Position numbers and translations under genes: made by a program | Part shown: in pieces, positions 1 through 64,000 of the stretch | Layout of the letters: each line of letters opens with the position of its first letter | How positions within the stretch are numbered: the stretch's first letter is position 1 | Assembly: GCA_965198235.1 (NCBI GenBank) | Contig: OZ240248.1 | Location: 384,001 to 448,000, forward strand | Length of the DNA: 64,000 nucleotides | From: Candidatus Poribacteria bacterium | GTDB lineage: Bacteria; Poribacteria; WGA-4E; WGA-3G | Reading direction: 5' to 3' | Notes under the pieces: generated by a model | The model's database searches: none | What the model was told of the DNA's origin: nothing | The model's input: only the letters and a program-made list of their open reading frames with translations

Positions 1-20
1 TGCAAAAGCAGGCGCCTGTT

Positions 21-431
21 ATGGATAACGATAACGTTGATGGTATCGCGAAGAAGGTCCTTTGGTCCAATAAACAGATTGCGCTGACGCAGCTAAAAAC
101 TGCCTTAAAGGCATTAGAAGATTCGGAAAGCCCAGTAGTTCCAGAGAGTTATCGTGGTGTCTTGAATCGGATACATGGCGATTTCAAAAGACTTGATGGC
201 GGTATGACGCTTTATCACGAATTGTTGACAGCGTGTACCAGTGAAACCGTAGCACTTGAAACTATCCTCGCATTGAAACAGGAAGTTGAGGAAATTGACG
301 CGCTACTGTCGCACCACGAGACCGAATTACAAAAGTTAGAGACGGACACCCAAACACAATATGAGTTGTCGAAAATGGCACTGTCAATGTTTCAAGAGCG
401 TTTTGAAGAGTTCAAGGCAGGTTGCGAATAA
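21..431 (+). CDS. hypothetical helical/coiled-coil protein
   Basis: 136-aa ORF with ATG, Glu/Leu-rich helical character, 18 bp upstream of the epimerase. Confidence 0.65.
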   Translation: MDNDNVDGIAKKVLWSNKQIALTQLKTALKALEDSESPVVPESYRGVLNRIHGDFKRLDGGMTLYHELLTACTSETVALETILALKQEVEEIDALLSHHETELQKLETDTQTQYELSKMALSMFQERFEEFKAGCE

Positions 432-449
432 CCATGAAAAGGAACAGAT

Positions 450-1442
450 ATGAAATATCTCGTCACCGGTTGCGCTGGATTTATTGGATGGAAAGTGACG
501 GAATTTTTGCTCGAGGCCGAGCACACCGTTGTTGGGATCGATAACTTAAATGCCTCGTATGACACGCAGGTCAAGCAGTGGAGGCTTGAGCAACTCGAAG
601 GCACCCCAAACTTCCACTTCCACCGTTCAGACATCTGCGACCGGGATGTGCTGCGGACGATATTCGAGGGGGTATCCACGAGAGATACCCCTACATTTGA
701 TGCTGTGATTAATCTTGCTGCCCGCGCCGGTGTGCGGCAGTCCGTTGAAAACCCGTGGGTCTACATTGATACGAATGTAACCGGCACGCTGAATCTACTG
801 GAGTTATGCCGCGAATTTGAAGTGAAGAAATTTGTGTTGGCATCAACATCAAGCCTATACGGTTCAAATAACAGTCTGCCATTCAGTGAGGAGACAAATA
901 CAGATGGACCGTTGTCCCCTTATGCTGCCTCGAAAAAAGGTGCCGAGTCGATTTGCCATAGTTATCACCATCTCTACGGCATCGACGTAACAATTTTCCG
1001 TTTTTTCACTGTGTATGGACCCGCTGGCAGACCCGATATGAGCGCGTTTCGCTTTGTACATTGGATTAGCGAGGGGAAACCGGTTACCGTCTATGGCGAT
1101 GGCAAAGAATCCTCACGAGACTATACCTATCTGGATGACATAGCAAGAGGGGTGATTGCAGGGCTGAAACCGCTCAAGTACGAGGTGATTAACCTCGGTT
1201 CCGATAGTCCTATTGTGCTTATTGATACGATTCAGTTGATAGAGGAACTGGTTGGGAGAAAAGCCGAACTCTCACACCAACCGTTTCATCCGGCGGATGC
1301 CCGCGCGACGTGGGCAGACATTCGCAAAGCGGAAAAACTTTTAGGGTGGCGACCCCAAGTCAGTTTTCGTCAGGGTATCACCGCACTTGTGGAGTGGTAT
1401 CAGGCGAATCGCGAATGGGCAAAGCACATCCAGACAGGCTAA
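450..1442 (+). CDS. NAD-dependent epimerase/dehydratase (UDP-glucuronate 4-epimerase-like)
   Basis: TGCAGFIG Rossmann motif, LAARAGVR, YAASKK catalytic motif, RFFTVYGP-GRPDM. Confidence 0.93.
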   Translation: MKYLVTGCAGFIGWKVTEFLLEAEHTVVGIDNLNASYDTQVKQWRLEQLEGTPNFHFHRSDICDRDVLRTIFEGVSTRDTPTFDAVINLAARAGVRQSVENPWVYIDTNVTGTLNLLELCREFEVKKFVLASTSSLYGSNNSLPFSEETNTDGPLSPYAASKKGAESICHSYHHLYGIDVTIFRFFTVYGPAGRPDMSAFRFVHWISEGKPVTVYGDGKESSRDYTYLDDIARGVIAGLKPLKYEVINLGSDSPIVLIDTIQLIEELVGRKAELSHQPFHPADARATWADIRKAEKLLGWRPQVSFRQGITALVEWYQANREWAKHIQTG

Positions 1443-1470
1443 ACAAACCGTAGCCGTGTCTTGTGAGCCG

Positions 1471-2058
1471 TTATTGCAATAGGACAACCGCCTTTTTTAA
1501 TGCATTTGCGTCTACCTTTATTTTTGCTATTTCTGCTTCGCGTTGAACATAGGTGAGCGTATGTTCCGGACTCATCGGAGCGGCAATGTCTTGAACAATC
1601 TTATGGAGACGTTTCACATCGGCTTTCTTGATGCCGGTCTGTGCTTCAATACGGGTATGTAGCACGGCGGGGGATTCTGGTTCTTCAACGGGTGCTGCAC
1701 GTTTGGAAGGTGCTTTACTGGTTTTGGTCTTTGATTCCGCTGTGGCAGAAGTCGGTGTCTTCGCACGGCGGGTCCGTTTTCGAGATGTCCCCTGTTTGGA
1801 TGCCTGAATTTTTCCTGTCTCCAGTGATTTGACCCCACATTCCTTACACAACTTCGCTGTGATGTCAGCCAAGGTCATCGTTACAATCATTTCTGTGATT
1901 GCGCCACAGAGTTCGCATTCGTCGAGGTTTTCGATGCTTGTAAGGATCTCGGCATGTATTACGAGCATCTTCTCTTTGTCGGTTTTTGTCTGCTTCTCTT
2001 TCTGACAGAGTACGATCAATTTCTGTGCTGCTTTTTCAATTGTGTCTAAATGTCCCAT
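1471..2058 (-). CDS. hypothetical protein with two CxxC motifs and a basic low-complexity linker
   Basis: CELCG...CKECG; K/R/T/S-rich middle. ATG at 2058 preferred over GTG at 2082. Confidence 0.7.
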   Translation of the reverse strand: MGHLDTIEKAAQKLIVLCQKEKQTKTDKEKMLVIHAEILTSIENLDECELCGAITEMIVTMTLADITAKLCKECGVKSLETGKIQASKQGTSRKRTRRAKTPTSATAESKTKTSKAPSKRAAPVEEPESPAVLHTRIEAQTGIKKADVKRLHKIVQDIAAPMSPEHTLTYVQREAEIAKIKVDANALKKAVVLLQ

Positions 2059-2135
2059 GTTTTCCCCAAAGATGCGAGGCACGGTGACCTCAAGGTAAGA
2101 TGTTCTTGAACGTTATTTGTAGGCGAGATTTCTGA

Positions 2136-2348
2136 TTTTTAATTTATGGGCCTCCTCTCGTTTCTCCACTACGTTCCGAAACGGTGTTTGGTGAAGGGCA
2201 GCGTGACCGGGGACCTGTCCATTAGAAAAACAGAAAACCAAGCCTGAAACGTAGTAGAAGGGTTTTGCTTGGGTGTTTCTTCAGATCTACACAGAGGCAC
2301 GTCAAATCTCAAATTCACTCGCTTTAACCGCAAGGAAAATTAGAAAAT
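2136..2348. repeat. dispersed modular intergenic repeat (MITE-like)
   Basis: Shares TTTTTAAT(T)TATGG, CTCCACTACGTT, GCTTGGGTGTTTCTTCAGA and AACCGCAAGG..AATTA motifs with 9894-10211, 43506-43832 and 44905-45052. Confidence 0.65.
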
Positions 2349-2405
2349 CATCAAAGCGTGCCTGTAGGACACTCCAATGCGTGTGTCCTTTCACAATTAT
2401 TCGGT

Positions 2406-3983
2406 TTACGACGAAGCGATGAGGGCTTTGTCTATATAAAGTTTATACTCGAAACTATCTATCAGTGCCTCGCAACTTGCGGAGATAATATTCTCTGAAA
2501 CACCGACGGTACTCCAAATCCTTTCACCATCGCTCGCTTCAATCAGCACCCGAACTTTTGAACCAGTGCCAGCTTTCGTATCCAACACCCGAACCTTGTA
2601 ATCTATGAGCCGGACTGTCTGCAAGGCGGGGTAGAACTGCTCAAGTGCTTTTCGGAGGGCAGTATCAAGGGCGTTGACGGGTCCATCTCCATCAGCGGCG
2701 GTATGTGCGGTCAGGCCGTCTGGGGTCGTGACCTTTATGGTTGCTTCGGAACGCATGGCGAAGTCACTGAACTGTTCGATAATCACGCGAAAACCGACAG
2801 GCTCAAAAAAGGATTCATATCCATTGAATACCTTATGTGTCAGAAGTTCAAACGATGCTTCGGCGGCTTCGTATTGGTAGCCATCCTGTTCCGCTTCTTT
2901 GAGGCGTTTGAAGAGTTCCAGTACCTGTGGTGAATTCTTGTCGTAATCGGGATATTCCTTCTCGATTTTCTTCATAAGGGTGCCGCGTCCCGCTTGGTCG
3001 GAAACGAGAATTCGTTGCGTATTACCGACTGTTTCCGGCACGATATGCTCATAAGTGAGGCGGTTTTTACGGATGGCATCGGTATGTAAACCCCCTTTAT
3101 GCGCAAAGGCGGAACGCCCAACGTAGGGTTGACGTTCATCATGCGGGAGGTTCGCCAATTCACTGATGAGTCGGGACACACTTGTTATCGCTTGCAATTG
3201 CGTATCGCTGAGGCACTTTATTCCGAGTTTGAGTTGAATTGTGGGGATGATAGAGGCGAGGTTCGCGTTTCCACACCGTTCACCATAGCCGTTGAATGTG
3301 CCTTGCACGTGAGTTGCGCCTGCTTGCACGGCGAGTACTGAATTTGCGGCACCCATTCCTGCGTCGTTGTGGGTATGAATACCGACAGGTAATGACAGTT
3401 CGGCGAGAACGACTTCGACACCCTCCTGAATCTCTAACGGTAATCTGCCGCCATTCGTATCACAAAGGACGAGGCAACTCGCGCCGCCAGTGGCAGCGGC
3501 TCGTAGCGTCTCTATTGCATATTCAGCATCATCGGCGTAACCATCGAAGAAATGTTCGGCATCGTAGATGACCTCGCGACCATTTTCCACGAGATAACGG
3601 ACAGAACTCTCAATTAATTCCAAGTTTTCTTTTGCTGTGACGCGCAGGACATCAGTGGCATGGAGTCGCCAACTTTTTCCAAAGATCGTTATAGTTCTTG
3701 CCCCTGTATCCAGCAAAGCGGTTAAATTTGGATCAGCCTCAGCGGTATAGGTGGGATAGCGCGTGCTACCGAACGGTACGATCGTTGCCGTTTCCAGTGC
3801 CATGCCTTTTGCCCGTTTGAAAAACTCTATGTCTTTTGGATTGGAACCGGGATAGCCACCCTCGATATAGCAGATGCCTAATTTATCCAGTGCCTCTATG
3901 ATGATGAGTTTATCTTCAACAGAAAACGCTACACCTTCTGCTTGGCTGCCATCCCTGAGTGTTGTGTCGTAAAATTCAACCAT
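2406..3983 (-). CDS. cimA: citramalate synthase (LeuA/CimA family)
   Basis: DTTLRDGSQ, IEGGYPGSNPKD, YDAEHFFDG, HTHND, GERCGN, AFAHKGG, regulatory GDGPVNALD; start moved to ATG 3983 (MVEFYD). Confidence 0.92.
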   Translation of the reverse strand: MVEFYDTTLRDGSQAEGVAFSVEDKLIIIEALDKLGICYIEGGYPGSNPKDIEFFKRAKGMALETATIVPFGSTRYPTYTAEADPNLTALLDTGARTITIFGKSWRLHATDVLRVTAKENLELIESSVRYLVENGREVIYDAEHFFDGYADDAEYAIETLRAAATGGASCLVLCDTNGGRLPLEIQEGVEVVLAELSLPVGIHTHNDAGMGAANSVLAVQAGATHVQGTFNGYGERCGNANLASIIPTIQLKLGIKCLSDTQLQAITSVSRLISELANLPHDERQPYVGRSAFAHKGGLHTDAIRKNRLTYEHIVPETVGNTQRILVSDQAGRGTLMKKIEKEYPDYDKNSPQVLELFKRLKEAEQDGYQYEAAEASFELLTHKVFNGYESFFEPVGFRVIIEQFSDFAMRSEATIKVTTPDGLTAHTAADGDGPVNALDTALRKALEQFYPALQTVRLIDYKVRVLDTKAGTGSKVRVLIEASDGERIWSTVGVSENIISASCEALIDSFEYKLYIDKALIASS

Positions 3984-4284
3984 GTTGTTTTCACAGCAAG
4001 TTTTGGCTTGCATTTTTGAATATGGGCTTGCAAGCTTCACCCTACAATGCCAAAATTCAGTATCTCCTTTTATATTTTTGTGTCGTGACTCCTGTCTCAT
4101 CTGTCTACTGATATTTTATCACATTTCAGGGTAAAAGTCAAATTTTGTCTGCGTTTTACGGAGTGCCAACGGGAGCATAAAAGCCTTATGGTACATCTAT
4201 TTTGAACCTCTTAAAGTCGAAAATTATTAGTTGTAATCGGTTTGCATTTTGATAATTCATTCAATTGTGATATTATTGGAAATC

Positions 4285-5553
4285 ATGAAAGCATTTGCTA
4301 TTTTTCTATTTTGCGGTGCGCTGTTGCTCTCAGGTTGTGGGATATTTGCCACCAAGCCGATTCAAACCGAACCGCCGACAACTCCTGTAGACCCACTCGA
4401 AAGACTACACACCAATATTGATGCCGTTTTGGAGGAAGTGTTGTTCACAACTGCAAGCATCGGCATCAAGGTTGTTGCCGTTGAAACAGGGGAAGTGATT
4501 TACGAAAAAAATAGCCACAAGTTACACCACCCTGCCTCTACAACGAAACTCTTCACAGCAGCGACTGCTTTGGCGAAACTGGGGTCGGACTACCAATTTG
4601 AAACAACACTTTACGCTGATGCCGTTGTGAAGGGTGAAGTCGTAGGAAACATCTATCTAAAAGGCAGGGCTGACCCGGTGCTCCAACCTCAAGACATCGT
4701 GAAATTAAGCGATGCATTGCTTCAAATCGGTGTGAAGTCGATACAGGGTGACATCGTCGTTGACGAAACATATCTCGATGCCATTTGGGAAGGTCCGGGG
4801 TGGATGTGGGACGATAGACCGCTGTGGATCAGTGCTTTGAGTATCCGAGAAGTCGAACCCGATGCAAGCAAAATGAGCAGGGCACTTGCCTGTGGACATC
4901 TCTTGAAAACTGTGCTTATGGAAAAAGGCGTTAACGTAATGGGTGATGTAGTGCCAGGAACAGTCTCATCAGATGCACACAGCGTAGCGAAACATCTATC
5001 GCCGCCACTCGCCGACATTCTCAAACTGATGAACAAACCGAGTGACAATTGGATCGCTGAATTGATTTTCAAGACAATAGGTGCTGAAGTGATCGGTGAA
5101 CCGGGGACGTGGAAAAAAGGGAGAGAAGTTGTCACTGAGTTTTTGGCAGAAATCATGGAGGAACCGCCGATGCATCGGTTCGTTGACGGTTCTGGGCTCT
5201 CTCGGTACAATCTCCTCAACGCGGAATTGCTCACGAAGTTGCTCGTTTATATGTATCACAATTTTGAATTGATGCCGGAGTATCTGGCATCACTTCCGAT
5301 TGCTGGTGTCGATGGCACCTTGAAAAGTCGGATGCAAGGCGTGTCCGCCGAAAAGGTATTGCGTGCGAAAACGGGGACGTTAAGCGGTGTTTCTGCGCTT
5401 GCTGGCTACACCGTGACAGCAGACGATGAGGTGTTTGCGTTCGGCATTCTCATCAGCCATTATGTCGGTCCAGCAAGATCAGCGCGAAATATCCAAGATA
5501 AGATTGGGAATTATCTGACGGGGTTTAGTCGTCATTCTTCTATGAAGCGTTAG
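4285..5553 (+). CDS. dacB: D-alanyl-D-alanine carboxypeptidase/endopeptidase (PBP4, peptidase S13), lipoprotein
   Basis: PASTTK (SxxK), SDN, KTGT motifs, DGSGLSRYN; lipobox LSGC. Confidence 0.93.
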   Translation: MKAFAIFLFCGALLLSGCGIFATKPIQTEPPTTPVDPLERLHTNIDAVLEEVLFTTASIGIKVVAVETGEVIYEKNSHKLHHPASTTKLFTAATALAKLGSDYQFETTLYADAVVKGEVVGNIYLKGRADPVLQPQDIVKLSDALLQIGVKSIQGDIVVDETYLDAIWEGPGWMWDDRPLWISALSIREVEPDASKMSRALACGHLLKTVLMEKGVNVMGDVVPGTVSSDAHSVAKHLSPPLADILKLMNKPSDNWIAELIFKTIGAEVIGEPGTWKKGREVVTEFLAEIMEEPPMHRFVDGSGLSRYNLLNAELLTKLLVYMYHNFELMPEYLASLPIAGVDGTLKSRMQGVSAEKVLRAKTGTLSGVSALAGYTVTADDEVFAFGILISHYVGPARSARNIQDKIGNYLTGFSRHSSMKR

Positions 5554-5615
5554 GAATTAACTTCTCTGAGGCAAGTAAGAGCAACTGGAAGTGCTGCTCT
5601 ATTGATGTAATTTTC

Positions 5616-5644
5616 TTGACATATAGGTTTAAATACGCTATAAT
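5616..5644 (+). promoter_or_regulatory. sigma70 promoter, perfect consensus
   Basis: TTGACA-17 bp-TATAAT, overlapped by the direct repeat TAGG(T/C)TTAAATACG at 5624 and 5645. Confidence 0.7.
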
Positions 5645-5898
5645 TAGGCTTAAATACGTTGTAGTCGTTGCAATTTTCAGATTGCTAGGTAGATTTATTG
5701 AAAGCCTGCCAGTTTTTGTCAACTTTTTTCTATATACCCATACTTGGGCTGGGCATGGTATACTGAGGGTGGTTTTGGAATGCCGAGCAAATAAGGAAGT
5801 AGATGTTAACAAAATGTCCTCGCCTATTTTATCATAGCAAAAAACTTATGTTCATGTAAGGTTAACATATTGCATTACGACAGAGGAAACCAGAGATT

Positions 5899-6645
5899 AT
5901 GTTAAGAGCATACCTCGGGGAATTTACCCCTTCATCTGAAATCGAAGATGCTGATGGATTGGACATGCTTGGACTTGATACATTGCCCCAGGAGCAACTT
6001 GCGCCACATGCGCCATCGGCAGGAGATATCGATGAATTTAGTCAGGCACTTGGAGTCCAAGAGCAAGCACCTGTCAAATTTAGCTCGTCACCGATACAAG
6101 AGAGTTCTGATACTACATCAGCCATAGCAGGGCAGAGGAACTATGCGACTCAAGAAGTCAGTAGATTTCAATTGCTTGTTGCTGCTGTGGGCGCGCTTGT
6201 CAACGTAACTGAAGATCGACTCTTAACTACGCTGACAGAAAATGATCATCAAGGGCTTGTCACAGCATTAGACAAGTTAATCGATGTTGTTGGTGAAGAT
6301 GAAAATCATCTTTTTGCTCCATTGATGCATTTCATCGGTAAACTCATCGAGAAGTATGAAGAAACATCTAATGTGACACATCAATATGAATCCTTGGACA
6401 GAGAAGAAGTTGAGAATGAATTGCCTTTACCTGCTCAAGACCTTGAAGCCGCATATAGTGATGCCGAACCCGAGTACACGCTTGATATGCTCATCTCCGT
6501 AAATCCTGACTACGCAGGCCTTAACGAGGAAGGAACTGTCAGTTTACGTGTACCTGCGCGCGGTCTTGAGGCAGCTTATGGCAATGATGAACCCGAATAT
6601 ACCCTCGACATGCTTACCTCGGCAAATCCTGAGTATGATGTATAG
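5899..6645 (+). CDS. putative antitoxin: HigA-like helical segment plus two tandem 'LEAAY..EPEYTLDML.S.NP.Y' motifs
   Basis: Acidic protein; LDKLIDVVGEDENH..LMHFIGKLIEKYE resembles the HigA N-terminal helices; stop overlaps the start of the PemK-like gene. Confidence 0.7.
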   Translation: MLRAYLGEFTPSSEIEDADGLDMLGLDTLPQEQLAPHAPSAGDIDEFSQALGVQEQAPVKFSSSPIQESSDTTSAIAGQRNYATQEVSRFQLLVAAVGALVNVTEDRLLTTLTENDHQGLVTALDKLIDVVGEDENHLFAPLMHFIGKLIEKYEETSNVTHQYESLDREEVENELPLPAQDLEAAYSDAEPEYTLDMLISVNPDYAGLNEEGTVSLRVPARGLEAAYGNDEPEYTLDMLTSANPEYDV

Positions 6646-7339
6646 ACCCCCCAAACCTATCGCAGAGCGCGACGTAATTCTCGTTTATTTACTCGGAAAT
6701 TCCCAGTCCTTTCTCAATAGAGTTCAGGTATACCTTAGGGCGAGAGAAAAATTAGTTGGCCTGCCTCCTGAAGATCTGCAACGCCATCAAAAACGGATAG
6801 ACGATACGCTTGAGGCGAATTCGGATGATATACAAGCACTCTTGGAGTTGGCAGTGCTTCTTGAGATGCAGGATGATCTTCCTGAAGCAACAAACGCACT
6901 TGAGGATGTACTTGAGATACTCTCAGAACGTCAGGAGGACAGTTCTGATGTTTACATACCGCTAGGATCTCTGTATGAACGCCAAGAACGATACGACGAG
7001 GCACGCCATGCTTATGAGGAAGGAGAAAAGTCAGGATTAAAACTTAGACCTGCGATTTGCCTGCGAAAATTACCGCCGACTTATTATAAGGAATTCCTCG
7101 TTTGCGGCATAAGTTCACAAATAACGCGGAGCGAAGCGAATTTTGATGAAGTTGTTGGAAACACAGTTGATAATAGTGTAAAACTTAATGCTAAACAATC
7201 TGTGATTCGAGTCGGCTTCTTAGGGCGAGTCCGAACGGAGGAAATAGTCGGAAGTATAGGTGAGATATCAACTGTTCGCCACAGGCGTTTATTGAAAAAA
7301 TTAAGTGAGTATTTGGTTAATTCAAAACATCGCGTGTAG
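6635..7339 (+). CDS. PemK/MazF-family toxin with internal TPR insertion
   Basis: ERDVILVYL (beta1)...KLRPAICL, LVCGISS, SVIRVGFLG, IVGSIGEIS..RHRRLLKKLSEYL; ATG at 6635/6638 overlaps the upstream stop. Confidence 0.78.
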   Translation: MMYRPPKPIAERDVILVYLLGNSQSFLNRVQVYLRAREKLVGLPPEDLQRHQKRIDDTLEANSDDIQALLELAVLLEMQDDLPEATNALEDVLEILSERQEDSSDVYIPLGSLYERQERYDEARHAYEEGEKSGLKLRPAICLRKLPPTYYKEFLVCGISSQITRSEANFDEVVGNTVDNSVKLNAKQSVIRVGFLGRVRTEEIVGSIGEISTVRHRRLLKKLSEYLVNSKHRV

Positions 7340-7630
7340 TGTTTCAAACAGTCGTTTTACCGTTCCAAATTTCAATTGGATTGTAGTAGAATTTCCTCTT
7401 CTACTTTACTCACAACTACCATAGGAGAGTTGGGCTTTGTGATGCATTGCATGAGATAAAATGAAGTGCAAATTGCTGTCTGGTTTGAATCTCCGAGTAG
7501 AAATTGATAGTCGTAAATACCGCCATGCCCCATTCGCTCACACACAATTGTTCCTACTTGAAATCGGTGTCATCAAGCGGACTTGATCCCCGAAAACGGC
7601 ATGATGTGAGACACAACATCAAAGGTAACT

Positions 7631-9040
7631 GTGAACGCAAAAACGCTAATTGAAATCATAGAAAATATCAGTAATCTGCAGAAAGTTGGATCAGTAGCCG
7701 AAACTGTGCAAAAGGAACTGCAGAACACTCAATTGTCTCTGATAGACAGAGCGATAATTGATGCCTATCTGTTGCAACGGGATGGAAAAATTGCGGATGC
7801 CATGGAAAAGTGGCAATCCATCGTAAATATTGCAGAAGGAATAGATAATGAACTCGCTTCCTATGCTTGGTTTTCCATCGGCGGTCTCTTGTCGGATAAC
7901 AATCAAGAAGATGCCTGTCTCGCTTACGATAACGCGATTAGCCTTAAGCCGGATAATGCCGTCTACTACAACAATCGAGGAGCCACAAAATCACTTTTAG
8001 AACAATATGAGTCCGCTATTTCTGATTATAATGAGGCGATACGTCTGAATCCCGAGTATGTGGACGCTTATTACAATAGAGGATGGGCAAGAAGCGAACT
8101 CCATCAATACGAATCCGCAGTTAACGACTATAATGAGGTGATACGCCTGAATCCTGAGTATACTGATGCCTACTACAACCGTGCGAGAGCGAAAAATAGG
8201 CTCAAGCACCATGAGGCTGCAATCGCCGATTATGACGAAGTCCTGCGTCTAAAACCGGATTATGCAGAAGCTTACAGTAATCGAGGGATAGCAAAAGGGA
8301 CGTTGGGGCACCATGAGGCTGCGATTGCTGATTTTGACGAAAGTATAAAACTCAATCCGGATGGTGCCCATGCCTATTTTATGCAAGGGCATGCAAAGGA
8401 TGTCTTGGAACGTTATGAGGAAGCAATTGTTGACTTTGATGAAGGTATAAAACGCAAACCAGGTGATGTTTACGCCTACTTTAGGCGTGGCTCAGCAAAG
8501 ATTAGATTAGAATACTATAAGACTGCAATTATTGATTTTGATGAGGTCATTCGGCTTAAACCAGATTTTGCGCAAGCTTATTTCATGCGTGGACGTGCGA
8601 AACTTAAATTAGAACGTTATGAGGGCGCGATTGCTGATTTTGATAAAAGCATTGAACTCAAACCGGATTTTCCTGAAACCTACTTCTTACGTGGCTATGC
8701 CAAACATGAACTAAAATGCTATGAAGCTGCGATTGCTGATTTTGATAAAAGCATTGAACTCAAACCAGATGACGCTGAAGCCTATAACAATCGCGGTTTT
8801 TCAAAAATTAAGTTAGATCGGACTGAGTCAGCTCTTATTGACTGTGACGAAGCGATTCGTCTAAACCCATCCTTGGCTGAAGCTTATCACACCCGAGGCG
8901 AAGCGAATGCCCTCTTGGAAAGAATTCAAGAAGCAAAAACGGATTTCCAGAAAGCCTTGGAGTTAGCAGAACAAATCGACAACCAAGATCTCAAAACTGA
9001 GATTGAGGATTCGCTTCAAGAACTTAACAACGCCGAGTAG
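7631..9040 (+). CDS. tetratricopeptide repeat protein (~11 TPRs)
   Basis: Repeated AYYNRG...AIADFDEAIRLKPD units of 34 aa. Confidence 0.92.
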   Translation: MNAKTLIEIIENISNLQKVGSVAETVQKELQNTQLSLIDRAIIDAYLLQRDGKIADAMEKWQSIVNIAEGIDNELASYAWFSIGGLLSDNNQEDACLAYDNAISLKPDNAVYYNNRGATKSLLEQYESAISDYNEAIRLNPEYVDAYYNRGWARSELHQYESAVNDYNEVIRLNPEYTDAYYNRARAKNRLKHHEAAIADYDEVLRLKPDYAEAYSNRGIAKGTLGHHEAAIADFDESIKLNPDGAHAYFMQGHAKDVLERYEEAIVDFDEGIKRKPGDVYAYFRRGSAKIRLEYYKTAIIDFDEVIRLKPDFAQAYFMRGRAKLKLERYEGAIADFDKSIELKPDFPETYFLRGYAKHELKCYEAAIADFDKSIELKPDDAEAYNNRGFSKIKLDRTESALIDCDEAIRLNPSLAEAYHTRGEANALLERIQEAKTDFQKALELAEQIDNQDLKTEIEDSLQELNNAE

Positions 9041-9088
9041 AAGATAATTTGATTTTACTCGGTGAGTCAACCCGCCGTACAACTCTCA

Positions 9089-9868
9089 TCAATCAAAACG
9101 CGACGTAATATCGGGTGGTGGTTCTCCCACGGCAGACTCGCCATCCCGCAACAACGGCTCTGCATTGCCCCACAAGCGGCTTCCATCATGCGACAGAAGC
9201 GGCTCCGCCGAATACTGAGCAAGATAGGCGCGCCGTAGGTTGTTCGTGTAGTTCGTGCCGCTGCAGTGGAAATTGACACTCGTAAACGCCACAATGCTCC
9301 CCGCAGGCACGATGGCAGGCACACCCTTTTCCGGTCCAAAATAGCCCACCATATCGTTACTTTCATCGTCGCGAATGTGCTTTACCCACGAACGGACACC
9401 GATGTGGGAAAACGGCATCACGGAGACCGTCCCATTCTCTTCAGACATATCGTCAAGGGCACACCAACAGGTGAGGTACGGCTTGTGATCGGGATAGCCG
9501 ACGTAACCCGAATCCTGGTGCCAACTGAACTTCATTCCCTCTTCTGCTCCTTTGACGACGTACTGTTCCCAGAAGAGATACGCCGTATCGCCTAAGGTGG
9601 CGCGGCAGACATCTGCCATTAGGTCGCTGAACAGAAATTCGCGAAGTTTCGGCTGTTTCCTGAAGCAGTTTGAGACGAAATACCGCTTGTGACGATGATT
9701 GAGACCGAGGACATCCGTGTCCTGCCGATCCATCTCGGCATCCATCTGACCGATAAAAGTTCCGCATTCACCGCGGAGCAGCTCCAGAAGCGATTCTGGG
9801 ATAACATTCTCTAAAATGCAATAGCCTTCCTCTTGGAATTGCTGTTTCTGGGCATCGGTTATGTTCAT
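9089..9868 (-). CDS. phytanoyl-CoA dioxygenase (PhyH) family Fe/2OG protein
   Basis: FQEEGY, WHQD iron ligands, distal H (NFHCSG.N), RRAY. Confidence 0.9.
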   Translation of the reverse strand: MNITDAQKQQFQEEGYCILENVIPESLLELLRGECGTFIGQMDAEMDRQDTDVLGLNHRHKRYFVSNCFRKQPKLREFLFSDLMADVCRATLGDTAYLFWEQYVVKGAEEGMKFSWHQDSGYVGYPDHKPYLTCWCALDDMSEENGTVSVMPFSHIGVRSWVKHIRDDESNDMVGYFGPEKGVPAIVPAGSIVAFTSVNFHCSGTNYTNNLRRAYLAQYSAEPLLSHDGSRLWGNAEPLLRDGESAVGEPPPDITSRFD

Positions 9869-9893
9869 ATTTTTCCAATTATTAAGTTTTTGC

Positions 9894-10211
9894 TTTTTTA
9901 ATTATGGGACTCCTGGACTGCCCTCCACTACGTTACAGGCAGGTTCTTGGTGAGTCTTGGTGTTTCTTCAGAATCTGTTCAGTCTGACACAACGCGCCGC
10001 AACTTCACCGAAAACCTGCGCGTAATGAAATTATGCCTCAAACGGCATAATTTGTCTCTGCTTTACATTTGGAATGCAGTCAAAGCGGTTCATCATTAAA
10101 AAATGAACTGCGAGAGGCAGAACCGTACAAATTCCCAGAAACGTCGAGACTTCACCAGAAGCCCGCTCGTAATGAAATGGAGAGCGGTCAAAGCGACCCA
10201 TAATTAAAAAA
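9894..10211. mobile_element. MITE-like element with 15-bp terminal inverted repeats
   Basis: TTTTTTAATTATGGG (9894) ... CCCATAATTAAAAAA (10211); internal CTCCACTACGTTAC / CGTAATGAAATGGAG subterminal repeats; no ORF. Confidence 0.65.
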
Positions 10212-10245
10212 ACGGTTTGTAAGTTTCCAACCTACAAAGAGACTC

Positions 10246-11382
10246 CTATTCGATATTAACTTGGCGGACGACCTGACCGTTGCTTTCCCAATAGGTGTGT
10301 TTTCCAGTGATGTAGTCGGAATCGCCTGCGGGTTGGGTGTTTCCCATCGTATCAATGGCTCTGGAGACGACGGTGTGTTCGCCTTTCGACGGGCTGTTCC
10401 AGTCGAGATGCCAAATTTTCCAAGCGAATTCCGCGTCCTCTTCCGGATCTATCGTCGCCTTTTGCCATGCACCACCATCAATACTCACTTCAACCGTTTG
10501 GATGGGGGCACCCCACGCCGCACCGTAGATGCGGTATTTATCACCGAGGCGCGTCACCTTCGCCGCCAACGATTTCAACTTTGTTCTACCAACCGAGGTC
10601 TCCATCCAGACCGATTCACCGTCGGGACGTTTCTCCTCGCGCATCGTGACATAGTCGCGTCCCATGAATCTCCCCATAAACCGGGTGTCGCGCACCTCGA
10701 TGCGTTTGAGCCATTTGACGCACGCGATGCCATACCAGCCGGGAGCAATCAGACGTAGCGGTGCTCCGTTCGCGTGTGGTAACGGTTCACCGTTCATCTC
10801 GTAGCAGAGGAGGTTTGTGTCCTGTAGCGCGTCTTCGACGGACATACTGCGTGCAAAGTTCTGACGCATTTTTACATCCCGCCGTTCCTCTTCTCCGGCA
10901 TCGTGTCCAAAGAAGATAACCTCAATTCCATTTTCTCGGATGCCTGCTTCCTTGAGGATTGGTGCGAGCGGTGTACCTGCCCATTTTGCGTTGCCTATTC
11001 CGCCTGTGAACGTTGGAAATCCGTGGTTGCCGGAGCATTCCAGCGTAAAGGTTACCTCCTGTCGGGGGCGCGCTTTGATGTCCTCAATTGTGAGTATCAG
11101 CGGGTTTTTAACCAAACCGCTTACTTCCAGTTTCCACGTCGCGAGGTCTACTTCAGGTTTGTCGTAGTGTGAAACGTTGAAGAATTTATCGTTCGGTGTG
11201 ATAAAGGCGTCAAGCTCATTCCAATCCAGTAAACCGCGCTTTGAAGGCGGCTCCGGTGGCTGATCGGTGAATGGAATAAGCACTTCACCTTCACGGCTTG
11301 GGAAGGCGTAGACTGCCCACGGGCTGAGCAACAACCCGGTAAGCGTTAAACCGCTCTGTCGCAAAAAATCTCTACGTTCCAT
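10246..11382 (-). CDS. sulfite oxidase family molybdopterin enzyme, Tat-exported
   Basis: RRDFL Tat motif, LECSGN Mo-ligand Cys, MNGEPLP..NGAPLRLI.PGWYG..VKWL. Confidence 0.9.
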   Translation of the reverse strand: MERRDFLRQSGLTLTGLLLSPWAVYAFPSREGEVLIPFTDQPPEPPSKRGLLDWNELDAFITPNDKFFNVSHYDKPEVDLATWKLEVSGLVKNPLILTIEDIKARPRQEVTFTLECSGNHGFPTFTGGIGNAKWAGTPLAPILKEAGIRENGIEVIFFGHDAGEEERRDVKMRQNFARSMSVEDALQDTNLLCYEMNGEPLPHANGAPLRLIAPGWYGIACVKWLKRIEVRDTRFMGRFMGRDYVTMREEKRPDGESVWMETSVGRTKLKSLAAKVTRLGDKYRIYGAAWGAPIQTVEVSIDGGAWQKATIDPEEDAEFAWKIWHLDWNSPSKGEHTVVSRAIDTMGNTQPAGDSDYITGKHTYWESNGQVVRQVNIE

Positions 11383-11531
11383 AGTGTCTCCTTGCTTTTC
11401 TATGGGATGGTTTACAGTAAAATCTACGTATAATACGGTATAATATTAGTAGCGAGGTTAGGAAACCTCACCAGCGATAGCATAACCTTATTCTCCTCGG
11501 TAAACGCGGTTTTTCAACCTCGCTTCTGTTA

Positions 11532-12245
11532 TCACTTCATTGCCGCAAGGTAATTAACGTTGACTTGTTCCCAATTGATGACTTTGCCCCACGCGTCAAT
11601 GTAATCGGCGCGTCGGTTCTGATATTTCAGATAATAGGCGTGTTCCCAGACATCGAGGCCGAGGATGGGAGTGTGTCCCTTCATAAGTGGACTATCCTGA
11701 TTTGATGTAGCGTATATCTGCAACTTCTTCTTTTCATCAACAACGAGCCATGTCCATCCTGACCCGAAATGCGTTTTCGCTATTTTGTCGAACATCTCGC
11801 TGCCAGCATCAAATGATCCGAACGTGGATTGGATGGCTTCAACAACTTTACCTGTTGGCTCGCTGCCGCCTGGAGTCATAATGCTCCAGAAAAGCGTATG
11901 GTTCGCATGCCCACCGCCGCTGTTGATAACGGCTTGACGGAGATGTTTCGGCACCTTTTCAATATTTTGGAGCATGTCCTCAAGGGACATGTGCATCAGG
12001 TCGTGACTGCGTGCGATCGCCGCGTTGAGTTTATTGACGTAGCCTTGGTGGTGTTTTCCGTGATGGATTTCCATTGTGCGTTTGTCAATATGAGGTTCGA
12101 GGGCATCGTACGCGTAGGGCAGTGGCGGTAATTTCTGACCTGTCTGGTGGTCATGCTGGGCAGCATATACGCGCAGAGGACTGCTCGCGAGAAGGATCCC
12201 TGCCAAGGTAGTGCTTCCCTGAATTAAAAAATTTCTGCGGTTCAT
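11532..12245 (-). CDS. sodA: superoxide dismutase [Mn], with Tat signal peptide
   Basis: [39 protein letters not shown]; MNRRNFL leader. Confidence 0.93.
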
Positions 12246-12408
12246 GATTTCTCCTTGTCCTGCTGTTTTGGACAGCATTTTAGCAGAAATTGTGGGTTTG
12301 TGTCAAGTGTCAAAATTCAGTTGATTTTGGCAGAGAAATGTGGTATGTTGACTGTAGCATACACAGATAACGAAAAATCTATGTATGAAATACATCGGGA
12401 AACAATTA

Positions 12409-13326
12409 ATGGACAACACAGACACTTTTCACATCCTCGCGTTAGATGGCGGCGGCACTCGCGGCATATACACCGCCCAGCTCCTTGCCAAAATTGAACA
12501 GGCTTTTGGAATAAGCATCAAAGCCTGTTTTGATCTCATCGCTGGAACGAGTACCGGGGCAATCATCGCTGGTGCCGCTGTCTCCGACATTCCTATGCAA
12601 GATATTGTCGAACTTTTTGAGACTGAAACACCCTATATCTTCCGAAGAAGGTGGTATCGGATCCCGTTGTTCCTCAGTAAATATCCCGACCAAAAACTCG
12701 CGCAAATTATTGCCAAGTATCTCCCCGCAACGCCGCTCGGCGAAATAGCAAGTCCCTTGATGATAACAAGTTCGGAGATTGCCAAAAGTGAAGTTCACAT
12801 CTTTAGATCGAATTATAGAAGTCGTGATTCGGAGATCACTCCTGCAGGTAAAGATGTGAGTTTGCGAGATGCGATCCTCGCCTCCTGTGCCGCACCTACG
12901 TTTTTCGCGCCAAAATCCGTTGACAACTTCCTGTTAGCAGATGGCGGATTATGGGCAAACAATCCGTCCACGGTCGCCTTCACAGAGGCACTCTCGGTGT
13001 TCGGAAAAGAGACACAAGAGGTGCGGATGCTGTCCGTTGGCACAGGGCATTCGGTGGATATGTATCGCAACAGGCGCGGATGGGGATTTATCACGGGGTG
13101 GGGTGGTGCGAAACTGACATCCTATGTGATGACACTGCAATCTCAGGCATCTGCAAGGACAGCGAAACTGCTGTTAAAGGAGAATTACCTGCGAATCAAC
13201 CCAGAAATTGATTTCTGGGAGTTGGATACCCTTACGCAGTTGGACAACTTGAAATCTCTCGCTGATCGTGATTTTGAGAGGTATGCTGCGGAGATTGAGG
13301 CGTTTGTTCCCATTCAGTTTGGATAA
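12409..13326 (+). CDS. patatin-like phospholipase
   Basis: LDGGGTRG, GTSTG nucleophile, DGG catalytic Asp, ANNP. Confidence 0.9.
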   Translation: MDNTDTFHILALDGGGTRGIYTAQLLAKIEQAFGISIKACFDLIAGTSTGAIIAGAAVSDIPMQDIVELFETETPYIFRRRWYRIPLFLSKYPDQKLAQIIAKYLPATPLGEIASPLMITSSEIAKSEVHIFRSNYRSRDSEITPAGKDVSLRDAILASCAAPTFFAPKSVDNFLLADGGLWANNPSTVAFTEALSVFGKETQEVRMLSVGTGHSVDMYRNRRGWGFITGWGGAKLTSYVMTLQSQASARTAKLLLKENYLRINPEIDFWELDTLTQLDNLKSLADRDFERYAAEIEAFVPIQFG

Positions 13327-13433
13327 AGTGTGGTGATTACCTGAAGGCGTGGCTTTCGCGTGCCTTCCTACTTTTCAGCAGAATCCTGTAATCCGCGATT
13401 TAGACTTCCGAATATACTTTTTTGTAAAAAAAA

Positions 13434-13462
13434 TTGACATTAAATGTTGAAAAATGTATAAT
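13434..13462 (+). promoter_or_regulatory. sigma70 promoter, perfect consensus
   Basis: TTGACA-17 bp-TATAAT. Confidence 0.65.
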
Positions 13463-13542
13463 ATGGGCAAATCTGGTGAATTTTTCCGTAACACGTGATA
13501 ATTTTCTTTTTGGGATAAAGCCTTATTATGGAGGTCCCAACA

Positions 13543-13920
13543 GTGAGTATCCGAGACCGTGTTCACCCCGCATCGCAAGATTCTGTAAGCTTGAATTCGT
13601 TGGCAATTTTGCGTCTGGATAACAGCGAATTGACGAGCATCGGCACCTATTATCGACTGGTAATCAACAATGGCGTTGGTCGTCAGTCTATGCTGGGATG
13701 TCAAAAGCCAGGTTGTTACAAGGGAAGGGGACGCGCGGGACCTGGGAATAACAGCAACGGTTTCGGGAGGCGTGCTGTAGGAGGTGTGCATTTTCACCAA
13801 CTACGAGCAGATGCGGTGCCCTTTCTGCGGAAGATGGTAATCCTCGAACGGTTGAGGTCGGCGTTAAAATCCAAAAAAAAGCGACTCGGTGTCGAATCAG
13901 GAATTGTTGATCGGCATTGA
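13543..13920 (+). CDS. possible small basic orphan protein
   Basis: GGAGG then GTG at 13543, downstream of a consensus promoter; no recognisable family. Confidence 0.4.
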   Translation: MSIRDRVHPASQDSVSLNSLAILRLDNSELTSIGTYYRLVINNGVGRQSMLGCQKPGCYKGRGRAGPGNNSNGFGRRAVGGVHFHQLRADAVPFLRKMVILERLRSALKSKKKRLGVESGIVDRH

Positions 13921-14080
13921 ATCGCTTTTTCTAATTTTGTCAAGAAGTGCCGGTAACCCCTTGTTGCGTTACCGAAAAGGATAAGGATTTCAAACTTCAT
14001 CGATTAACAATGCTATACCCAATTTCGTTTCTTGGGATAGGATTTAACTATACCCAGTCAGGGAAGAGGAGGAAATTCTC

Positions 14081-14509
14081 ATGGCAGTCCTCAAACGAGT
14101 TATAGGCGTTGTGCTTATCATCATTGCGGCGATAGTCGCCATCCAGACGGTACTTGAACCGATTTACCATACTTCCACCGAAGGTAGCCCGTACAGTTCC
14201 ACTTGGGACTATATCAACTGGCTCTCTGTTATTTCAATAATACTGGGAGTGATATTCAGTTACATCCGCATGAGCCGTACCGGTGCGGATTCGAGCGTTC
14301 AAGAATTCATAGCGGCTAACACGCTATTCTATGGATTCATGTTCGCGGCTATAATCTTTTTCTGGAACTGGTTCGGCATCAGCGGTGTCGGGTCGGACTT
14401 TACCGCTGTCGGCATGGACACTCGAGCGTTGATATGGATCCTTTTTAATGCCACACTTCCGTTGTTGAACGGCGCGATGGGTGTCCGCCTGCTACGCTCC
14501 AGTGAATAG
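14081..14509 (+). CDS. membrane protein, 4 predicted TM helices
   Basis: AGGAGG RBS, four hydrophobic segments. Confidence 0.82.
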   Translation: MAVLKRVIGVVLIIIAAIVAIQTVLEPIYHTSTEGSPYSSTWDYINWLSVISIILGVIFSYIRMSRTGADSSVQEFIAANTLFYGFMFAAIIFFWNWFGISGVGSDFTAVGMDTRALIWILFNATLPLLNGAMGVRLLRSSE

Positions 14510-14581
14510 GTAGCCGGGATTGATATTCCGGTTCGTAGTGGAGTGATTTATTGAATGAGAGCACTACTGCGACTCTGAACG

Positions 14582-14619
14582 TGAAGTGCGCGCTTCTCAA
14601 GTGCGCACTTCATTTTTTT
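14582..14619 (+). terminator. intrinsic terminator
   Basis: GAAGTGCGC...GCGCACTTC stem followed by a T-run. Confidence 0.6.
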
Positions 14620-14684
14620 ATGGACAACTTTCAGGATTCCTGATACCCTTTATTTCTAAGATAACAACCTCATGGGGGAAATCT

Positions 14685-15440
14685 ATGAAAATAAGATCAA
14701 ATAGAGTTAAACAGAAGTTAGCGGATGGAGACCTTGCGTACGTCATTTCAGGGTTGACGAGTGCTGATGATATAGATACCTTCGGTCCGAATGGATACGA
14801 CGGTGTGTGGTTGGAAGGTGAACACGGACGAGTGGATGCAGCACAACTCGGGGATCTGACGCGTGCATGCGACCTCTGGGGGATGACCTCTATCACACGT
14901 GTCAATCGCAACGATCAAGGACTTATCTACCGCACATTGGATTGTGGTGCAATGGGCATCTGTGTTCCGCACGTCAACACGAAAGCGGAGGCACAAAACG
15001 TTGTGGATGGTGCGAAGTTCGCGCCGATCGGACACCGCGGGATGTTCACCAGTCGCCAGGGCTATGGTGTGGACAACTATTTTGATGTCGCTAACTCACA
15101 GACACTCGTGGTTGTCCTGATTGAAGACATTGTCGCCGTTAACAACCTAGACGATATTCTCACTGTCGATCATATCGACGTATTTTTCGTTGCACCGTCA
15201 GATTTAGCAACTTCTATGGGCCATATCGGGAATCTTACCCACCCAGATGTCCAGAGGACGATTGATGCAGCACTCGCGCGCATCCAAGAGGCGGGACGGG
15301 TTGCTGGGACTTTGGCAACCGATGCGACTGTTGAAAAATACGTAAAGGCAGGGGTGCGGTTTCTGATGACAGGTATTGGCGGATGGATTACATCCGGCGC
15401 AGCAGCATTTAAAGAACGGGCAGAGGATGCGAAATCTTAA
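14685..15440 (+). CDS. HpcH/HpaI aldolase family protein
   Basis: WLEGEHG, LDCGAMGI.VPHV, KFAPIGHRG, VLIED, APSDL. Confidence 0.9.
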   Translation: MKIRSNRVKQKLADGDLAYVISGLTSADDIDTFGPNGYDGVWLEGEHGRVDAAQLGDLTRACDLWGMTSITRVNRNDQGLIYRTLDCGAMGICVPHVNTKAEAQNVVDGAKFAPIGHRGMFTSRQGYGVDNYFDVANSQTLVVVLIEDIVAVNNLDDILTVDHIDVFFVAPSDLATSMGHIGNLTHPDVQRTIDAALARIQEAGRVAGTLATDATVEKYVKAGVRFLMTGIGGWITSGAAAFKERAEDAKS

Positions 15441-15517
15441 CAGATTTAACCTACCAAGTGTTCTATCTTCTTATCGGCGCGGTTTCTAACCGCGCATTTT
15501 CATTGAATCCAAGGCAA

Positions 15518-16852
15518 CTACGCCAAAAAAGTGATCCCTCCTGATGCCTCTCTGTCCTGCCAGACTGAACCCGTCGGATAGATGTGCTTCTCGACAAACT
15601 CCGGATACATCTCCAGTCCCCAACCGGGGACTGTTGGCGTAACATAGGCACCATTGCGTACCTGAATTGGGTGCAGGAAAACGTCCTCTTGTAAGAAGTT
15701 GAGGTATTCAACGACCTGTGTTTCCGAATGCGCGGCGACGCAAATTTGATCCCAAATGGCGTAATGTTGAATCATGTTACACAACCCGATGCCACCACCG
15801 TGCGGGCAGACGGGGATAGCGTATTTTGCGGCCATCAAGATGACTCCGAGCACATCGTTGACCCCTCCGAGCCGCGTCGCGTCAATCTGGCAGTACTGGA
15901 TCGCTTCATTCGTGATTAACTGTTTGAAGATGACAGGCGACGGTACCTGTTCGCCTGTAGCGACTCCAATACCGTGTTTCTCTAAGGCACGTGCGATTTT
16001 CACGAAGCCGAGCACATCGTCGCGCGCTGTCGGTTCCTCAATCCATGTCGGTTTGAACTGTGCTAACTCTTCCATATAGGCGATTGCTTCATCGACACCC
16101 CATATCTGATTTGCATCCAGCATCAGAAGTGCCTCTGTGCCGATTGCCTCCCGAATGAAGGCGAGTCGTTTCTTGTCAAAGTCCAGATCCTGTCCAACCT
16201 TCATTTTGAAGCAGTCAAGCCCGGCTGCTTTCACCTGATTCACTGTCTCAATAATCTGTGCATCTGTCAGACCGAGCCATCCTGCGGTGGAATAAGCCTT
16301 GGGTCCCTGTTGGAGGAGCGTCTGCTCACGGGCTGCGCGACTGCCCCAATGTGTGTTGAGGATCTCCTCTGCTTCATCAGGTGTCAGTGCATCGCGCAGG
16401 TACCGCCAATCAATACATTGCGCAATCTTCTCTGGTGGTAGGTCAACGAGAAGTTTCCAGAGCGGTTTATCGACCAGTTTTGCCCAAGTATCCCACATCG
16501 CGTTGACAATGCTCCCGATCGCCATCCGGTTAACGCCGTCAGCAAGCCAGCGTAACTGGTGATGGTCGACAAGAAGCCTGTGGAATGCACCGGGGTCGTC
16601 AACGAAAGTGGCCATCTCCACCCCAACAACGAGTTGTGCCAGGTCTTTAACGCCGTAGGCAATCCAGTCGTTTCCGGCACCCGCGGTGAACGCCACTGAT
16701 ATACCTTGATGTCCTGTGCTTGTTTCAAGTGTCGTTAGGACTGCAGAATAATTCGGTTTTTTATGAAAGGGATCGGAACCGAGTAGTGTATCCGATGTGG
16801 GGACGCGTAAATCAACAACATCAACTTTTACGATTTTTCCTAAGTTATTCAT
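15518..16852 (-). CDS. L-fuconate dehydratase-like enolase-superfamily protein
   Basis: DLRVPTS..LGSD, AYST.GWLG, FKMKVG, DANQ.W, WIEEP, ATGE, VCPHGGG.GLC. Confidence 0.88.
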   Translation of the reverse strand: MNNLGKIVKVDVVDLRVPTSDTLLGSDPFHKKPNYSAVLTTLETSTGHQGISVAFTAGAGNDWIAYGVKDLAQLVVGVEMATFVDDPGAFHRLLVDHHQLRWLADGVNRMAIGSIVNAMWDTWAKLVDKPLWKLLVDLPPEKIAQCIDWRYLRDALTPDEAEEILNTHWGSRAAREQTLLQQGPKAYSTAGWLGLTDAQIIETVNQVKAAGLDCFKMKVGQDLDFDKKRLAFIREAIGTEALLMLDANQIWGVDEAIAYMEELAQFKPTWIEEPTARDDVLGFVKIARALEKHGIGVATGEQVPSPVIFKQLITNEAIQYCQIDATRLGGVNDVLGVILMAAKYAIPVCPHGGGIGLCNMIQHYAIWDQICVAAHSETQVVEYLNFLQEDVFLHPIQVRNGAYVTPTVPGWGLEMYPEFVEKHIYPTGSVWQDREASGGITFLA

Positions 16853-17237
16853 CAAAATTTTCGGTGTAGAAACTCCGTCTTTATAAAGTGGGGAGGAAAC
16901 ACCTCTCTCCTTTTTCTTGACAGAAAACGCCAAAATCGTTAGAATGCTCTGCGTCGTGCAGAAGGTTGTGAATTATGCGTACTGGACGCTATTGCTGAGT
17001 GGGTTTACGTAAAACGACAACACGATGACGCTAAACAACCCAGACGAGCTTTTTGAGTGTAATGGATGCGAGGCAGTAAAACACCCGATCCGAAAAAACG
17101 CACTCTGAAAAAATAGTGAGTTGCCTTCGGGCAAGCGGGCTGCTTAGTATCCCGTTGTGGAGTAGATGTAAGGCCTCACTTTGAGGCAAACTACGATGAA
17201 GCACAAGCCCCACCCTTTAGGGTGTGGGTGCTATGAC
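16853..17237 (+). mobile_element. non-autonomous IS200/IS605-family element (tnpB remnant plus omega-RNA-like right end)
   Basis: Left: TTCAT|CAAAA, GAAA at the foot of hairpin 16873-16895. Right: CAAG at the foot of hairpin 17208-17228, ending in TGAC. Decayed TnpB Zn-ribbon tail (FECNGC..KH..NA) at ~17020-17110. Confidence 0.8.
16917..16945 (+). promoter_or_regulatory. sigma70 promoter inside the mini-IS
   Basis: TTGACA-17 bp-TAGAAT. Confidence 0.65.
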
Positions 17238-17257
17238 GTTTGCTTGACTCCTTTCCT
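17120..17257 (+). ncRNA. putative TnpB omega/reRNA scaffold plus flanking guide
   Basis: GTGGAGTAGATGTAAG-GCCTCA/TGAGGC-CTACGATGAAGCAC nested stems before the right-end hairpin, typical of IS605/IS1341 3' ends; guide would be 17238-17257. Confidence 0.6.
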
Positions 17258-17489
17258 GACTGAGTATATAATAACCCAAGTTGCCATCTAACAAACTGTA
17301 AATGTTTGCGTACTATTTTTTTTGACCACACGCGGAAGTTTAAGGGATACAGATGTCGCCCCGCTGGGGCTTTAACGCGTTATAGCTCGAGTTTAAAAGG
17401 TGTACCTTCAAGATTTATGAAAAGGCATCCAAAAAAGCAATGAATATAGCATCTTTTATTCCAAGGTAGCAACTTGGATTATATAATAG

Positions 17490-18050
17490 ATGAATATGAA
17501 AATCTATACTAAATTCGGCGATTCTGGAGAGACTGCGCTTTACGGCGGAACAAGGTTAGGGAAAGATGAACCACGCATTGAGGCGATCGGCACTGTTGAC
17601 GAACTGAACGCTTATATCGGTTATGCGCAGACGCAGGTTGACGATGCTGATCTTTCCGAGCTCATGGCGCGGGTTCAGAATCACCTCTTTGATGTCGGTG
17701 CGGATTTGGCAACGCCAGCGACACATACGAAAGCTGCCGAATTCCGCATACCGGCAGATTTCACCATAGAGATGGAGACCGCAATAGATACACTATCTGC
17801 GGAGCTTCCACCACTGACAAACTTTATTCTGCCCGGTGGCTGCACCGCTGGCGCTATTTTGCATATCGCGCGCGTGGTGTGCCGTCGAAGTGAACGGTGT
17901 GTCGTGCGTCTCGCACGCGAAGCGGAGGTCAATCCTGAGATAATCCGAAGTTTGAACAGGCTTTCGGACCTCCTGTTTGTTCTCGCTCGCACGGTAAACT
18001 TCCGTGCGCAGGCTCCAGAACCGATTTGGGAGTCGCAAGCAAACTCTTAA
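17490..18050 (+). CDS. pduO: ATP:cob(I)alamin adenosyltransferase (PduO type)
   Basis: KIYTKFGDSGET, GTVDELN, FILPGG, R.V.RRSER, LNRLSD.LF.LAR. Confidence 0.92.
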   Translation: MNMKIYTKFGDSGETALYGGTRLGKDEPRIEAIGTVDELNAYIGYAQTQVDDADLSELMARVQNHLFDVGADLATPATHTKAAEFRIPADFTIEMETAIDTLSAELPPLTNFILPGGCTAGAILHIARVVCRRSERCVVRLAREAEVNPEIIRSLNRLSDLLFVLARTVNFRAQAPEPIWESQANS

Positions 18051-18056
18051 AAAGTA

Positions 18057-18150
18057 TAGGACTTACACAATTTTTCTATGAGCACCTCCGTATGACACGC
18101 CGCTGGCGAGGTTTGAAACCTCGCCAGCAATGGATGTTGCGTAAGTCCTA
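18057..18150. mobile_element. TA-flanked MITE carrying a REP-like palindrome
   Basis: TAGGACTTACACAA...TTGCGTAAGTCCTA inverted ends; internal GCTGGCGAGGTTTGAAACCTCGCCAGC; inverted relative at 33217-33342. Confidence 0.7.
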
Positions 18151-18188
18151 ATTTTATTTATTTTTATTTTAACGGAGGAGATGAAATA

Positions 18189-18956
18189 ATGAATTTGAGA
18201 TTGACAAATTTATTCTTAATAATTCTCATCGCGTTTGTTGCACTGGCAGGTTGTGATAAAGCGCAAAGGGTGGTAATGGATGGCATGCCATTGGCAGATG
18301 CCACTATGGATGAGACTATGACTGACATGGAAGCGGTTCCAGTGAGTTTAGTCTGGCTAGTCGACTACCCAGAGGGTGAGAAGGAGGTTTATCTCGAGTG
18401 GATTGCGTCCATTGCGGCAACGCTACAAGCCCCGGAAGAGGTCAATCGGATACGATCTTACGACAATCGTGAGGACGTGAGTCCACACCGGTTTGTTGAG
18501 TTTGAATTTGACAGTTTTCTTGATGCGGCGGCATATATGAATCGTCCGGAGATAGCCGGCGTTTTTGCAAACCTTCCCAACCATGCAACTCAAGTAAGCG
18601 CACACACGTTTATTGAGCGCTCTGACTACGCGAAAACCGAGGTAGACGATTGGCCAATTAAGGGTGTTATTTTTATTGACTATCCCCTCGGGGGAAAAGC
18701 AGCATATCTGGAATGGGTTGCTTCTATTTCTTCTGCATTGGTCGGGCCCCCTCAGGTGAAAGCGGTATCCTCTTACGACAACTACTATGGTGAATCCCCA
18801 CATCGGCTTGTTGTGTTAGAGTTTGCGAGTCAAGAGGATGTCGATGCCTTTGAGCAGTTAGAAGATATAATGGCTATCGAAGCTGAACTTGATGTCCGGG
18901 CAGAGAACTGGGAGCTGCATACACTCGAGTTGCACTCGGATTACATCAACGAATAA
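18189..18956 (+). CDS. lipoprotein with two tandem alpha+beta (EthD/DUF1330-like) domains
   Basis: Lipobox LAGC; internal duplication DYP.G.K..YLEW.ASI...SYDN...SPHR....EF.S. Confidence 0.8.
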   Translation: MNLRLTNLFLIILIAFVALAGCDKAQRVVMDGMPLADATMDETMTDMEAVPVSLVWLVDYPEGEKEVYLEWIASIAATLQAPEEVNRIRSYDNREDVSPHRFVEFEFDSFLDAAAYMNRPEIAGVFANLPNHATQVSAHTFIERSDYAKTEVDDWPIKGVIFIDYPLGGKAAYLEWVASISSALVGPPQVKAVSSYDNYYGESPHRLVVLEFASQEDVDAFEQLEDIMAIEAELDVRAENWELHTLELHSDYINE

Positions 18957-18982
18957 CACCTTGCGGTTCATTTTTTTCTTGC

Positions 18983-19015
18983 AGGCGCGCTTAGAAAGCG
19001 CGCCTCTCTTTTTTT
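18983..19015 (+). terminator. terminator between convergent genes
   Basis: AGGCGCGCT-TAGAA-AGCGCGCCT followed by a T-run. Confidence 0.6.
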
Positions 19016-19019
19016 CATC

Positions 19020-20006
19020 TTACCGAGCGGGACCTGGACCGCTGTATTTCCTACCAAACGACAAACTGTGTGCCTCCTCAAAGGGTCGAAACGGCACCAT
19101 ATCCGCTATCTCCTGAAGCCGCTCCAGCACATCCGATGGCAACGGACCGGCTTCAGCAGCACGAACATTCTGTTCAACCTCCTCCACTGACCTCGCCCCC
19201 ACCAACACGGTAGAAATATCGGGATTGGATATGACCATGCGGATACCTGCCTCTGGAAGCGAGAGTTCGAGTTCATCCAAAAACCGGTAGAGTGCTTTGA
19301 ACTGTTCCTGACGAGGACGGCTAAGCCACCATGCCCCTGTCTCCACTTCGGCGTGGCGGCGTGACAATGCTCCTTGTTGTAAGGGAGCACCGATGACAAT
19401 TCCCATATTCTGTCGTTTCGCTTCTGGAAAAATTGAGATTGCCGCTTCACGCCAGAGCAGACTGTAGTTTTGCGCTGCCAGCACCACATCGTAGACACCT
19501 GTTGCCATAATTGCGGGTAGTTGATGTGCGGTCGTGCCGCCTAATCCGGTGAAACGAACAATTCCTTCCTCTTTGAGTTCCGCTAACAACTCACAGACCG
19601 GTCCATCAAATGTCTCGTGGCTTGTCCACCAATCGTATTGTCCGGGACGATCGGGTTCATGCACCATCAAAATATCGATCGTATCCCTTTTCAGCAAGCG
19701 TAGACTCTCTTCAACCGACTGACGCAAGAGTTGTTTATCTTTTGGATCAAAGGGTTGAGGTCTTCCACCGATTTTCGTGGAAAGATAGTGCGGTTGAAGC
19801 ACACCCTCTAAAGCTTCTCCAACGACCTCTTCACTGTTACCGTAGCTCGGTGCGGTATCAACATAATTGACACCGAGTTCCAGAGCCCGACGGATAGCGT
19901 TACGTCCGTCAGCGCGATTCCTACCACCAGCCGTCGAGACAAAGAGTCCACCCATCCCTAAAACGCTCACTTCGAGTCCTGTTCGTCCGAGTATACGTTT
20001 TTCCAT
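19020..20006 (-). CDS. aldo/keto reductase
   Basis: LGRTGLEVS.LG.G, DTAPSYG.SE, STK, LMVH; AAAAGGAG RBS before ATG 20006. Confidence 0.92.
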   Translation of the reverse strand: MEKRILGRTGLEVSVLGMGGLFVSTAGGRNRADGRNAIRRALELGVNYVDTAPSYGNSEEVVGEALEGVLQPHYLSTKIGGRPQPFDPKDKQLLRQSVEESLRLLKRDTIDILMVHEPDRPGQYDWWTSHETFDGPVCELLAELKEEGIVRFTGLGGTTAHQLPAIMATGVYDVVLAAQNYSLLWREAAISIFPEAKRQNMGIVIGAPLQQGALSRRHAEVETGAWWLSRPRQEQFKALYRFLDELELSLPEAGIRMVISNPDISTVLVGARSVEEVEQNVRAAEAGPLPSDVLERLQEIADMVPFRPFEEAHSLSFGRKYSGPGPAR

Positions 20007-20465
20007 GGCTCCTCCTTTTGATGTTTCTGTAGAGTTGGCACGTCTGATAAGACAGAGTTTACAATAGATTCCACAGCGGGTCAACACCAAAATCTGTCCT
20101 TATTGCAAAAACGGGTTGGCGGGGTCAATTTGTTTCATTGCTTTTGCAACCGCGACAAGGTCAACGTTCCTTTCTTCATAGGTCGGGGACCTCCTTTTCG
20201 AGTAATAGACTCTCGTTATAAATTGAGCAATTTATATGCCATCGACTGGAACACTAAATATATCGCTGTATCCAGTCTCAAAACGGATAACTTGCACCAA
20301 AACGGTCAAGTCTACATTCGCGCTGCACCATATAGGGCATCGACACGTCACAAAATTGAAATTTGTTTGACACTGTGCTACAAATATGATAAATTGATAA
20401 TCAACTCTTATTGAAACAATTTCACAGATAAGTTTGAAACCTGTGGTTAACAGGAGGGTAGGCGT

Positions 20466-21251
20466 ATGAGTGATTTACAGTTGCAACAATACCTCTTTGA
20501 CGTGCAAGGCTACCTCGTCATCGAGAATGTCTTGAGTCCAGAAGAGGTTGCAGCGCTCAATCAATGTGTTGACGAGCAACAACTTCCCACGCCGGGAAAG
20601 GTCCAAAGGTTTGGGAGTGCCCCAGATGGCTCCGGGTTTTTGCAGTGGGGGAAACCGCTTTGCGATTTACTCGACTATCCCAAGATTATGCCGATACTTC
20701 AATTCCGTCTGGGCGATTGCTTTCGGCTTGACCGAATTTACGGGATGTATATGCGGGAAGGAATGCCGCGCGGACATCTACATGCCGATTACGGTGCTAC
20801 TTCTCCAACGGCAAGAGCGAAGCCGGGGGAATACTACTCTTTCCGGAATAATGAGATCCACAACGGGTTTGTCGTTGTGACGTGGAACCTTGCAGATACC
20901 GGACCGGATTACGGTGGATTTTGTTGTATTCCGGGGAGCCATAAAGGCAATTTCAAGTTACCGCAACAGATAGCTGAAGCACCCGAAGAGGCACCCTGTG
21001 TCGTCATTCCGGAGGCTCCTGCTGGGTCGGCGATTCTATTCACCGAATCACTGACACACGGCACAGCGGCGTGGAACGGCAAGCATCAACGCAGATCCCT
21101 TTTGTATAAGTATTGTGTTTCACATATCGCATGGACATCGCGGCGTGTTACCCCACCGGAGGATATAGAATTAACAGAGCGTCAAAAGATTCTCTTCCGT
21201 GAACCTGCCGATCCGTATCGTCATTTCCCATCGTTGTTTGACGCAGCATAG
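20466..21251 (+). CDS. phytanoyl-CoA dioxygenase (PhyH) family protein
   Basis: FDVQGYL, LHAD, IPGSHK, LTHG, RRSLLY. Confidence 0.88.
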   Translation: MSDLQLQQYLFDVQGYLVIENVLSPEEVAALNQCVDEQQLPTPGKVQRFGSAPDGSGFLQWGKPLCDLLDYPKIMPILQFRLGDCFRLDRIYGMYMREGMPRGHLHADYGATSPTARAKPGEYYSFRNNEIHNGFVVVTWNLADTGPDYGGFCCIPGSHKGNFKLPQQIAEAPEEAPCVVIPEAPAGSAILFTESLTHGTAAWNGKHQRRSLLYKYCVSHIAWTSRRVTPPEDIELTERQKILFREPADPYRHFPSLFDAA

Positions 21252-21281
21252 TAAAAAACAGAGGTAAACGCGAACACTGAT

Positions 21282-22334
21282 ATGCCAAATTTCACGCAGA
21301 ACCAATTACAGAAAATCACAACTGACATCTTTGAAGCCGCGGGTGTCCCAAGCGATGAAGCAGAGGTTATCGGGGAACTGCTCGTCGCTTCAAACCTCGC
21401 AGGGCATGATTCCCACGGCGTTATCCGCATTCCGCAGTATATTGGACTCATCGAATCCGGGTTAATTCAGCCGGGAGCACCGATAGAGATTGAACGTGAG
21501 TCGGTTTCGCACGCACTCCTCAACGGCAATTGGGGCTTTGGACACGTCATCGCACAGAAAGCGATGTCGCTCGCGATCGAGAAGGCGAAGTCAAGCACTA
21601 TCAGCGCAATCAGTGTCTATAACTGCAACCATATCGGACGTATTGGAAGTTACCCGTTGATGGCAGCTGAAGCCGGTATGGTAGGCATCACGATGGTGAA
21701 TGCGGGTGGAACTGCGCTCTACGTCGCCCCGTTCGGTGGACGAGACGGACGACTCGCAACGAATCCTATTGCTATTGCGACACCGACACGCGAAGGACAT
21801 CCAATTCTGTTGGACATTACGAGTAGTGTTGTGGCACAAGGCAAGATCCGCGTCGCTGTTAATCGTGGGGAGTCTGTGCCACTCGGTTGGCTCATCAACA
21901 ACGAAGGCGAACCGACCCAGGACCCACAAGACTTGATGGAATCTCCGCAGGGTGCGTTGTTACCGCTCGGTGGGATTGCTGGACACAAGGGGTATGCTCT
22001 CGGTCTGATGATTGACATTTTAGGGGGTGCGTTGTCGGGTGCTGGCTGTAGTGGATCCGGGAACACCCGCCTTCAGAACGGGGTCCTGATGATTGCCCTG
22101 GATGTCGCCAATTTTACACCGCTTGATGACTTTTATGAGCACGTTGACGGACTCGTTGCCCACGTGAAAGCCTCACCAACCGCTCCGGGATTCGATGAAA
22201 TTCTGGCTCCGGGAGAAATCGAGGCGCGTCAAACAGAGCATCGTTTGCGCGATGGAATCCCTATTGATGACGAGACATGGCGGCAGATTCAAGAGGCAGC
22301 AGCGGAGGTCGGGATATCCGAACTTGAATTTTGA
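21282..22334 (+). CDS. Ldh_2-family malate/lactate/sulfolactate dehydrogenase
   Basis: GHDSHG, NHIGRIG, TNPIA, LDITSS, GHKGY.L, PGE.E. Confidence 0.92.
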   Translation: MPNFTQNQLQKITTDIFEAAGVPSDEAEVIGELLVASNLAGHDSHGVIRIPQYIGLIESGLIQPGAPIEIERESVSHALLNGNWGFGHVIAQKAMSLAIEKAKSSTISAISVYNCNHIGRIGSYPLMAAEAGMVGITMVNAGGTALYVAPFGGRDGRLATNPIAIATPTREGHPILLDITSSVVAQGKIRVAVNRGESVPLGWLINNEGEPTQDPQDLMESPQGALLPLGGIAGHKGYALGLMIDILGGALSGAGCSGSGNTRLQNGVLMIALDVANFTPLDDFYEHVDGLVAHVKASPTAPGFDEILAPGEIEARQTEHRLRDGIPIDDETWRQIQEAAAEVGISELEF

Positions 22335-22990
22335 GCCAATTGAAGCTGCCTATCCGAACAATCATATTCGATTTTGACTATACGTTGGTAGACTCGGCGC
22401 GGGGCACAATTGACGGTGTCAATTTCGCGTTTGAAAAAATGGGTTTGCCGCTTGCTTCCGATGCCGCGGTTCGTCAGGCAATCGGTTTGTCGCTACCGAA
22501 CATACTGACGGCGTTAGCAGGGGACGCATACACCAAGTGTGTCGATGAATTTACGCGGTTGTTTTTTCAACGCGCTGATGAGACGATGGTTGCGTTGGCG
22601 AAGTTTTATGCCGGGGTGCCACAGACGGTGAAGGCGTTGCGGAGGCTTGGTATCCAACTTGCTATCGTTTCTCAGAAACATCGTCGCTACATTCAGCCGA
22701 TTCTTGCGCGTGAGAATCTATTGGAGGCATTTGAAGTTATCGTTGGTGGTGGGGACGCAGCATATAAGCCGAATCCTGAAGGTTTACTGCTGGCGATTGC
22801 ACAAACAGGTAGTACCCCCCAAAATTGTCTCTACGTCGGGGACAGCGTGACCGATGCCGAAACTGCGCGACGTGCTGGTGTTGCGTTTATTGCTCTGCTG
22901 TCGGGTGTCACACCATACGCAGCTTTTGAGAATTACGATGTTTATGCGGTCCTTGAAGATGTATCTGGTATATTGGGTTTAGAGTTTTGA
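22331..22990 (+). CDS. HAD hydrolase (phosphoglycolate phosphatase-like)
   Basis: FDFDYTL, KPNP, YVGDS..D; 4-bp overlap with the upstream gene. Confidence 0.88.
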   Translation: MSQLKLPIRTIIFDFDYTLVDSARGTIDGVNFAFEKMGLPLASDAAVRQAIGLSLPNILTALAGDAYTKCVDEFTRLFFQRADETMVALAKFYAGVPQTVKALRRLGIQLAIVSQKHRRYIQPILARENLLEAFEVIVGGGDAAYKPNPEGLLLAIAQTGSTPQNCLYVGDSVTDAETARRAGVAFIALLSGVTPYAAFENYDVYAVLEDVSGILGLEF

Positions 22991-23213
22991 CAAAACCTAT
23001 GCCCTGTCTCAGTTGGCAGCCCGGGTGTCTGAGAAAATTTGAGTCTGGAAGTGAAGTATCCGTTCTTTCATCCGCACCGAGTTGGGATTTCGTCCGGTGT
23101 TCAAATGCTTGAAAGCAGCCATTAATTTCACAGAAAAGTGGTACAATGTTCATTGGGAACTTCTTTTGATATTTGACTTTGACTATCAAACAGCAGAGGA
23201 GATAAATCAAGCG

Positions 23214-23486
23214 ATGAAAACGGCAATTTTATCAATCCTCTTCGGGTCTCTACTTGTTTTTTCAGCGAGCGGAGCGTTCCTGCCAGAGGGAAACGGCGAT
23301 TTCACGCCCGGATACGAGGAAGGAACGGATAACCCGGAGAAGAAGGCTGGTCTTGTGTTCATGGATTGGCACGGTCTGAATCCTGACGATTCAGGAAATC
23401 TTGGGACGCTGACTTTTGGGGGTCCGCTTGCTGTTGATGCAGCGGGCAAGTTAACGCTAACGTGGGGACGGTTAAAAAATTTGTAG
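23214..23486 (+). CDS. small secreted protein with C-terminal AVD..GKL..TWG.LK motif
   Basis: GAGGAG RBS, signal peptide, C-terminus LAVDAAGKLTLTWGRLKNL. Confidence 0.7.
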   Translation: MKTAILSILFGSLLVFSASGAFLPEGNGDFTPGYEEGTDNPEKKAGLVFMDWHGLNPDDSGNLGTLTFGGPLAVDAAGKLTLTWGRLKNL

Positions 23487-23595
23487 AGTGTAGCGCGCTA
23501 CACAAACGCCAAATCGGGCTTACAAGGTTGCCCTCCCACGATTTATGAAATAGACTGTAATAGGCATGTGATGTGTACTGTTACTTGTTAGTTAA

Positions 23596-24501
23596 ATGAT
23601 GTCTGAGAAAACGCGAAATCAGGAAGAACTTTTTCTTCAACTGCTGGAGAAGGCAGATAACTTATTGACTCACTTGGGAGGACTCCGGGTTCAATCGTCG
23701 AGTGCGGTGCTTGACGATTACATCGCTTTTCGATGGCGAGCACAGAATGAATCGGGGCATCTTATTCCCGTCAAACATCCGAATCTCGTGGGGCTATCAG
23801 ATTTGATCGGGATAGAAAGGCAGGAGAAGAAACTTGATAGGAACACACGGCAGTTTCTACAGTGCCTGCCTGCCAACCACGTCCTGTTATGGGGGGATCG
23901 CGGCACGGGTAAATCTTCGCTCGTCAAGGGGATGCTGGCACGCTACGCTGACGATGGACTCCGATTAATCGGTGTCAGCAAAGAGGGACTTGTCCATCTC
24001 CAGGAGATTGCTGAGGTACTGTGGGAGCGCCCCGAACGGTATATCCTTTTCTGTGACGATCTCGCCTTCAGCGAAGATGAACCCGAGTATCGTGAGTTGA
24101 AAGCGATGTTAGAGGGTGGGATCTCCGCTTGCCCGGACAACGTCCTTATCTATGCTACCTCGAATCGCCGACACTTGATGCCACGACAGGTACAAGAGAA
24201 CCGATACCCACAGAATGACGAAGATGAGTTGTATCCGCGCGAGGCGACGGAAGAGAAGGTCTCGTTGAGTGACCGTTTTGGGCTGCGTCTCGCTTTTCAT
24301 CGGATTTCACAAGACACCTATTTGCAGATTGTTTCCCATTATGCGCAGAAACACGGGCTATCCGTCCCAACGGAAGCGTTACACCGAGCTGCTTTGGAAT
24401 GGGAGGCTTCCTCAAGCGGACGTTCAGGGCGCGTCGCCTATCAGTTCGTCGTGGATCTCGCTGGGCGATTGGCACTTTTTAATGAGTCACCAAGTGAGTA
24501 G
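23596..24501 (+). CDS. DUF815-family AAA+ ATPase
   Basis: WGDRGTGKSS Walker A, FCDDL Walker B, YATSNRRHL, EKVSLSDRFGL, GRSGR.A.QF. Confidence 0.92.
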   Translation: MMSEKTRNQEELFLQLLEKADNLLTHLGGLRVQSSSAVLDDYIAFRWRAQNESGHLIPVKHPNLVGLSDLIGIERQEKKLDRNTRQFLQCLPANHVLLWGDRGTGKSSLVKGMLARYADDGLRLIGVSKEGLVHLQEIAEVLWERPERYILFCDDLAFSEDEPEYRELKAMLEGGISACPDNVLIYATSNRRHLMPRQVQENRYPQNDEDELYPREATEEKVSLSDRFGLRLAFHRISQDTYLQIVSHYAQKHGLSVPTEALHRAALEWEASSSGRSGRVAYQFVVDLAGRLALFNESPSE

Positions 24502-24741
24502 GAAGAATACAGGAGCGATAACGTCCCCATCTCAGAACCGCTTGCCGCCGTTGTTGGCAGGCTACACGCAGTGGATTTCTGCTGAACGTTCAGCCAACGT
24601 TGGTAAAGATTTGAAAGTCTCCCAACGGGTGGCTTGGATTTAAAACAGGAATGTTTTCACAAAACCTTCCGTAACACACCGTATGGTAAATTATAGTAAA
24701 ATCCACAATTACTTGGACATTACGAGGAGGCGAGGATACTT

Positions 24742-24838
24742 AGGGGAAATCCGCAGGGAAACACCCTATCAAAAACCCCAAGCAATACGCAGAAATACCC
24801 TATCAAAAACACCCCTATCAAAAACACCCTCGCCAGCG
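24742..24838. repeat. dispersed repeat (CCCAAGCAATACGCAGAAATACCC module)
   Basis: Reverse complement of modules at 44940-44990 and 47455-47530. Confidence 0.7.
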
Positions 24839-24907
24839 GTGGTGGGTTCGTTCACTGAACAACTGTCTACATATTTTCGGGCTTTACTATAAAAGATGGA
24901 GATTTTT

Positions 24908-25540
24908 ATGAAAAACCGATTGATGCTCTCTTTAACACTCACGCTCTTCCTGAGCGGTATACTTCTGATACAACCCGCAGATGCCGTGCCGAAAAAAGGC
25001 ACGTTACGGGTCAGTGGCGATAATACCTGGGTTGCATTTGTTAACGGCGAAGAAGTCGCTGCAAGCGGAAACTGGCAAGCTCCGACGGTCAGTGAGTTTA
25101 AACTGGACAAAGGCTTCGCACAGATCGCCGTCTATGTCCACGATGCTGAACCCGGTGCCGCCGGTAGAGGCGGATTCCTCGCCGATATTATTCTTGATGA
25201 TAAGCCGGATTACATCGGAACGGGTGAAGACGGCTGGAGATGTGATACCGGCAAACCTATTGCCGACCGGAAAGATGGCTGGGAAGAGGTCGATTTCGAC
25301 GACAGCAAGTGGGAAGATGAACTCGAAATTTACGAGAAATTCGGGGCAGGCATATGGGGATTCGGTGCCGCACAGATGCGCCAAATTCTCAAAGACCCGG
25401 ATTGTGAAGCGAATTGGGCGTGGTGCGGTCCCAATGATGCCGAAGACGAAATCTATTTCCGATACACCATCGGTACACTTCCCGTTGAACCCCAAGACAA
25501 ACTTGCTACTACGTGGGGTGCTCTGAAGAACGGACGATGA
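24908..25540 (+). CDS. secreted beta-sandwich (lectin-like) protein with C-terminal VEP..KL.TTWG.LK motif
   Basis: Signal peptide, GDN...FVNG, W...DFDDSKW, IYFR; ends PVEPQDKLATTWGALKNGR. Confidence 0.82.
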   Translation: MKNRLMLSLTLTLFLSGILLIQPADAVPKKGTLRVSGDNTWVAFVNGEEVAASGNWQAPTVSEFKLDKGFAQIAVYVHDAEPGAAGRGGFLADIILDDKPDYIGTGEDGWRCDTGKPIADRKDGWEEVDFDDSKWEDELEIYEKFGAGIWGFGAAQMRQILKDPDCEANWAWCGPNDAEDEIYFRYTIGTLPVEPQDKLATTWGALKNGR

Positions 25541-25672
25541 TAGGCCCAATCTCTCACAATGCAAATAGAGACGAGATTTTTGCGTAAACCCTCATTATAG
25601 TGGAACCCAACTCCTCACCTGCGTAGATATTATGAAGAGTTGGGTTTCACCGCGTTCAACCCAACCTACGTG

Positions 25673-26977
25673 CTACAGTGCTTCAATGACCTCTGCGATC
25701 GTCCTGAAGACCGTTTCGATATCCGATTCTTCAAGGCACGAATAAGCCACCCGCAGCTCGGTTTCACCGAGTGAAATTGTGCCGATGCCGTGTTCCTCAA
25801 GAAGCCGCTGCCTCACTTTCTCGGCGTTCCCGGATTTGAGGTTCAGACACGTAAAATAACCCGCATGACTCGGATAGACTTCCCAAAGTTTCGCATACTG
25901 CGGATCAGACGCTACCTCTTTCACCTTCAACGCCCGTGCCTTGAGAATTTCATAGTTTCGTTGTTTTTGCTCGGCATAACCGGGTGCCTTCATCGCTTCA
26001 AGGATAAGCGTTTGAGAGACTTGTGATGCACCGGAGGTATTTGCTCGAATCAGTCCACTGAGTTTCTGTTCAAGCGGTTGCATCTCTGTCTCTCCAAGTC
26101 CAAAACTGATAAATGCCACACGTAGTCCCCACGCATATTCCTCCTTCGTTGCACCGTCTATTTTCACAGGCACTACATTCGGGTGGCATCCGACCAACAA
26201 TCCAAACAGCGATTCGTGCATCACTGATGCGTCATACCACAACCCTGCGTAGGCATCGTCAATCATAACAAGGATACGGCTGCCAGCGTCCGCACGTGCT
26301 ACAATTGCGTCCACAATCTGCTGTGCTTCGGTGCGGTTAATCGCGTAACCAGTGGGGTTGTGTGGGAAATTCAGGAGAATCAGTAATTTTTCGCCAGTCG
26401 TGCTGGTGAGTATTTCACGAAAGCCGTGTGTGTTAAAACCTCTCGCAGTGTTGAAGAACGGGTAGGTTTGAAGGTTCGCCGCTGCTTTGGTTTGGAAGAT
26501 GAGCCGATAGTTTCCCCAAATCTTGTCGGGGAGGATGAGCGTGTCCTCGCTGTCCACGAAAAGGTCGGCGAGTAGACTAAACCCGTGCGTCATTCCACTC
26601 GTCACAATTGGCAGACTCAGTGTTGCCTCGGCGAACGAAGGATTTTCTTCCAAAAGATGTATTTTCCACGCCTCCCGTAATCCGGGTTGACCGAGCACGG
26701 GTGCGTACCCATAGATACTTTCCGATGGTAACTCTGGCACAAGTTCCCGCGAGACTGCGAGGTGCATCATGTCGTCCCCATGTTGTGTAAAGTCTTGCGC
26801 GATTGCGCGGGTGGCATTGAAACGGTGTGCTTTCGCATTCGCCTCTGCCGTTTGGCTTAAGATACCTTTCGGTAGGTAGATGCGTTTTCCTAACTTGGAG
26901 AGTAGTTCAAAAACTGTAGGAGCGGTAGCTCGAATTCGTTCGTTTAATTCAATTGCTATAGGATTTAAGTCTTGCAT
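25673..26977 (-). CDS. aminotransferase class I/II
   Basis: NFPHNPTGY, DDAY, GATKE (PLP Lys), WGLRV. Confidence 0.9.
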   Translation of the reverse strand: MQDLNPIAIELNERIRATAPTVFELLSKLGKRIYLPKGILSQTAEANAKAHRFNATRAIAQDFTQHGDDMMHLAVSRELVPELPSESIYGYAPVLGQPGLREAWKIHLLEENPSFAEATLSLPIVTSGMTHGFSLLADLFVDSEDTLILPDKIWGNYRLIFQTKAAANLQTYPFFNTARGFNTHGFREILTSTTGEKLLILLNFPHNPTGYAINRTEAQQIVDAIVARADAGSRILVMIDDAYAGLWYDASVMHESLFGLLVGCHPNVVPVKIDGATKEEYAWGLRVAFISFGLGETEMQPLEQKLSGLIRANTSGASQVSQTLILEAMKAPGYAEQKQRNYEILKARALKVKEVASDPQYAKLWEVYPSHAGYFTCLNLKSGNAEKVRQRLLEEHGIGTISLGETELRVAYSCLEESDIETVFRTIAEVIEAL

Positions 26978-27307
26978 AGTTTCCAAAGCCGCGGAAAATA
27001 TAATTGTTGAAGAATTGATGACGTTTAAGTATCTAACAAGTCAATAACAGGTGTATGACACACGGCGTTTATAGTCGTGCGATTCATCGCACGTCCAAAA
27101 CCACAATATAATTCATTAAGCACCATTTTCATGGTAGTGCAATCTACCAAACGTTCAGCGTAATTCATTACCAACCTTACTGTAATTGTGGACTGCTACC
27201 AACTTAATGTCAACCATTTTTCGGCAAGACTCGTTATGTATTACATAGAGAAGTGGCGCAAAAATAGTTGAGATAGGCTCAGCAGCACTAATAAAAAGGA
27301 GTCCGTT

Positions 27308-28129
27308 TTGATGAAAACTGAATTTAAAACGCTATACAAATTAAGTGTTGCCCTTATGATGTGCGGGTTGGTGCTCTTTATCTACACCGGCTGCGGTGGT
27401 TATGATGAGGCTGAGGAAGCAGAGGGTACGTATGCTGCGCAAGGCGCATCTTTCGGATTGATCCCTCCGAACGGTGCCGCCTATAACGATGTTTTCTTTA
27501 AGGATTACGGCACAAATCCACTTATTGATACAGAAGATGACCACCTTTCGACATTCGGTATGGATGTTGATACCCTCAACGAAGCAAAACGCGTCTTTGT
27601 TGAGAACCTAACGGGAACATTACAACTTATTGCTAAGGATGCCAAGGTGCAAGTTGACTTCAATCCGCAAGTCGTCAGTCGTTTTCGCCTGCTCGGCTAT
27701 GAAAACCGTCGTCTCGACCATGAGGAATTTCGTGATGACAGGGCAGATGGCGGAGAAGTCGGTGCGGGTCACAGCGTCACTGCACTTTATGAAATTAAAT
27801 TATCTGAAGGTGGAAGAGGACATTTGGCGACTGTCTCTATACGTTACGAGGATCCAGATACCCGTCGTATCTCGGAAATTAACGAGGAAATTTTCACAAC
27901 ACAGTTGAAGAGGACATTCAAATCGGCATCCCCTGAATTTCAACTCGCAGCGACTGTAGCGGAATTCGCAGAAATTCTGCGCGAGAGTTTTTGGGCAAAA
28001 GATGGAAATTTGGCAGCCGTATCGCAAAGCCTTAGAGATATCGCACCGCGTATCCACAATGAACAAGTGGATGAATTCAGGCACATAGTAAGCAGAGCAG
28101 CTCGCTTTAAGGCATTAGATGGTGAATAA
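27308..28129 (+). CDS. YfbK-like lipoprotein lacking its VWA domain (in-frame deletion; possibly a pseudogene)
   Basis: STFGMDVDT joined directly to LNEAKRV...IAKD.K.QV.FNP..RLLGYENR...DGGEVGAGHSVTALYE (DUF3520-like). Confidence 0.75.
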   Translation: MMKTEFKTLYKLSVALMMCGLVLFIYTGCGGYDEAEEAEGTYAAQGASFGLIPPNGAAYNDVFFKDYGTNPLIDTEDDHLSTFGMDVDTLNEAKRVFVENLTGTLQLIAKDAKVQVDFNPQVVSRFRLLGYENRRLDHEEFRDDRADGGEVGAGHSVTALYEIKLSEGGRGHLATVSIRYEDPDTRRISEINEEIFTTQLKRTFKSASPEFQLAATVAEFAEILRESFWAKDGNLAAVSQSLRDIAPRIHNEQVDEFRHIVSRAARFKALDGE

Positions 28130-28172
28130 CCAATAAAGTGAGTGTGTTAATCATTATAGATATCTTAGTTTT

Positions 28173-28292
28173 CGTAGGTTGGGTTGAGCGGTAAAGATTA
28201 AGACCACTGTGTTTATAACGGAGATTCTGCCTTTCCATAAATCGGTGATGTACATAGATATAGCGAAACCCAACAAATCAACCCAACCTACA
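28173..28292. repeat. GTAG-type REP pair (GTAGGTTGGGTTGA ... TCAACCCAACCTAC)
   Basis: Inverted 14-mers; related copy at 25605-25670. Confidence 0.7.
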
Positions 28293-28465
28293 AGTTATGT
28301 CTTTGATATAACTGAAATGAGTTACATTTACATTTTGCAGACAAGTGTGAAAGATAAAATTCCAATCAACAGATATGTATTAGCGCAGTTTGTGCTGTAG
28401 GTGGTTTTACCGAATTTGCGTTTAATAAAACTTCATAACACACTTCCTCGGCAATAGGAGCAAAC

Positions 28466-29539
28466 ATGAAAGCATTTCTGAAAAGACTGGTATTTCTCAT
28501 TATCTTTATCCTTGTGGTCGGTGCTGGCATCTGTGTTTATATCCTTCAAGCACCGCCGGTTGAACAGAAAAGGGTACCGAAACTCCAAATTCACACGCGG
28601 ACAGCACTACGCGGAAGACCCACAGTCGACTCAAAGCCGATTGTATATACTAAAGATGTTTATCGGTTCAGCTTAGACCAGCAGTACATTAGCAACCTGA
28701 ATAGCGGTAAATTGGAGCGTGAACTTCTATTTAGCGCGGGATTGGCGCATCGTGCAAGATTGAAAACAGACCGTTTGGACGCGTCTTTAAAGACCGGAAC
28801 GGATTGGCAAAAAATGTTTGCGGATATGACAAAAGATATTCGCTTCCGTCCGAGTGCGTCCCCTATTGAAGTCTTGCTAAGTGGCGAAGAGTGGCTACTC
28901 AGGGATACCACGGGGGCTGCTTATACAGTTGTAAGAACTGATAGCAACGTTGAGGTCTATCTTCCCGATTTAAGAGAGGCATTTGAGGCAAACAAAATTT
29001 CGCTCTCAAAGGATTTGAAAACCTCCATTAAACAAGCAAACAGACGGTGGCTCATCAAGGATAACGGATATAAGCAGGCTTACAGCGTTGTGAAAGGCGA
29101 AGGGAAGCTCAACGTTTTTCAGCAATCGAAGTTTGAAATTCTGACGTTTCTGTTTGAGGCAGATATGGCATCGCAGAGTTCCCTCACACAAGGAAAGTTG
29201 TCTTCTAAATTGATCCAAGAATTTGTTGCACAGAAGATACCATTATCGCGACGGGCGCAGGCATCAGCAAGCGAAGACGGCATGAGTTGGCAGGTAACCA
29301 ATCCGCCCCTGAAATATAATATCCGAAGTGAGAACAATCGATTGAAGGTTTATCTCGATCTTGACAGCAAATGGCTCCGCATCAAGGTTGACGACAGCAC
29401 AAAAGGCTGGGTGCAAAGCGCGCGCGGTACCATTTTTGAACCTCCCCCACCGACGCTTAGTTCACGTCAACAAGCCAAGGAACGGCTTCTCGTACTTATT
29501 GACAGGTTAAAAGAGAAAGTCGGGCTTTCCAATGGATAG
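28466..29539 (+). CDS. membrane-anchored protein with three internal repeats and a C-terminal SH3-like segment
   Basis: N-terminal TM; repeated F....I.LS...W.I.D...Y.V......L.VY; WLRIKVDDSTKGWV. Confidence 0.78.
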   Translation: MKAFLKRLVFLIIFILVVGAGICVYILQAPPVEQKRVPKLQIHTRTALRGRPTVDSKPIVYTKDVYRFSLDQQYISNLNSGKLERELLFSAGLAHRARLKTDRLDASLKTGTDWQKMFADMTKDIRFRPSASPIEVLLSGEEWLLRDTTGAAYTVVRTDSNVEVYLPDLREAFEANKISLSKDLKTSIKQANRRWLIKDNGYKQAYSVVKGEGKLNVFQQSKFEILTFLFEADMASQSSLTQGKLSSKLIQEFVAQKIPLSRRAQASASEDGMSWQVTNPPLKYNIRSENNRLKVYLDLDSKWLRIKVDDSTKGWVQSARGTIFEPPPPTLSSRQQAKERLLVLIDRLKEKVGLSNG

Positions 29540-30584
29540 AATAAAACCCAAGGTACTACGTCCCGGTAGCCGTATCGCAGCGATTTCGCTCTCTTGGGGC
29601 GGTCCCGGCACTTTTCCCTACCGTTATGAGATAGGTAAACGTCAGTTTGAAGAAGAATTCGGCGTGACGGTTATCGAAACGGAACACGCCTTGCGCGATG
29701 CAGTCTGGCTTTCCAAGAACCCTAAAGCGCGTGCCGATGATTTGATGGCGGCTTTTACCGATAGAACAATTGACGGCATCATCTCAACAATCGGTGGTGA
29801 AGATTCAATTCGCACACTCCCATACCTCGATTTGGATCTGATTCGGAATAACCCCAAGGTTTTTATTGGATTTTCGGATACCACGATATCGCATGCTGCC
29901 TGTTTTAAAGCGGGTATCGTGTCGTTCTACGGTCCCTCGTTTATGGCGGGGTTTGCCGAGAACGGTGGGATGTTCACGTATATGGTGGATTCCGTCCGAC
30001 GTACCCTCTTTTCCACAGAACCCATTGGTATTATTGAACCGAACCGAGCGGGATGGACAGTTGAATATCTGTCGTGGGAGAATTCTGAAAACCAATCCAT
30101 TCGTCGAAAATTGGACCCGTGTACCGGCTGGAGGTTTCATCAGGAGGAAGGTGTCGTTGAAGGGCAGCTTTTTGGGGGCTGTGTTGAGGTTTTGGACTGG
30201 CTCCGAGGCACTGACTATTTTCCTTCTGCTACCGATCTTCGAGGTGCCGTTCTCTTCTTGGAGACATCCGAAGAGATGCCGCCGCCCTCATTTCTAACAA
30301 GGTTTGTGAGGTGTCTTGCAGCGATGGGTGTTCTCGAAGGACTTAGCGGTATAATGCTCGGACGACCTGGCGGAGGCGTTGATCCTGACACTTTCCACGA
30401 ATACGACGATGCGCTCTGTAAAGCGGTTCGTGAGGAATATGGGTTGAACGACATGCCGATTGTCACCAATATGGACTTCGGACACACCGATCCGATGTTC
30501 GTTATTCCCATGGGCATGAAGGTTCGTGTCGATTCTACGAAGCAGGAAATCGCCATTGATGAGGCAGCGGTTGTTAAAAACTGA
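29532..30584 (+). CDS. peptidase S66 (LD-carboxypeptidase/MccF-like)
   Basis: IGGEDS, GFSD (Ser), LETSEE, FGHTDP. Confidence 0.92.
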   Translation: MDRIKPKVLRPGSRIAAISLSWGGPGTFPYRYEIGKRQFEEEFGVTVIETEHALRDAVWLSKNPKARADDLMAAFTDRTIDGIISTIGGEDSIRTLPYLDLDLIRNNPKVFIGFSDTTISHAACFKAGIVSFYGPSFMAGFAENGGMFTYMVDSVRRTLFSTEPIGIIEPNRAGWTVEYLSWENSENQSIRRKLDPCTGWRFHQEEGVVEGQLFGGCVEVLDWLRGTDYFPSATDLRGAVLFLETSEEMPPPSFLTRFVRCLAAMGVLEGLSGIMLGRPGGGVDPDTFHEYDDALCKAVREEYGLNDMPIVTNMDFGHTDPMFVIPMGMKVRVDSTKQEIAIDEAAVVKN

Positions 30585-30591
30585 TACAAAA

Positions 30592-30815
30592 AGTTAGCCA
30601 AGGCGGACAGCAATGCAACAACGGCGCATTGCGGATTCGACAAGACATCCGTACTCTGCCAAGAGGTTCTAATTGCACGCTTGGCATCCAATTAAAAAAG
30701 AGAAAAGAGGTCAGCCAAAGCATATAGCAATGCAACAACGGCGCATTGCGGATTCGACAAGACCCCTTCACTTTGCCAAGAGGTTCTGATTGCACGCTTG
30801 GCGCTAAATTAAAAA
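30592..30815. repeat. tandem duplicated ~108-bp structured unit (period 117 bp)
   Basis: Identical 38-nt core AGCAATGCAACAACGGCGCATTGCGGATTCGACAAGAC in both copies; GCCAA..GC / GCTTGGC closing stem. Confidence 0.85.
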
Positions 30816-32015
30816 ATGAAAATCCTTTTCTTGTCTCCTACCGTGCCATATCCACTCACCGATGGCGGACGCATTCGGGTGTTTAACCTCCTCAAACAGA
30901 TTGCCGCGAAAAGCGATGTGACACTGCTCGTTTTGGAAACGCAATCGTCAGACGCGGAAGGAGTTGCACAGCTCCAGCAGTTAGGCATTCAGGTCCATCT
31001 TGTTCCAAACACACCGACACTTCCACGCGTGTCGCTTGGCACACTCCTTAAAGCGTTTCTCAGACGACAACCGATTACCGTTGTGCGCTACGATCTCCTA
31101 GCCTATCGCCAGAAGTTCAGAGAATTAATCGCAACTGAAACCTTTAATCTCGTCCATTATGAGATGTTTCACACGGCACAGTTCCATATAGAAACGCGCC
31201 TGCCGGGTGTGCTTTCACAACAGAACGTCGATTCTGCGATCTGGCGGCGGCTCTGTGGTGAAACCGTCAATCCGTTCTATAAGTTCGCATATTGGACACA
31301 GCAACTCGCATTTCAACGTTATGAACGGGTGCTAAGCCCGAAATTCGATGCGGTGACGTGTACCTCTGACATCGATGCCGCCGTGTTCCAGCAGCACTGT
31401 GCGAAAGACATTATTGAGATAATTCCGAACGGTGTTGATATTACACACTACCAGCCTGACTTTGCATCTGAGGTCCCAGCACATCTTATCTATATTGGGA
31501 GTATGGACTGGTACCCGAATGAGGACGCTGTCGGTTTCTTTGCGGATGAGGTCCTGCCACGAGTTCAGGAGAGTGTCCCCGATGTTAGATTTTCGATTGT
31601 CGGTGGAAATCCATCAACACGCGTCCAGAAGTTGGCGGAAAGAAAAGGGGTCGTTGTCACCGGACGTGTACCGGAGATCAAGCCCTATTTCGCTGAAGCG
31701 ACGGTTTTTGTCGTGCCGTTGCGGATCGGGAGCGGCACCCGTCTAAAAATCCTCGAAGCGTTGGCGATGGGCAAAGCGATTGTCTCTACCTCGGTCGGTG
31801 CCGAGGGTTTGGATCTCAAAGATAGCGAGGAAATCTTCATCGCTGACGAACCTACCGTCTTTGCCGATGCGGTCACCCGGTTGCTTACAGATGCACCACT
31901 TCGCCGTAGGGTCGGTGAAAATGGTCGTGCCCGCGTGGAGCAGGATTACGATTGGCGGAGTATCGGCGAGAAACTCCATTTGCTCTACACTAAGATTGGT
32001 AGGCGCGCTTTGTAA
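30816..32015 (+). CDS. glycosyltransferase family 4
   Basis: PYPLTDGG, IPNGVD, GSMDWYPN, VVPLRIGSGTRLKILEA. Confidence 0.92.
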   Translation: MKILFLSPTVPYPLTDGGRIRVFNLLKQIAAKSDVTLLVLETQSSDAEGVAQLQQLGIQVHLVPNTPTLPRVSLGTLLKAFLRRQPITVVRYDLLAYRQKFRELIATETFNLVHYEMFHTAQFHIETRLPGVLSQQNVDSAIWRRLCGETVNPFYKFAYWTQQLAFQRYERVLSPKFDAVTCTSDIDAAVFQQHCAKDIIEIIPNGVDITHYQPDFASEVPAHLIYIGSMDWYPNEDAVGFFADEVLPRVQESVPDVRFSIVGGNPSTRVQKLAERKGVVVTGRVPEIKPYFAEATVFVVPLRIGSGTRLKILEALAMGKAIVSTSVGAEGLDLKDSEEIFIADEPTVFADAVTRLLTDAPLRRRVGENGRARVEQDYDWRSIGEKLHLLYTKIGRRAL

Positions 32016-32078
32016 ACGCTCCGGTGCTGTATCGATCAACACTTTACCCTTTTTTGCTGGTGAGATTTCATGAAGTTA

Positions 32079-33203
32079 ACGCCTTGTGCTAATTAGTTTT
32101 GTTTTCATAGAGTTTCGCTTATGCGAGAACGAGCTCCTTGAGTTTCATCAAGGGGTGTCCCAAACATAGGTTAAGGAAAGCCCCGAGAAGACACGCCCCG
32201 AACTTGTTGCTCATCCGGGTCTGCATCCCCCAATGCGCTCGCGCACGAATCCGAGATATACAGAACTGTTCTGTGAGTTGAGCAATCGTGGTTTCAATAC
32301 GGCGGCGCAACCGCACTTGGAGTTTCCGAAACGATTGGGTATATTGCGCTTTCTGGTTGCTGCGCAACGTCGGTAATAAGACCGTGTCTTGTGTTTCTAA
32401 AAGTTCATCCTGCAGGGGCATAGAGATATACCCTTTGTCTCCAAGCAGAATCGGATACCTGCTACGTTCACAGAGCAATGGCAGCACGTCTCGGTCATCT
32501 ATATCCCCAGAGGCAATCGCAAAGTCAACCGGAAGACCAGCAGCCGTGGTGACCAGACTCCCGCGAAAACCGAAAAACGTGCCGAGACCTTTCGTCGCAC
32601 AGTGTCCATAAGTCGCCAGGGTCCCCGTGGCATCCGCCCACTTCAAGTCAGACTTTGAAGACTTCGCACGTTTGAAATCGCAGAGAGGTATTGGAAAAGA
32701 ATCGACGATAAAAACATGCTGCTTCGGGAAATACTGCGTCAATGCGCGACGCAGGACTTCGCTCGCACCCGAGAGATTTCTTCGCCGGCGATTGAAACGC
32801 GACCGCTCCGGTGAAGACGGAAAAACCGTTTTCAGTTCCGCTTGGATACGGGCATACCCTGAGTTTTCACTGTCCGCACCGATGTATTCAAGCAACCAAC
32901 TTATTGTGAGAATGTCACTATCTCGACACGCAGGGATGGGACCCGGACGATGTGCCTCAGCATTCGGGAAGTTGGCATCATAAAGCGTTTTCATGATCTT
33001 TTGAAACACACGCGCAACTCTACGGAGCGTGCGAGGTTGATTTTGCAGTTGCAAAACAGTGCGTTGTAAAGTAGACTGTAAGTCCATCCTTATGCCTCCT
33101 TTTGTTTGCTGACTTATAGGATAGCATAGGGATGGCTTTATGAATACACAAACTCAATATGTGTGAAATGCAGAAAAACAATAAGTTAACTAACACAAGG
33201 CGT
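32079..33203 (-). mobile_element. IS982-family insertion sequence, complete
   Basis: TIRs ACGCCTTGTG(C/T)TA; 7-bp target duplication GAAGTTA at 32072-32078 and 33204-33210. Confidence 0.88.
32119..33087 (-). CDS. IS982-family DDE transposase
   Basis: ERSRFNRRRR, IVDSFPIPLC, FFGF, LGDKGY, RRRIET. Confidence 0.9.
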   Translation of the reverse strand: MDLQSTLQRTVLQLQNQPRTLRRVARVFQKIMKTLYDANFPNAEAHRPGPIPACRDSDILTISWLLEYIGADSENSGYARIQAELKTVFPSSPERSRFNRRRRNLSGASEVLRRALTQYFPKQHVFIVDSFPIPLCDFKRAKSSKSDLKWADATGTLATYGHCATKGLGTFFGFRGSLVTTAAGLPVDFAIASGDIDDRDVLPLLCERSRYPILLGDKGYISMPLQDELLETQDTVLLPTLRSNQKAQYTQSFRKLQVRLRRRIETTIAQLTEQFCISRIRARAHWGMQTRMSNKFGACLLGAFLNLCLGHPLMKLKELVLA

Positions 33204-33216
33204 GAAGTTACCTAAA

Positions 33217-33342
33217 TAGGACTTCCGCAAAATCCATTTTTATAGAAGCAGGACTTCCGCAAACGCCTTTGCTGGCGAGGTTTGCAACCTCGCCAGCGGC
33301 GCGTTATACGTGGGATCTCATGGAAAAATTGCGTAAGTCCTA
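33217..33342. mobile_element. TA-flanked MITE (same family as 18057-18150)
   Basis: TAGGACTTCCGCAA...TTGCGTAAGTCCTA; internal GCTGGCGAGGTTTGCAACCTCGCCAGC. Confidence 0.7.
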
Positions 33343-33495
33343 TAGGTGTAACGCGTAATGTCTTTCATATTCAGTCCTTAGTATCCTCAATAGCCCTACT
33401 AAATTGCCTCTTTCACCGGATGGTTCACCGAGGTCCTGTGTTGGGAGAAATTCGTCGTTATGAGTTTACGCTGGTTGTAGGTGACAACTTGGACG

Positions 33496-33584
33496 TTATT
33501 CAAGACGATCTTCAAGTTCATCCATTGTGGTGGCAAAGGCATCACCAAGATTGATCTGTAGCTTATCCGCTAAGATAAGGAATT
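33496..33584 (-). pseudogene. 3' remnant of a possible MazG-like pyrophosphohydrolase gene, cut by IS3
   Basis: FLILADKLQINLGDAFATTMDELE* resembles MazG-like C-termini; begins at the IS3 left end. Confidence 0.45.
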
Positions 33585-34567
33585 TGTACTGCCATCGGAA
33601 ATTCAGACCACCCTCTAAACCAAGATTGTGATACAATACAATCTCACAGAAAGGAGAATTCCGATGGCGAAACGAAAACGAAGAACCTTCACCCCCGAGT
33701 TTAAAACGGAGGTCGTTCTTGAGACCCTCCGCGGTGAAAGTTCGCAAGCAGAACTGTGTAGGCGACATAACCTCAGCGAAGAGCAGGTCTCAAAATGGAA
33801 GCAGCAGTTCCTTGAAAATGCGGTGTCTGTGTTTGCCTCGACGGATCAGCAGTCCAGCGAGGCGGCGGAGCGTATTGCTCACCTTGAACACCTCGTGGGG
33901 CGGTTGACCGTGGCGTTAGACATCCAAAAAAAAGCATTGACCTTCTTGAGTTGATCCCGTCTGAAGAATGCCAAATCGTAGAGGCATTACGGACGGAGTA
34001 CTCGGTGCGAGAGATTTGCGAGACGCTCGGTTTCACCCGGAGCAACTTCTATTATCAACCGAAAAAGGACCCGTCTGAAGAAGTCCTGCGAGCAGAAATA
34101 GAGCAGTTAGCCGCGGCGTATCCGACATACGGATATAGGCGTATCACGCACTTGCTGGTGAAGGCGGGATATCCCGTTGGGTATCGGCGTGTTGCCCGAT
34201 TGATGAAATCCGAGAACCTCTGCGTTGCTGCTAAATGTGCGTGTCAAACGACTCACTCCAGGGACAGGGGGCATCCGTGGGGGAATCGACTTGAGAATCT
34301 TGATATCTGTCGGCACGATCAAGTCTGGGTTGGCGATATTACCTACGTCCGCCTCAAGGGACATTTCGTCTATGTCGCTCTGCTCATGGATGTCTTCACT
34401 CGCATGATAAGAGGGTGGCAGATCAGCCACCACTTAAACACATCTCTGACGCTGAAACCGCTACAAGAGGCATTGTGCCAAAGTGTGCCGGAGATCCACC
34501 ACAGCGATCAAGGTGTGCAATATCTTTCAAATGCTTACATCTCAACGCTGAGGTGTCATAACATTGA
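33585..34567 (+). mobile_element. IS3-family element, 3'-truncated
   Basis: Starts TGTACTGCC; orfA/orfB with A8G slippery site at 33926-33934; no right IR seen. Confidence 0.85.
33664..33954 (+). CDS. IS3-family transposase OrfA (HTH)
   Basis: RRTFTPEFK..VV, LCRRHNL...V.KWK.QF; AGGAG RBS. Confidence 0.85.
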   Translation: MAKRKRRTFTPEFKTEVVLETLRGESSQAELCRRHNLSEEQVSKWKQQFLENAVSVFASTDQQSSEAAERIAHLEHLVGRLTVALDIQKKALTFLS

Positions 34568-34634
34568 TTACTTCTTATTGCTGAAGATGGAGAAAATCTT
34601 GTTTCGAGGATACTACCGATTGCTTATTCAGTAG
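33951..34634 (+). pseudogene. IS3-family transposase OrfB, truncated before the catalytic Glu
   Basis: YGYRRI, WVGDITY, IHHSDQG.QY, then unrelated sequence after ~34567. Confidence 0.8.
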
Positions 34635-34978
34635 AGGGTAAATCGTGGGTTAATAATCACGCTCATGTTTTAAAAGTCAATGAGATTAACCAATTTTTCT
34701 TGGAATACTATTTTAATTCAATTGATTTATCCCCGTATTTGAGTGGGGCAACGAGACCAAAATTGAATAAAGCATCGTTATTAAATATTCCGGTACCAAG
34801 ACCCAGCAAAGAAGAAACAGACGAGATTGCTTTAGTGTTGGTCAGTTGTGATACCAAAGTCGCTGCTCTCGAACGAGAAGTTGAACTTATGGGTGAACTC
34901 TTCCACGCTATGCTTGACGAATTAATGACCGGGCAGCGGTCTGCTGTCCCGCTGATTGATACCGAATTGGTGAACTAA
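34568..34978 (+). pseudogene. hsdS: 3' remnant of type I RM specificity subunit
   Basis: Frame open from 34568: LLIAEDGENL..GKSWVNNHAHVL..SGATRPKLNK..L.NIP.P.P..E...I; C-terminal LDELMTG. Confidence 0.82.
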
Positions 34979-35469
34979 CAGATTTCCTCGACGATAAGCG
35001 TTATTTATGTTAAAATAATTATCACATAACGATTGATAGTTTGCTTTCACTTCACGCCGCGCCGTGAAACCCAAAGACGTGAGTTCAACATAAACGTTTG
35101 TTTTCCGCTTTCGCAGAGTACTCTGAAATTTTCAGAGTACGTTCTGAAAACCTATACCGAAAAAATGTCGATAAATCCAGTCATAATCAGGGTTCACAAC
35201 ACTTTTGAAGAGACAATCATTTTTGCACTTTACTCTGAATACTCTGAAATTTTCAGAGATGGCATTGTATTGCACTTGAATCCTGATTCTGATAATAGAA
35301 CCGTAGAACACGAATAGGTCAACCCCAGAAGGGTAGCATCTCTGTATTCTCAAAATCCGCGAAATCTGCGCAATCCGCGTAATCCGCGATTCAGACGAAT
35401 AATAGCCATCTTAACTGACAACTGATAACTGATAACTGAATACCTCTGAAACATTTACACACACGCATA

Positions 35470-35498
35470 TTGCGATTTTGCTTGTGAAATGCTATAAT
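35470..35498 (+). promoter_or_regulatory. sigma70 promoter (extended -10)
   Basis: TTGCGA-17 bp-TATAAT with TG extension, upstream of Uma2. Confidence 0.5.
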
Positions 35499-35514
35499 CT
35501 GATAAATTCTATTC

Positions 35515-36102
35515 ATGGAATCAAACATGTCATCTATTGCAGCTGATACCTACATTACCCCCGAGGCATACCTCGCGTCGGAACGCAGGGCAAAGTTCAA
35601 AAGCGAATACATCCACGGCGAGGTACTCGCCATGTCTAGGGCAAGCAATGCACATAATCTTATCACGGTGGATATAACCACTGAACTGAACATCCAATTG
35701 CGCGGACGCGGTTGTGATGTCTACGCCAGCGATATGCGCGTTCGGACAAGTCCGACAGGTTCTTACTTCTACCCGGATGTCGCCGTTGTTTGCGATAAAC
35801 CCCGTTTTGAGGATAACGTTTTTGACACGCTTCTCAATCCCATTCTTGTCGTAGAGGTACTTTCACCATCAACCGAAACGTATGACAGAGGCGAGAAGTT
35901 TGCGCACTACCAAGAACTTACATCCTTGCGAGAATATATGCTTGTTTCACAAGACAGGATTCGCGTTGAGCATTTTCGTCTTGTTGAGACACAGTGGGTA
36001 GGAAAAACGTTTCACGCGCCTGAGGATGTCTTACTGCTCGATTCGATGGAATGCAAGTTGCCTGTGCGGGATATCTATACACGCGTCGCATTTCCTGATT
36101 AA
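35515..36102 (+). CDS. Uma2-family (PD-(D/E)xK) endonuclease-like protein
   Basis: KSEYIHGE..AM, YPDVAVVC, VEVLSPST..YDRGEKF. Confidence 0.92.
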   Translation: MESNMSSIAADTYITPEAYLASERRAKFKSEYIHGEVLAMSRASNAHNLITVDITTELNIQLRGRGCDVYASDMRVRTSPTGSYFYPDVAVVCDKPRFEDNVFDTLLNPILVVEVLSPSTETYDRGEKFAHYQELTSLREYMLVSQDRIRVEHFRLVETQWVGKTFHAPEDVLLLDSMECKLPVRDIYTRVAFPD

Positions 36103-36141
36103 GGTGTGGGTGGGCTTTGTAAGCTCGATTTCGGTAGCATT

Positions 36142-39063
36142 ATGTCTGAACGTTCCGCAGTCCAAGAGCCAATGCTCAAATACGTTGACGAAATTGGCTG
36201 GCAGATTGTTTCTTCGCCAGAAGCCATCCGGATGCGCGGTGGGAACACCAACACGCTCTATTTTACCGAAGTACTGAAAACGCAGCTGCTGAAACTCAAT
36301 AAGGGTATCGTAGATGACTCCAATTGCGTTGATATTATGCGGCGACTCGGTTTGCTCAATGCGACACTTGAGGGAAATCAGGAAGCACTTTTCTGGATGC
36401 GCGGTGAAAGGTCAACTTTTGTCGCCAGTGAGAACCGCGAGCGCAATGTCACCCTGATCGACTTTGAAACCCCCGATAATAACCTATTTCACGTCACCGA
36501 TGAATGGGAACAGCAAAACGCAGTGCATCGCAATCGCGCCGATGTGGTATTCCTGATTAACGGGATTCCCGTGGCAATAGTGGAGGCAAAAAATGCCGGG
36601 AAACCGGACGGGTTAGCACTCGGTGTGGATCAAATCCGTCGCTACCACAATGAAACGCCGGAGATGTTTACCACCGCACAACTCTTCGGTGTCACGCAAC
36701 TGCTGGACTTTTTCTACGGTGTGACATGGAACGTTACTCGCAAAAACCTATTCAACTGGAAAACCGACGAAGCCTCCTGTCCCCCTGATAAGGGGGATTT
36801 AGGGGGTTGGGGGGTTGGGGGGTTAAACTACCAGCAGAAGGTCAAAACCTTCTTCGATCGCGATCGCTTCCTGAAGGTCCTGCAGCAGTCGATTATCTTC
36901 CAGAGCAAAGACGACCAACTCACCAAAATCGTGTTGCGTCAACACCAGACGCGTGCAGTGGAGAAGGTCATTGAACGGGTTCACGATCCAAACAAACGGC
37001 GCGGGCTTGTCTGGCATACGCAGGGTAGCGGCAAGACTCTCACCATGATAACGATTGCGGCGCGACTCTTGCGCGGTGAACAGCAGACAGAGAAACCTAC
37101 TGTGTTGATGGTCGTTGATCGCAATGAACTGGAGAGCCAACTCTTTAGAAATATCACCGGTTACGGCATCACCACGCTTGAAGTCGCACAGAGCAAGAAT
37201 GATTTGGAACAAATTCTATCCTCCGATTATCGCGGCTTAATCGTGTCAATGATTCATAAGTTTGACAAGAGACCCGCGAACCTCAATACCCGTGAGAGCG
37301 TAGTCGTGTTGATTGACGAGGCACACCGCACAACCGGCGGCGATTTTGGAAATTACCTGATGGCAGCTCTGCCCAACGCAACCTATATCGGTTTTACCGG
37401 CACTCCGATCGACAGGCTTTCCAAAGGTGAAGGAACGTTTAAGGTGTTTGGTATAGATGACGAACAGGGGTATCTCGACAAATACGCAATCGTTGAATCC
37501 ATTGAAGATGGCACCACTGTGCTGTTGAATTACGCGCTTGCTTCCTCCGGTTTACAAGTTGACCGTGAGACGTTGGAACGGGAATTTTTCAACCTCGCGC
37601 TAACGGAAGGCATAAGCGACTTTGAGGAACTCAATGCGGTCCTTGACAGTGCTGTTCAGTTAAAGGCGATGATGAAAGCACCTGACAGGATAGAGGGCAT
37701 TGCGGAATACGTTGCGGAACACTTCCGTGAAACTGTAGAGCCGATGGGCTTCAAGGCGTTTCTGGTGGCTGTAGACCGTGAGGCGTGTGCATTGTATAAG
37801 CAGGCACTGGATAAATATCTGCCGCTGGAGTATTCAGAAGTCGTCTATTCCAAGGACAATCGAGACGCTGCGTTTATGAAAGCCTATCACCGCACCTCAG
37901 ACGAGGAAAAAGAGATCCGCAAAAAATTCATCGACAAAAATGAGCAGCCGAAGATTCTGATTGTGACCCAGAAGCTATTGACAGGCTTTGACGCACCGAT
38001 TCTTTACTGCATGTATCTCGATAAACCGATGCGCGACCACGTGCTGTTACAGGCGATCGCCCGTGTCAACCGACCATACGAGGACGAAGATGGGCTGGTG
38101 AAACCTGCTGGTTTCGTCTTAGATTTTGTCGGTATTTTTGACAATCTCGAAAAGGCACTCGCCTTTGATTCTGACGAAGTGGAGAGTGTGATTCGCAATA
38201 TTGAAGTGCTCAAAGAAGATTTCGCCAAGCGAATCCGTGAAGATGCAGCGGCGTATCTGCCCCTTGCTCAGGGGTGGGACGATAAGGCAAAGGAGCGGGC
38301 GATTGAACATTTTGAAGACAAAGACAACCGAGAGGCTTTCTTCAAATTCTTCAGAGTGGTGCAAAATCTCTATGACATACTTTCACCGGATGCCTTCTTA
38401 CATCCGTTTATAGTGGATTATCAGGCGTTGGCAACCCTCTATGGACTGATTCGTAACACCTATTCCGATCGTCCCTATGTTGATAAGGAGTTGACTGCCA
38501 AAACACGCAAGCTGTTGCAGGCGCATACCGAAAGCGTTCTATTTGAGTTGCCGGATGCCGTTTATGAATTGCGAGCAGATACTTTGCAGAAGATAGATCA
38601 GAGCGATTCATCCGATACGGTCAAGGTACAGAATTTAAGGAAGGCACTACATCGCACAGTAACCAGCGAAGGCAGCTCCAAACCCTTCGTGATTTCCATT
38701 GGCGAACGCGCGGAAGCAGTCACAGCGGCTTATGAAAATCGTCAGATGGCGACGCAAGATGTGTTGGCTGAGTTTAGACGGTTAGCAGAGGAGTATGCGC
38801 ACGCTGCAAGAGAAAGTGAGCGACTCGGCATGGATGAGAACACCTTTGCAGTCTATACAGTTCTCAGGAATGCTATAGAAGATGTTAATCCCGAGCAGGC
38901 GCGAGCCGTTGATCAAGTGTTTGCGGAATTTCCTGATTATCGGTGGGATGACCATCAACAAAGTCAGTTACGGATGATGCTCTACCGCACATTGAGACCT
39001 ACGGTGGGTATGGAAAATCTGATTGAGACGACAAATCAATTGTTGAGGTTGGAACGCGTATGA
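36142..39063 (+). CDS. hsdR: type I restriction endonuclease subunit R
   Basis: RADVVFLINGIP..VEAK, WHTQGSGKT, DEAHR, FTGTP, LLTGFDAP, LLQAIARVNR. Confidence 0.95.
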   Translation: MSERSAVQEPMLKYVDEIGWQIVSSPEAIRMRGGNTNTLYFTEVLKTQLLKLNKGIVDDSNCVDIMRRLGLLNATLEGNQEALFWMRGERSTFVASENRERNVTLIDFETPDNNLFHVTDEWEQQNAVHRNRADVVFLINGIPVAIVEAKNAGKPDGLALGVDQIRRYHNETPEMFTTAQLFGVTQLLDFFYGVTWNVTRKNLFNWKTDEASCPPDKGDLGGWGVGGLNYQQKVKTFFDRDRFLKVLQQSIIFQSKDDQLTKIVLRQHQTRAVEKVIERVHDPNKRRGLVWHTQGSGKTLTMITIAARLLRGEQQTEKPTVLMVVDRNELESQLFRNITGYGITTLEVAQSKNDLEQILSSDYRGLIVSMIHKFDKRPANLNTRESVVVLIDEAHRTTGGDFGNYLMAALPNATYIGFTGTPIDRLSKGEGTFKVFGIDDEQGYLDKYAIVESIEDGTTVLLNYALASSGLQVDRETLEREFFNLALTEGISDFEELNAVLDSAVQLKAMMKAPDRIEGIAEYVAEHFRETVEPMGFKAFLVAVDREACALYKQALDKYLPLEYSEVVYSKDNRDAAFMKAYHRTSDEEKEIRKKFIDKNEQPKILIVTQKLLTGFDAPILYCMYLDKPMRDHVLLQAIARVNRPYEDEDGLVKPAGFVLDFVGIFDNLEKALAFDSDEVESVIRNIEVLKEDFAKRIREDAAAYLPLAQGWDDKAKERAIEHFEDKDNREAFFKFFRVVQNLYDILSPDAFLHPFIVDYQALATLYGLIRNTYSDRPYVDKELTAKTRKLLQAHTESVLFELPDAVYELRADTLQKIDQSDSSDTVKVQNLRKALHRTVTSEGSSKPFVISIGERAEAVTAAYENRQMATQDVLAEFRRLAEEYAHAARESERLGMDENTFAVYTVLRNAIEDVNPEQARAVDQVFAEFPDYRWDDHQQSQLRMMLYRTLRPTVGMENLIETTNQLLRLERV

Positions 39064-39395
39064 ACGCCAATAAAGTAGCAGGCACACGCCGTAGGCTTCC
39101 GTTACACCCAGCGGATTTAAAGGACGCTGTGTGGTACTGGGCAGACCGTATCGGTGTGAAGGTGCGAGAGATTCATCTCCGCCAGATGCAGCGGAAATGG
39201 GCATCTATATCAATGAAGGGGCGATTGACGCTCAACACGGATCTGCTCAATTTGCCGGAGGCGTTGACGGAATACGTGATTGTCCATGAATTGGTGCATC
39301 TGCTTGTTCCGAATCACGGTAAGTTGTTTAAGAGTTTCATGTCCGCGTATCTTCCAGATTGGGAGGAGAGACAGAACCACCTGAAATCGCTTTAA
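39060..39395 (+). CDS. short M48/YgjP(DUF45)-like metallopeptidase
   Basis: KWAS, YVIVHELVHL..NH...F; overlaps the hsdR stop. Confidence 0.85.
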   Translation: MNANKVAGTRRRLPLHPADLKDAVWYWADRIGVKVREIHLRQMQRKWASISMKGRLTLNTDLLNLPEALTEYVIVHELVHLLVPNHGKLFKSFMSAYLPDWEERQNHLKSL

Positions 39396-39457
39396 GGAGA
39401 ATGCAACATAACAGTCGAGTCTCTCTTGCGTGCCTAACAGTCATGGCAGTAAAAACA

Positions 39458-39486
39458 TTGACTTCCAAGGAAGAATATAGTATAAT
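39458..39486 (+). promoter_or_regulatory. sigma70 promoter of the three-gene operon
   Basis: TTGACT-17 bp-TATAAT. Confidence 0.65.
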
Positions 39487-39634
39487 TACACTACGTCGTA
39501 ATCGGCATAGATAAACCTATCGTTTAATAAGTATGTCTATACTGGCTTATAGATATTCGGCTTTAGCACCGGATAGGTGCTATGCAGAGCGTTTGTGCAA
39601 ACGATCCAAGCCAAATTCTTGAAAGGTATTACTC

Positions 39635-40282
39635 ATGAAATTGGACAAACCCTCTAATGTGCTGGTTATTGTAGGTGGTTGGAATAGGCATATATTTACT
39701 CAAGATTGGATTAAGAGATACCTTTTCCCTGGGGAACAGGAAGAATGCACAATAGATATGTTGGTTGCCCAAGGCTTCAACGCACAATTTGTTTCTCCAC
39801 GAATATTGTCGAAAGAAGTTGAAATTCTATTCCAAGAGAATAGGCTAAACTTCAATCCAGTAGAAAACAAAAACGAAAATTTTGACCGAATACAAGAGCT
39901 TGCTCTACAACTTGCCGATTATCTCCCTCATACTCCAGTTACAGCATACGGTGTCAACTTCCTTTTTACTGAAAACAAGGTCAGTGGAGATCTCATAAAT
40001 CTGGTACGCCCAAGAGATTTAGAAAAAATTGAACAGTTTGGTGGATCATTAACCAGTGAGCAATATACTCGTCGTTTGGTACTGAATGGGCGAATCCTCA
40101 ACATTACCATTAAGATTGAGGGCGAGAAAGCTATTTTTGACCTTAATTTCCATTTTAATATTCGCAATTTAGTCGAGTTTAAGGCAGGAATCTCAGAAAC
40201 TTCAATACTTGAATTGAAACAAGAAGCAATACAATTTATCACTGAAATCTATAGTTTGGAGTTGGAAGGAGAGAACGAATGA
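39635..40282 (+). CDS. uncharacterised protein (IVGxWN / LPHTPV.A.G.NF motifs), possible chaperone/accessory
   Basis: AT-rich 215-aa ORF; ATGA overlap with the Panacea gene. Confidence 0.8.
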   Translation: MKLDKPSNVLVIVGGWNRHIFTQDWIKRYLFPGEQEECTIDMLVAQGFNAQFVSPRILSKEVEILFQENRLNFNPVENKNENFDRIQELALQLADYLPHTPVTAYGVNFLFTENKVSGDLINLVRPRDLEKIEQFGGSLTSEQYTRRLVLNGRILNITIKIEGEKAIFDLNFHFNIRNLVEFKAGISETSILELKQEAIQFITEIYSLELEGENE

Positions 40283-40956
40283 GTAAATGGGACGACACAA
40301 ACACAACGCTTAGAGATGTGAGTACTTTTTCCGAAGAAGTGATTACCTCTGAAGAAGATATGGTTGTTTCCACAAATATGGATGCCGATGAGAGGGGTGT
40401 AAACACTTCTAATTTAGAGTTTAATGAAGACACCAATTTTGAACCGTTGGAAAACGGAGCTTGGAAAGAGCCGCAGAATCCAGACCCTGAACCACCGAGA
40501 ATCCAGGTCTTTGATGTCGCTGCCTATATTTTGGAACGTATGGGAACGATGACGACTATGAAGCTTCAGAAATTGGTTTATTACAGTCAAGCGTGGTCGT
40601 TGGTGTGGGACGAGAAGCGGCTATTTGAGGAAGATGTTGAAGCTTGGGCAAATGGTCCCGTGGTCAGAAATCTGTTTGATTACCATCGCGGCATGTACGA
40701 AATATCATCAATGCCAATTGGCAACCCTCGTTTATTAAATCGGATACAGCAGGAAACAGTGGATGCCGTACTTGAATATTATGGGGATAAGTCTGCCCAA
40801 TGGCTCATTGAACTTACACACATGGAAGATCCTTGGGTTCAGGCAAGGAAAGGGTTACCTAGATTGGAGCGCGGTAATCGAGTTATATCTTTAGACGCGA
40901 TGGCAGATTACTATAGTTCCTTGCCGGTTGAGGACAATTGCGAAGATGAGGGATAG
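40279..40956 (+). CDS. Panacea-domain (DUF4065/SocA-like) antitoxin with ~70-aa acidic N-terminal extension
   Basis: DVAAYIL, MKLQKLVYYSQ, EAWANGPV, LIELTH.E.PW..AR. Confidence 0.9.
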   Translation: MSKWDDTNTTLRDVSTFSEEVITSEEDMVVSTNMDADERGVNTSNLEFNEDTNFEPLENGAWKEPQNPDPEPPRIQVFDVAAYILERMGTMTTMKLQKLVYYSQAWSLVWDEKRLFEEDVEAWANGPVVRNLFDYHRGMYEISSMPIGNPRLLNRIQQETVDAVLEYYGDKSAQWLIELTHMEDPWVQARKGLPRLERGNRVISLDAMADYYSSLPVEDNCEDEG

Positions 40957-41495
40957 AAGAGCACGCCAAAATCGCAATCCGAGGTCAAGGAAGAGAGCTG
41001 CATCTTCTCCTATAACGCCGACCCAAAACAGGAAACTTGTGTGGAAAGTTACAGGAATTGATGACAACGGACCATGGGGCTGGAATCGAATAACTTGTCC
41101 TGACTTCTTGAGGAATATATGGGAAAAGATGCGTAACTTTGAAACTATGACCTGGGTTGATATATTAGGGCGAGATCACCATGAGATACCTGTTGGTAAT
41201 ATCATAAGGCAGGCACAAAAGCGGCTAGTGCTTTGTCACTGGCTGTTTGACGCATAGAAATCGCGAGCACAGCTCGCTCCTACAGGGAAAATAGACGAGG
41301 GAAATACTTTTTATCCATCGTTTTAGGCTTGACACAACACTAGAGGAGTTAGGGCATGATGACGAGGAGACATTGGTTTCATTCCATATAACTGGCAGAC
41401 AACGAATTTGGGCAATTCGATCCGGAGAAGAGGCTTTCCTACTTTGGTGGGATCCCGAGCATGAAATTTATCCATCATCCCTGAAGCACACGTAA
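40946..41495 (+). pseudogene. Panacea-associated toxin (RelE-like) interrupted by a MITE
   Basis: Removing 41229-41343 restores a 144-aa ORF ...QAQKRL|EELGHDDEETLVSFHITGRQRIWAIR...LLWWDPEHEIYPSSLKHT*. Confidence 0.85.
41229..41339. mobile_element. 111-bp MITE with CTAG target duplication
   Basis: CTAG|TGCTTTGTCA...TGACACAACA|CTAG; contains REP-like CGCGAGCACAGCTCGCTCCTACA. Confidence 0.85.
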
Positions 41496-41549
41496 ACGAG
41501 CGTTTAACAATAGGAGACGAGGACATTTAATTTTCGGTATTCTATACTA

Positions 41550-42160
41550 TACACATGCCGCCCCGCTGGGCTTTATCCGTTTGTTGAACTGCATGCCTAT
41601 ACACCTTTCGTCCCTCTGAGACTAAGACCTCGCAACTAAAAACCATCGCAAATCCGCGCAATCCGTGTAATCCGCGTAATCCGCGATTCAGACAACAATA
41701 TAAATGCCGCCCTTACAGGGCTTGGGTTCTCTTTTCACACACGCCGCCATAAACATATCGCCCTTACAGGGCTGGATAGCGATAATTGATGACCATTACG
41801 TAAAGATTGCCGTCTGTCAACCCTATAGAACCCATAATCCTGTAAATCCTGATTCTGACAATCATAGCAAAATTTCATAGCAACCTTCACAGCAACCTCT
41901 ATCAAAACCACCGAAAACCCAGTTGTGGCGTAGATTTAAAGCCTTCTCTAAAATTCAGCACTTTCCAGTTTTGCTATGAAAACTGTGAAATTTATATCGT
42001 CTCCTTTACATACCACCCACCGAGGATATCAAAAACCTCGTAACACAAAAATCCGCGTAATCCGCGTAATCCGCGACAATCCGTGATTCAGATGGAAATA
42101 TAAACATGTCGCCTCTAAGAGCTGACTACTGACGGTTTCCGACCGCTGATTGCTGACCGC
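41550..42160. repeat. cluster of short dispersed repeats (AATCCGCGT tandem, GCCCTTACAGGGC, ATCCTGTAAATCCTGATTC)
   Basis: Same motifs recur at 35280-35400, 17355 and 43638. Confidence 0.7.
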
Positions 42161-42251
42161 TATTCCATATTTCTCTTGCGTTCCTGTCCTGTTTCTGGTA
42201 AAATTGCCAGCAAAGTCCACCGATAGGTGAAAACATAAAGGACGGAAACGT

Positions 42252-43505
42252 ATGGCACTTCCAAAAATGACACGGATTCAGCAGCGGTTTGAGGCACCCG
42301 TTCTCACTGACCTCCCCGCAGCGATTCACGCAGAACTGGAGCGAATTAACGCCTCTGTTATTATCAAACCCGGCGAGACTGTCGCTGTTACCGCTGGCAG
42401 TCGCGGGGTTGCGAATGTCGCGACTGCGGTCAAGGCGACTGTTGATTATCTTAAAACACTCGGTGCACATCCCTTTGTCGTTCCAGCAATGGGCAGCCAC
42501 GGTGGTGCAACCTCCGAAGGACAACGGAGTGTGCTGGAACATTACGGTATCACCGAAGAGACCGTCGGTGCACCCGTGAAAGCGACAATGGACGTAGTCG
42601 AACTCGGAAAGACAGCGGATGGCTTGCCCGTTTTTCTGGATCGGTATGCCGCTGAAGCGGACCACGTCGTGCCCCTCAATCGCATTAAGGCACACACAGA
42701 TTTCAACGGATCCATTGAGAGTGGCTTGATGAAGATGATGGTTATCGGGCTTGGCAAACAGCAGGGGGCGAACTTTTACCACCGCGCATTCTTCCAGTAC
42801 GGTTTTGAGCACGTTATCAGGGCTGTTGGTGGTTTCATCCTCGATAGCGGAAAAATCGCTTTCGGCATCGGGTTGATTGAGAACGCACACGAAGATACTG
42901 CGAAAGCGGTCGCTATGCCCGCTGCACAACTCCTTCAAACCGAACGTGAACTGCTCGTTGAGGCGAAATCGCTGATGGGGCGGCTCCCCTTTGATGAACT
43001 TGATCTGCTCATCGTGGATTGGACAGGCAAGAACATGAGCGGCACCGGCATGGATACGAACGTCATTGGTAGGATGATGCAGAACTTTGAGCCGGAACCC
43101 GCAAAACCTGCGATTCTCCGTATATTTGTCCGAGATCTCACCGAAGAGAGCGATGGCAATGCTACCGGTATCGGACTCGCCGATTTCACAACGACTCGCC
43201 TCGTGGATAAGATTGACCGGCACTCTACCTATATGAACGGCATCACCGCGCTTGGACCGCAGAAATCGAAAATTCCGTTCTACTACGACACTGATCGGGA
43301 GGCAATTGAAGTGGCACTTGACACCATCGGTCTCACCGAACCGGAGGATGCACGGGTTATCCGTATTGAGAGTACGCTGAGATTAACGGAACTCGACATC
43401 TCTGAGGTGCTGCTTGAAGATGCGAAACTGCATTCGAGGTTGGAGGTTATCGGCGAAACGAAACCGTTAGCGTTTGACGCAGCAGGCAACCTGTTACCGT
43501 TTTAA
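42252..43505 (+). CDS. LarA-like nickel-pincer racemase/epimerase family protein
   Basis: AGSRG, VPAMGSHGGAT, NRIKAHTDF, GLGKQ.GA, SGTGMDTNV.GR. Confidence 0.85.
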   Translation: MALPKMTRIQQRFEAPVLTDLPAAIHAELERINASVIIKPGETVAVTAGSRGVANVATAVKATVDYLKTLGAHPFVVPAMGSHGGATSEGQRSVLEHYGITEETVGAPVKATMDVVELGKTADGLPVFLDRYAAEADHVVPLNRIKAHTDFNGSIESGLMKMMVIGLGKQQGANFYHRAFFQYGFEHVIRAVGGFILDSGKIAFGIGLIENAHEDTAKAVAMPAAQLLQTERELLVEAKSLMGRLPFDELDLLIVDWTGKNMSGTGMDTNVIGRMMQNFEPEPAKPAILRIFVRDLTEESDGNATGIGLADFTTTRLVDKIDRHSTYMNGITALGPQKSKIPFYYDTDREAIEVALDTIGLTEPEDARVIRIESTLRLTELDISEVLLEDAKLHSRLEVIGETKPLAFDAAGNLLPF

Positions 43506-43832
43506 GTTTTTTAATTATGGAGCCTCTGGGCACCGCTCCATTACATTACGCGGTGGTTTCCGATTAAGTATAGACGTTCCGAGAGTTTGTACGTTCCCGC
43601 GATAAAACGCGCGCCTTTTGCCCCTACGTGGCATTCATTATCCTGTAAATCCTGATTCAAACATCACCGAAAACCTACTTCCGGCAACGGTTCCCTATAA
43701 TTCTGGCAGGAAAAATGAAAAAACCGACAGCAATTCCCCCGAAATTGTAGCCCGTAATGGAATGGAGGGCGACTCTTGAGCAAAAAGCATCAAAGTACAA
43801 ACCACGTCGTTTAACCGCAAGGTATAATTAAA
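43506..43832. repeat. dispersed modular repeat ending at the next start codon
   Basis: TTTTTTAATTATGG...CTCCATTACATTAC...CGTAATGGAATGGAG...AACCGCAAGGTATAATTAAA|ATG. Confidence 0.65.
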
Positions 43833-44684
43833 ATGCGGAAACTCAAGATTATCTTGGAGATGATTAAATTTGAACACACGATCTTCGCGCTTCCATTTGC
43901 GGTCGTGAGTACCTTTATTGCTGCAGATGGACTTCCTTCGCTGGCAAAGTTTGGCTGGATTCTCGTGGCGATGATAGGGGCACGCAGTTGCGCGATGGCG
44001 TTCAACCGGCTCGCTGATGCCGAATTTGATGCGAAGAACCCACGTACCGCCATGCGTGCAATCCCGGCGGGCTTGATTACGAAAGGTGCCGTGTGGGGTT
44101 TCACGATTGTTTCGGCGGGACTGCTGGTTTTTGCGGCGTGGCGACTGAATCCGCTTGCCTTCGTGCTGTCGCCGGTTGCACTTGTTGTCGTTATGGGATA
44201 TTCCTATACGAAACGTTTCACTGCGCTCTCGCATTTCTGGCTCGGACTTTCCCTCTCCATTTCACCTGTCGGCGCGTGGATTGCAATTCAGGGCAGTTTT
44301 GCGTTGCCACCGATAATTCTCTGCCTCGTGGTGCTGCTCTGGACAGCAGGATTTGACATTATCTATGCGTGTCAAGATGTTAATTTTGACAGGAAGCATG
44401 GACTGCGCTCAATTCCGGCAAAAATCGGGATCCGGTGGTCGTTATGGCTGTCGTCTGCCCTGCACATTATTGCCGTATTGCTGCTTCTTGGCATTCCGTT
44501 TCTTGTCGAGTTAGGACTTTTCTATTACATCGGTGTCGGGATTGTCGTGCTAATCTTTATCTATGAGCACGCCATCGTTAAACCGACGGATCTGTCCCGT
44601 GTCAACCTCGCTTTTTTCACACTGAACGGTATGATTAGCCTGGTCCTGATGGCACTTTCAATTGCCGATATTTTGTTCTTTTAA
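43833..44684 (+). CDS. UbiA-family prenyltransferase (MqnP-like)
   Basis: IKFEHTIFALPF, AMAFNRLAD..FD..NPRT..R, YSYTKRF, FDIIYACQD..FD. Confidence 0.92.
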   Translation: MRKLKIILEMIKFEHTIFALPFAVVSTFIAADGLPSLAKFGWILVAMIGARSCAMAFNRLADAEFDAKNPRTAMRAIPAGLITKGAVWGFTIVSAGLLVFAAWRLNPLAFVLSPVALVVVMGYSYTKRFTALSHFWLGLSLSISPVGAWIAIQGSFALPPIILCLVVLLWTAGFDIIYACQDVNFDRKHGLRSIPAKIGIRWSLWLSSALHIIAVLLLLGIPFLVELGLFYYIGVGIVVLIFIYEHAIVKPTDLSRVNLAFFTLNGMISLVLMALSIADILFF

Positions 44685-44904
44685 CGATTAAATCTGGGCG
44701 AGAGAAAGCCACGCGTGGGCTTTCTAAAGACCGTCCGTTGTCCGCAACAATCTAAAATTGGTTAAAGCACCTATTTGAGGTTATGAATGGCTTTTTAACG
44801 ATTCAGTATCTCCAAGGACATAGCGGTTCAGAAGCAGCAGTTAAAAATTGTTAAAAAACGCTATAATACCGATCCAGTGTCCATTTACCGAAAACCTTGT
44901 TAAG

Positions 44905-45052
44905 GTATAATCAAAAAACGTAGCCCGTAACGAAGTGGAGGGGTGTTTTTGCTTGGGTATTTCTGCGTATTGCTTGGGTGTTTCTTCAGATATACGGAAA
45001 GGCACTTCAATTTCCAAACCCCACTTACCGAACCGCAAGGTAAAATTAAAAT
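44905..45052. repeat. dispersed modular repeat ending at the next start codon
   Basis: GTAGCCCGTAACGAAGTGGAG...GCTTGGGTGTTTCTTCAGA...AACCGCAAGGTAAAATTAAAAT|ATG. Confidence 0.65.
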
Positions 45053-45874
45053 ATGAAAATTTCACTTTCCGTACGCGTCGCAGAAACAGCATCGAAAAGA
45101 GACGCTACGCATAGCTTCAAACAACTGACTGAACTGGCGGCAGGACTCGGCTACGAGGCGGTCTGTATGCGTGCCTCCCAAGTCGGTATCCACTCGCCTT
45201 TGGAGCAAATCACCGCCGCGCGCAAACAGGCGGGGTCGCTCAACCTGAAGGTCTCGATGATCACCGGTGATTTTCCGGTTCCCCTCAACAACGAGCAGGG
45301 ACCCGATGGACTCCGCAATATAACCCCTTATCTGGATCTAACGGAAATCCTTGGCGCGGATCTCATCCGCATTGCGATGAAGGTTGAGGCAGACATTCCG
45401 TGGGCACAACGTGCCTCCGATGAAGCCGCCGAACGTGGTATCCGTCTCGCGCATCAATCGCATACGCAGAGTTTGTTTGAAACGGTAGAGGGATCGGTTG
45501 ATGTGTTGAAGCGGGTTGGTAGAAAAAATTTCGGAATTATCTATGAACCTGCCAACCTCGACTTGTGTGCTCAAGATTACGGTGTTGAGACGCTTAAACG
45601 GTTTTCGCCGTATCTCCTCAACGTCTATCTTCAGAATCACATTCGCCGACCAGAGGGAAAGACGCGGCTCCTGACGTGGATTCAGGGTGAAGTTCCGCAC
45701 GATCCGATCCGTTTGCAAGACGAAGGTGGCATTGATTTTCCGCTGGTGTTTCGCGGGTTGGAGGCGATCGATTACAATGGGTATGTGACGGTGCATCAGG
45801 CGTTCCGAGAAATCATGGAGCCTGAAGACGCAGCCGAGCAGAGTTACACTTATCTAAAACCGTTTTGTAGATAG
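45053..45874 (+). CDS. sugar phosphate isomerase/epimerase (xylose isomerase-like TIM barrel)
   Basis: AA.LGY.AV, NFGIIYEPAN, G.IDF..VF.GL..I.YNGYVT. Confidence 0.8.
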   Translation: MKISLSVRVAETASKRDATHSFKQLTELAAGLGYEAVCMRASQVGIHSPLEQITAARKQAGSLNLKVSMITGDFPVPLNNEQGPDGLRNITPYLDLTEILGADLIRIAMKVEADIPWAQRASDEAAERGIRLAHQSHTQSLFETVEGSVDVLKRVGRKNFGIIYEPANLDLCAQDYGVETLKRFSPYLLNVYLQNHIRRPEGKTRLLTWIQGEVPHDPIRLQDEGGIDFPLVFRGLEAIDYNGYVTVHQAFREIMEPEDAAEQSYTYLKPFCR

Positions 45875-45897
45875 GGAGAGGTAGCGTCTTTAGCACT

Positions 45898-47412
45898 ATG
45901 AACGCACAGCAACCGAATATCCTGATTATTACGACCGATCAGCAGCGGACAGATAGTTTGAGCTGCTATGGATCAACGTTTACAGGGACACCACATCTGG
46001 ACAAGTTCGCATCTGAGGGTGTCTGTTTTGAACGGACATACTGTGCGAATCCAGTCTGTACGCCTGCCCGTGCCTCGATTTTTTCGGGGCGATATGTGAG
46101 TCGTCACGGCGCGTGGAATGTTGGCATGAACGTCCCTGAAGACGAACCGATGCTGTCACACCGGCTTGCCGAGGTCGGCTATCGCACTCACTATATCGGC
46201 AAGGCACACTTCCAACCTTTCGGCGCATCCGCAGCACAATCAATCGAAACTTTCAGTGATACGACACGCTACCCGGATTTCCGGGGTCCCTACTACGGAT
46301 TTGAGACGGTGGAACTGGCACTCGGTCATGCGACTTATGGTGTCGCGGGACATTACGGTGAGTGGGTGCGTTCGTGTGTTTCTGAGGAAACGTTCGCGAG
46401 TTACAGCAAAGCGACACGCCTGAGTGAAGGGGGTTTCGGTGGCGAGGCGTACGATTGGGATATACCCCTGAAATACCATAATAGCGTCTGGACAGCGGAT
46501 CGGACAATAGATTTCCTATCAAACCGAGATGCGTCTCAGCCGTTCCTATTGGCGGTCGGTTTCCAAGATCCGCATCATCCGCACTGTGTACCAACTGAAT
46601 TTGAGGCACGCGTTGATCCCGCGCAAGTCCCGCTGCCAGACTTTGTCGAAGGCGAATTGGACGATAAACCCCCGCACTTTTTAGAGGCGCGATGCGGGCA
46701 ACTTGAAAGGTCGGAGATCCGTGGAACGTTTGCTATCGCGGGACAGGGCGGCGGTGCGGATTATCGCAAAGTTTCCGAAGCCGATGCCCGACTCGGTAGA
46801 GCGTACTACTACAATATGGTGAAGATTATAGATCAACAGATGGGTCGCATTCTGGAGTGTTTGGACACATACGGATTGGCAGAGAACACGTTAGTGCTTT
46901 TCACAACCGATCACGGTGAACTTCTTGGCGATCATGGTCTCTGGATGAAGGGACCGTTCCATTACGAGCAGCTCGTCCGCGTGCCAACGTTGCTGCGATT
47001 TCCCGCAATGATTCCTGCTGGGCAGCGTACACAGGCACTGTTTAGCCATGTCGATATTGTTCCTACGGTTCTTTCCGCAATCGGTTTGCCGATCCCATCG
47101 GATACTGATGGTGTAGACGCTACACCGATGCTCACAGGTGAGACAGCATCCATCCGCGATTCGGTGTTAGTTGAGTGTGTGGACGATCCGAGCGGTTTGC
47201 GACTCAAGACAATCGTAACCGATACACGGAAGTTGACATGGTATTGTGGGCATGCTTATGGTGAACTCTACGATTTGGAGAAGGATCCGGGTGAGCGGGT
47301 CAATCAGTGGGAGAATGCCACCTACGCTGCAGATAGGATGTATCTTATGAGCCGTATTCTTGAGACGATGGAGCCTTTGGAGAGAAGGGTTGATCGGTTA
47401 TCGTATGCGTAG
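45898..47412 (+). CDS. sulfatase
   Basis: PNILIITTDQQR, CTPAR formylglycine motif, GKAH, DHG..GDHG..KG. Confidence 0.93.
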   Translation: MNAQQPNILIITTDQQRTDSLSCYGSTFTGTPHLDKFASEGVCFERTYCANPVCTPARASIFSGRYVSRHGAWNVGMNVPEDEPMLSHRLAEVGYRTHYIGKAHFQPFGASAAQSIETFSDTTRYPDFRGPYYGFETVELALGHATYGVAGHYGEWVRSCVSEETFASYSKATRLSEGGFGGEAYDWDIPLKYHNSVWTADRTIDFLSNRDASQPFLLAVGFQDPHHPHCVPTEFEARVDPAQVPLPDFVEGELDDKPPHFLEARCGQLERSEIRGTFAIAGQGGGADYRKVSEADARLGRAYYYNMVKIIDQQMGRILECLDTYGLAENTLVLFTTDHGELLGDHGLWMKGPFHYEQLVRVPTLLRFPAMIPAGQRTQALFSHVDIVPTVLSAIGLPIPSDTDGVDATPMLTGETASIRDSVLVECVDDPSGLRLKTIVTDTRKLTWYCGHAYGELYDLEKDPGERVNQWENATYAADRMYLMSRILETMEPLERRVDRLSYA

Positions 47413-47752
47413 AGCGAGGCTGCTAAGTTGTCAGAGAATAAGAGTCGGGAATCGGAGTGTTTTTGCTTGGGGTGTTTTTGCTTGGGTATTTCTGCGTATT
47501 GCTTGGGGGTTTCTGCGGATTTCCCCCCTCCTACCGGTAGCGATTCGGAGGTCAATCCTACAGCGGAGAGCCTGTCAGCGGGAGATCGAAATTAAGGGAG
47601 AACTGAATGGATCTGATGTATCTGTTTTTAGACTTGCATTTAAAAAAAGGATTGGGTATTATTTAGGCAGAAGAAATTGATTGTGTCCAGCCTCGTTTCG
47701 ATTACATTATCTCCTACGCGAAAGAAGTGGGAAAAACATTGGGGGCATCCAG

Positions 47753-48565
47753 ATGGAGCCTACGCTATCCATTGTGATTCCGATTTACAATGAGGTTGCA
47801 AGCCTAAAGGAGCTTCTGCAACAGGTCGCCAGCGTTGAAATCGGTATGAAAAAAGAGTTGATTCTCGTTGATGATTTTTCAACAGATGGCACACGCGATA
47901 TTTTAAAGGAAATTGAAGCCATTCAAGAAAATTCAGGCGAGATGCGCAAGTACATCTCAACACCCCAGATGCCTCCAAATGAAAACGTTGCTTCTGATAG
48001 CGGTGTTCCGAAATCCGGAAGTTCCGCAGAATATACCTCTGAGATCTCCGCAAAAGTCTTTTATCACGATGTGAATAAGGGAAAAGGGGCAACACTTCGT
48101 ACTGGATTCCAGCACATCACTGGTGAAATTACCCTCATTCAAGATGCTGACTTGGAGTATGATCCAAAAGATTATCCTAAATTGCTTCAGCCTATCCTAA
48201 CTGGGGAAGCCGATGTTGTATACGGCTCTCGGTTTATGGAGGGGAGACAAATGGGGTTGTTGCGGAGTTACCTCGCAAATCAATTTCTGACGACCCTCGC
48301 AAACATCGTCAATGGCACAAGACTTACCGATATGGAGACCTGCTATAAGGTGGTCCGGACATCGATTCTAAAGGAGATTTCGCTTTACTCCGATAGGTTC
48401 GGTTTTGAGCCTGAAATTACGGCAAAACTTGCCAGGCGAAAGTGCAAAATCGTTGAGGTGCCTATCTCCTATCGCGGCAGAGACTATCATGAAGGGAAAA
48501 CGGTTAGTTGGAAGGATGGTGTCGCCGCAATTTTTCACATTCTCCGCTTCCGATTCTTTTCTTAA
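47753..48565 (+). CDS. glycosyltransferase family 2 (DPM1-like) with ~40-aa low-complexity insert
   Basis: IVIPIYNE, VDDFSTDGT, QDADLEYDP.D, DMETCYK, FGFEPEIT. Confidence 0.92.
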   Translation: MEPTLSIVIPIYNEVASLKELLQQVASVEIGMKKELILVDDFSTDGTRDILKEIEAIQENSGEMRKYISTPQMPPNENVASDSGVPKSGSSAEYTSEISAKVFYHDVNKGKGATLRTGFQHITGEITLIQDADLEYDPKDYPKLLQPILTGEADVVYGSRFMEGRQMGLLRSYLANQFLTTLANIVNGTRLTDMETCYKVVRTSILKEISLYSDRFGFEPEITAKLARRKCKIVEVPISYRGRDYHEGKTVSWKDGVAAIFHILRFRFFS

Positions 48566-48590
48566 AGGACGAAACGCACGGCGTAAAAAT

Positions 48591-50423
48591 ATGCCTAATT
48601 TGCAAGACTTGCTTAAAGAGGTAGATGCCATCCTCGATTCGGCTGATGTGTCAGAGCCGACACATGATTGCGAAACGCCGACGGATCCCCTTCTGGAGGC
48701 ACTTGATACTTCCTTCGGTTACACTTCCTTCCGTAAAGGGCAACGCGAGATTGTCAAGGCGATCTTAGATGGTGAAAACGTATTTGCTGTGTTCCCAACG
48801 GGACACGGAAAGTCGTTGTGTTATCAACTTCCCGCACTAATGCTCGACGGCGTAACGATCGTGATCTCGCCCCTCATTTCATTGATGAAGGACCAGGTTG
48901 ATACCTTGCGAGAACAAGGGATTAATTCGGTTGCGCTCATAAACAGCACACAGACATGGGAAGAATACCAGAATGAATTGGCACGCCTGAGACGCAACGA
49001 AATAAAACTGCTCTATATCTCACCAGAACGCCTTCGGAGCCGACGGTTTTTGGACATCTTGAATGCGTTTCCTATCTCGCTATTCGTCATTGATGAGGCA
49101 CACTGTATCTCGCAATGGGGACGCGATTTCCGTCCTGCCTATCTGTCGCTCAAAGACACGGTTGATGTACTCCAACCGCGCGTTATCGCACTTTTCACCG
49201 CAACAGCACCCCCAGAGATTCAAGAAGATATCCTCAATGTGCTGAACATACCAACACCTCGTATTCTCACGCAAGGGATCGAGCGCCCTAATTTGAAATT
49301 AGTCGTCCAACAGAATGAAGATGACGATGAAAAGTATCAACAACTTGAAAAGTTTCTCACCGATCAGGATCCAAATCTTTTACCAGTTCGTCTGGGAAAT
49401 CTGAAGACTTCACCGAAAAACGGGATCATCTATGCGGGACGGCGGCGAGAGACCGAAGATATCGCGGACTTTCTTCAAAGACGCGGGTTCCGAGCAGATT
49501 TCTATCACGCTGGGCTTGAACCTCATGAACGCACGCGCGTGCAAGAAGCCTTTTTCGACAACAGTGAAAACGGATTAGATATTGTTGTTGCCACGAATGC
49601 CTTCGGTATGGGTATTGACAAACCGGATATCCGATATATCGTGCATTGGACGCTTACTGGCACCCTCGAAGAGTACTGTCAAGAAGTCGGTAGGGCGGGT
49701 AGAGATGATGAGGATGCGCTATGTATCCTGCTGTTTTGTAACGATGACCGCGGGTTACACGAGTGGTTTATCAAAGAAAATGCCCCGGATAAGCAGTCTT
49801 TGCTTAAACTCTTAAAGGTCGTTGAAAATTTCAAAGGGAGCGACAGGTACCGCACAATTTCTAACGATGAGTTGGAATGGATGAGCGGTGCTAAAGGAAC
49901 AAAAGTCCACGTCTGCCTCAGTTATCTCGAAAAACTCGGATTTTTGAAGCGGTGGTATAACGTGCCGTCGCAGCTTTCTGTGAGATTTCGCGGATCTTGG
50001 GTTGAAAAAGTAGAACCAGCGGAGGCAACCCAGCGTGAATTACTTCGCCAATTGCGGGGTGGAAGATTAAAAACGATTTTAGAACTCTGTGAAGCCGTTG
50101 AACAAAACCCAAAGGTGATAATGGAAGACCTCGCCGAGTTGCAAAGCGATGGTTATATTCAGTATTGGGGACAGGAAGACTTGCTCCTCATTGAACTGCT
50201 TGAGGACAGTCAAATGCTCAGCACACTGACGGATGAGCAAATTGAGGTAGGCGACTATGTCCGCCGAAAACAGAGCCAGATTGATCAGATGGTTGTTTAT
50301 GCGTTAGAGACTACTTGCCGAATGCGCGTGATTCGAGACTATTTTGGTGAACTTGTTGATGAAAGTTACCGGTGCGGGACCTGCGATTTGTGTCAAACAC
50401 AAGCCATCAGAGTCGTCAGTTAA
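48591..50423 (+). CDS. recQ: RecQ-family ATP-dependent DNA helicase
   Basis: PTGHGKSLCYQLP, DEAHCISQWG.DFRP, VATNAFGMGIDK, QEVGRAGRD, C-terminal CRM..CGTCDLC. Confidence 0.92.
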   Translation: MPNLQDLLKEVDAILDSADVSEPTHDCETPTDPLLEALDTSFGYTSFRKGQREIVKAILDGENVFAVFPTGHGKSLCYQLPALMLDGVTIVISPLISLMKDQVDTLREQGINSVALINSTQTWEEYQNELARLRRNEIKLLYISPERLRSRRFLDILNAFPISLFVIDEAHCISQWGRDFRPAYLSLKDTVDVLQPRVIALFTATAPPEIQEDILNVLNIPTPRILTQGIERPNLKLVVQQNEDDDEKYQQLEKFLTDQDPNLLPVRLGNLKTSPKNGIIYAGRRRETEDIADFLQRRGFRADFYHAGLEPHERTRVQEAFFDNSENGLDIVVATNAFGMGIDKPDIRYIVHWTLTGTLEEYCQEVGRAGRDDEDALCILLFCNDDRGLHEWFIKENAPDKQSLLKLLKVVENFKGSDRYRTISNDELEWMSGAKGTKVHVCLSYLEKLGFLKRWYNVPSQLSVRFRGSWVEKVEPAEATQRELLRQLRGGRLKTILELCEAVEQNPKVIMEDLAELQSDGYIQYWGQEDLLLIELLEDSQMLSTLTDEQIEVGDYVRRKQSQIDQMVVYALETTCRMRVIRDYFGELVDESYRCGTCDLCQTQAIRVVS

Positions 50424-50520
50424 CAGTTGTCAGTGGTCAGTTAAAGAGGTTGCTTGTGGCGGATATGGGAAACGTAACTGCCACAAGAGGTTAACTGTTA
50501 ACTGACCACTACTAAGTCAT

Positions 50521-51786
50521 TTAATTTTCGGTGCGGATCGCTTCAATAGGGGAAAGCTGAGCGGCGAGCATCGCGGGATAGACCCCAAAAGTGATGCCCA
50601 TGAAAATTGAGAAGATAACGGAAGTCAATATCCACGGTAAAGAGAGGACAACGGGCCATTCTGGCACAACCTGCGCAATGCGGACGGCAAGCTGCGCCAT
50701 ACCGTGTGCTGTTCCCCAGCCTCCTGCAATGCCGAGCACCGCACCACACAGACAGAGACAGATCGATTCCGTTAAGAATTGCCAGAAAATGTGAATCCGT
50801 TTCGCCCCAACTGATTTCCGTAAACCGATCTCCCGTGTTTTCTCACCGACGGAGACGAGACATATATTCATGATGCCGATGCCGCTGACAAAGAGTGAGA
50901 ATCCGGCAATACTCCCCAAAGTAATTTTTATGACTTTTTCAATGTGGTCAAGGCGTCTTGCTGTCCGTTTTGCTATCCAAAGTCCGATAAAGTCATCTTT
51001 CCCGCGGTGTCTTTTACGTAGAATGTGCTTGACCGAATCAACGATGCTGTCAATATCCTCACCTTTTTTAAAAAAGACGACCATATCTTCAAGATAACGG
51101 GTGCCTGTAATCCGTTGCTGGTATGTTGTTAAGGGCACACAAATGGCATCATCTAAAGAATACCAGATGCTGAGGCTGCGGCCCTTTGTTTTCATTACAC
51201 CCACGACCCGTAGCCTTACCGTCGCTCCGCGCCAATGATACCGAATTTTTACCTCTTGTCCAATTGGGGATTCTTCTCCAAACAGTTCAGTAGTGGTCGT
51301 GGCACCCAAGACACACACCTGCTTTGCGTTTTCGATATCGCCCTCTGAGAGGAATCTGCCGGCCTGTAGCTCCCATCTCATGCCATGTGCGTAGTCGGCG
51401 GTAACACCTTCTAAAAGCGGTCTGGCTTGGTTCCCGTTTCGGCTGGTAACGAAGGTTGTGTAGCCTTCATGTTTAGGCAGGACATATAGAACATTGGGGC
51501 ATTCTGCCTCAATCGCAAGAGCGTCCTCAAGGGTATATCGCTCGGTGGTGCGCCGAACAAGCCGTCGGCGTTTCCAAATAGAGGTCCGTGTCCAGAATTG
51601 GACTTGGTTTGCGCCGCCGAGTGTCTCGATGTCTTGGACGATAAGAAGTTTTGCACCATCGCCGATTGCGATCATGCACAGAACACTGGCAATCCCGATG
51701 AAGATACCGAGAATGGACAAACCGGCGCGGAGTTTATTTTGGGCGAGGTGTGTAATACCTGTGGTGATAGCGTCACGAAATTTCAT
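50521..51786 (-). CDS. MacB/FtsX-family ABC transporter permease
   Basis: LGIFIGIASV, GIGIMNI.LVSV.E.TREIG.RKS.GA, QFL.ES, GVYPA. Confidence 0.92.
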   Translation of the reverse strand: MKFRDAITTGITHLAQNKLRAGLSILGIFIGIASVLCMIAIGDGAKLLIVQDIETLGGANQVQFWTRTSIWKRRRLVRRTTERYTLEDALAIEAECPNVLYVLPKHEGYTTFVTSRNGNQARPLLEGVTADYAHGMRWELQAGRFLSEGDIENAKQVCVLGATTTTELFGEESPIGQEVKIRYHWRGATVRLRVVGVMKTKGRSLSIWYSLDDAICVPLTTYQQRITGTRYLEDMVVFFKKGEDIDSIVDSVKHILRKRHRGKDDFIGLWIAKRTARRLDHIEKVIKITLGSIAGFSLFVSGIGIMNICLVSVGEKTREIGLRKSVGAKRIHIFWQFLTESICLCLCGAVLGIAGGWGTAHGMAQLAVRIAQVVPEWPVVLSLPWILTSVIFSIFMGITFGVYPAMLAAQLSPIEAIRTEN

Positions 51787-52338
51787 TTTTTTCTAAACAG
51801 GGCGTGCGTCATGTCCTACCCGGTTTCTTGAAAAGGTTGGACAACCACACGCACTGGGAACCTCTGTATGGTAGAATCGCTATTTTTTAAGTAAATTTTG
51901 GCTTACAAGTTCTGCGAAGGAACGCCGTGAAAGACAAGGTTGTGTTAATTAGGAGAGCGGATCTCTATAAAAACTTCTACTTATACGGACATTTGGATGT
52001 ACTTTCAACGGGTTCAACGAGCTTCACTCAAGTGCTGATTTAAAGAATCGCAAGTGTTTAAACCTCGTTTTTACTTGAAAATTCATCAAAGTTTTTTTAA
52101 CTATTGGGTTTTGCGCCGATAGGTCTTACAGCCCAATCGGGTTTCCTGTATGTTTTTAGCAGTATCGGGTGTGGTTATAGGATACCTCAACCAGCAGTGT
52201 CTGTTCGGCAAATGTCTAATATATTTTTAGGCGTTGCTATCGTTATAAAGAGGCGGATTTTCGGCAAAAAGGCTTAAAAAAGATAAAAATTAGCTTTCTG
52301 GAGTATATGAAACGGGAGGAAATGGATGAAAGGCGAGT

Positions 52339-53682
52339 TCAGATTTCAGATCGATCTACGGGGTCAATAGGATCCAGGTTGTTGAGTGCCTCTGCATAGA
52401 CCTGTCGGAGTGGGACGTTGTTTCGTTCCGCAAGCCGTTTGCAGTCCTCATATTCCGGGACGGTCTTGATAAGGGTGCCGTTGAGATACCCACGTTTCGC
52501 TTGGATTGTTCCCCACTGCGTCTCGACTTGGGTGAAGTCTCGACGTAGTTTGACCCGATTGGCGGAAGAGAGCCTGACACCAAAGGTCGTGGTTTCGGTG
52601 AGCAAGAGTTCGATGAGTTTATCGCGGCGCGCAGTAGGACAGAGGACAGTTATCTGTGTGGCGGGTCTGTTCTTTTTCATGAAAACCGGTGTAAGAAAGA
52701 CATCAAGCGCGCCGTGTTCAAAGAGTTGAGAGGCGACATACCCCGTAATCTCTGGTGACATATCGTCTACATTGGTCTCAATAATGTCCACACTGTCAGT
52801 TTCGGCATGATGTTGGGGCGTTTGTGAACTGCTACTTGAGATTTTTTCACCGAGGCAGAGTCGGAGGAGGTTTGGTCGTTGTTCGAGGTCGCGGGTGCCA
52901 GCACCGTATCCGACGCGATCCAATCGCATTTGGGGCATAACACCGAATTCCTGTGATAACGTCGTAATGAGTGCCGCTCCAGTCGGCGTTACCAGTTCCT
53001 TTGGTATGTCGGTTTGATGAATCGGAACACCTTTTAGGAGTTCCATTGTGCCGGGGACAGGAACGGGCATGAGTCCATGGGCACATCGGACAAAGCCTCT
53101 ACCGAGAGAGAGCGGTGATGCGTAAACCGCGTCAACGTCCAGATACGCCAAACCGATGACAGACCCTACGATGTCCACAATTGAATCGATCCCACTCACC
53201 TCGTGGAGATGAACGTTGGCTTTGCTCATATTGTGAACCTTCGCCTCTGCTTCAGCGAGCCGGTCGAAGACGCGTTTCGCGGTATCCCGAATTTCTGGGT
53301 CTAAATCGCTGTCATCAAGCAATTTGAAAATATCAGAGAGGTGGCGAGTCGGTCCGTGATCGTGGTGATGCCCGTGATCGTGAGTAGGGTGATGTGTATG
53401 TTCGTGATCGTGGTGATGTTCGTGGTCATGGTGACGTGCATGCCCATGCTCGTGATGTGAATCGGCGTGTGAGGTGTGTGCAGGGTGCACCTCTACAATC
53501 GCTCTGGTACCGGTAATGCCGTGTTTCGTGGCTTTTTCAAAGTGTAGACTGAACTCGGCATCAAGTTTGAGCGTAGACAATCCCTCTGCAAGCATTTCCG
53601 GTGGTACACCGGCATCGACGAGGGCACCAAGCGTCATGTCGCCGCTAATGCCTGAGAAGCAGTCGAAATACGCGATCTTCAT
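52339..53682 (-). CDS. larC: nickel pincer cofactor Ni-insertion protein
   Basis: YFDCFSGISGDM.LGAL, His-rich loop, HLHEVSG.DSIVD, ELVTPTGAA, ETNVDD, PEYEDC. Confidence 0.95.
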   Translation of the reverse strand: MKIAYFDCFSGISGDMTLGALVDAGVPPEMLAEGLSTLKLDAEFSLHFEKATKHGITGTRAIVEVHPAHTSHADSHHEHGHARHHDHEHHHDHEHTHHPTHDHGHHHDHGPTRHLSDIFKLLDDSDLDPEIRDTAKRVFDRLAEAEAKVHNMSKANVHLHEVSGIDSIVDIVGSVIGLAYLDVDAVYASPLSLGRGFVRCAHGLMPVPVPGTMELLKGVPIHQTDIPKELVTPTGAALITTLSQEFGVMPQMRLDRVGYGAGTRDLEQRPNLLRLCLGEKISSSSSQTPQHHAETDSVDIIETNVDDMSPEITGYVASQLFEHGALDVFLTPVFMKKNRPATQITVLCPTARRDKLIELLLTETTTFGVRLSSANRVKLRRDFTQVETQWGTIQAKRGYLNGTLIKTVPEYEDCKRLAERNNVPLRQVYAEALNNLDPIDPVDRSEI

Positions 53683-53885
53683 TGCATTTACACTCCTTTA
53701 GATTTTCGGTGGAGATTCAGTTACGCCCGAAACGTACAGACTGGATTGTGCGCGGATCGTGAGCAAAGATCGCTCCTACAGCAGAGTAACTATCAGCCAT
53801 CAGCAGTCAGGAAAAAAATCCCTTTGCTGACGGTTTCCGATAGCCATTCCTCTGAAAACCGAAAGCCGACGGCTGATAGCCAATA

Positions 53886-55520
53886 CTAAAAGTCTTGAAG
53901 TAAGTCCTGGAGCAGTGTTTTGGAGTCGTGGCGTTTGAGCTTAACAATAGCTTCAGCCTCTATCTGTCGGACACGTTCACGACTAATCCGAAGTTTGTCC
54001 CCGATGTCCGCTAAAGTATACTCGGTGCCGTCCATTAAGCCGTATCGCAGAATGATCACCTGTGTTTCACGAGGATTGAGGGTTCGGTTGAGGACCTCTG
54101 TGATAACTTCGACTTTGGCATAATCGAGCAGGTAGTTTTCAGGCGTAATTTGGGATTGATCCGGAATAAGTTCGGAAAACGAGCCGTCCGGAGAGTCTTC
54201 ATTGATTGGTGCATCGAGCGGAACAGGATCTTTTGTGGCGTTGAAAATTTCGGAAACCTTTTTTTCTGTAAGTTCGACTTCTTTCGCGATTTCAGTCGTA
54301 GTCGGTTCGCGTCCGAGTTGGGTTGTCAGATCTGATTGTGCCTGCTTAATGGCGCGACGGGCTTCGCCGATATAGCATGGAACACGGATCATCTGCCCTT
54401 GCTGATCGAGGGCACGCTTGATAGATTGCATAATCCACCAAGTGGCGTAAGTGCTGAATCGGAATCGGAGGGTGTGGTCAAACTTATCTACGGCTCGCAT
54501 CAATCCGAGGCTGCCTTCCTGCATCAAATCAAGGAAGGTTAAGGATGTTTTACTAAAGTGATGTTGTTTGGCGATGCTGGCAACGAGGCGAAGATTCGCT
54601 TCAACAATTTTTAGTTTCGTTCCATGTGTGACTTGGTCTGCTGCTTCCAATTGTTCCGCCAACCACTTGACATGTGCAAATTCCCTTCGGACATCTTCAA
54701 GTACAAACCGAAGTGTATGTGGCTTGCAGGTAGTTGCCCGTTCCACTAACATATCGGTAGGTAGTTTCTCCAAGAGCATTTCAATTTCGTGGCGGATAAC
54801 GTCAAATTCCTGAAAAGCCGAGGATTCCTGTTCTTTGTCAAAACATGCTGCTGTGATATGAGAGAGTTCGAGGATCTGATGTGCTTCTGCCAAAGGGAAT
54901 TCAGCTTGTCGTTGCTGCGCTTTCGTCGTTTTTTTGTTGAAGGTATTGATGTTGCTGCGAATCGCTTTGCGGGCGTATGCCCGAAATTCGGTGCCACGTT
55001 TTGTATCGCTATCGTCAATGGCTTTCAAGAGTCCGAGGCTGCCCATCTGCATCAATTCGGGCGATGCGGTGGTGTCAACATACTTTTTTAGGAGATGTAA
55101 GTTCCCTTCAAAGATTTTCCAGCGTGTCTGTTCTAACAAATTCGCCTTCGCTTCTAATTTTTCCAATAGGACGCCAAGTGCTTGGATTTCGGCGCGGACC
55201 CGGTCTATAATTAATCCGTGTTCTGATTGTGGGTGTTCTAATTTTTGGCTTCTGTTTGCAGTACGGTTCTCAGTGATGTTAAGCGAGACTATCATCCAAT
55301 CTGGGAATTGATTTAGCAGGGTGGTAAACGCTTGGAAACCTTCTCGGTATTTTTCAAAGAGTGCAGTTTCCTGCTCAGGTTCCAACAACGGGGTCTTCGC
55401 AATCTTCTGTAGGTACGCAAAGGTCTCATCTCTTGGTGATTCTGTAGGGTTCTCTTCCCTCTCCTCATCCTCTGCAAAAAGTTCAGATTCTACCGGGTAT
55501 GCTGGGTAATAGTCTCTCAT
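53886..55520 (-). CDS. sigma-70 family (RpoD-like) RNA polymerase sigma factor with duplicated region 1.2/2
   Basis: YLQKI.K.PLL; ANLRLV.SIA; DLMQEG.LGL.RAVDKFD; FSTYATWWI; region 4 TL..IG..L.ISRERVRQIE. Confidence 0.92.
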   Translation of the reverse strand: MRDYYPAYPVESELFAEDEEREENPTESPRDETFAYLQKIAKTPLLEPEQETALFEKYREGFQAFTTLLNQFPDWMIVSLNITENRTANRSQKLEHPQSEHGLIIDRVRAEIQALGVLLEKLEAKANLLEQTRWKIFEGNLHLLKKYVDTTASPELMQMGSLGLLKAIDDSDTKRGTEFRAYARKAIRSNINTFNKKTTKAQQRQAEFPLAEAHQILELSHITAACFDKEQESSAFQEFDVIRHEIEMLLEKLPTDMLVERATTCKPHTLRFVLEDVRREFAHVKWLAEQLEAADQVTHGTKLKIVEANLRLVASIAKQHHFSKTSLTFLDLMQEGSLGLMRAVDKFDHTLRFRFSTYATWWIMQSIKRALDQQGQMIRVPCYIGEARRAIKQAQSDLTTQLGREPTTTEIAKEVELTEKKVSEIFNATKDPVPLDAPINEDSPDGSFSELIPDQSQITPENYLLDYAKVEVITEVLNRTLNPRETQVIILRYGLMDGTEYTLADIGDKLRISRERVRQIEAEAIVKLKRHDSKTLLQDLLQDF

Positions 55521-55727
55521 GTCTTCACCTCACTGTAGCCTCGATCTCCCGAACGAGATGTTTTTTATGGTTGCCTAACATAGCAAAAATTATCAAAAAA
55601 GGTTTAACTTTTAATTGTGTATGTGGTATGCTATTAAACACAACCTACTCGTATATCTGCTGGATAATATGATTGGCTTGCAAGCAGCCCCCTAAAACGC
55701 CGTATAACGATTGGAGGCAGTTAATTA

Positions 55728-56303
55728 ATGGCTCAACTCACACAAAATGAAATAATTAAAAAGTGTCAAGCCCGTGAATCTTTTTCTGGTGAAAATCTTG
55801 CAAACTTAGATTTAACGAATCAACCGCTCGTAGGTGTTGATTTATCGGAAGCGGATTTGAGCGGTACTGATCTGCGGAACGCGGATTTAACGGATGCGAA
55901 TCTGAACGATGCGAATCTCACCGGTGCGAACCTTTCCGGTGCAACCTTACATCGGACGTATCTCGTCGGTGCTAATTTAACAGATACCACTCTCGAGGAA
56001 GCGAACCTATGTGGGGCATTCCTCAGCGGAAGTTTGCTGTGTGGCACTAATTTCCGCCGTGCTGATCTGCGTCGTGCTACCCTCGGTTGTCCAAGATGCG
56101 AGGTGCCGGGACCTTTCGGTTCACTCACCAGTTTTGAGAACGCGAACCTCGAAGAGGCGATTTTCGGTGAAATCAAACTGATAGGTGTTGTCTTACTCGG
56201 TGCCAATTTCAAAGATGCGTATCTATATGAGGTTGACCTCTCTGAAGCCGTTTATCGCGAAGCTGATCTTGAAGGTGCTATCACCAAAAAAGGACGAAAT
56301 TAA
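55728..56303 (+). CDS. pentapeptide repeat protein
   Basis: A(D/N)Lxx repeats; GGAGG RBS. Confidence 0.9.
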   Translation: MAQLTQNEIIKKCQARESFSGENLANLDLTNQPLVGVDLSEADLSGTDLRNADLTDANLNDANLTGANLSGATLHRTYLVGANLTDTTLEEANLCGAFLSGSLLCGTNFRRADLRRATLGCPRCEVPGPFGSLTSFENANLEEAIFGEIKLIGVVLLGANFKDAYLYEVDLSEAVYREADLEGAITKKGRN

Positions 56304-56589
56304 GCAGCAAATCTTTTTGTTTTTCCCCAGCGTCTATTACCAATTTTGTCCATGTAGTTTCGATCTACAGGTTCCATCTATCACTCGGGAATTGGGGCTG
56401 CAAAAATTGTATAACACTTACCACGTTCTTCTAATATGTGTGACGTTAACAAGGGGTAAGAGGTTTACCTAAATTGCATTTTTTTTATAGTTTCGACAAT
56501 TTACTTGTGATTTTTTATAGGCGAGTAACTTTACACAGAAGCAGCGTTGTGGTTACAAGCCTCACCTATAACCCTAACACTCTTTAGGG

Positions 56590-58509
56590 TTAACTTAACT
56601 GCATTTCGCAGAGTTTTTGATATAATCCTCCCCTTGCTAACAGTGTTTCGTGTGTTCCAGTTTCCAGAATTTCCCCATCCTTGATAACGAGAATCTTGTC
56701 AGCCCGGACAACGGTTGAAAGTCGGTGAGCAATAATAAAGCAGGTTCTCCCTTCCATCAGGTTTACCAGCGATTCTTGGATGAGGGCTTCAGACTGTGTA
56801 TCCAATGAGGACGTGGCTTCATCTAAGATGAGAATCGGTGCATCTTTTAAGAGCGCACGGGCGATAGACAAGCGCTGCTGTTCACCTCCTGAGAGCTTCA
56901 TGCCCGCTTCACCTACGGGGGTCGTGTAACCTTGCGGGGTTTTTGTAATAAATTCGTGAGCATTTGCCTTTTTCGCTGCTGCGATAATCGCCTCATCAGT
57001 GGCACCCGGGCATCCGTAGCCGATGTTTTCCAAAATCGTGCCATCAAATAGGAACGTGTCCTGTGGAACAAGTGCAATGTTTTGTCGCAATGACTCCAAA
57101 TTTCCTTCGGAAATAGAGACATCGTCGATCAAAATCTTCCCAGAACTCACCTCATAGAAACGCAACAGTAGGTTGAGAAGGGTTGTCTTTCCACTGCCAC
57201 TCGGTCCGACAAGTGCTACAACTTCCCCCGGCTTTGCCTCAAAGGTTACATTGTCAATGACAGGTTTCGACCTTGTGTGCCGATTATCCGAATTTGTTGT
57301 TAAAGGCTGCGAGTAAGAAAAAGAGACGTTCTGAAATGTGACGGTGCCATGGATATTTTGCAGTTGAATCCCGCCTGTTGCGTCCTCAGACTTCGTATGG
57401 AGATTATACTGACGTTCGTCGTTCTCCTCATGCATCTCTGGTCCGAAGTCAAGGAGATAAAAGATCCGTTCCGCAGAGACGAGGCACTGTTGTAAAGCAC
57501 TGTTGACGCTGCCAATCGTTTTAATCGGCTTGAACATCCAGCTTACCATCGTAACGTAGCCGATAAACCATCCTGTGGAGAGTTGTCCTATAATGACTTG
57601 CCAGCAGCCTAATCCGAAAACAGTTGCAACACCGAGGGCTCCCAACCATTCGATCGTTGGTGGGAGAAGTGCTGCGAAACGGGCGCGTCGGACCGCTGAG
57701 CAGTACTGGTTCCAGTTGATGGCTTGGAAACGTTTGATTTCAGCATGTTCAGAGGTAAAACTTTTGATGATTTTGATACCGCTAAGCGTCTCTTTGAGTT
57801 GTGAATAGATATTCGCACTCTGTTGCTGAATTTCTATGCTGGCACCGCGAATTCGCGCGCCGATAGATGTGATGAAGTAAGCAAGAAATGGGAAAATAAG
57901 CAGGACGAACAGCGTGAGTTTGAAGCTTGTGATCAGCATTACAGAGCCAAAGACACCCACGAGAACAACAGCGCGGACAATGTTCGCCATCGCGGCGACG
58001 AGAGTTTGCCACACCCGGACATCGTCTGTGATGCGTGCCATGAGATCACCGGTGCGTTCTTCGCGTAAGATGCCTAAGGGTGCGGATACGATTCGCTCGT
58101 AAAGGGCACTCCGCAGCCGAAAAGCCAGTTTGTGCCCAACGCGCGCCATCACGTAATCGTTGCCGTAAACGAAGAAACCTTTGATGAATACGAGGATAAG
58201 CAATCCGCCTAACAGCCATAGGAAGGCTTTGAATGCATCACCGGCATCCGTCAATGAAATTTCGAGCCCTTCAAAAGCGAACATACCTTCGCGCTGGAAG
58301 TACCGGATGGATACAGTTTCGTTGAATGCGTTTCCACCGACAATTTCAAGCGTGTTAATCGTATCGGCTAAAATTTGAATAGCCCCTAAGTCGCACACGG
58401 CAACTACCAAGGCAAAAGCCATCGCTAAGAGAAGAGAGCCGGTGTAGGGTGCGTGATACCCGACAAATCGGGTAAAGGTTGGGTTTTTTGTGAAAGGTTT
58501 TTTGTCCAT
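56590..58509 (-). CDS. ABC exporter, fused TM plus ATPase (MsbA-like)
   Basis: GPSGSGKTT, LSGGEQQR, ILDEATS, IAHRLST. Confidence 0.93.
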   Translation of the reverse strand: MDKKPFTKNPTFTRFVGYHAPYTGSLLLAMAFALVVAVCDLGAIQILADTINTLEIVGGNAFNETVSIRYFQREGMFAFEGLEISLTDAGDAFKAFLWLLGGLLILVFIKGFFVYGNDYVMARVGHKLAFRLRSALYERIVSAPLGILREERTGDLMARITDDVRVWQTLVAAMANIVRAVVLVGVFGSVMLITSFKLTLFVLLIFPFLAYFITSIGARIRGASIEIQQQSANIYSQLKETLSGIKIIKSFTSEHAEIKRFQAINWNQYCSAVRRARFAALLPPTIEWLGALGVATVFGLGCWQVIIGQLSTGWFIGYVTMVSWMFKPIKTIGSVNSALQQCLVSAERIFYLLDFGPEMHEENDERQYNLHTKSEDATGGIQLQNIHGTVTFQNVSFSYSQPLTTNSDNRHTRSKPVIDNVTFEAKPGEVVALVGPSGSGKTTLLNLLLRFYEVSSGKILIDDVSISEGNLESLRQNIALVPQDTFLFDGTILENIGYGCPGATDEAIIAAAKKANAHEFITKTPQGYTTPVGEAGMKLSGGEQQRLSIARALLKDAPILILDEATSSLDTQSEALIQESLVNLMEGRTCFIIAHRLSTVVRADKILVIKDGEILETGTHETLLARGGLYQKLCEMQLS

Positions 58510-58582
58510 GCCGAGTCTGTCTGTTGGGTTTCACCTTCGGTTCAACCTGGGGGAAACACCCAAGCGAAAACCCCTACTTGCT

Positions 58583-59734
58583 TTATTTCAGTTGGTAATT
58601 ACCAAATTGGATGGCACATGCCTGCTTCGCGGCATCAGTTTTACACCGGATACTGAATTCTCGCTTTTGGAAATCGACAGTTTCAATGATCCCGATGGCG
58701 TAGGTATTACCGGTAGTGTCGATTAATCCAATCAAACGGTGTTGAAAATAAGCGCGGACTTCTGCTGTGACGTGCGTCAAACTTAAATAGTTTTTGATAT
58801 GTGTGGTAGCCGCTTTGGAAAGTGGTTTTGACGCAATGAGGCACAAGGTGCGATGTCCCCATTCGGCGTGGTAAACTTGCGTCTCCACGAGTCGGGAGAG
58901 GATTTCTAATTCCTTCTCATTTGCGACGCGCCCGATAAAGAAAGGGGTGCGCCCACCGCGAATCTGTTCAAATGGTAGGTATTGGATGCTATTTTCGGAC
59001 TTTTGTGGAACAAGTTCTGTATCGCAAGTTTCGCCACTTTCAACGGCAGGCTTTGGAAACCCGCAAGCTACGCCACTTTCAACAGCAAGCTTTGGCTTGC
59101 AAGCTACGCCAAAGTAGGCATCAAATCGGGCTTTTCGGTATCGGCTGCGCGCCTTGCTACTTTTAGATCGAATGTTTCGGTGTGGAAGCAGGTAGTGAAT
59201 GTTGAGCCAGTCCTGTTGGCTGTAGCATGCGGTTATCTGTTCCAATTCGCCGGAACGACCGATGCATACCACGTGGTTCGGTTTGATGAGCTCAATTTTG
59301 TGCTGTTTGAGAGTAACAGCGGGTGCGTCGTGAACGTAACCGCTCGTATCAACGACAATGAAATCAGCCTCGGTTTCACGTGCGCGATCTACCATTAACC
59401 GCGTCCCTGTTAGCACTTCAAGATAGTGCCCTCGTGGCGACAAATCCCCGACAAAATATAACTGATCAGCGATGCCATTGAACTGGACGGGGGAACTTTT
59501 TGGATCAAGGGATTTCATACCGATTGTCGTGGGAGGACCGATTTGAGATTGCCCGACATCTGTATCTACAAAAGCAGTTTTCAAACCCCGATCAATGGCA
59601 GAATCCGCCAAAAAACGGCAGAAGGTCGATTTTCCAACATCGGTTGACCCTATCACAAGTACAACCTGTTGAGATTTGACAATTCGACTCGCAAGTTTTT
59701 CCCAGTGTTGGTTAATTTGATACGTGTCATCCAT
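58583..59734 (-). CDS. Clp1/Grc3-family polynucleotide 5'-OH kinase
   Basis: IGSTDVGKST, DTDVGQS.IGPP, VDTSG, R..R..RF..YF. Confidence 0.85.
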   Translation of the reverse strand: MDDTYQINQHWEKLASRIVKSQQVVLVIGSTDVGKSTFCRFLADSAIDRGLKTAFVDTDVGQSQIGPPTTIGMKSLDPKSSPVQFNGIADQLYFVGDLSPRGHYLEVLTGTRLMVDRARETEADFIVVDTSGYVHDAPAVTLKQHKIELIKPNHVVCIGRSGELEQITACYSQQDWLNIHYLLPHRNIRSKSSKARSRYRKARFDAYFGVACKPKLAVESGVACGFPKPAVESGETCDTELVPQKSENSIQYLPFEQIRGGRTPFFIGRVANEKELEILSRLVETQVYHAEWGHRTLCLIASKPLSKAATTHIKNYLSLTHVTAEVRAYFQHRLIGLIDTTGNTYAIGIIETVDFQKREFSIRCKTDAAKQACAIQFGNYQLK

Positions 59735-59884
59735 TTTTTATGGCTTTCGGCTTGCTTCGCAGTGAGAACCATCAGCGGTCAGCAAGATGGCTTTCAGCTG
59801 TCAGCCTTCGGAAACCGTCAGTAAGAGAACCTCTTTGCTGACAAAAACTGAAAGCCGACGGCTGACGGTTATTGCTGCTGACGG

Positions 59885-60751
59885 CTATTTGCCAAGGCTC
59901 ATTTCATAACGAAAGGTGACACCGGGGAGGCTTAACATTTCATCCAAAGGGGGCATCTGTTTAATTCCGACGAGTTGTTCGAGCAGTGATGTCTTTTTTT
60001 CCTTACGTACGATCTTGGGTTTGCCTTCAATACCTGCTAACTCTCCGGCAGTTTCGATCGCATCATGGAGATTGCCGAGTTGGTCCAGTAGTTTTGAATC
60101 CAATGCCTGCTTCCCAGAGAAAATTCGTCCATCTGCGAGTTCAACGATTTCGGCGCGCGTTAAGAGACTCCCTCGTGCCTCGAAGATTGTATCCACAAAT
60201 TGATTGTAAACATCGTCTACGGTGGATTGGAGCACTGCCCGTTCCCGTTCGGTCAACTCACGGAAGGGTGAACCCGTATCTTTAAAGTCGCCGCTCTTAA
60301 TGACCTGATGCCCTAAGCCGACTTTGTCGTATAAACCCTTTAGCTGCGTGAATTGCATGATAACGCCGATGCTACCTGTCAAGGTGCCGGGGTTTGCGAA
60401 GATTGTGTCGGCGGCACACGCGACGTAGTAGCCGCCAGATGCCGCACTGCCTCCCATTGAAGCGACTATCGGTTTTTCTATCTTCTCCAGTTCGCTGTAA
60501 ATCTCTTGGACCGGGGCGACACTGCCGCCGGGGGAGTCGATTCTAATTACAATTGCTTTGATACTCGGATCATCGCGGTAGGTGTGGATCAGTTTAATCG
60601 TGGCATCTGAGCCGGAGATAGTACCTGTAATGTCTACCACTGCGACCTTCTCTCCGATTGACACGTTGCTGCCTATTGAACGTAAAATCAGTAGCAAGAA
60701 GAATAGCACGATGATACTTCCTAAGATAATGTAAATACGTCTCTTTTTCAT
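59885..60751 (-). CDS. sppA: signal peptide peptidase (S49)
   Basis: RIDSPGG, AASGGYY, TGSIGV, KSG.FKD, DGRIFSG.QA. Confidence 0.93.
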   Translation of the reverse strand: MKKRRIYIILGSIIVLFFLLLILRSIGSNVSIGEKVAVVDITGTISGSDATIKLIHTYRDDPSIKAIVIRIDSPGGSVAPVQEIYSELEKIEKPIVASMGGSAASGGYYVACAADTIFANPGTLTGSIGVIMQFTQLKGLYDKVGLGHQVIKSGDFKDTGSPFRELTERERAVLQSTVDDVYNQFVDTIFEARGSLLTRAEIVELADGRIFSGKQALDSKLLDQLGNLHDAIETAGELAGIEGKPKIVRKEKKTSLLEQLVGIKQMPPLDEMLSLPGVTFRYEMSLGK

Positions 60752-60915
60752 TTTTTTAACTATTAAGTTTTTTCTCCGATTGGTCTTACGGTTTCCCAAC
60801 CGGGTTTTCGATGCGTTTTTAGCGGCATCGGGGGTGATTAAAGGATTTATCGGTTATCAGTTGTCAGAAAGGCTTGCAATTCAGGGATCGTTTTACTTGG
60901 TAGCGAGACAGAGAG

Positions 60916-61683
60916 TTATTTGGAGCGGCGCGGTGCGAAGATGACCACCCAAAAGGTTTTTAGCAACCATCCTATATCAGCAGCGATGTTCTGTGTCGCA
61001 ACGTAGTGGAGATCCAATGCGAGCTTTTTTGGCATTAATTCCGTTATGTAGTAATGCTCTGTATCGAGTTGCCCTTTCAGTTTTTCCTCTTCATCGCGAT
61101 TAGCAAGTTGTGATGGACCGGTCATCCCTGGCTTTACTTGTAGCACCTGTTTCTGCGTCTGTGTGTAGTGCTTGACGTAATCGGGTGCTTCCGGACGCGG
61201 TCCAATGAGACTCATTTCACCTTTAATAACATTGATTAAGTTTGGGAGTTCGTCGAACTTCGTCCATCTCAAAAACCTGCCGATGGGTGTGATCCGTTCA
61301 TCTCTATAGGTTGTCAAGCTACCACCGAGCGTATCCGCATTTACTACCATAGTCCTGAATTTGTACATTTGAAAGATGATTTCGCCTCTGCCGACCCGTT
61401 TTGCTTTGTAAAATATGGGTCCTCTCGATTGCAATTTTGCGAGTAGACAACCAAAGAAAAAAAGGGGGGATAAAAGCACGAGTCCAATTGTCGCGAATAG
61501 GACATCGAACGTTCGTTTTGCCCAGTCACGTTTGGGTTCTATACCAACTTGGCTGTCGGCTTGCTTCGCAGTGAGAACTGTTCGGCTGTCGGCTATTTTG
61601 CTGACTGTCGACGGCTGATTGCTATTTTGCTGACGGCTGATGGCTGATGGCTGACTGCTATAAAAACACTTGGTATCGGGCAT
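60916..61683 (-). CDS. bacterial sugar transferase (initiating phosphoglycosyl transferase)
   Basis: KR.FD, YKFRTM, RIT..G.FLR..KFDELP, MSLIGPRPE, KPG.TG. Confidence 0.92.
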   Translation of the reverse strand: MPDTKCFYSSQPSAISRQQNSNQPSTVSKIADSRTVLTAKQADSQVGIEPKRDWAKRTFDVLFATIGLVLLSPLFFFGCLLAKLQSRGPIFYKAKRVGRGEIIFQMYKFRTMVVNADTLGGSLTTYRDERITPIGRFLRWTKFDELPNLINVIKGEMSLIGPRPEAPDYVKHYTQTQKQVLQVKPGMTGPSQLANRDEEEKLKGQLDTEHYYITELMPKKLALDLHYVATQNIAADIGWLLKTFWVVIFAPRRSK

Positions 61684-61705
61684 GTTATTACCCTACTTTG
61701 CAGGA

Positions 61706-63733
61706 CTAACGGCGGTTCGGGATAAGACTTTCCGTTTCCGTTGGGAACTGGATAATCTCAGACGCGCTTTCTTCATCGCTTTCCGTCAGGAACGCCCGGT
61801 TCGGCTGATATGTTGGCACCAGTTCTTGGAATTTAGAAACGATACCTTCCAAATCCAGCACGTCGGCGAGTTGTGAGAGTTCCTCAATCTGGGAAAGGAG
61901 CTGACGTTCCTCTATCTGCTCCAACTGTGCGACGAAAATACGCTGGTGTTTCGTTGCTGTAACGCCTTCTTGAGGGGTCAAGAGTTCCTCGTACAACTTT
62001 TCGCCCGGCTCTAAACCTGTAAATTCGATTTTGATGTCCGTGTCGACTTCAAGCCCGGAAAGGCGGATGAGGTCTTGGGCGAGGTCAAGAATTTTAATGG
62101 GTTCACCCATGTCTAACATCAGAATTTCGCCGCCGTTTCCCATAGCCCCTGCTTGTATGAGGAGTTGCACAGCTTCTGGAATTGTCATGAAGTAGCGTGT
62201 CGCTTCGCGATGTGTGACGGTGACGGGACCGCCTTTGGCGATCTGCCGTTTGAAATTGGGGATTACACTTGCACGACTTCCGATAACGTTTCCGAAGCGG
62301 ACTGCGATAAATCGGGTGCCGTTCTGCTTTGCTTTGCACTGAACTAATTTCTCCGTCACACGTTTGGAGGCACCGTAAACGCTCGTTGGGTTTACGGCTT
62401 TATCCGATGAGACGAGTATGAAAGCCTCTACTTCATGTTTGATTGCGGCATTGATGAGGTTTTGAGTGCCAAGTATGTTGTTTTTGACGGCTTCATCGGG
62501 ATGGTTTTCCATGAATTTAACATGCTTATGTGCAGCAGCGTGGAAAATAATATCGGGGCGATATTTGCGTGTAACTTGCGAAACTTTCGCATTATCTCGA
62601 ATGTCGCCGATAACTAAAGCGCGATTGAGTTGCGGTTCGGACTCCCGGAGTTCTATATCTGTATGGTAGAGGCTGTTTTCACCGCGCCCGAAGAGAATAA
62701 GGAGTTCCGGGTTCAGTTTCGCTACTTGGCGACAGAGTTCAGAACCGATTGAGCCGCCTGCTCCGGTTACCATCACGCGTTTTCCTGAGAGATGTTTAGA
62801 GACCTCAGCGAGGTCCATTTGCGAGGTAGACCGATTCAGAAGGTCCTCAAATCGGACTTCCCGGATCTGACTGACGCTGGCTCGCCCTTCAAGGATGGCA
62901 TGAATGTTGGGGACGATTTTAAACTGACATCCGCGGTATTCGCACTGTCGGATAATATCACGAATTTTGCCGCCTGGTGCTGAAGGGATAGCGATAACGA
63001 CCTCATCAATCTCGCGCTTGCGTGTGATATAGGTTAAGTCGCGGGTGGTCCCCAATACTTCAAGTCCTGCGACGCTTCTGTCCACTTTGTGTGGTGCATC
63101 GTCAATAAAGCCGATTGGCACGTAGCCTTTTTCAGGATGGTTTCTAAGCGCGCGGAGCACACCGATACCTGTTTCACCTGCCCCAACAATAAGGACTTTT
63201 GTTGGCAGTTTTTGTCTGGGCGGTTGCGATTCGGAGTTTAGTCCTATTGGACCTTTATTCTTCTGGGATCTCCTGTGTACCGACTGTTTATCTTGCTGGA
63301 GGATTTGCACGGAGAATTTGGTAAACCCGATGAGTGCGAAGTTATAAAATCCGTCAATTAAGAAGAGGACCCAGGCGATTTTCAATAGCATGGAAAGCCC
63401 AATGAGCCCTACAGTCGCGACTATAATCGCGGTTGCCAACGCGCGGAATTCTTTAGCAGCGGCATATTGCCATATCGGTTTGTATAGATTGAAAGCTAAC
63501 AAGAAACCGATACGGACTATCGTAACGACAGCGGCGGCACCGAGCCCGATAACATGCTGTGGCTGGAGAGGGGATAAGTCTGCACTCTGGAGTATAGCGA
63601 AGAGTGGTGCGGGTTGTTCTAAAAAATCAAAACCGAATTGCCTGCTGGTCAGGTAAGCGAACAGAAACGCGAGATTGACGAGAAGTACATCAACAACAAT
63701 TGTAAAACTCCACTTTATTTTGGATTTATCCAT
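61706..63733 (-). CDS. nucleoside-diphosphate sugar epimerase/dehydratase (CapD/PglF-like)
   Basis: N-terminal TMs, GAGE.G, TGAGGSIGSELCRQ, HAAAHKHV, SSDKAVNP, VRFGNV. Confidence 0.93.
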   Translation of the reverse strand: MDKSKIKWSFTIVVDVLLVNLAFLFAYLTSRQFGFDFLEQPAPLFAILQSADLSPLQPQHVIGLGAAAVVTIVRIGFLLAFNLYKPIWQYAAAKEFRALATAIIVATVGLIGLSMLLKIAWVLFLIDGFYNFALIGFTKFSVQILQQDKQSVHRRSQKNKGPIGLNSESQPPRQKLPTKVLIVGAGETGIGVLRALRNHPEKGYVPIGFIDDAPHKVDRSVAGLEVLGTTRDLTYITRKREIDEVVIAIPSAPGGKIRDIIRQCEYRGCQFKIVPNIHAILEGRASVSQIREVRFEDLLNRSTSQMDLAEVSKHLSGKRVMVTGAGGSIGSELCRQVAKLNPELLILFGRGENSLYHTDIELRESEPQLNRALVIGDIRDNAKVSQVTRKYRPDIIFHAAAHKHVKFMENHPDEAVKNNILGTQNLINAAIKHEVEAFILVSSDKAVNPTSVYGASKRVTEKLVQCKAKQNGTRFIAVRFGNVIGSRASVIPNFKRQIAKGGPVTVTHREATRYFMTIPEAVQLLIQAGAMGNGGEILMLDMGEPIKILDLAQDLIRLSGLEVDTDIKIEFTGLEPGEKLYEELLTPQEGVTATKHQRIFVAQLEQIEERQLLSQIEELSQLADVLDLEGIVSKFQELVPTYQPNRAFLTESDEESASEIIQFPTETESLIPNRR

Positions 63734-63816
63734 ATTCCCTCCTCAAGGGTTTTTAACGATTGGGTTTTCGCTCGATTTTCTCCGTTGAAAACCGGTTTCC
63801 ACCTGGATTAGTAGCT

Positions 63817-64000
63817 TCACGGGGCAGATTGCGGTTCGGTTTTGAAGTTCGGTGTATGAACTGCCTGTGCATATACATGCTTTAAACGTTCCCCGATCGC
63901 CTCCCAACTATAATTGGTTTCGACGCGAGTTCTGGCGGTTTGTGCGAGGGTCTGTCGCAAATGCTCATTATTGAGTAAATGAATGACATGTTTTGCAAAG
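63817..64000 (-). CDS. glycosyltransferase family 4, 3' end (runs off window)
   Basis: FAKHVIHLL...LRQTLAQTAR.RVETNYSWEAIGERL..VY...*. Confidence 0.75.
   Translation of the reverse strand, partial: FAKHVIHLLNNEHLRQTLAQTARTRVETNYSWEAIGERLKHVYAQAVHTPNFKTEPQSAP

Follow-up and report, generated by a model that had tools for sequence, protein, structure and literature searches.

Few bacterial RNases have been studied as thoroughly as the toxins of the MazF family, in which the β1-β2 loop forms a mobile gate over the active site. The gene at positions 6635..7339 of the window (the whole stretch of 64,000 nucleotides that was analysed; all features described here lie on its + strand) raises the question of whether its product is a MazF-fold toxin carrying a TPR domain in place of that loop, and what such a domain would do there. 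It is probably the toxin gene of a three-gene cassette of the toxin-antitoxin type in a clade of Candidatus Poribacteria, which are sponge symbionts. The first gene of this putative cassette would encode a new antitoxin with a disordered extension, two acidic repeats and, between these, a helical domain of the kind found in partners of HigB toxins; the second, a MazF-family endoribonuclease whose β1-β2 gate loop would have been swapped for a 114-residue helical/TPR module; and the third, a large TPR protein.

A lineage with the gate loop turned into a protein-binding domain would be a natural experiment in which a small toxin gains regulatory or targeting input. Further leads are the antitoxin design, with two tandem plugs per chain and a HigB-partner-like helical domain, the likely donor of the inserted domain, and a sharply bounded toxin-plus-plug cassette swapped among close genomes. 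The hosts are uncultured sponge symbionts; the parts of the cassette are small and easily expressed, which makes these ideas directly testable.

The toxin gene and its MazF core

The open reading frame runs from an ATG at 6635 to a TAG at 7337-7339 and encodes 234 aa (P0001), an assignment based on the frame, the profile and the structure model. Another possible start, a GTG at 6548, would give 263 aa; the majority of homologues begin at the MM of 6635. The motifs quoted in the preliminary description were found where it had placed them, ERDVILVYL at residues 11-19, KLRPAICL at 136-143 and CGISS at 157-161. In the AlphaFold2 model (pLDDT 84.4, pTM 0.73), a strand at residues 13-20 is followed by six helices between residues 23 and 132, further strands and a C-terminal helix. 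The first of these elements (6671..6694) is assigned by the AlphaFold2 secondary structure to β-strand 1 of the MazF fold, and its residues D13, V14 and I15 are nearly invariant in the alignment of homologues. The remainder of the core, residues 135-234 (7037..7336), was delimited by the PemK_toxin profile and by the profile of the relatives.

In the Pfam search, PemK_toxin (PF02452, curated cut-off 23.1 bits) gave no hit at E ≤ 10 with the whole 234-aa toxin, in which the insert interrupts the PemK domain. With the C-terminal 101 aa as the query, the score was 14.3 bits (E 0.049), below the cut-off, and the match covered positions 20-108 of the 109 of the profile, which is the part of the domain after the β1-β2 loop. 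An HMM search for both families had been proposed from the sequence; TPR_12 and TPR_2 score above their cut-offs, and PemK_toxin stays below its own. No NCBIfam model reached any cut-off on the toxin or the antitoxin, and the best 60 matches of the toxin profile (A1) among PDB sequences were all TPR chains, with nothing for the MazF part.

As was found by Foldseek, with the predicted model as the query, the top matches in the PDB are MazF toxins, the best being 5hk0_A (E 1.9e-4, TMt 0.63), and the MazF chains among the top matches show TMt values of 0.54-0.68. VIA placed 105 of the 107 residues of MazF-mt3 (9ikd_A) on residues 5..229 of the model (Z 13.6, rmsd 2.6). The VIA alignments begin at model residues 5-9, and the MazF/CcdB-type fold recognised on the predicted model draws on the N-terminal strand as well as on residues 135-229, while TPR chains cover residues ~30..138. 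Since the MazF alignment takes both flanks and the TPR chains take the stretch between them, strand 1 and the C-terminal part form a single MazF fold into which the TPR is inserted. The membership of the toxin in the PemK/MazF family rests on the fold and on transitive homology, its own profile score being below the threshold.

In the insert-free relative P0071 (131 aa), the two flanks are joined via a short loop, reading ERDVILVPIGGKLRPAICLRK. The genome also encodes an insert-free paralogue (L024, 116 aa) that shares 39% identity with the toxin core (E 1e-17) and scores 28.0 bits with PemK_toxin, above the cut-off, and a toxin of a cyanobacterial plasmid (Pseudanabaena; ‘PemK/MazF family toxin’ in RefSeq) shows 37% identity over residues 131-234. 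The reading of the gene as a MazF/PemK fold with a TPR module in the β1-β2 loop, made earlier from the letters of the sequence, is borne out by VIA, AlphaFold2, Foldseek and the insert-free P0071.

In MazF, the Arg that ends the β1-β2 loop and a Thr or Ser on the next strand have catalytic roles. When the profile of the insert-free relatives is aligned with S. aureus MazF, K-l-R-P falls on g-v-R-P and g-i-S-s-q on a-I-T-g-r, and these catalytic positions are occupied in the toxin by R138 (codon 7046-7048) and S160 (codon 7112-7114). The Arg of K-x-R-P, named as catalytic in the preliminary description, is retained in 66 of 66 alignment rows; position 160 holds Ser in 48 and Thr in 18 of them, that is, Ser/Thr in all 66. 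The Arg is missing in two distant insert-bearing representatives, one reading K-L-T-P (P0211/L013) and the other having K there (P0202).

The inserted TPR domain

The insert comprises residues 21-134 (114 residues; 6695..7036) and is built of six helices, a helical hairpin and then four helices making up two TPR units recognised by Pfam. This agrees with the preliminary description, which gave ~110 residues of helix with two TPR-like units in them. TPR_12 matches residues 67-129 with 37.2 bits (cut-off 30.1), and TPR_2 scores 28.5 bits (cut-off 27). The toxin profile matches TPR structures in the PDB at E 2e-8, and residues ~30-138 were identified by VIA as a TPR fold (Z 11-13 with PEX5, APC and designed TPRs). 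The ESM Atlas returned only generic TPR clusters (0.86-0.87), below the lead level of the tool.

Of the 62 rows with the insert, 60-62 retain each of the residues Q24, F26, R29, E77, Q79, E115 and Q117. The net charge of the insert is -15 in P0001; across the subfamily the median is -9, with a range of -17 to +4 (n = 62), and in more distant members the charge varies from -6 to +9, i.e., it is not conserved. These values bear on the possibility that the insert is a substrate-selection module that walls the RNA groove or docks to a cellular particle, with no regulation involved. To judge from structures of MazF with RNA (e.g., 5hk0 and 4mdx), the insert flanks the RNA-binding groove; this position would suit such a module, as would the fixed orientation of the insert in the model (pTM 0.73). 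However, the strongly acidic character of the insert in the subfamily argues against direct RNA binding, the charge is not maintained in the distant members, and there is no pointer to a target particle. A role in substrate selection is considered unlikely.

The insert has a close relative in its own genome. Its residues 46-132 share 44% identity (E 7e-19) with the segment 857-939 of a protein of 1041 aa comprising MFS, spermidine-synthase and TPR domains. Twelve insert representatives were compared with this spermidine-synthase-like protein, and every one aligned within its residues 856-966 (E 1.7e-4 to 7e-19). The large TPR protein encoded next to the toxin aligns with 11 of the 12 (E 7e-4 to 8.6); it was rejected as the donor of the insert, with E 0.14 vs 7e-19 for the spermidine-synthase-like protein. 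Judging by these similarities, the donor was probably this housekeeping membrane protein, by way of its TPR tail.

Distribution of the insert-bearing toxins

The search for homologues of the toxin returned 69 sequences, ~60 of them full length, and all the traceable ones come from Candidatus Poribacteria. A survey of the phylum found at least 16 full-length places in at least 14 of 176 genomes, among the matches listed, and the insert is present in 10 of 150 core matches from 1.84 billion representatives searched. In the phylogenetic tree, all 19 insert-bearing representatives were placed within one clade of 27 rows (SH-aLRT 96, from a quick tree). As judged by sequence comparison, the insert is an old, conserved trait of one clade. 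The phage records searched contain no match, and the sole match in plasmid records is one insert-free relative. One homologue, P0067, is a natural deletion in which the catalytic core is gone.

The preliminary description had asked whether this copy might be a one-off chimera; the ~60 full-length homologues with the same architecture indicate a conserved lineage. The window seems to belong to an uncultured lineage whose assembly is of the metagenome type, a circumstance that would favour an assembly chimera, a mis-called ORF or a decaying pseudogene. Against any of these, the architecture recurs in ~60 clusters from many assemblies, in at least 14 genomes and in 10 distant representatives, the frame is open, the AlphaFold2 model is confident, and the stretch is contained in RNA and DNA runs of several studies. 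An artefact of this kind is hardly conceivable.

The upstream antitoxin-like gene

The gene at 5899..6645 encodes an antitoxin-like protein of 248 aa (P0002) and overlaps the toxin gene by 11 nt. The presence of a partner gene upstream had been pointed out before, and homologues of P0002 lie directly upstream of 13 of 13 related toxin ORFs, those of loci L008-L019 and L024. The protein has 138 homologues and a net charge of -38, and its residues 1-87 are predicted to be disordered and acidic. Neither P0002 nor its 56-member alignment reached a curated cut-off of Pfam or NCBIfam, and no PDB sequence matched better than E 4.3. An AbrB-type or ribbon-helix-helix domain was not detected with Pfam, NCBIfam, the PDB or a fold search on the structure model, which is of low confidence (pLDDT 55.8). 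TacA1 aligned with 2 of the 56 members (best E 0.1), and the wide fold search with the same model gave nothing at Z ≥ 8, the best matches, at Z 7.3, being generic helical hairpins.

A helical ‘constant’ domain with the motif LDKLIDVVGEDENH...LIEKYE occupies residues ~86-164 (6154..6390; helices 86-164, block pLDDT ~59-86). It shows 60-71% identity over 41-50 residues to proteins of 75-89 aa, which in other phyla are encoded directly 3′ of HigB_toxin genes (PF09907, 107.8 and 105.8 bits). Two tandem acidic repeats, residues 175-206 and 216-248 (6421..6642), share the core A-A-Y-x-x-x-E-P-E-Y-T-L-D-M-L, the residues of which are nearly invariant in 56 sequences; at the nucleotide level, the direct repeat 6421-6512 / 6544-6635 is 72% alike. 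The repeat motif is also found at the end of the upstream protein in the cyanobacterial plasmid pair (E 7e-6), and single-chain forms exist in which it is fused ahead of an insert-free MazF. The number of repeats was considered as a correlate of the insert and discarded, because insert-free toxins too have two-repeat antitoxins. P0002 is predicted to represent a new type of antitoxin in which a disordered N-terminal extension, a HigB-partner-like helical domain and two acidic repeats are combined.

Predicted toxin-antitoxin complex

The models of the toxin dimer with residues 85-248 of the antitoxin gave ipSAE values of 0.70, 0.63 and 0.64 (median 0.64), and the best of three controls gave 0.00. 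The three runs have at least 92% of their contacts in common, with a partner pLDDT of at least 75. In the calibration, the ipSAE mark was reached by 58 of 80 complexes of solved structure and by 2 of 110 mismatched pairs, counts that apply only roughly here; the present job, with two toxin copies and one partner and run on custom alignments, differs from the calibration set-up. The dimer prediction with the upstream protein, proposed in the preliminary description, places the antitoxin on both active sites, repeat 1 on the second toxin copy and repeat 2 on the first, with Y193 and Y234 of the antitoxin packed against P139 of the toxin.

From this model it is predicted that P0002, the adjacent putative antitoxin, binds the toxin and that neutralisation proceeds via tandem repeats seated on the active sites. 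One antitoxin chain would keep the toxin dimer inactive, each repeat being predicted to lie over one active site (R138/P139 and S160-Q162), and the free toxin would cleave RNA. In the model, the insert contacts the antitoxin repeats only at its edges (residues 21-35, 99-102 and 131-133), and helices 2-5 of the TPR, its greater part, are free of antitoxin contact. The TPR insert would border the RNA groove, and its concave face appears free in the modelled complex. A free concave face beside the RNA groove suggests that the insert is a protein- or peptide-binding regulatory handle, which might act with the N-terminal extension of the antitoxin and the large TPR protein.

The downstream large TPR gene

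The conserved third gene of the cassette (7631..9040) encodes a large TPR protein of 469 aa with 10 TPR units by Pfam. It is located directly downstream in 13 of 14 insert-bearing toxin loci, and in five insert-bearing loci it is separated from the toxin gene by a 7-nt gap or overlaps it by 4 nt. The gene is absent at the insert-bearing locus L029 and present at the insert-free L045 and L046, as well as at L032. The insert co-occurs with the downstream large TPR protein and with the long N-terminal extension of the antitoxin, in genomes that are related and non-independent. Because of this co-occurrence, the TPR of the insert may work with components of its own system and not with a foreign protein.

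A tentative and rather doubtful extension is a three-component switch, in which the insert TPR and the large TPR protein would compete for short motifs of the disordered antitoxin extension, or else for a protein of foreign or host origin. If this is true, RNase release would be set by partner exchange and not by antitoxin degradation, and the cassette would be a ligand-gated MazF that arose via capture of a housekeeping TPR and was diversified through cassette swapping in sponge symbionts.

Comparison with known systems

Toxins of the MazF/PemK type (Kid, ChpBK), e.g., MazF-mt3 (MazF6) and the MazF proteins of S. aureus and B. subtilis, have the same fold as the TPR-bearing toxin (Z 11.4-13.6, with almost complete chains aligned), and in both the catalytic positions are an Arg behind the β1-β2 loop and a Ser/Thr one strand further on. 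They also share an overlapping upstream antitoxin gene and, according to the model, an acidic antitoxin segment over the active site. The TPR-bearing toxin differs from them in its size (234 aa vs ~110-130), in having the 114-residue helical/TPR domain in place of the short gate loop, in scoring under the PF02452 threshold, in an antitoxin with no detected similarity to MazE/PemI and in a TPR protein as the third gene. Like MazE/PemI/Kis, P0002 is encoded upstream, is acidic and largely disordered, and its C-terminal part is predicted to lie in the RNA groove of the toxin. Unlike them, it has two tandem binding repeats per chain, modelled one per protomer, and the helical domain common to partners of HigB toxins.

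The insert-free members of the subfamily (L024, P0071 and the Pseudanabaena pair) are closer, with cores 37-57% identical to that of the TPR-bearing toxin and antitoxins sharing the A-Y-x-x-D-E-P-E-Y motif with P0002. However, they lack the TPR insert and, in 24 of 26 loci, the large TPR gene, and their antitoxins are short (110-150 aa; 110 aa at L024), without the N-terminal extension of P0002.

Toxin-antitoxin-chaperone (TAC) modules possess a third gene and an extra extension of the antitoxin. The poribacterial cassette resembles these SecB-like systems in its gene organisation only, by its conserved third gene and the co-occurring disordered extension of the antitoxin; the third protein here is a TPR array, in which Pfam finds only TPR families, and not a SecB-like protein.

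The preliminary description did not know the architecture as a described system. In agreement with this, no description of a MazF with a TPR insert was found in the portions of the full-text literature covered; lists of toxin-antitoxin genes of sponge symbionts may mention the genes. The article PMC13107127 was set aside as a report of this kind, as ‘Tpr’ in the part consulted is a species abbreviation. The combination of a MazF with a TPR module in the gate loop, an antitoxin of unusual design and a large TPR protein appears to be undescribed.

Genomic context and cassette exchange

The region 5616..5663 upstream of the antitoxin gene contains a promoter-like TTGACA-17-TATAAT site (5616-5644), with 12 of 12 consensus matches. 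Two direct repeats of 19 nt (5624-5642 and 5645-5663, 84% alike) overlap this site. The TTGACA...TATAAT pair and a second conserved element farther downstream, TGGTATACT, are kept in L001-L004. By its sequence, this region may be the promoter and operator of the cassette. The Rfam search over 5400-7800 gave no match at E ≤ 1. RNA-library contigs from four sponge metatranscriptome runs of one study extend across the antitoxin-toxin junction (X4 5647-6935, X7 5708-6865 and X9 6053-7433) and across the interval between the toxin and the TPR gene (X4 6988-8474 and X8 7490-7823). Such contigs are no proof of transcription, and their depths vary along the locus and cannot rank genes.

The locus is surrounded by housekeeping genes, with no defence island or mobile element around it, and its chromosomal position between these genes is fixed in several genomes. 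A blastn comparison of the window with the corresponding locus L026 of the same-genus genome G173 revealed homology at 2404-6357 (87%), resuming at 7627 (77%), with none between. The segment 6358..7626, containing the antitoxin repeats and the toxin, shows no DNA similarity to the same site of G173, and its flanks are 77-91% identical DNA. The toxin proteins are 37% identical, the antitoxins 60% and the flanking proteins 92-97%. The DNA homology stops at 6357, inside the region of the antitoxin helical domain (6154..6390). On this comparison, the antitoxin repeats and the toxin are exchanged as one unit between close genomes, a pattern typical of conflict or immunity loci.

Exchange of this kind, as in conflict systems, speaks for the insert being a sensor of a phage protein or a sponge-derived ligand. 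The gate loop would open or close on binding, and the toxin would be the ligand-gated endoribonuclease envisaged in the preliminary description, serving as a defence or symbiosis switch. Such a sensor would fit the replacement of exactly the loop beside the catalytic Arg and the free surface of the greater part of the TPR (helices 2-5) in the modelled complex. The TPR-S ‘sensor’ family also gave weak matches to P0001 (E 0.042) and L013 (E 6.2e-4), each under its 27.6-bit cut-off. Yet the locus lies outside any defence island, and the models of PADLOC (library of 2023) gave 0 matches for the toxin and E 0.017-0.062 for the antitoxin and the TPR protein, none better than E 0.01; nor was a match found in the phage records searched. 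The TPR most similar to the insert belongs to a housekeeping membrane protein, and the insert residues, well conserved in 60-62 of 62 rows, are unlike a fast-evolving sensor surface. It seems doubtful that the insert senses a foreign protein, and a toxin-antitoxin cassette with a regulatory handle remains the preferred reading.

The same genomic data bear on a further alternative, a domesticated, non-toxic and vertically inherited module for RNA processing or regulation, in which the ‘antitoxin’ would be merely a partner. The fixed chromosomal site amid housekeeping genes in several genomes, the loss of the catalytic Arg in two lineages and the RNA-library contigs covering the pair are consistent with domestication, which we nevertheless regard as very unlikely. 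R138 and S/T160 stand in 66 of 66 rows, the genes overlap in the toxin-antitoxin layout and the repeats are modelled on the active sites. Besides, the cassette occurs in at least 14 of 176 genomes (among the matches listed), divergent alleles replace it at the same site, and natural deletions such as that in P0067 have removed the catalytic core.

Architecture of the toxin

The toxin P0001 belongs to the MazF family, carries a TPR module within its gate loop and forms part of a three-gene cassette of the toxin-antitoxin type. Its gene runs on the forward strand from the ATG at 6635 to the stop codon at 7337–7339 and encodes 234 aa; a longer reading from GTG 6548 can be made, and the double Met is the start in most homologues. 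The motifs quoted in the preliminary description are present. As revealed by a Pfam search, the whole protein contains TPR_12 (37.2 bits versus a cut-off of 30.1; residues 67–129) and TPR_2 (28.5 bits versus 27). Families other than TPR were not found, PemK_toxin did not appear among the 20 listed entries with E ≤ 10, and no NCBIfam family exceeded its cut-off. The C-terminal 101 residues alone matched PemK_toxin weakly (E 0.049; 14.3 bits, below the cut-off of 23.1), over profile positions 20–108 of 109, which is exactly the part of the domain after the β1–β2 loop.

The AlphaFold2 model of P0001 (66 aligned sequences; pLDDT 84.4, pTM 0.73) comprises a strand (13–20), helices (23–40, 45–61, 66–78, 82–98, 104–116 and 120–132), strands (135–145, 153–160, 172–174, 189–200 and 207–210) and a last helix (213–228). 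A Foldseek search of the PDB placed MazF toxins at the top (5hk0_A, E 1.9e-4, TMt 0.63), with further matches to MazF-mt1, MazF-mt9, S. aureus MazF and B. subtilis MazF; further down the ranking were designed TPR proteins. In the VIA comparison, 105 of the 107 residues of MazF-mt3 (9ikd_A) were aligned across model residues 5–229 (Z 13.6, rmsd 2.6), and TPR chains (PEX5, APC subunits, designed TPRs) matched residues ~30–138 (Z 11–13). Therefore, the strand at the N-terminus and the last 100 residues make up a single MazF fold, with the helical module inserted between them. In P0071 (131 aa), a natural insert-free relative, a short loop joins the same two flanks. The Pfam TPR matches, both structural comparisons and P0071 thus confirm the earlier suggestion of a TPR module lying inside a MazF/PemK fold.

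In the P0001 subfamily the insert is acidic, its net charge having a median of −9 (n = 62) and being −15 in P0001, with more distant members varying; the core is basic (+10). The role of the TPR module in P0001 can only be inferred, and the proposed gating of the toxin by a ligand bound to the insert seems rather unlikely. Full-text literature searches, supplementary files excepted, found no description of a MazF with a TPR insert.

Relatives and catalytic residues

Five PemK_toxin matches were detected in the genome encoding P0001. One of them, the 116-aa protein of locus L024, passes PF02452 (28.0 bits) and is 39% identical to the P0001 core (E 1e-17). A Pseudanabaena plasmid protein, annotated in RefSeq as a PemK/MazF family toxin, shares 37% identity with residues 131–234. 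A profile of 41 insert-free relatives matched MazF6 and S. aureus MazF in the PDB (E 0.002–0.003), aligning K-l-R-P over g-v-R-P and g-i-S-s-q over a-I-T-g-r. R138 does not vary across the alignment of 66 rows, and position 160 holds S (48 rows) or T (18 rows); we take these two positions to correspond to the catalytic Arg and Thr of MazF. The Arg is replaced in two distant insert-bearing representatives, by T in P0211 (locus L013; K-L-T-P) and by K in P0202. At the locus of the former toxin (L013/L031, G086:C72), both the antitoxin and the large TPR gene persist, in L031 at any rate.

The antitoxin-like protein and the predicted complex

The antitoxin-like gene (5899–6645, forward strand) shares 11 nt with the toxin gene and encodes the 248-aa protein P0002, for which 138 homologues were found. 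A homologue lies directly upstream of 13/13 related toxin ORFs, whether or not these carry the insert (loci L008–L019 and L024). P0002 has no match in Pfam or NCBIfam at the curated cut-off, and its best match among PDB sequences has an E value of only 4.3. Three parts can be told apart when 56 members are aligned: an N-terminus that varies, a helical domain that is conserved, and a pair of nearly invariant repeats in tandem (core A-A-Y-x-x-D-E-P-E-Y-T-x-D-M-L), encoded by DNA repeats at 6421–6512 and 6544–6635 (forward strand, 72% alike). In the AlphaFold2 model, residues 1–87 are disordered, helices lie within 86–164, and the repeats are of low confidence when modelled alone; in a search of solved structures no fold stood out (best Z 7.3). 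At another locus (L004:3420–3776), a 118-aa ORF duplicates the antitoxin in part: it corresponds to the N-terminal region and precedes the real antitoxin gene by ~450 nt.

The helical domain is 60–71% identical to proteins of 75–89 aa from Crocosphaera, Desulfobacterales, Pirellulaceae and Latescibacterota. In the two cases tested, these proteins are located directly 3′ of HigB_toxin genes (107.8 and 105.8 bits), and therefore in the position of an antitoxin. Such arrangements in Crocosphaera, Desulfobacterales and Pirellulaceae are those of L107:2178–2692, L112:1275–1913 and L110:2221–2767. The small proteins belong to no Pfam family and look like an unnamed antitoxin family for HigB. On the Pseudanabaena plasmid, the protein encoded upstream of MazF also ends in the repeat motif of P0002 (E 7e-6). 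Besides, in four single-chain proteins of 173–194 aa (P0220, P0224, P0239 and P0273) an A-Y-x-x-D-E-P-D-Y-type antitoxin motif is placed ahead of an insert-free MazF from the same subfamily, within an extension at the N-terminus. These four may represent toxins that inhibit themselves, or else fusions created by gene calling.

A complex of two P0001 copies and P0002 residues 85–248 was predicted with ipSAE values of 0.70, 0.63 and 0.64 (median 0.64), and three controls scored no higher than 0.00; contact agreement between runs was at least 92% and partner pLDDT at least 75. Among 80 solved complexes, 58 reach this mark, as do two among 110 mismatched pairs, a calibration only roughly applicable here because custom alignments served as input and the job is unlike the calibration set. 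In the best run, repeat 1 (175–206) lies on toxin copy 2 and repeat 2 (216–248) on copy 1, with Y193 and Y234 against toxin P139. The toxin residues contacted include 15–24, 135–140 (K136, R138, P139), 156–162 (S160) and 195–209; within the insert, only 21–35, 99–102 and 131–133 touch P0002. The model supports, but does not show, the plugging of both active sites of the toxin dimer by one antitoxin chain, and this mechanism of neutralisation is a predicted one.

Organisation and exchange of the cassette

The third gene (7631–9040, forward strand) follows the toxin and encodes a 469-aa protein with ten TPR units (Pfam). Its homologues are located downstream of the toxin in L001–L004 and in 7/9 further loci; in five of these seven, the two genes are 7 nt apart or overlap by 4 nt. 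The spacer between the toxin gene and the third gene (7340–7630) is 290 nt long here versus 7 nt in the other cassette allele. Neither an Rfam match nor, on the forward strand, a terminator-like site was found in it. Upstream of the antitoxin gene, a promoter-like site with a perfect TTGACA-17-TATAAT and two 19-nt direct repeats (5616–5663) is followed ~100 nt downstream by a second conserved element, TGGTATACT (5716–5765); both are kept in L001–L004. In four sponge metatranscriptome runs from one study, 77–95% of the sampled words were present, and contigs span the antitoxin-toxin junction and the interval between the toxin and the TPR gene; DNA may occur in such libraries.

Among 80 loci gathered with the antitoxin alignment, the large TPR gene lies downstream of 9/9 insert-bearing toxins versus 2/26 insert-free or N-extended ones. 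In the unique loci of both sets it accompanies 13 of 14 insert-bearing toxins (the exception is L029). Antitoxins of at least 212 aa occur in 10/13 loci with the large TPR gene versus 1/64 loci that lack this gene and have a called antitoxin ORF. All these counts come from related genomes and are non-independent.

Three genomes of the same genus (G173, G160 and G170) carry the cassette at the same chromosomal site. The flanking proteins (isopropylmalate-synthase-like, PBP4-like, PhyH-like and sulfite-oxidase-like) are 79–97% identical to those of the window, the toxin 36–37%, the antitoxin 57–60% (42% over a partial 119-aa ORF in G170) and the large TPR protein 46–66%. The DNA aligns to locus L026 over 2404–6357 (87%) and again from 7627 (77%), with no alignment between. 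The first boundary, 6357, coincides with the end of the antitoxin helical domain, and the second, 7627, immediately precedes the TPR gene, so that what is exchanged comprises the antitoxin repeats together with the toxin. This fits toxin specificity being set by the repeats.

The 166-aa protein P0067 is a natural chimera in which the MazF catalytic core is deleted: the N-terminal ~100 residues of the toxin (strand 1 and most of the insert) run straight into the C-terminal end of the large TPR protein, represented by its last 66 residues (48% identity, E 2e-14). Related truncated loci were also observed (L006, L007, L042 and L044), several retaining only toxin residues ~7–45.

Distribution and origin of the insert

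The homologue search with P0001 yielded 69 proteins among 654 candidates, five of them labelled 'mRNA interferase MazF' by JGI; ~60 are 222–251 aa long and 46–95% identical over the full length. Six of the seven loci in species-representative genomes are labelled Poribacteria and one 'uncultured bacterium'. When 176 genomes of the phylum were searched with a profile, the best 150 matches (670 weaker ones were obtained besides) included at least 16 full-length places in at least 14 genomes, all of one family-level group, and insert-free relatives (116–130 aa) occur in many more genomes than the full-length form. The cassette is limited, as far as seen, to one clade of Poribacteria.

The core alone, searched against 1.84 billion representatives, gave 150 matches at E ≤ 0.001, 28 of them at E ≤ 1e-10. 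In ten of the 150 the core begins at residue 119 or later in a protein of 216–246 aa, so these ten bear the insert. In a quick maximum-likelihood tree of 97 core sequences, which left out incomplete cores, proteins above 400 aa and the close family beyond 15 rows, 19/19 insert-bearing rows fall within one 27-row clade (SH-aLRT 96) that also nests seven insert-free rows and an N-extended one. With ~60 full-length homologues and a single clade, the toxin represents a lineage and not the one-off chimera considered initially. The topology fits, without proving, one gain of the insert and later losses. An insert-free member of the clade, P0197 (157 aa), has an N-terminal Cys-rich, zinc-ribbon-like extension.

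Toxin residues 46–132, within the insert, are 44% identical (E 7e-19) to residues 857–939 of another protein from this genome, 1041 aa long, which combines MFS, spermidine-synthase and C-terminal TPR parts and is encoded ~40 kb before the window (L034:2510–5635; G000:C1:342509–345634). All 12 insert-bearing representatives tested match this same region (E 1.7e-4 to 7e-19). When they were compared with the neighbouring large TPR protein, alignments were obtained for 11 of them (E 7e-4 to 8.6). By sequence comparison, the TPR of the MFS/spermidine-synthase protein is the closest relative of the insert. Among the matches listed in the profile search, similar ORFs of ~1050 aa occur in most genomes of the phylum, and the transfer probably proceeded from the membrane protein to the toxin, since the former is more widely distributed.

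Follow-up and report, generated by a model that had tools for sequence, protein, structure and literature searches.

A MazEF-type pair of Poribacteria with a TPR domain inserted in the predicted toxin and two tandem, putatively toxin-binding motifs in the predicted antitoxin

The MazE-MazF and PemI-PemK (Kis-Kid) pairs, including MazEF-mt3 (8zws) and MazEF-mt1 (7du5) of M. tuberculosis, are encoded by overlapping genes with the antitoxin first, and their toxins are SH3-like barrels. In canonical E. coli MazE one tail neutralises one MazF dimer, and the beta1-beta2 loop of MazF closes over RNA. In CcdA-CcdB, one antitoxin chain engages the toxin dimer through one peptide with two overlapping sites, and in E. 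coli HigA the N-terminal domain is the part that contacts HigB. We analysed a 64,000-nucleotide stretch of a Candidatus Poribacteria genome (hereafter the window), from a sponge symbiont, which carries a pair with the MazE-MazF gene order and, by prediction, the same barrel. In contrast to MazE-MazF, the antitoxin has no AbrB/SpoVT or RHH domain and bears its toxin-binding peptide twice per chain, and the toxin carries a domain of about 113 residues in its beta1-beta2 loop and has no PF02452 match; in contrast to CcdA-CcdB, the antitoxin has two separate repeated peptides and the presumed target is RNA, not gyrase. The pair is a variant of the MazEF-type module that is new in architecture, and it is probably a type II toxin-antitoxin pair which Poribacteria have remodelled on both sides, so that one antitoxin chain fills both sites of the toxin dimer. 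The toxin would be a divergent PemK/MazF-fold protein, presumably an endoribonuclease, with its beta1-beta2 loop replaced by a three-repeat TPR domain, and the antitoxin would combine a disordered N-terminal part, an N-terminal module of E. coli-type HigA and two short acidic peptides, with no DNA-binding domain. The features of the locus are as follows.

4249 to 5553, forward strand: upstream neighbour, S13 D-Ala-D-Ala carboxypeptidase (PF02113, E 3e-88), outside the module
5616 to 5644, forward strand: sigma-70-like promoter, TTGACA, 17 nt, TATAAT (12 of 12 consensus matches)
5645 to 5898, forward strand: conserved leader of about 250 nt from promoter to start codon (alignment of orthologous upstream regions)
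5899 to 6645, forward strand: antitoxin gene with ATG start, 248 aa (138 homologues at E <= 1e-3; no Pfam or NCBIfam family)
5899 to 6156, forward strand: antitoxin residues 1-86, variable and predicted disordered (pLDDT <50), with one conserved patch, QAPVKFSSSP (alignment A1)
6163 to 6390, forward strand: antitoxin residues 89-164, helical module resembling the HigA N-terminus, no HTH; core residues 114-155 at 6238-6363 (model, identity, profile link)
6442 to 6513, forward strand: antitoxin motif 1, residues 182-205, LEAAYSDAEPEYTLDMLISVNPDY (sequence; complex-model contacts)
6565 to 6636, forward strand: antitoxin motif 2, residues 223-246, LEAAYGNDEPEYTLDMLTSANPEY (sequence; complex-model contacts)
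6635 to 7339, forward strand: toxin gene, 234 aa, predicted MazF/PemK fold with inserted TPR domain (model, fold search, profile)
6695 to 7033, forward strand: toxin residues 21-133, six helices, about three TPR repeats (alignment A2, Pfam, structure matches)
7631 to 9040, forward strand: downstream neighbour, 469-aa TPR protein, synteny anchor

The TTGAC and TATAA blocks of the promoter are conserved in all eight aligned orthologous upstream regions, and a contig from an RNA library begins at 5647, although a contig start is no proof of a transcript start. Within the leader lie a further promoter-like block and palindromes containing GTTAAC at 5803-5810, 5861-5868 and 5898-5905; an Rfam search of 5500-7700 gave no match at E <= 1. 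Contigs run across the antitoxin-toxin junction in four of four sponge metatranscriptome libraries. The toxin starts at ATG 6635 and another ATG follows at 6638; the antitoxin stops at TAG 6643-6645, so the two reading frames overlap by 11 nt; the initial annotation had placed the antitoxin stop over the toxin ATG, of which the overlap of the frames stands and the literal overlap of the two codons does not. The S13 gene is kept upstream of the pair in loci L001-L011 and L022 and serves as a synteny anchor, the 469-aa TPR gene is kept downstream in L001-L013 and L022, and the pair holds a fixed chromosomal position between them in at least 12 Poribacteria loci. To keep one place from species to species is not typical of mobile addiction modules, and it may point to domestication for another role.

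Pfam and NCBIfam searches with the antitoxin returned noise only (DUF4455, E 0.19; RNA_pol_inhib, E 0.27), with no HTH family at E <= 1, in agreement with the initial annotation, and no AbrB/SpoVT-like or RHH DNA-binding/dimerisation domain; residues 1-86 are predicted disordered. As the chain has no recognisable DNA-binding domain, the usual autoregulation could not run through the antitoxin alone. Modelled by itself, the antitoxin is predicted to be disordered save for residues 89-164 (mean pLDDT 54.6), with no folded domain past residue 164, and the disorder of the motif region in the lone chain fits what is expected of a region that folds on binding. A fold search with this model was uninformative (best Z 7.3, generic helical hairpins), the family profile found a single chance match among solved structures (E 0.34), and in profile searches of those structures the motif had no sequence similarity to any solved antitoxin. 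PADLOC gave 0 matches for the antitoxin, the toxin, the TPR neighbour and one plain pair.

The C-terminal part of the antitoxin contains two 24-residue motifs spaced 123 nt (41 codons) apart, with a linker of about 17 residues between them. They share 18 of 24 residues (6 differ) and differ at 19 of 72 nucleotides, distributed 2, 3 and 14 over codon positions one, two and three, with synonymous differences in 11 codons; the positions, the spacing and the largely synonymous divergence noted at first reading are thus all borne out. With 14 of 19 differences at third codon positions, both copies are under purifying selection. Tandem Repeats Finder reported no array in 6300-6700, so the repeat is visible at protein level only. 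A scan in six frames across the complete 5.17 Mb genome found the pattern [ED]PEY[TS][LIVM] four times, and the full motif only in the two copies of this antitoxin. Across Poribacteria antitoxins the motif occurs in 1 to 3 copies. Positional orthology of the copies was considered and rejected: identity between same-position copies exceeded that between cross-position copies in only 73 of 210 genome pairs (means 0.719 and 0.715). The idea of an old duplication kept by selection therefore survives in its second half; a single old duplication is too simple an account of copies that fail to group by position across genomes and that vary in number.

The motif reaches well beyond this locus. It forms the C-terminal end of proteins of about 80 aa in many phyla, and 47 of 72 motif-bearing reading frames have a PemK/MazF-like frame directly downstream (25 of 34 outside Poribacteria, 22 of 38 inside), as the initial annotation had said of small proteins encoded before PemK genes. 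Four of six plain downstream proteins pass the PF02452 cut-off of 23.1 bits (36.0, 24.9, 33.8 and 38.6 bits). The single-motif relatives, from Acidobacteriota, Chloroflexia, Bacteroidota and other phyla, share the C-terminal motif with the window antitoxin and are followed directly by a toxin of the same PemK-like subfamily, the two frames in most cases overlapping by about 14 nt. Their pattern reads TLRAHFDG..LEPNT..VTVLP and then W.RLS..LARAYGDDEPEYSLD.IKE.NPEYEGR, and they differ from the window antitoxin in having one motif rather than two and a beta-rich N-terminal segment rather than HigA-like helices; their toxins are plain (106-121 aa), whereas that of the window bears the TPR domain. 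Both single-motif and two-motif antitoxins (the latter at L012-L019 and L025) pair with plain toxins, so two motifs are not required for pairing as such.

The toxin model (pLDDT 88.8) is predicted to adopt the SH3-like barrel of the MazF/CcdB fold. It matches MazF-mt3 (8zws_A) at Z 14.1 (rmsd 2.4, 103 of 105 residues, over model residues 7 to 229), 4mzm_A at Z 12.8 and Kid (1m1f_A) at Z 10.9, with CcdB (1vub_A), of the same fold superfamily, at Z 10.0, and Foldseek placed MazF structures (5hk0_A, E 2.6e-5) at the head of 46 matches at E <= 1e-3. Outside its insert the protein is also homologous to bona fide PemK/MazF members: a profile built from 22 plain toxins gives it 119 bits in total, with residues 133-230 aligned to profile positions 16-112 (E 6.3e-37) and residues 10-20 to the first strand, and it is 34-57% identical to plain members in alignment A2. 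The insert sits in the beta1-beta2 loop, between strand beta1 (residues 13-20) and the K-x-R-P strand (residues 135-145), with six modelled helices at residues 23-132. Residues 21-133 are a TPR repeat, with Pfam matches above cut-off and a TPR fold: the only Pfam matches of the toxin are TPR (TPR_12, 37.2 bits against a cut-off of 30.1; TPR_2, 28.5 against 27), and these carry the weight of the call, since the Z of 11-12 at which TPR structures match residues 34 to 135 is easily reached by helical repeats. PF02452 itself did not match the window toxin at E <= 1, and even the best TPR-bearing orthologue (L007) reaches 14.3 bits against the cut-off of 23.1, over profile positions 20-108 only, because the 113-residue insert splits the domain. 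The protein first described as PemK-like is so by fold and homology; it is not a plain PemK, owing to the TPR insertion, and it goes unrecognised by Pfam. An origin of the insert in the neighbouring 469-aa TPR gene was unsupported (best local E 0.14).

Eleven columns are invariant in 31 aligned toxins, and the TPR-bearing forms preserve every one, K136, R138, D171, S189 and R192 among them. R138-P139 and S160/S161 are conserved (R138 in 31 of 31, alignment A2), and, going by the R-P motif, they may be the counterparts of the catalytic Arg and Ser/Thr of MazF. A phmmer search of solved structures with a plain toxin gave 0 matches, and a profile of 21 plain toxins returned no MazF, its matches being chance ones to biotin ligases (about E 0.008), so that a residue-level map of the catalytic site could not be drawn. 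The protein is presumably toxic and would cleave RNA. It is conceivable, though fairly unlikely, that the pair has instead been domesticated, the MazF-fold protein serving as a TPR-bearing scaffold or RNA-binding regulator that causes no growth arrest and the motif protein as its constitutive partner, in a housekeeping or symbiosis role. The fixed place between the S13 peptidase and TPR genes would fit such a change of role, as would a large domain in the very loop that in MazF closes over RNA, an antitoxin that has no DNA-binding domain, the 16 of 38 Poribacteria motif frames with no adjacent toxin, and the fusion of the HigA-N-like module to TPR arrays at other Poribacteria sites. Against it, the TPR-bearing toxins retain every family-invariant residue, the overlap of the frames and the antitoxin-first order are kept, both motif copies are under purifying selection, and the complex model described below places the motifs on the invariant cluster.

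Residues 89-164 of the antitoxin form helices at 89-101, 105-111, 114-131 and 140-164 (pLDDT 60-84), and the segment LDKLIDVVGEDENH..LIEKYE, at residues 124-154, is the most conserved part of the antitoxin family. This segment had been likened at first reading to the N-terminal helices of HigA, and the likeness is upheld by a chain of profiles. Profile A3, of the HigA-like domain and including the window segment, reaches 1170 clusters, HTH_3-bearing proteins among them, and matches P0384, which carries the module plus an HTH, at E 2.3e-16; P0384 in turn aligns over its full length with E. coli HigA 5ifg_B (E 5.5e-11, residues 13-133 against 15-137). The homology of this helical domain to that of HigA is thus supported by a transitive link, as A3 searched directly against solved structures found no HigA and nothing beyond chance matches (E 0.23 or worse). 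Compared directly by BLASTP, the antitoxin showed no significant similarity to L081, the canonical HigA of this genome, which bears an HTH (E 1.8). Closer kin exist in the same genome: residues 114-155 match a 75-aa protein of L082, which has no HTH and adjoins a HigB_toxin gene, at 25 of 42 residues (60%, E 8e-14), and with the profile link this speaks for the proposed fusion of two antitoxin types. The pattern common to the window antitoxin, E. coli K-12 HigA (YgjM; 5ifg_B, 5ycl_A) and the HTH-less HigB-adjacent proteins is D/E-Y-Q-x-L-x3-L-D-x-L-I-D-V-V-G-E-D-E-x-H-P-L..L-I-E-x-Y-E. In contrast to E. coli K-12 HigA, the window antitoxin has neither an HTH_3 (Xre-type) domain nor a HigB neighbour, and its module lies mid-chain, between the disordered N-terminal part and the PemK-type motifs.

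Were the module working toxin-binding hardware, the antitoxin might have dual specificity and also act in trans to neutralise a HigB toxin encoded elsewhere in the genome. The 60% identity to a protein beside a HigB_toxin gene points this way, as does the part that the HigA N-terminal domain plays in contacting HigB. We nevertheless hold this very unlikely, as the three PF09907 (HigB) genes of the genome lie away from the antitoxin, whose neighbour is the MazF-fold gene, and each has its own adjacent partner, so that no orphan HigB needs the 248-aa antitoxin; at L029, L031 and L047, moreover, plain PemK-like toxins are partnered by this module with a single motif, and in the complex model helices 121-154 are already in contact with the MazF-fold toxin. 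In passages of the review PMC10135005, no mention was found of which HigA domain binds HigB.

A model of two toxins with one antitoxin scored 0.70 (runs 0.68, 0.70 and 0.76) against 0.01 for the best of three controls; among solved complexes 116 of 157 attain a mark of 0.70, and among mismatched pairs 2 of 215, counts that apply only roughly to a job of three chains run on our own alignments, and the score may partly reflect model memory because the toxin fold matches solved MazE-MazF complexes. The runs agreed in at least 94% of contacts, with partner pLDDT of at least 72. Residues 175-206 of the antitoxin, with motif 1, lie on toxin copy 2 (for example Y193 with residue 139), and residues 216-247, with motif 2, lie on equivalent residues of copy 1 (for example Y234 with 139); the toxin residues contacted by both motifs are 139 and 203-209. 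The complex model thus predicts, as in MazE-MazF, that the disordered acidic C-terminal region of the antitoxin folds onto the MazF-fold dimer, and it agrees with the earlier proposal that one chain may occupy both sites. Both findings on which that proposal stood or fell, predicted binding and the tie of the motif to PemK genes, were checked and obtained. The toxin would accordingly dimerise with one antitoxin chain draped over the dimer in a 1:2 ratio, and each motif would fold into the equivalent groove of one protomer, over the family-invariant K136/R138/P139 and GISSQ (residues 158-162), so that both presumed active sites are blocked. Two motifs in one chain would thus do the job that a dimeric single-motif antitoxin does elsewhere.

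The two motifs could also bind separate toxin dimers, the antitoxin cross-linking these into chains or higher oligomers, which we think unlikely. Canonical MazE uses one tail per MazF dimer, the linker between the motifs is short, and a copy number of 1 to 3 would suit a beads-on-a-string binder; yet all three runs put both motifs on equivalent residues of one dimer, with the contact agreement given above, in a model that was offered two toxin copies only, so that higher-order assemblies could not appear. Returning to the single-chain arrangement, the modelled antitoxin touches the TPR domain at its base only (residues 22-35, 99-102 and 131-133) and leaves the concave face free. The TPR domain might then be a ligand-sensing lid on MazF, such that a peptide bound there, whether from a phage, the sponge host or the cell, would free or switch on the nuclease and the two-motif antitoxin would be a single-chain clamp holding both sites shut; we regard this elaboration as distinctly unlikely. 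If it were true, the locus would be a sensor-coupled MazF module in which antitoxin dimerisation is replaced by internal duplication of the binding peptide. Since TPR proteins are so characteristic of sponge symbionts, a link between the toxin module and peptide recognition is worth testing.

Full-text searches, in the titles and abstract openings returned, gave no description of a MazF-fold toxin whose presumed active site adjoins an inserted TPR domain, and the architecture was not found among the matches listed for the literature on Poribacteria toxin-antitoxin systems, MazF-TPR insertion and tandem toxin-binding antitoxins. Since standard profile annotation sees nothing but a TPR protein in this toxin, others of its kind are being overlooked. 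The antitoxins fare similarly: the peptide, putatively PemK-neutralising, defines a widespread family of at least 1020 clusters at 90% identity that has no Pfam or NCBIfam model or name, all clusters being called 'hypothetical protein' and none having a Pfam domain. At one syntenic site in Poribacteria, modular evolution of an antitoxin can be seen under way, with the peptide in 1, 2 or 3 copies, the N-terminal domain swapped for a HigA-derived module and the DNA-binding domain gone, and a single chain predicted to fill both dimer sites offers a test of whether valency, rather than antitoxin dimerisation, sets the stoichiometry of neutralisation. Among 12 antitoxin relatives no Pfam match rose above cut-off, and the beta-rich segment of the single-motif antitoxins gave a weak lead towards an AF2212-like domain (best Pfam E 0.051, in one of the 12 proteins; Atlas score 0.85).

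The antitoxin (248 residues, ORF 5899-6645, + strand) and the toxin encoded downstream of it (ORF 6635-7339) are best described as a MazEF-type module, whose function, toxicity and stoichiometry we infer, and which departs from MazEF in three ways: the antitoxin lacks a DNA-binding domain and is apparently built from a HigA-derived helical module, its predicted toxin-binding peptide is duplicated and comes from an unannotated antitoxin family, and the predicted MazF-fold toxin carries a TPR domain in the beta1-beta2 loop. The initial annotation of the antitoxin was largely right in its overall reading and each element of what it had observed held, including the overlap of the two genes: the toxin frame opens at ATG 6635 (another ATG follows at 6638) and the antitoxin frame closes at TAG 6643-6645, so that 11 nt are shared. 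Pfam and NCBIfam return nothing on the window antitoxin, and its 138 homologues (E <= 1e-3) likewise lack a Pfam domain of their own, PF02113 in P0115 being that of the upstream peptidase gene. Across 21 aligned homologues the N-terminal part is variable, the centre (LDKLIDVVGEDENH..FIGNLIEKYEE) is strongly conserved and the motif RGLEAAYGDDEPEYTLDML..VNPDY is present one, two or three times per protein (once in P0103, three times in P0052 and P0070, twice in most). Modelled alone, residues 1-86 are disordered (pLDDT below 50), residues 89-164 form helices (pLDDT 60-84) and confidence is low over the motif region, where short helices fall at 195-201 and 236-242. Within the variable, predicted-disordered N-terminal part lies a conserved patch, Q..QAPVKFSSSP (window 6058-6096, antitoxin residues 54-66), with Q54 nearly invariant across the 21 sequences, which could be a candidate degron or partner-binding site.

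On the toxin, Pfam matches only TPR families (TPR_12, 37.2 bits, cut-off 30.1) and PemK is not matched at E <= 1. The PemK/MazF-like proteins without a TPR insert that lie downstream of related antitoxins (plain toxins) have 106-121 aa, and four of the six tested pass PF02452 PemK_toxin (36.0, 24.9, 33.8 and 38.6 bits, cut-off 23.1), those of loci L012 (19.5 bits) and L013 (14.8 bits) falling below it. Aligned with them, the window toxin shares the first strand, ERDVILVYL, and the remainder, LKLRPAICLRKLP ... VIRVGFLGRV ... RHRRLLKKLSEYL, with ~113 residues inserted between the two, and it scores 119 bits against a profile of 22 plain toxins, residues 133-230 matching profile positions 16-112 (E 6.3e-37). 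Its AlphaFold model (mean pLDDT 88.8) has a strand at 13-20, six helices over 23-132, then a barrel and C-terminal helix at 135-232; the barrel aligns with MazF-mt3 (8zws_A, Z 14.1, rmsd 2.4, 103 residues over model 7..229), with further matches to S. aureus MazF, MazF-mt1, Kid and CcdB, a Foldseek search returned 5hk0_A (E 2.6e-5, TM-score 0.68 normalised by target), and residues 34-135 match TPR structures (Z 11-12). The loop replaced is what we take to be the MazF beta1-beta2 loop, over the RNA site. All 11 columns invariant in 31 aligned toxins are retained by the TPR-bearing forms, including K136, R138, D171, S189 and R192. The catalytic arginine of MazF sits in an R-P motif; sequence searches of solved structures with plain toxins found no solved MazF, so the MazF catalytic residues are not mappable residue by residue onto this toxin. 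The TPR-bearing form has 69 homologues (E <= 1e-3), most of 222-251 aa, and JGI gives six TPR-bearing clusters the name 'mRNA interferase MazF', with TPR families as their only precomputed Pfam domains. Going by the model and the plain-toxin profile, the downstream gene encodes a MazF-fold protein that escapes Pfam recognition and whose toxicity we infer.

The two 24-residue motif stretches of the antitoxin (motif 1, residues 182-205, nt 6442-6513; motif 2, residues 223-246, nt 6565-6636) start 123 nt (41 codons) apart. Of their 24 residues 18 are identical and six differ, and their DNA differs at 19 of 72 positions (2 at first, 3 at second and 14 at third codon positions), with eleven synonymously differing codons; the spacing and largely synonymous divergence first described are thus confirmed, 14 of the 19 differences being at codon position 3. 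Tandem Repeats Finder detected no DNA-level array across the motifs, and a search of all six reading frames over the complete 5.17 Mb genome gave four matches to the motif core, among which only the two antitoxin copies have the full motif. An old duplication kept by selection had been proposed, and the selection part stands: in the window lineage, the codon pattern suggests that the copies are diverging under purifying selection. A single ancient duplication with independent descent does not fit the family, as among the 210 pairs formed by 21 genomes just 73 showed greater similarity between same-position copies than between cross-position copies (mean identity 0.719 vs 0.715) and lineage-specific changes are common to both copies of one protein (e.g. 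TPAQLNLIKSQR in L002-L004), which argues for concerted evolution or repeated re-duplication in the family. Within-protein nucleotide identity of the copies is 72% in L008, 74% in the window and up to 100% (L003, L004).

The idea that one antitoxin chain occupies both sites of a MazF dimer was supported by prediction, though not demonstrated. Two toxin copies and antitoxin residues 100-248, each with its family alignment, gave a complex score of 0.70 (runs 0.68, 0.70 and 0.76) against 0.01 for the best of three controls, a mark that solved complexes reach in 116 of 157 cases and mismatched pairs in 2 of 215, counts that are rough here because our own alignments and three-chain job differ from the tool's calibration. 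Some of the score may come from solved MazF complexes already known to the predictor, since the toxin fold resembles them. Contact agreement between runs was at least 94% and partner pLDDT at least 72. Residues 175-206 (motif 1) contact toxin copy 2 and residues 216-247 (motif 2) contact copy 1, and the toxin positions touched are the same in both copies, with toxin residue 139 touching Y193 and Y234, and toxin residues 203-209 touching antitoxin 197-205 and 238-243; antitoxin helices 121-154 also contact the toxin. The toxin-side interface comprises residues 4-9, 15-24, 135-140, 156-162 and 195-209, with the TPR domain contacted at its base only (27-35, 99-102, 131-133). The model, in which higher-order assemblies could not appear because only two toxin copies were offered, supports one antitoxin chain filling both symmetric sites of the toxin dimer.

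Poribacteria are sponge symbionts. In other bacteria the motif closes the C-terminus of proteins of 74-105 aa that show the pattern TLRAHFDGxQILLDEP.ELEPNT.L.VTVLP at the N-terminus, then W.RLS..LARAYGDDEPEYSLD.IKE.NPEYEGR, in Acidobacteriota, Chloroflexia, Bacteroidota, Armatimonadota, cyanobacteria and other groups. A search with one such protein found at least 1020 clusters (E <= 1e-3); among the matches listed none had a Pfam domain and all that bore a name were 'hypothetical protein', and the ESM Atlas likewise gave only 'hypothetical protein' clusters and one AF2212-like lead (score 0.85). From a search of species genomes that used the family alignment of the antitoxin, we kept 80 loci, 72 with a motif-bearing ORF. 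The suggested association of the motif with the ends of small proteins before PemK genes proved correct, with a PemK-like ORF directly downstream on the same strand in 47 of the 72 (22/38 in Poribacteria, 25/34 in other phyla); for two of the remaining 25 the contig ends within 350 nt, and L011, L065 and L074 also hold a PemK-like ORF, their antitoxins having been missed by the motif pattern used. This motif antitoxin family is common yet unannotated.

The central antitoxin segment had been likened to the N-terminal helices of HigA without the HTH, and the likeness was borne out through intermediates. The N-terminal domain is the part of HigA that contacts HigB. The genome holds three PF09907 HigB_toxin genes, the first followed by a canonical HigA (L081) whose weak HTH_3 match (16.5 bits) does not reach the cut-off of 23, the second by a 75-aa protein without HTH and the third by a protein of >493 aa with two module copies fused to TPR repeats. 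The latter two loci, in the window's own genome (G000), are:
L082, G000:C1:1958719-1961928, - strand: HigB_toxin gene at 1483-1908 (102 bits), 75-aa HigA-N-like protein at 1252-1479
L083, G000:C1:1892057-1895314, + strand: HigB_toxin gene at 1405-1776, module-TPR fusion from 1780 to the locus end

Window residues 114-155 are identical to the L082 75-aa protein at 25 of 42 positions (E 8e-14). At E <= 1e-3 a profile of the module matched 1170 representative clusters, 415 of which reach E <= 1e-10; they form a family, mostly of 57-150 aa, for which Pfam has no model. Among 20 module-bearing proteins picked from the 150 matches listed of these clusters, Pfam placed HTH_3 after the module in three (P0368, 25.5; P0371, 29.3; P0384, 22.0 bits; cut-off 23), TPR repeats in six and nothing relevant in 11. 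P0384 aligns with E. coli HigA (5ifg_B, 5ycl_A) over residues 13-133 against 15-137 (E 5.5e-11), including the N-terminal domain. Since the module profile leads to P0384 and P0384 to E. coli HigA, the segment is by transitive links homologous to the N-terminal domain of E. coli-type HigA, and it has no HTH; BLASTP of the antitoxin against the genome's own canonical HigA was not significant and the module profile did not reach HigA among solved structures. HigB is also paired with an HTH-less protein in L040 (Crocosphaera) and L032 (a further Poribacteria genome), and such HigA-N-like proteins may form a class of HigB antitoxins without DNA binding that has gone unrecognised. Fusion of the antitoxin module to TPR arrays seems recurrent in the lineage (L083, and six TPR-bearing proteins among the 20 drawn from the wider database).

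The syntenic locus has the order leuA-like gene (- strand), S13 peptidase, antitoxin, toxin, 469-aa TPR protein and conserved ORF (- strand), and occurs in Poribacteria in these forms:
L011: one motif, plain toxin
L012 and L013: two motifs, plain toxin
the window, L001-L007 and L022: two motifs, TPR-bearing toxin
L008:4028-4363 and L010:4046-4333: truncated antitoxin, toxin absent
L020:353-1105: in-frame fusion of a single-motif antitoxin with the end of the TPR gene, toxin lost

Elsewhere in Poribacteria genomes, short two-motif antitoxins lie beside plain toxins (L014-L019, L025), and the HigA-like module with one motif lies beside plain toxins in L029, L031 and L047. From these combinations, motif duplication, HigA-module graft and TPR insertion were therefore separable events. 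In L020, where the antitoxin continues into the C-terminal end of the TPR protein, the toxin looks to have been removed by a deletion. The L008 and L010 antitoxins are N-terminally truncated to 95-111 aa with two motifs and the conserved promoter retained, and no PemK-like ORF follows within the 1.9-2.1 kb up to the TPR gene.

Upstream of the antitoxin lie:
5616-5644: sigma-70-like promoter, 12 of 12 matches
5645-5898: conserved leader, with a second promoter-like block, TTTACAC..GGTATACT, in orthologues
5803-5810, 5861-5868 and 5898-5905: three GTTAAC-centred half-palindromes, the last spanning the start codon

The promoter is kept in all eight orthologous upstream regions, followed by the conserved leader of ~250 nt, which has no Rfam match and, because the antitoxin lacks a DNA-binding domain, could be an operator for another regulator. 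In four metatranscriptome libraries of one study, 86-95% of sampled words from window 5600-7400 were present, contigs spanned the antitoxin-toxin junction in all four, and 20 of 23 contigs aligned had at least 99% identity. Word depth in one run (X4) was 60 on a contig over 5647-6935 vs 5.0 on a contig over the end of the upstream gene, which hints at transcription from the 5616-5644 promoter, though such contigs cannot show transcript starts and DNA may occur in RNA libraries. At the promoter -10 region (window 5624-5663) there is a 21-nt tandem duplication (TAGGTTTAAATACGCTATA / TAGGCTTAAATACGTTGTA), present in the window only among the eight aligned orthologous regions.

Follow-up and report, generated by a model that had tools for sequence, protein, structure and literature searches.

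What becomes of a gene when a transposon-derived element settles exactly between its Shine-Dalgarno (SD) sequence and its start codon? The question is posed by a window of 64,000 nucleotides from Candidatus Poribacteria bacterium (contig OZ240248.1 of assembly GCA_965198235.1, positions 384,001 to 448,000), in which a small element precedes an L-fuconate-dehydratase-like gene. An earlier note, made from the letters of the window, had proposed that the element cuts the gene off from its SD and that its precise excision may serve as a reversible on/off switch. The features of the junction are the following, with positions counted within the window:

15518 to 16852, minus strand: intact L-fuconate-dehydratase-like gene of the enolase superfamily, 444 aa (from domains, orthologues and dN/dS)
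16848 to 16852, plus strand: TTCAT, the target of insertion and also a TAM for a guide RNA; the gene's ATG lies in its complement
16853 to 17237, plus strand: protein-less IS200/IS605 derivative of the PATE (palindrome-associated transposable element) type, 385 bp
17238 to 17256, minus strand: displaced native leader, with the SD GGAAAGGAG (17256 to 17248) and a 10-nt spacer (17247 to 17238); conserved in relatives
17244 to 17272, plus strand: promoter-like TTGACT-17-TATAAT (11/12 matches) that overlaps the displaced SD and belongs to a divergent gene for a PduO-type adenosyltransferase

The element stands directly 3' of TTCAT, and other members of its family in this genome mark both of its ends, since their flanks diverge at exactly those points. 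It opens with CAAAAT... straight after (T)TCAT, which also precedes the other left ends of the family, and closes with ...GGGTGCTATGAC. The coordinates bear out the claim that the ATG of the minus-strand gene (16852 to 16850) lies within the complement of the target. The ends themselves comprise:

16853 to 16916, plus strand: left end (LE), with clear homology to the family (nhmmer E = 1.1e-13)
16863-16867 / 16899-16903, plus strand: outer stem of the LE, kept
17208 to 17237, plus strand: right end (RE), with a bulged subterminal hairpin and TGCTATGAC at the tip

IS200/IS605 elements of the PATE type have a specific target of 4-5 nt, no target-site duplication, a subterminal imperfect hairpin about 9-10 nt from the tip of the right end and another about 20 nt from the cleavage site at the left end. 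We found the same target use here, and an RE hairpin (17208-17228) whose 3' arm is bulged and is followed by a tail of 9 nt; its stem co-varies among more than 20 copies. The LE hairpin is in the right position; its stem has decayed. The LE is common to IsrB- and TnpB-bearing copies in the genome, and the right end is 80-83% identical to the ends after the TnpB genes at C1:2532087 and C1:2163399. Two other mini-elements share 81-85% identity with the element over 186 nt. It is nonetheless the single copy of its kind, the closest copy reaching 85% over half the length. Its longest ORFs are 53 and 60 aa, and a tblastn search with six TnpB proteins found no TnpB coding remnant inside it (best E 0.87). 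Judged from these letters, the element is a non-autonomous IS200/IS605 mini-derivative of the PATE type.

The displacement of the SD can be read directly from relatives. Among 32 orthologues, 29 had a locus that could be compared and the other three had none; in 29/29 of these loci an AAGGAG-type motif, a spacer of 8-11 nt and the start codon are contiguous, with neither an element nor a target duplication. This is the arrangement that the earlier note had predicted for orthologous loci, and it confirms that the element separates the gene from its SD. Joining the window's two flanks restores the same ancestral order of SD, spacer and start, so precise excision would indeed recreate the ancestral leader.

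Whether such excision happens is another matter. In the proposed switch, the insertion silences or weakens the gene, TnpA acting in trans excises the element precisely, and TnpB with the element's guide RNA cuts the restored site. Scarless excision of IS200/IS605 elements and TnpB homing against the donor joint are established, as described in the available text of Meers et al. (2023 preprint, 10.1101/2023.03.14.532601), and the genome holds 35 TnpB-domain matches and three IS605-type TnpA genes. The element puts 385 nt between the native SD and its gene, TTCAT and the right flank together form the TAM-plus-target geometry needed for a TnpB guide RNA from the element, and a promoter and guide-RNA-like module lie under RNA-library contigs. 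However, the inner hairpin of the LE, to which a transposase would bind, folds as DNA at -2.2 kcal/mol, against about -8 kcal/mol for intact copies (-8.8 to -6.0 kcal/mol in the ten best preserved among 24 others). The TnpA-bearing copies have another type of left end and another target (TTAT), and no transposase-bearing copy with a TTCAT-type left end turned up in the genome; three further Y1 matches are REP-flanked. The lack of a close sister copy also speaks against the switch.

The population data point the same way. The filled allele was found in contigs from runs of three studies and is thus common to their strains, while the exact empty allele was absent from the contigs of four runs, a weak test since contigs drop rare variants. 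The sole empty junction in these contigs carries 11 other letters and comes from a relative's locus. A protein-based scan of metagenome contigs for either allele gave a best match of 94% identity, and hence no same-species contig able to show one or the other. In our preferred reading the element is fixed and has probably lost the ability to excise; we consider a reversible switch at this locus unlikely.

The gene itself is intact. The ORF carries MR_MLE_N and MR_MLE_C domains, matches the solved L-fuconate dehydratases 1yey and 2hxt at E ~1e-107 over residues 5-434 and matches 4a35 at 8e-119, giving it full-length likeness to solved FucD/ENOSF1 proteins. No NCBIfam equivalog reached its cut-off for the protein; by domains and full-length similarity, the gene is L-fuconate-dehydratase-like, as had been supposed. 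Orthologues occur in 32/36 same-genus genomes at 88-93% amino acid identity. Its dN/dS is 0.035-0.068 compared with 0.028-0.087 among relatives, which indicates no relaxed constraint, although these values cover the whole branch and cannot date the insertion. A contig of a second strain, from a second study, bridges the insertion junction, and its differences in the dehydratase gene, albeit few, are all synonymous (3/3). An intact gene with a ratio of about 0.06 and strain differences that are only synonymous argues against the claim that the gene is off, and its sequence suggests that the dehydratase is most likely still made.

The same junction recurs across the genome. Seventeen of the 25 CAT-flanked left ends abut the ATG of an ORF of 244-824 codons, whereas only 8.9-10.4% of all ATGA or ATGAA sites open such ORFs. 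If only non-coding and start sites were allowed, the expected share would be 11-16% under a crude gene model. As the left ends are kin, counts across subfamilies overstate their independence. Besides the dehydratase, the junction precedes 16 long ORFs, including pheT, uppS, trpB and a MATE transporter gene. Confident right ends could be assigned by regular expression for only 5 of the 17 gene-start elements.

Two of these genes, both essential, are instructive. For uppS there is one match per genome, and 29/29 related loci lack the element; the leader beyond the right end of the 235-bp mini-element here is shared in 28/29 of them. pheT has a single match in each of 41/41 genomes, and residues 1-797 of the protein align to profile positions 1-798. 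A left-end relic stands before the pheT ATG in three species and shows a compensatory stem change; the empty site could not be reconstructed, the upstream region being rearranged between species. A silencing junction is hard to reconcile with single-copy uppS and pheT. In an old insertion shared by four species, a left end precedes a gene of 677 aa whose ORF is still open; both flanks align between this genome and one species, and in the other two species the alignment covers the gene side and the interior of the element. Among relatives, 13/19 ATG-flanked left ends (29 loci) open at least 215 codons. The clade inserting at TTCAT/ATGA thus habitually ends directly before start codons. Because the family stands in front of many start codons, those of essential genes included, a substitute ribosome-binding site is likelier than an on/off switch.

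What could such a substitute be? In the left end we find three further features:

16907 to 16912, minus strand: AAGGAG in the gene sense, a candidate substitute SD that precedes the 5' foot of the outer stem by 3 nt
16852 to 16902, minus strand: small ORF of 16 codons with a GTG start; its TGA shares one base with the gene's ATG, a possible case of translational coupling peculiar to this copy
16890 to 16918, plus strand: terminator-like hairpin (16890-16910) with a T-run on the LE top strand

Read in the gene sense, CAT-flanked left ends show AAGGAGG, a bipartite hairpin, 9-10 nt and ATG, and the outer stem co-varies. The SD complement CTCC is present in 18/25 CAT-flanked left ends, compared with 6/29 other LE-like matches and a background of 7.7%. 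In this copy 10 nt separate the 3' foot of the outer stem from the ATG. Our best reading, to which we give an even chance, is that a fixed and probably immobile element replaces the gene's ribosome-binding site with its left end while keeping a promoter and a guide-RNA-like module. Insertion 3' of TTCAT would place the clade immediately upstream of ATGA(A); the left end would then supply AAGGAG at the 5' foot of a long bipartite hairpin, and folding of this hairpin would bring SD and start codon together as a split ribosome-binding site. The internal promoter and TnpB-type guide-RNA-like module would be kept, reading across the right end. We infer that the left-end SD drives translation of the dehydratase from this anatomy and from the placement of the family at start codons. 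Counted over the stem, SD and ATG are effectively far apart, at 3 + 10 nt in this copy and 1 + 10 nt in the consensus. The inner hairpin of this copy is decayed, and its RNA does not adopt the consensus structure in the minimum-free-energy fold. The leader would also need transcription through all 385 nt of the element, against two strong-looking plus-strand promoters, and the promoter region contains a second insertion.

The gene may instead be expressed without the left-end SD, either by SD-independent initiation on the 10 nt just ahead of the ATG, which are A/U-rich and unstructured, or by reinitiation from the small GTG ORF, AAGGAG being simply the complement of a terminator. The terminator-like hairpin on the plus strand fits this, and the conservation of CCTCCTTTT may reflect the 3' arm and T-run of that hairpin, the SD then being a by-product. 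An SD-like 4-mer precedes only 44.7% of the first ATGs of long ORFs; with a share under 45%, SD-less initiation may suffice in this organism. AAGGAG lies 4 nt before the GTG of the small ORF, whose stop overlaps the gene's start, and the junction is tolerated by essential genes. However, a spacing of 4 nt is short for an SD, and the small ORF arises by chance from the length of this copy: the consensus LE does not keep the register, and no such ORF exists in the uppS copy. SDs are clearly in use in this genome: its 16S tail is canonical, and GGAG peaks at -11. CAT-targeting left ends carry the SD complement more often than the other types, in which comparable windows mostly lack CTCC. On balance, translation that bypasses the left-end SD seems to us improbable.

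Rescue from within the element had been suggested as well, through a start at the in-frame TTG at 16933 that would add 27 N-terminal residues. The TTG exists and the frame is open from there. However, no SD-like motif lies upstream of it, the extension consists of transposon-end sequence that none of 29 orthologues has, and it is absent from other copies and so not a feature of the family. We give this start almost no credence.

A substitute ribosome-binding site would leave the rest of the element to be accounted for, and here two plus-strand features stand out:

16917 to 16945, plus strand: promoter-like TTGACA-17-TAGAAT (11/12 matches), directed towards the right end
16952 to 17253, plus strand: guide-RNA-like (omega-RNA-like) module, with the flank from 17238 on as guide equivalent

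Homology to the sequence that follows tnpB genes extends over the last ~95 nt of the module, whose upstream part is without a tnpB counterpart. TTGAC-like motifs follow other left ends too. Contigs from RNA libraries cover 16565-17234 (X1) and 16960-17223 (X5); they are strandless, and DNA carry-over is possible. The X5 contig starts close to the promoter-like motif. No X5 contig covers 16173-16948, which says nothing of silence, and the X1 depths (290 vs 5-11) are contig means that cannot rank expression. The module's fold has a z-score of only -1.3, and an Rfam scan of 15000-19000 (E <= 1) gave 0 matches, and hence no fit to a described family of guide RNAs, introns or leaders. As part of the same evenly weighted reading, the element may keep a promoter together with a guide-RNA-like module of the TnpB type, which reads outwards over its right end.

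A structure of this kind has a precedent in phage T4, where genes 38 and 25 have split ribosome-binding sites in which a hairpin between SD and AUG brings the two together. The left end resembles these in its order of SD, stable hairpin, short spacer and AUG, and differs in that its hairpin is bipartite and ~45 nt long, its effective spacing is longer and its function is putative. Left-end stem-loops of IS200 itself act as a terminator against incoming transcription, together with a hairpin that occludes a ribosome-binding site. They are touched on in the available text of PMC4513863 and PMC7290912, and the top-strand hairpin and T-run of our LE likewise resemble a terminator. The IS200 structures control the element's own transposase gene, whereas here the question is the translation of a host gene outside the element and on the other strand.

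Neither the target nor such mini-elements are new. PATEs are protein-less IS200/IS605 derivatives with guide RNAs, as the available parts of 10.1101/2023.03.14.532601 and of PMC7290912 (a PATE-like element in Halanaerobium) describe them; the former also sets out how TnpB guide RNAs target a TAM-plus-flank geometry and gives TTCAT as the TAM of ISGst5 IscB. Like the PATEs of these texts, our element consists of a left and a right end without an ORF, shares its ends with TnpB- and IsrB-bearing copies, has a guide-RNA-like module in its right end and uses the TAM of ISGst5 IscB. Unlike them, it lies exactly between SD and ATG, has a decayed LE hairpin and no sister copy closer than 85%, and offers an SD to a host gene on the gene-sense strand. 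N|ATGA is the target of ISC and IS605B transposons (Kapitonov et al. 2016, PMC4810608), and TCAT| on our top strand is the same target as |ATGA on the other. The absence of target duplication and the location of IscB/IsrB-type genes on the strand opposite to tnpB also agree with the main text of that paper, which contains 'start codon', 'initiation codon' and 'Shine' 0 times and describes no SD-bearing end or link to start codons. None of the papers that our searches covered links IS200/IS605 ends to start codons or host ribosome-binding sites; start-codon docking with an SD-bearing end appeared in no paper searched.

Tentatively, we would extend the preferred reading of a substitute ribosome-binding site to the whole TTCAT/ATGA clade of these sponge symbionts. 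It is possible, though we rate it below an even chance, that this is a start-codon-docking transposon, which lands or is retained right before ATGA(A) start codons and whose left end evolved into a portable ribosome-binding site with its SD at the foot of a hairpin. Essential genes would stay translated, the elements would live in 5' leaders and be transcribed by host promoters, and IsrB-type copies would include a flank-derived guide in the transcript. If the LE truly substitutes for the ribosome-binding site, the transposon would neutralise the damage that it is most likely to do, its target being a start codon's complement. This would explain the high copy number of TnpB and IsrB elements in compact genomes and provide a natural, portable split ribosome-binding site part. 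For annotation, a mobile element before an ATG does not automatically mean an inactivated or switched gene, and the dehydratase should count in the symbiont's sugar-acid metabolism until shown otherwise.

A second insertion is present in the promoter region of the dehydratase gene. It is single-copy in the genome and belongs to no repeat family there, and only an inner motif of 23-32 nt recurs. The promoter-like sequence TTGACT-17-TATAAT of the PduO-type adenosyltransferase gene is conserved in relatives too.

The dehydratase gene is parted from its Shine-Dalgarno (SD) sequence by a protein-less derivative of the IS200/IS605 family, laid out as follows:

15518-16852, minus strand: gene of 444 aa with MR_MLE_N and MR_MLE_C domains (ORF calling and domain search)
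16848-16852, plus strand: TTCAT, whose complement includes the dehydratase ATG (16852->16850)
16853-17237: the element, 385 bp, with no ORF above 60 aa
16917-16945, plus strand: promoter match TTGACA-17-TAGAAT (11/12), after the left end (LE)
17256->17248, minus strand: displaced SD GGAAAGGAG with a 10-nt spacer, directly beyond the right end (RE)

Both boundaries are fixed, because other copies in the same genome share these ends. LE copies open with CAAAAT..., immediately 3' of (T)TCAT. About 20 REs fold into a bulged hairpin that co-varies between copies and end in TGCTATGAC, TGCCTTGAC or TGCTATCAC; their flanks diverge right after this terminal sequence. We also read 29 of the 32 orthologous dehydratase loci; in all 29, the element is absent, and the start codon follows an AAGGAG-type motif after an uninterrupted 8-11 nt. 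An earlier note had observed that the element separates the gene from its SD, and this was correct; the insertion therefore arose in this species' own lineage.

The protein matches the solved L-fuconate dehydratases 1yey and 2hxt (E ~1e-107, residues 5-434) and human ENOSF1 (4a35; 8e-119). Orthologues occur in 32/36 genomes of the genus and in 0/24 from three other families of the order. The gene is intact in this genome, with a dN/dS of 0.035-0.068 against eight relatives (0.028-0.087 among these relatives themselves; dS ~0.5), and on a contig from sequencing run X8, physically linked to the insertion, all three coding differences are synonymous third-position changes. These values fit continued constraint on the gene, a constraint that cannot date the insertion. 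That the gene is silenced or hypomorphic, reversibly or not, seems unlikely to us.

The same note proposed that the element acts as a reversible on/off switch. This idea is weak, and a working switch is disfavoured: the LE inner hairpin, the expected transposase-binding site, has decayed (DNA fold of -2.2 kcal/mol, vs -8.8 to -6.0 for the ten best-preserved among 24 other copies), an nhmmer search of the genome recovered no copy that pairs this LE type with TnpA, and the genome holds no close sister copy of the element. Nor did an excision product appear when four runs belonging to three studies (sponge metagenomes and metatranscriptomes) were aligned to the locus as contigs, although contigs drop rare variants and this survey is thus insensitive to rare excision. 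Contigs from all three studies span the filled junction (X1, 0 differences; X2, 0; X8, 5 in 696 nt). The single element-skipping contig in the four runs carries 11 other letters and a different second codon, and is, judging from its sequence, the empty site of a relative rather than an excision product. A metagenome scan with the dehydratase protein returned nothing above 94% identity and was therefore unable to add alleles.

The genome contains 35 TnpB-domain matches and six Y1 transposase matches. Three of the latter are IS605-type TnpA genes with TTAT-type LEs; the remaining three look REP-associated rather than IS200. Repeated palindromes of ~25 nt (GCACTCCAGCGGAGTGC type) flank these three Y1 genes, at G000:C1:3853757-3854101, 606918-607262 and 1898775-1899119 (whole-genome coordinates). 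The element's last ~95 nt share 80-83% identity with the stretch between tnpB stops and their REs, and its positions 200-385 share 81-85% with two other mini-elements; no tnpB coding remnant was found in it. Contigs from RNA libraries cover 16960-17223 (X5) and 16565-17234 (X1, 0 differences), although such contigs show neither strand nor level, and DNA carry-over is possible. We classify the element, from its sequence, as a PATE-type IS200/IS605 derivative with a guide-RNA-like module, and hence of a known kind. PATEs are already in print, as is TTCAT as a reported TAM (both Meers et al. preprint), and so is N|ATGA, reported as a target site for ISC/IS605B elements (Kapitonov et al., PMC4810608). 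Antiparallel to tnpB, the genome also has IsrB-like, RRXRR-only ORFs 341-400 aa long (G000:C1:4647853-4648955, 4954354-4955600 and 1584110-1585170), which end inside the LE, with the stop codon in the loop of the LE hairpin, ~35 nt short of flanking sequence.

The element is thus ordinary in kind, but its position is telling. An LE profile search of the genome gave 54 matches, 25 of them preceded by CAT, and in 17 of the 25 cases the ATG on the opposite strand is the first codon of a 244-824-codon ORF directed away from the element. As background, 8.9% of ATGA sites (3,742/41,895) and 10.4% of ATGAA sites (1,525/14,702) open at least 240 codons. Even if all intragenic insertions are purged, a crude ORF model makes only 11-16% of the remaining sites start codons, and the binomial P for at least 17/25 is 3e-11 to 7e-9.

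The flanked genes include pheT, uppS, trpB, a MATE transporter, a DegT-type aminotransferase and a dapA-like gene. At the five LE/ATG loci where the RE is identifiable, an SD-like motif lies just past it, and the putative native RBS is cut off exactly as for the dehydratase gene. For uppS, which has a single match per genome, the element is absent from 29/29 related loci; the AGGAT and 7-nt leader common to 28/29 relatives lie here beyond the RE of a 235-bp mini-element. PheT (single match in 41/41 genomes) aligns over residues 1-797 to profile positions 1-798, and in three species its ATG follows an LE relic whose stem differs between them by a compensatory change. Another LE occupies the same site before a 677-aa gene in four species, with the ORF still open; 3/3 relatives compared align over the gene-side flank and a portion of the element, and one of them over the far flank too. 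Across 29 loci from relatives, an ATG flanks 19/30 LE matches and opens at least 215 codons in 13 of the 19, some being mutually orthologous.

How might the docked genes be translated? In gene sense, the LE reads (A)AGGAGG, 0-3 nt, a 5-6 bp outer stem, an internal loop, an inner hairpin, the 3' arm of the stem, 9-10 nt and ATG. The outer stem co-varies between copies (e.g. CGGTGT/ACACCG, CGGCGT/ACGCCG, CAGGCT/AGCCTG). A GGAG complement lies in the LE window of 18/25 CAT-flanked matches vs 6/29 other LE-like matches and 7.7% of random 28-nt windows, a contrast that overstates independence because LE subfamilies are kin. The 16S tail of this genome is canonical, and GGAG peaks sharply at -11. 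From this layout, enrichment and genomic SD use, we therefore favour, with moderate confidence, a split RBS supplied by the LE: an SD at the foot of a bipartite hairpin, from which the host ATG would be translated. On the top strand, the GGAG-type motif doubles as the 3' arm and T-run of a terminator-like hairpin, a role that might alone account for why the motif is conserved. An SD-like 4-mer precedes only 44.7% of first ATGs (2,966 long ORFs), and SD-independent initiation is one alternative; another is coupling to a 16-codon small ORF that overlaps the ATG with its TGA and is specific to the dehydratase copy. We give these together a small share of the probability. Translation from the in-frame TTG at 16933, a rescue suggested in the note, is very improbable.

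Among the papers searched, none links IS200/IS605 ends to start codons or host RBSs, and the main text of PMC4810608 has 0 occurrences each of 'start codon', 'initiation codon' and 'Shine'. What merits testing is the docking at start codons, together with a possible portable RBS.

At G000:C1:755854 (+), a truncated LE precedes a 293-aa sulfatase-maturase-like gene and has GAGGAT in place of the usual pre-ATG GAAGAT; this puts a GAGG, possibly a compensating SD, 6 nt from the ATG. In several species (L144, L145, L149, L150 and other extracted loci), a different structured insert of ~95 nt, ~100 nt upstream of pheT, sits between the pheS stop and the pheT ATG; it starts AAAGGAGG, a long stem joins both ends, and it may be a second, unrelated case of SD, hairpin and ATG.

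The short intergenic region beside the dehydratase gene holds a second insertion of ~206 bp (17274-17479), single-copy in the genome, carrying CCAAGTTGC and GCAACTTGG close to its termini and flanked by direct repeats (17265-17273 and 17480-17488) that duplicate the 9-bp TATATAATA. Relatives have a single copy of TATATAATA, and their divergent start codons are just ~43 nt apart. A variant with 20 other letters instead of 17291-17465 appears in contigs of 4/4 runs. Inside the insertion, at 17346-17377, lies a motif of 23-32 nt that includes a GCCCCGCTGGGGC palindrome and is repeated at about 10 other places in the genome. The region appears to carry the TTGACT-17-TATAAT promoter of a divergent PduO-type adenosyltransferase gene (17244-17272, 17482-17496), ~8 nt before the ATG in relatives, a leaderless-type layout; its -35 box is complementary to part of the dehydratase SD region. 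With the -10 box duplicated by the second insertion, the complete promoter now reads into that insertion. In a 94% identical metagenome relative (L189:1421-1460), the RE of another IS200/IS605 element adjoins ATTCAT, the second TTCAT of this intergenic region, and the element therefore sits at the adenosyltransferase start codon instead.

Follow-up and report, generated by a model that had tools for sequence, protein, structure and literature searches.

Stand-alone omega RNAs that lack both an effector and a transposase are present in genomes alongside effector-bearing loci and work in trans with compatible effectors, according to the section of PMC10691335 that treats Altae-Tran et al. 2021. 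PATEs often encode omega RNAs, and these have to be used in trans by the TnpB of other elements, as set out in the available part of Meers et al. 2023 (PMC10055086). For IS608, the relevant section of PMC3201880 describes how the four bases that lie 5' of a hairpin foot recognise the cleavage site; the cleavage spacings are 19 and 10 nt, and TTAC is recognised by the guide AAAG.

Within a stretch of 64,000 nucleotides of a Candidatus Poribacteria genome (G000:C1:384001-448000), hereafter the window, we analysed an element that resembles each of these systems in part. Like IS608 and ISDra2 as presented in the corresponding part of He et al. 2011 (PMC3201880), it lies 3' of a tetra-/pentanucleotide without duplication and carries subterminal hairpins and sets of four guide bases, with spacings (20 and 9 nt) similar to theirs (19 and 10 nt); unlike them, it has neither tnpA nor tnpB, measures 385 bp and has a decayed left hairpin. 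It shares with the Geobacillus stearothermophilus IS605-family PATEs, going by the available part of PMC10055086, a minimal, gene-less build with both ends present and the same homing model, but the host lineage and the end sequences are different and the TAM here is TTCAT. An insertion bias toward ribosome-binding-site and start-codon junctions was observed in the window family and is unmentioned for the G. stearothermophilus PATEs in that part of the source. The Clostridioides difficile PATE with IStron ends is likewise ORF-less and keeps the ends of a tnpB-bearing parent, in the accessible portion of 10.1101/2023.11.20.567912; the parent there has a group I intron, whereas the window has no intron or ribozyme match on either strand. 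With the stand-alone OMEGA omega RNAs, in the portion of the literature that covers them here, the window family has in common mobilised guide-RNA scaffold loci that lack effector and transposase and occur beside effector-bearing loci. It differs from them, within the same portion, in being of the TnpB type, in having its own conserved promoter and leader, and in a scaffold 5' half that is found only in protein-less copies.

Results

A 385-bp element absent from orthologous loci

The element lies in a 637-bp intergenic gap between an enolase-family gene and a cobalamin adenosyltransferase gene (Table 1). The genome contains 35 matches to PF07282 (TnpB Zn-ribbon family) and six to PF01797 (Y1 transposase family), and is therefore rich in IS200/IS605 elements. 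We searched window positions 16200-17900 against 60 other genomes of the genus, most of which contained both flanking genes, and examined 11 orthologous loci from same-genus genomes (L083-L093) base by base. The results showed that the element was absent from all 11 loci, in which CAT, the start of the enolase-family gene as seen on the + strand, was followed directly by GTTTGCTTGACTCC. These empty loci read ...CAT/GTTTGCTTGACTCCTTT..TATATAAT..ATG, with a gene-to-gene gap of about 24 bp in 11 of 11 cases. The window reads ...TTCAT/16853-17237/GTTTGCTTGACTCCTTT, which is seamless against the empty arrangement CAT/GTTTGCTTGAC. From this comparison it follows that the element is exactly 385 bp long and caused no target duplication, in agreement with the extent and the absence of duplication claimed in the original prediction. 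TCAT, which had been expected to precede the copies, stood before all seven left ends recovered by single-sequence search and before 19 of 19 mini copies with a visible left end, 15 of which also had T at position -5. Insertion 3' of TCAT, a TGAC end and no duplication together mark an IS200/IS605 insertion of the single-strand type. Inside the element, neither a transposase nor an accessory gene was found, either by blastx against TnpB or as a match to PF07282 or PF01797 in this region of the window. These results identify 16853-17237 as a non-autonomous, protein-free, PATE-like mini element of the IS200/IS605 superfamily.

Read on the opposite strand, the CAT of TTCAT is the start codon ATG of the enolase-family gene; this codon adjoins the left end of the element, and the ribosome-binding site of the gene now lies 385 bp off. 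The AAGGAG box of this gene is the complement of CTCCTT within the presumed guide, and the insert parts the box from the ATG; despite the insert, the gene retains an intact 444-codon frame. The frame is also open upstream across the left end as far as a TTG at 16933. An N-terminal extension supplied by the element was considered on this account and rejected, because no ribosome-binding site was found at TTG 16933 and 27 open codons are not unusual. The same ortholog comparison revealed a separate, unrelated insertion at 17273-17479, with terminal inverted repeats and an 8-bp duplication of TATATAAT.

Table 1. Features of the element and its surroundings, in window coordinates
Feature	Position	Strand	Basis
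Enolase-superfamily (MR_MLE) gene, interrupted host context	15518..16852	-	Pfam MR_MLE_C 2.5e-51, ORF table, orthologous loci
Target / transposon-adjacent motif TTCAT; TCAT = left cleavage tetranucleotide	16848..16852	+	sequence, empty sites
Whole miniature element, 385 bp, no TnpA/TnpB-related ORF	16853..17237	+	empty orthologous loci; no TnpB similarity
Left end: GAAA 16869-72, degenerate subterminal hairpin 16873-16895, terminator-like hairpin + T run 16890-16915	16853..16915	+	class alignment/profile, fold
Sigma-70-type promoter TTGACA-17-TAGAAT, reading rightwards into the scaffold	16917..16945	+	11/12 positions, family conservation
Predicted transcribed leader, one conserved stem 16968-16974 / 17002-17008	16951..17048	+	alifold, family alignment
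Omega-RNA-like scaffold	17053..17237	+	alignment A1 of 22 tnpB-less copies, alifold, pair counts, covariance model R1
Scaffold H1	17055-60 / 17100-05	+	
Scaffold H2	17064-73 / 17084-91	+	
Scaffold H3	17121-25 / 17130-34	+	
Scaffold H4	17135-41 / 17149-55	+	
Scaffold H5	17156-59 / 17202-05	+	
Scaffold H6	17162-65 / 17191-94	+	
Scaffold inner hairpin	17173-17187	+	
Scaffold terminal hairpin	17207-16 / 17219-29	+	
Right end proper: CAAG 17204-07, hairpin 17208-28, TGAC 17234-37	17204..17237	+	homology stop, DNA fold
Presumed guide = native flank	17238..17257	+	adjoins CAT in 11/11 empty sites
Cobalamin adenosyltransferase gene	17490-18050	+	PF01923 2e-59

The two ends and guide-cleavage pairing

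The rightmost 105 nt of the element are homologous to DNA just 3' of intact tnpB genes of the same genome. In blastn and nhmmer searches against the genome, 17135-17237 aligned 3' of tnpB genes at three full-length loci (frames of 369, 400 and 402 aa) and at one tnpB fragment. Similarity ceased at ...GTGCYWTGAC in every tnpB-locus alignment, and the flanking sequence directly past TGAC was unlike in every family copy. A profile search detected 28 right-end-like sites in the genome. The TGAC subfamily, to which the window belongs, comprised 11 of them (three with an intact tnpB, one with a tnpB fragment and seven without tnpB), and a second group of 11 sites ended in TCAC. The right hairpin of the window element, CCCCACCC-TTTA-GGGTGTGGG (17208-17228), is sound.

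At the other side, the left-end class (16849-16915) was found at seven places in the genome by single-sequence search and at 42 by profile. It includes the left end of the T2163 tnpB element (402-aa frame), so that both end classes of the window element occur together in the T2163 element as well. The homology of the ends to tnpB-bearing elements of the same genome was borne out. The family consensus of the left hairpin has an 8-bp stem and a TTTA loop, and the window copy deviates from it by several mismatches. Two subterminal hairpins had been noted in the original prediction; the right one was confirmed, with a fold of -8.1 kcal/mol (DNA parameters) and compensatory substitutions between copies, but the left one proved degenerate, at -2.2 kcal/mol by the same parameters. 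This value was the third weakest of 21 class left ends (median -5.5), and of the two that were weaker still, one is disrupted by an insertion. The claim that both ends look TnpA-competent therefore did not hold for the left end. Because this hairpin has decayed, the fold energies suggest that the window copy is probably a poor excision substrate and hard to excise now. The left-end class also flanks two elements of about 1.2 kb that contain an opposite-strand ORF of about 355-400 aa; judged by eye, these ORFs resemble IscB/IsrB-type proteins.

In the base-to-base pairing map, the first guide base pairs with the second cleavage base. In the window element, 20 nt separate the left cleavage point from the hairpin foot that follows it, and the right cleavage point comes 9 nt 3' of its own hairpin foot. 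The motifs were located exactly where the original prediction had placed them (TCAT 16849-52, GAAA 16869-72, CAAG 17204-07, TGAC 17234-37), and the guide-cleavage rule that it had applied fits the window, GAAA going with TCAT and CAAG with TGAC. Covariation across the genome pointed the same way: the guides in front of the hairpin were CAAG in seven, CGAG in one and GTTT in three of the 11 TGAC right ends, and GAAG in 11 of 11 TCAC right ends, so that the first guide base varied together with the second cleavage base.

Family architecture, promoter and leader

Three further tnpB-less copies in the genome resemble 17049-17237, with 81-85% identity or detectable profile similarity, and the similarity among the genome copies begins sharply near 17052, the 5' edge of the scaffold. 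Two left-end variants occur among these mini copies, m2520 having a left end of a different class and m3440 having none. Whole-length copies of 383-434 bp, extending from after TCAT through TGAC, were found at unrelated places in other species of the genus, and at 20 places elsewhere the left end, promoter, scaffold and right end of the window element recur as one set. In most of 24 aligned copies, the order of parts was TTCAT, left-end hairpin, GGAGG...CCTCC hairpin with T run, promoter, leader, scaffold and TGAC.

The predicted TTGACA-17-TAGAAT promoter was present and matched at 11 of 12 positions. In the window alone such a promoter is at chance level (three sites in the region versus 1.9 ± 1.4 in shuffles), and what counts is the conservation seen in the family alignment rather than the window match. 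Of the 24 family copies, 20 had a -35/-10 pair at the corresponding position (three were not picked up, and a 21st row, L103, was spurious), and TG before the -10 box was frequent among the family promoters. The leader that follows is about 100 nt long and comes in three sequence types, all of which carry an AAGGTT motif that is also present in the 5' untranslated region of full-length tnpB elements. Its one conserved stem has moderate support, with 13 pairs and three double changes in an alifold analysis of 14 copies.

A scaffold with conserved and covarying helices

The scaffold is about 185-190 nt long, and its last 105 nt double as the right end. We aligned 22 tnpB-less copies, four from this genome and 18 from 13 others (alignment A1). 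RNAalifold on A1 gave 43 pairs, 23 of them with compensatory change; the inner hairpin, which was masked by alignment gaps, was added by hand, and 48 pairs were counted. The results showed that 97.0% of 1044 pair cells were paired (48 pairs, 22 copies, 14 genomes) and that both sides had changed in 26 of the 48 pairs, involving 95 cells. None of 500 column shuffles matched the observed values on any of five measures, and only 27-47% of cells were paired in a control with the partners slid by 1-3 columns. These alignment statistics indicate that the scaffold is under structural selection. Retention at the DNA level could apply to the terminal hairpin only and not to the six internal helices, and the pairing of the latter is therefore not explained by TnpA.

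With R1, a covariance model built from A1, the window gave a full-length match of 199.2 bits, the highest score among the four genome copies, and the claim of intact omega-RNA-like stems was thereby sustained. A match to an omega-RNA covariance model had also been expected, and no curated Rfam family provided one: Rfam 15 gave no family at the gathering score over the whole window, and only a chance U6atac match (E 2.9) at E ≤ 10 over 16600-17600. A self-splicing reading (group I intron or ribozyme), prompted by the start-codon insertions, was dropped, as there was no Rfam match on either strand. As judged from its sequence, the guide-RNA part of the window copy is intact.

Relation to tnpB loci and candidate partners

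We compared R1 with the tnpB loci. The four closest loci scored 92.9-104.1 bits and matched from about model position 89 on, and helices 1-3 (17055-17134) were skipped by R1 in these closest tnpB elements. At a more distant tnpB locus (47.9 bits), helices 1-2 of R1 overlay codons at the extreme 3' end of the gene, which encode ..HDRDINAAINILRAG..; it is plausible from this alignment that the 5' half of the scaffold descended from a tnpB 3' coding end. The overlaid HDRDINAAINILRAG stretch is not the Cys motif. The decayed Zn-ribbon tail that had been claimed inside the element was not recovered: blastx of 17040-17140 against the 35 TnpB frames of the genome gave nothing at E ≤ 10, blastx of 24 family copies against the TnpB frames of the genome gave no match at E ≤ 0.01, and DNA similarity to tnpB loci begins only at 17134-5.

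R1 matches were present in 55 of 61 genus genomes, and their scores were bimodal, with about 44 at 150 bits or more (full scaffold) versus many at about 95-115. Among the full-scaffold loci fetched at 128 bits or more, TnpB lay within 1.5 kb in 0 of 27 (tblastn, E ≤ 1e-5), and the first R1 locus of lower score (110 bits) had a full TnpB nearby. Over the loci covered by this comparison, the full scaffold 5' half appears to be the mark of a protein-less lineage.

We regard the T2163 TnpB (400 aa from ATG, G000:C1:2163468-2164667) as the best candidate for loading the mini RNA in trans. TTTTCAT stands before its element, whose flank on the TAM side thus agrees with that of the window element and whose right end is related. 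The protein contains the Pfam OrfB_IS605 and Cas12f1-like TNB domains and could be aligned at E 1.2e-40 to the solved structures of ISDra2 TnpB (8bf8/8exa); in this alignment, the catalytic columns are occupied by Asp, Glu and Asp. The catalytic residues of ISDra2 TnpB are D191/E278/D361. T2163 TnpB is accordingly predicted to be nuclease-competent. D-E-D was kept in 23 of 26 full-length TnpB frames of the genome, and the remaining three frames, which belong to a distant clade and are about 20% identical, have D-G-D. The T2163 clade (best E ≤ 1e-170) was present in 24 of 25 genomes with the mini type (best R1 match E ≤ 1e-40) compared to 22 of 36 without it (Fisher one-sided p = 0.0014), although these genomes are kin, so that the p value overstates the case, and the clade is common anyway.

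An autonomous relative with the same ends had also been anticipated. An autonomous tnpA+tnpB element, in two copies that are 99% identical, carries the hairpin CCCAATCC-TTTA-GGTTTGGG at both ends, which is of the same kind as in the window; however, none of the 42 left-end-class matches lay within 3 kb of any of the six tnpA genes of the genome. On the hairpin likeness, it is plausible that the transposase of this autonomous element could mobilise the mini element, and naming any one transposase as the mobilising enzyme is a guess.

Guide region, RNA-library contigs and proposed mechanism

The guide region holds CTCC (17250-53), the complement of the enolase-family Shine-Dalgarno sequence, and TTGACT (17244-49), the -35 box of a putative promoter (17244-17272) of the neighbouring cobalamin adenosyltransferase gene. 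As had been proposed, TTCAT followed by the guide re-creates the element's own empty site, and the genome contains no other site with at most one mismatch. For the guides of all four genome copies, no second genomic target with at most one mismatch was found, and TCAT stood beside no near match.

The element stretch was present in four metatranscriptome runs of one study, labelled sponge metagenome. Mapped on 16600-17800, the contigs covered 16600-17234 and 17208-17800 in X1, 16960-17223 in X2, 16953-17559 in X3, and 17005-17106 and 17077-17237 in X4. Two further mini copies of the genome were likewise represented by contigs in RNA libraries, as loose ends. Three of the four runs had no contig on 16600-16927, and their contigs started at 16953, 16960 and 17005, which would fit a transcription start just after the -10 box, although contigs cannot show starts and a gap in coverage is no proof of one. 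Where contigs stop at 17223-17237, they do so in the repeated right end, and such stops are probably breaks in the assembly. As contigs reveal neither the strand nor the ends nor the level of an RNA and may stem from DNA carry-over, they give a weak hint of expression.

We propose that RNA would start near 16953, from the internal promoter, and run through the scaffold into the flank, that processing would yield an omega RNA with the guide GTTTGCTTGACTCC..., and that TnpB made elsewhere would take up this mini RNA. Excision by a Y1 TnpA acting in trans would bring TTCAT and the guide-matching flank together. TnpB would then cut the empty site, and repair from a sister copy would restore the element, as in the published homing model. 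The best explanation of the locus, and one that we consider likely, is a PATE-like mini element which derives from a tnpB-only insertion sequence and supplies a guide RNA to TnpB in trans for homing. Against this explanation weighs the occurrence of helices 1-3 only in tnpB-less copies, and the compatibility of the RNA with TnpB is putative. Homing at the window copy itself may have stopped, because it needs excision and the left-end hairpin is weak.

Insertion at start codons

The left end was located in 20 copies. In eight of them, the CAT of TCAT was the ATG of an opposite-strand ORF of at least 236 codons, and in seven of these eight (7/20) the right flank also held an SD-like motif. The baseline over all 41,887 ATGA sites of the genome was 10.8% for the ORF and 2.7% for the ORF with the SD-like motif (binomial p 7e-4 and 6e-7), figures that refer to plain ORFs, treat all copies as independent events and draw their baseline from coding and non-coding sites alike.

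Discussion

An inert fossil, in which a tnpB insertion sequence was left as a remnant after gene deletion and the RNA-like part has no function, would be consistent with the decayed left-end hairpin, with the lack of an Rfam match, with genome copies that are just 81-85% alike and thus reflect no recent burst, and with RNA-library contigs that prove no transcript. Neutral decay would not, however, hold 97% of cells paired in 22 copies from 14 genomes, with both partners changed in 26 of the 48 pairs, nor would one expect of a fossil that the promoter is retained in 20 of 24 copies, that copy similarity sets in sharply near 17052 at the scaffold 5' edge, and that the window copy, at 199.2 bits, ranks top of four in the genome. 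We therefore hold the fossil to be rather improbable. A recombination chimera, with the left end and the scaffold plus right end taken from different neighbouring elements, could account for the different left-end class of m2520, for the lost left end of m3440 and for left-end and right-end matches that lie mostly at separate places. It is already disfavoured and we give it hardly any credence, since the empty sites show that both ends came as one 385-bp piece, the same full architecture recurs in 383-434 bp at 20 other places, and the T2163 tnpB element joins the same two end classes.

The position of the element at a start codon raises the question of host control. The element could act as a host-directed regulator and not as a homing guide, either as a reversible off-switch or as an antisense or read-through unit or both, with the window promoter facing the cobalamin adenosyltransferase gene and the guide region antisense to the enolase-family 5' leader; in a variant, the scaffold might serve a nuclease-dead TnpB-like repressor. 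The frequency of insertion at an opposite-strand ATG (8 of 20 copies, 7 of 20 also SD-like, against 10.8% and 2.7%) speaks for such a role, as do the displacement of the SD by 385 bp from the enolase-family ATG in the window, the absence of any predicted + strand terminator between 17237 and the next gene, and a single RNA-library contig that spans 16953-17559. On the other side, the guide is merely flank and has no other genomic match, some copies are not independent events, and the bias could mirror sites where insertion is tolerated; a nuclease-dead partner did not emerge, since the D-G-D frames, three in number, belong to the distant, about 20% identical clade. A regulator in place of a homing guide thus seems quite improbable to us, although regulation is compatible with homing. 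A wider proposal joins both aspects: the family would be a self-standing lineage of mobile guide-RNA genes, equipped with a promoter, a leader and a scaffold 5' half of its own, that has lasted throughout the genus, inserts preferentially at SD-ATG junctions of opposite-strand genes, borrows both TnpA and TnpB, and forms a reversible RNA-guided gene switch. If this were true, seamless excision would turn the gene on, and the off state would be enforced when TnpB cuts the restored site; from the sequence comparisons at hand we rate this switch as unlikely. Homing with a guide RNA supplied to TnpB in trans remains the explanation that we prefer.

The idea of a guide-RNA-only element is already published, as the available parts of PMC10691335 and PMC10055086 make clear, and the window element is a new example and not a new kind. 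The dedicated, conserved promoter and leader, the scaffold 5' half found in protein-less copies only, and the bias in insertion sites may go beyond what those parts of the two sources describe. The element is a clean natural guide-RNA-only transposon with exact empty sites, and it shows that a TnpB guide-RNA module can persist, structurally selected, without a nuclease gene. Four copies with different guides in one genome, together with candidate TnpB and TnpA proteins, offer a test bed for the interchangeability of omega RNA and TnpB in trans. Should the possible preference for start-codon junctions be borne out, it would tie these elements to host gene control.

Insertion at start-codon junctions of host genes

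Relatives of the tnpB-less, protein-free IS200/IS605 element (the mini element) were frequently found inserted exactly at the junction between the Shine-Dalgarno (SD) box and the ATG of a gene on the opposite strand. An ATG junction with an opposite-strand ORF of at least 236 codons was present in 8 of 20 family copies, against a baseline of 10.8%, and such an ORF together with an SD-like word in 7/20, against 2.7%; these counts carry no phylogenetic correction and pool coding and non-coding sites.

In the window, the enolase-family frame is unbroken despite displacement of its ribosome-binding site by 385 bp; counted from its ATG (16852), it has 444 codons. Upstream of this ATG, the frame stays open across the left end of the mini element as far as a TTG at 16933, where no ribosome-binding site was seen.

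A second insertion lies beside the mini element. Its ends are imperfect terminal inverted repeats (AACCCAAGTTGCC... / ...GGTAGCAACTTGGAT), and the sequence TATATAAT is directly duplicated (8 bp) at its borders. It is missing from all 11 orthologous loci of the genus, and portions of it recur elsewhere in the same genome and in relatives. This insertion is unrelated to the mini element. Its landing site is the cobalamin adenosyltransferase promoter, at the -10 box.

Coordinates of the features described (plain numbers, window positions; G000, genome holding the window; G005 and G009, other genomes of the genus; C, contig; L, fetched locus)
Feature	Position	Strand	Remark
Enolase-family frame including upstream open stretch	15518-16933	minus	
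SD/ATG placement in the window	16850-16852 with 17250-17255		
SD/ATG placement, right flanks and left junctions	L114, L120-L125, L129, L132, L137		
Terminator-like hairpin	16890-16915		GGGGAGGAAACACCTCTCTCC then TTTTTC; immediately 5' of the element's promoter
Leader, promoter to scaffold	16951-17048		
Second insertion	17273-17479		~207 bp; flanking repeats 17265-17272 and 17480-17487
Mini copy with altered left end	L002 about 1740-1800 = G000:C1:3441040-3441100	minus	
Two ~1.2 kb elements	G000:C1:4647853-4649100; G000:C1:4954355-4955600		mutually 73% alike; outside the window
Minis related to the ~1.2 kb elements	L009 near 1509-1566; L012 near 1501-1555		
Three TnpB frames, distant clade	G000:C1:159893-161149; 4380243-4381475; 4791539-4792771		L018, L021, L022
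Third class of R1 matches	L142 = G005:C76:32771-32967; L143 = G009:C70:14503-14699		

Terminator-like hairpin and leader

The terminator-like hairpin is kept across the family in the form GGAGG...CCTCC plus a T run, and may shield the mini element against read-through from the left. Among family copies, the leader occurs in three sequence types, each with AAGGTT followed by a stem. Full-length tnpB elements carry a related sequence as their 5' untranslated region. Among 14 copies, double changes were found in only 3 of the 13 predicted pairs of the leader.

Divergent TnpB frames and guide-RNA matches

The three distant TnpB frames are ~20% identical to T2163, the 400-aa candidate trans partner of the mini element, and a MAFFT alignment placed Gly at their catalytic Glu column. 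This Gly may be an alignment artefact; two of the three frames are the tnpB of an autonomous tnpA+tnpB element.

R1, the covariance model of the guide-RNA scaffold, also returned a third class of matches (~197 nt, ~110 bits). No TnpB was found within 1.5 kb of either locus, and the class may represent another protein-less variant.

Left ends in variants and other elements

In one mini copy (3440807-3441100), the outer left end has given way to four ~10-bp tandem repeats (TTCGGAAACC-like), which are similar to a stretch found in normal left ends, TTCGG..GAAAC. This copy still has its promoter and scaffold, as well as the inner part of its left end.

Both ~1.2 kb elements start with TCAT and the left-end class of the mini element, and contain an opposite-strand ORF of ~355-400 aa that, by eye, looks like an IscB/IsrB-type protein. 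In four shorter derivatives (~245-460 bp), both the left and the far end are preserved. One set of ends seems to be used by two kinds of guide-RNA nuclease elements.
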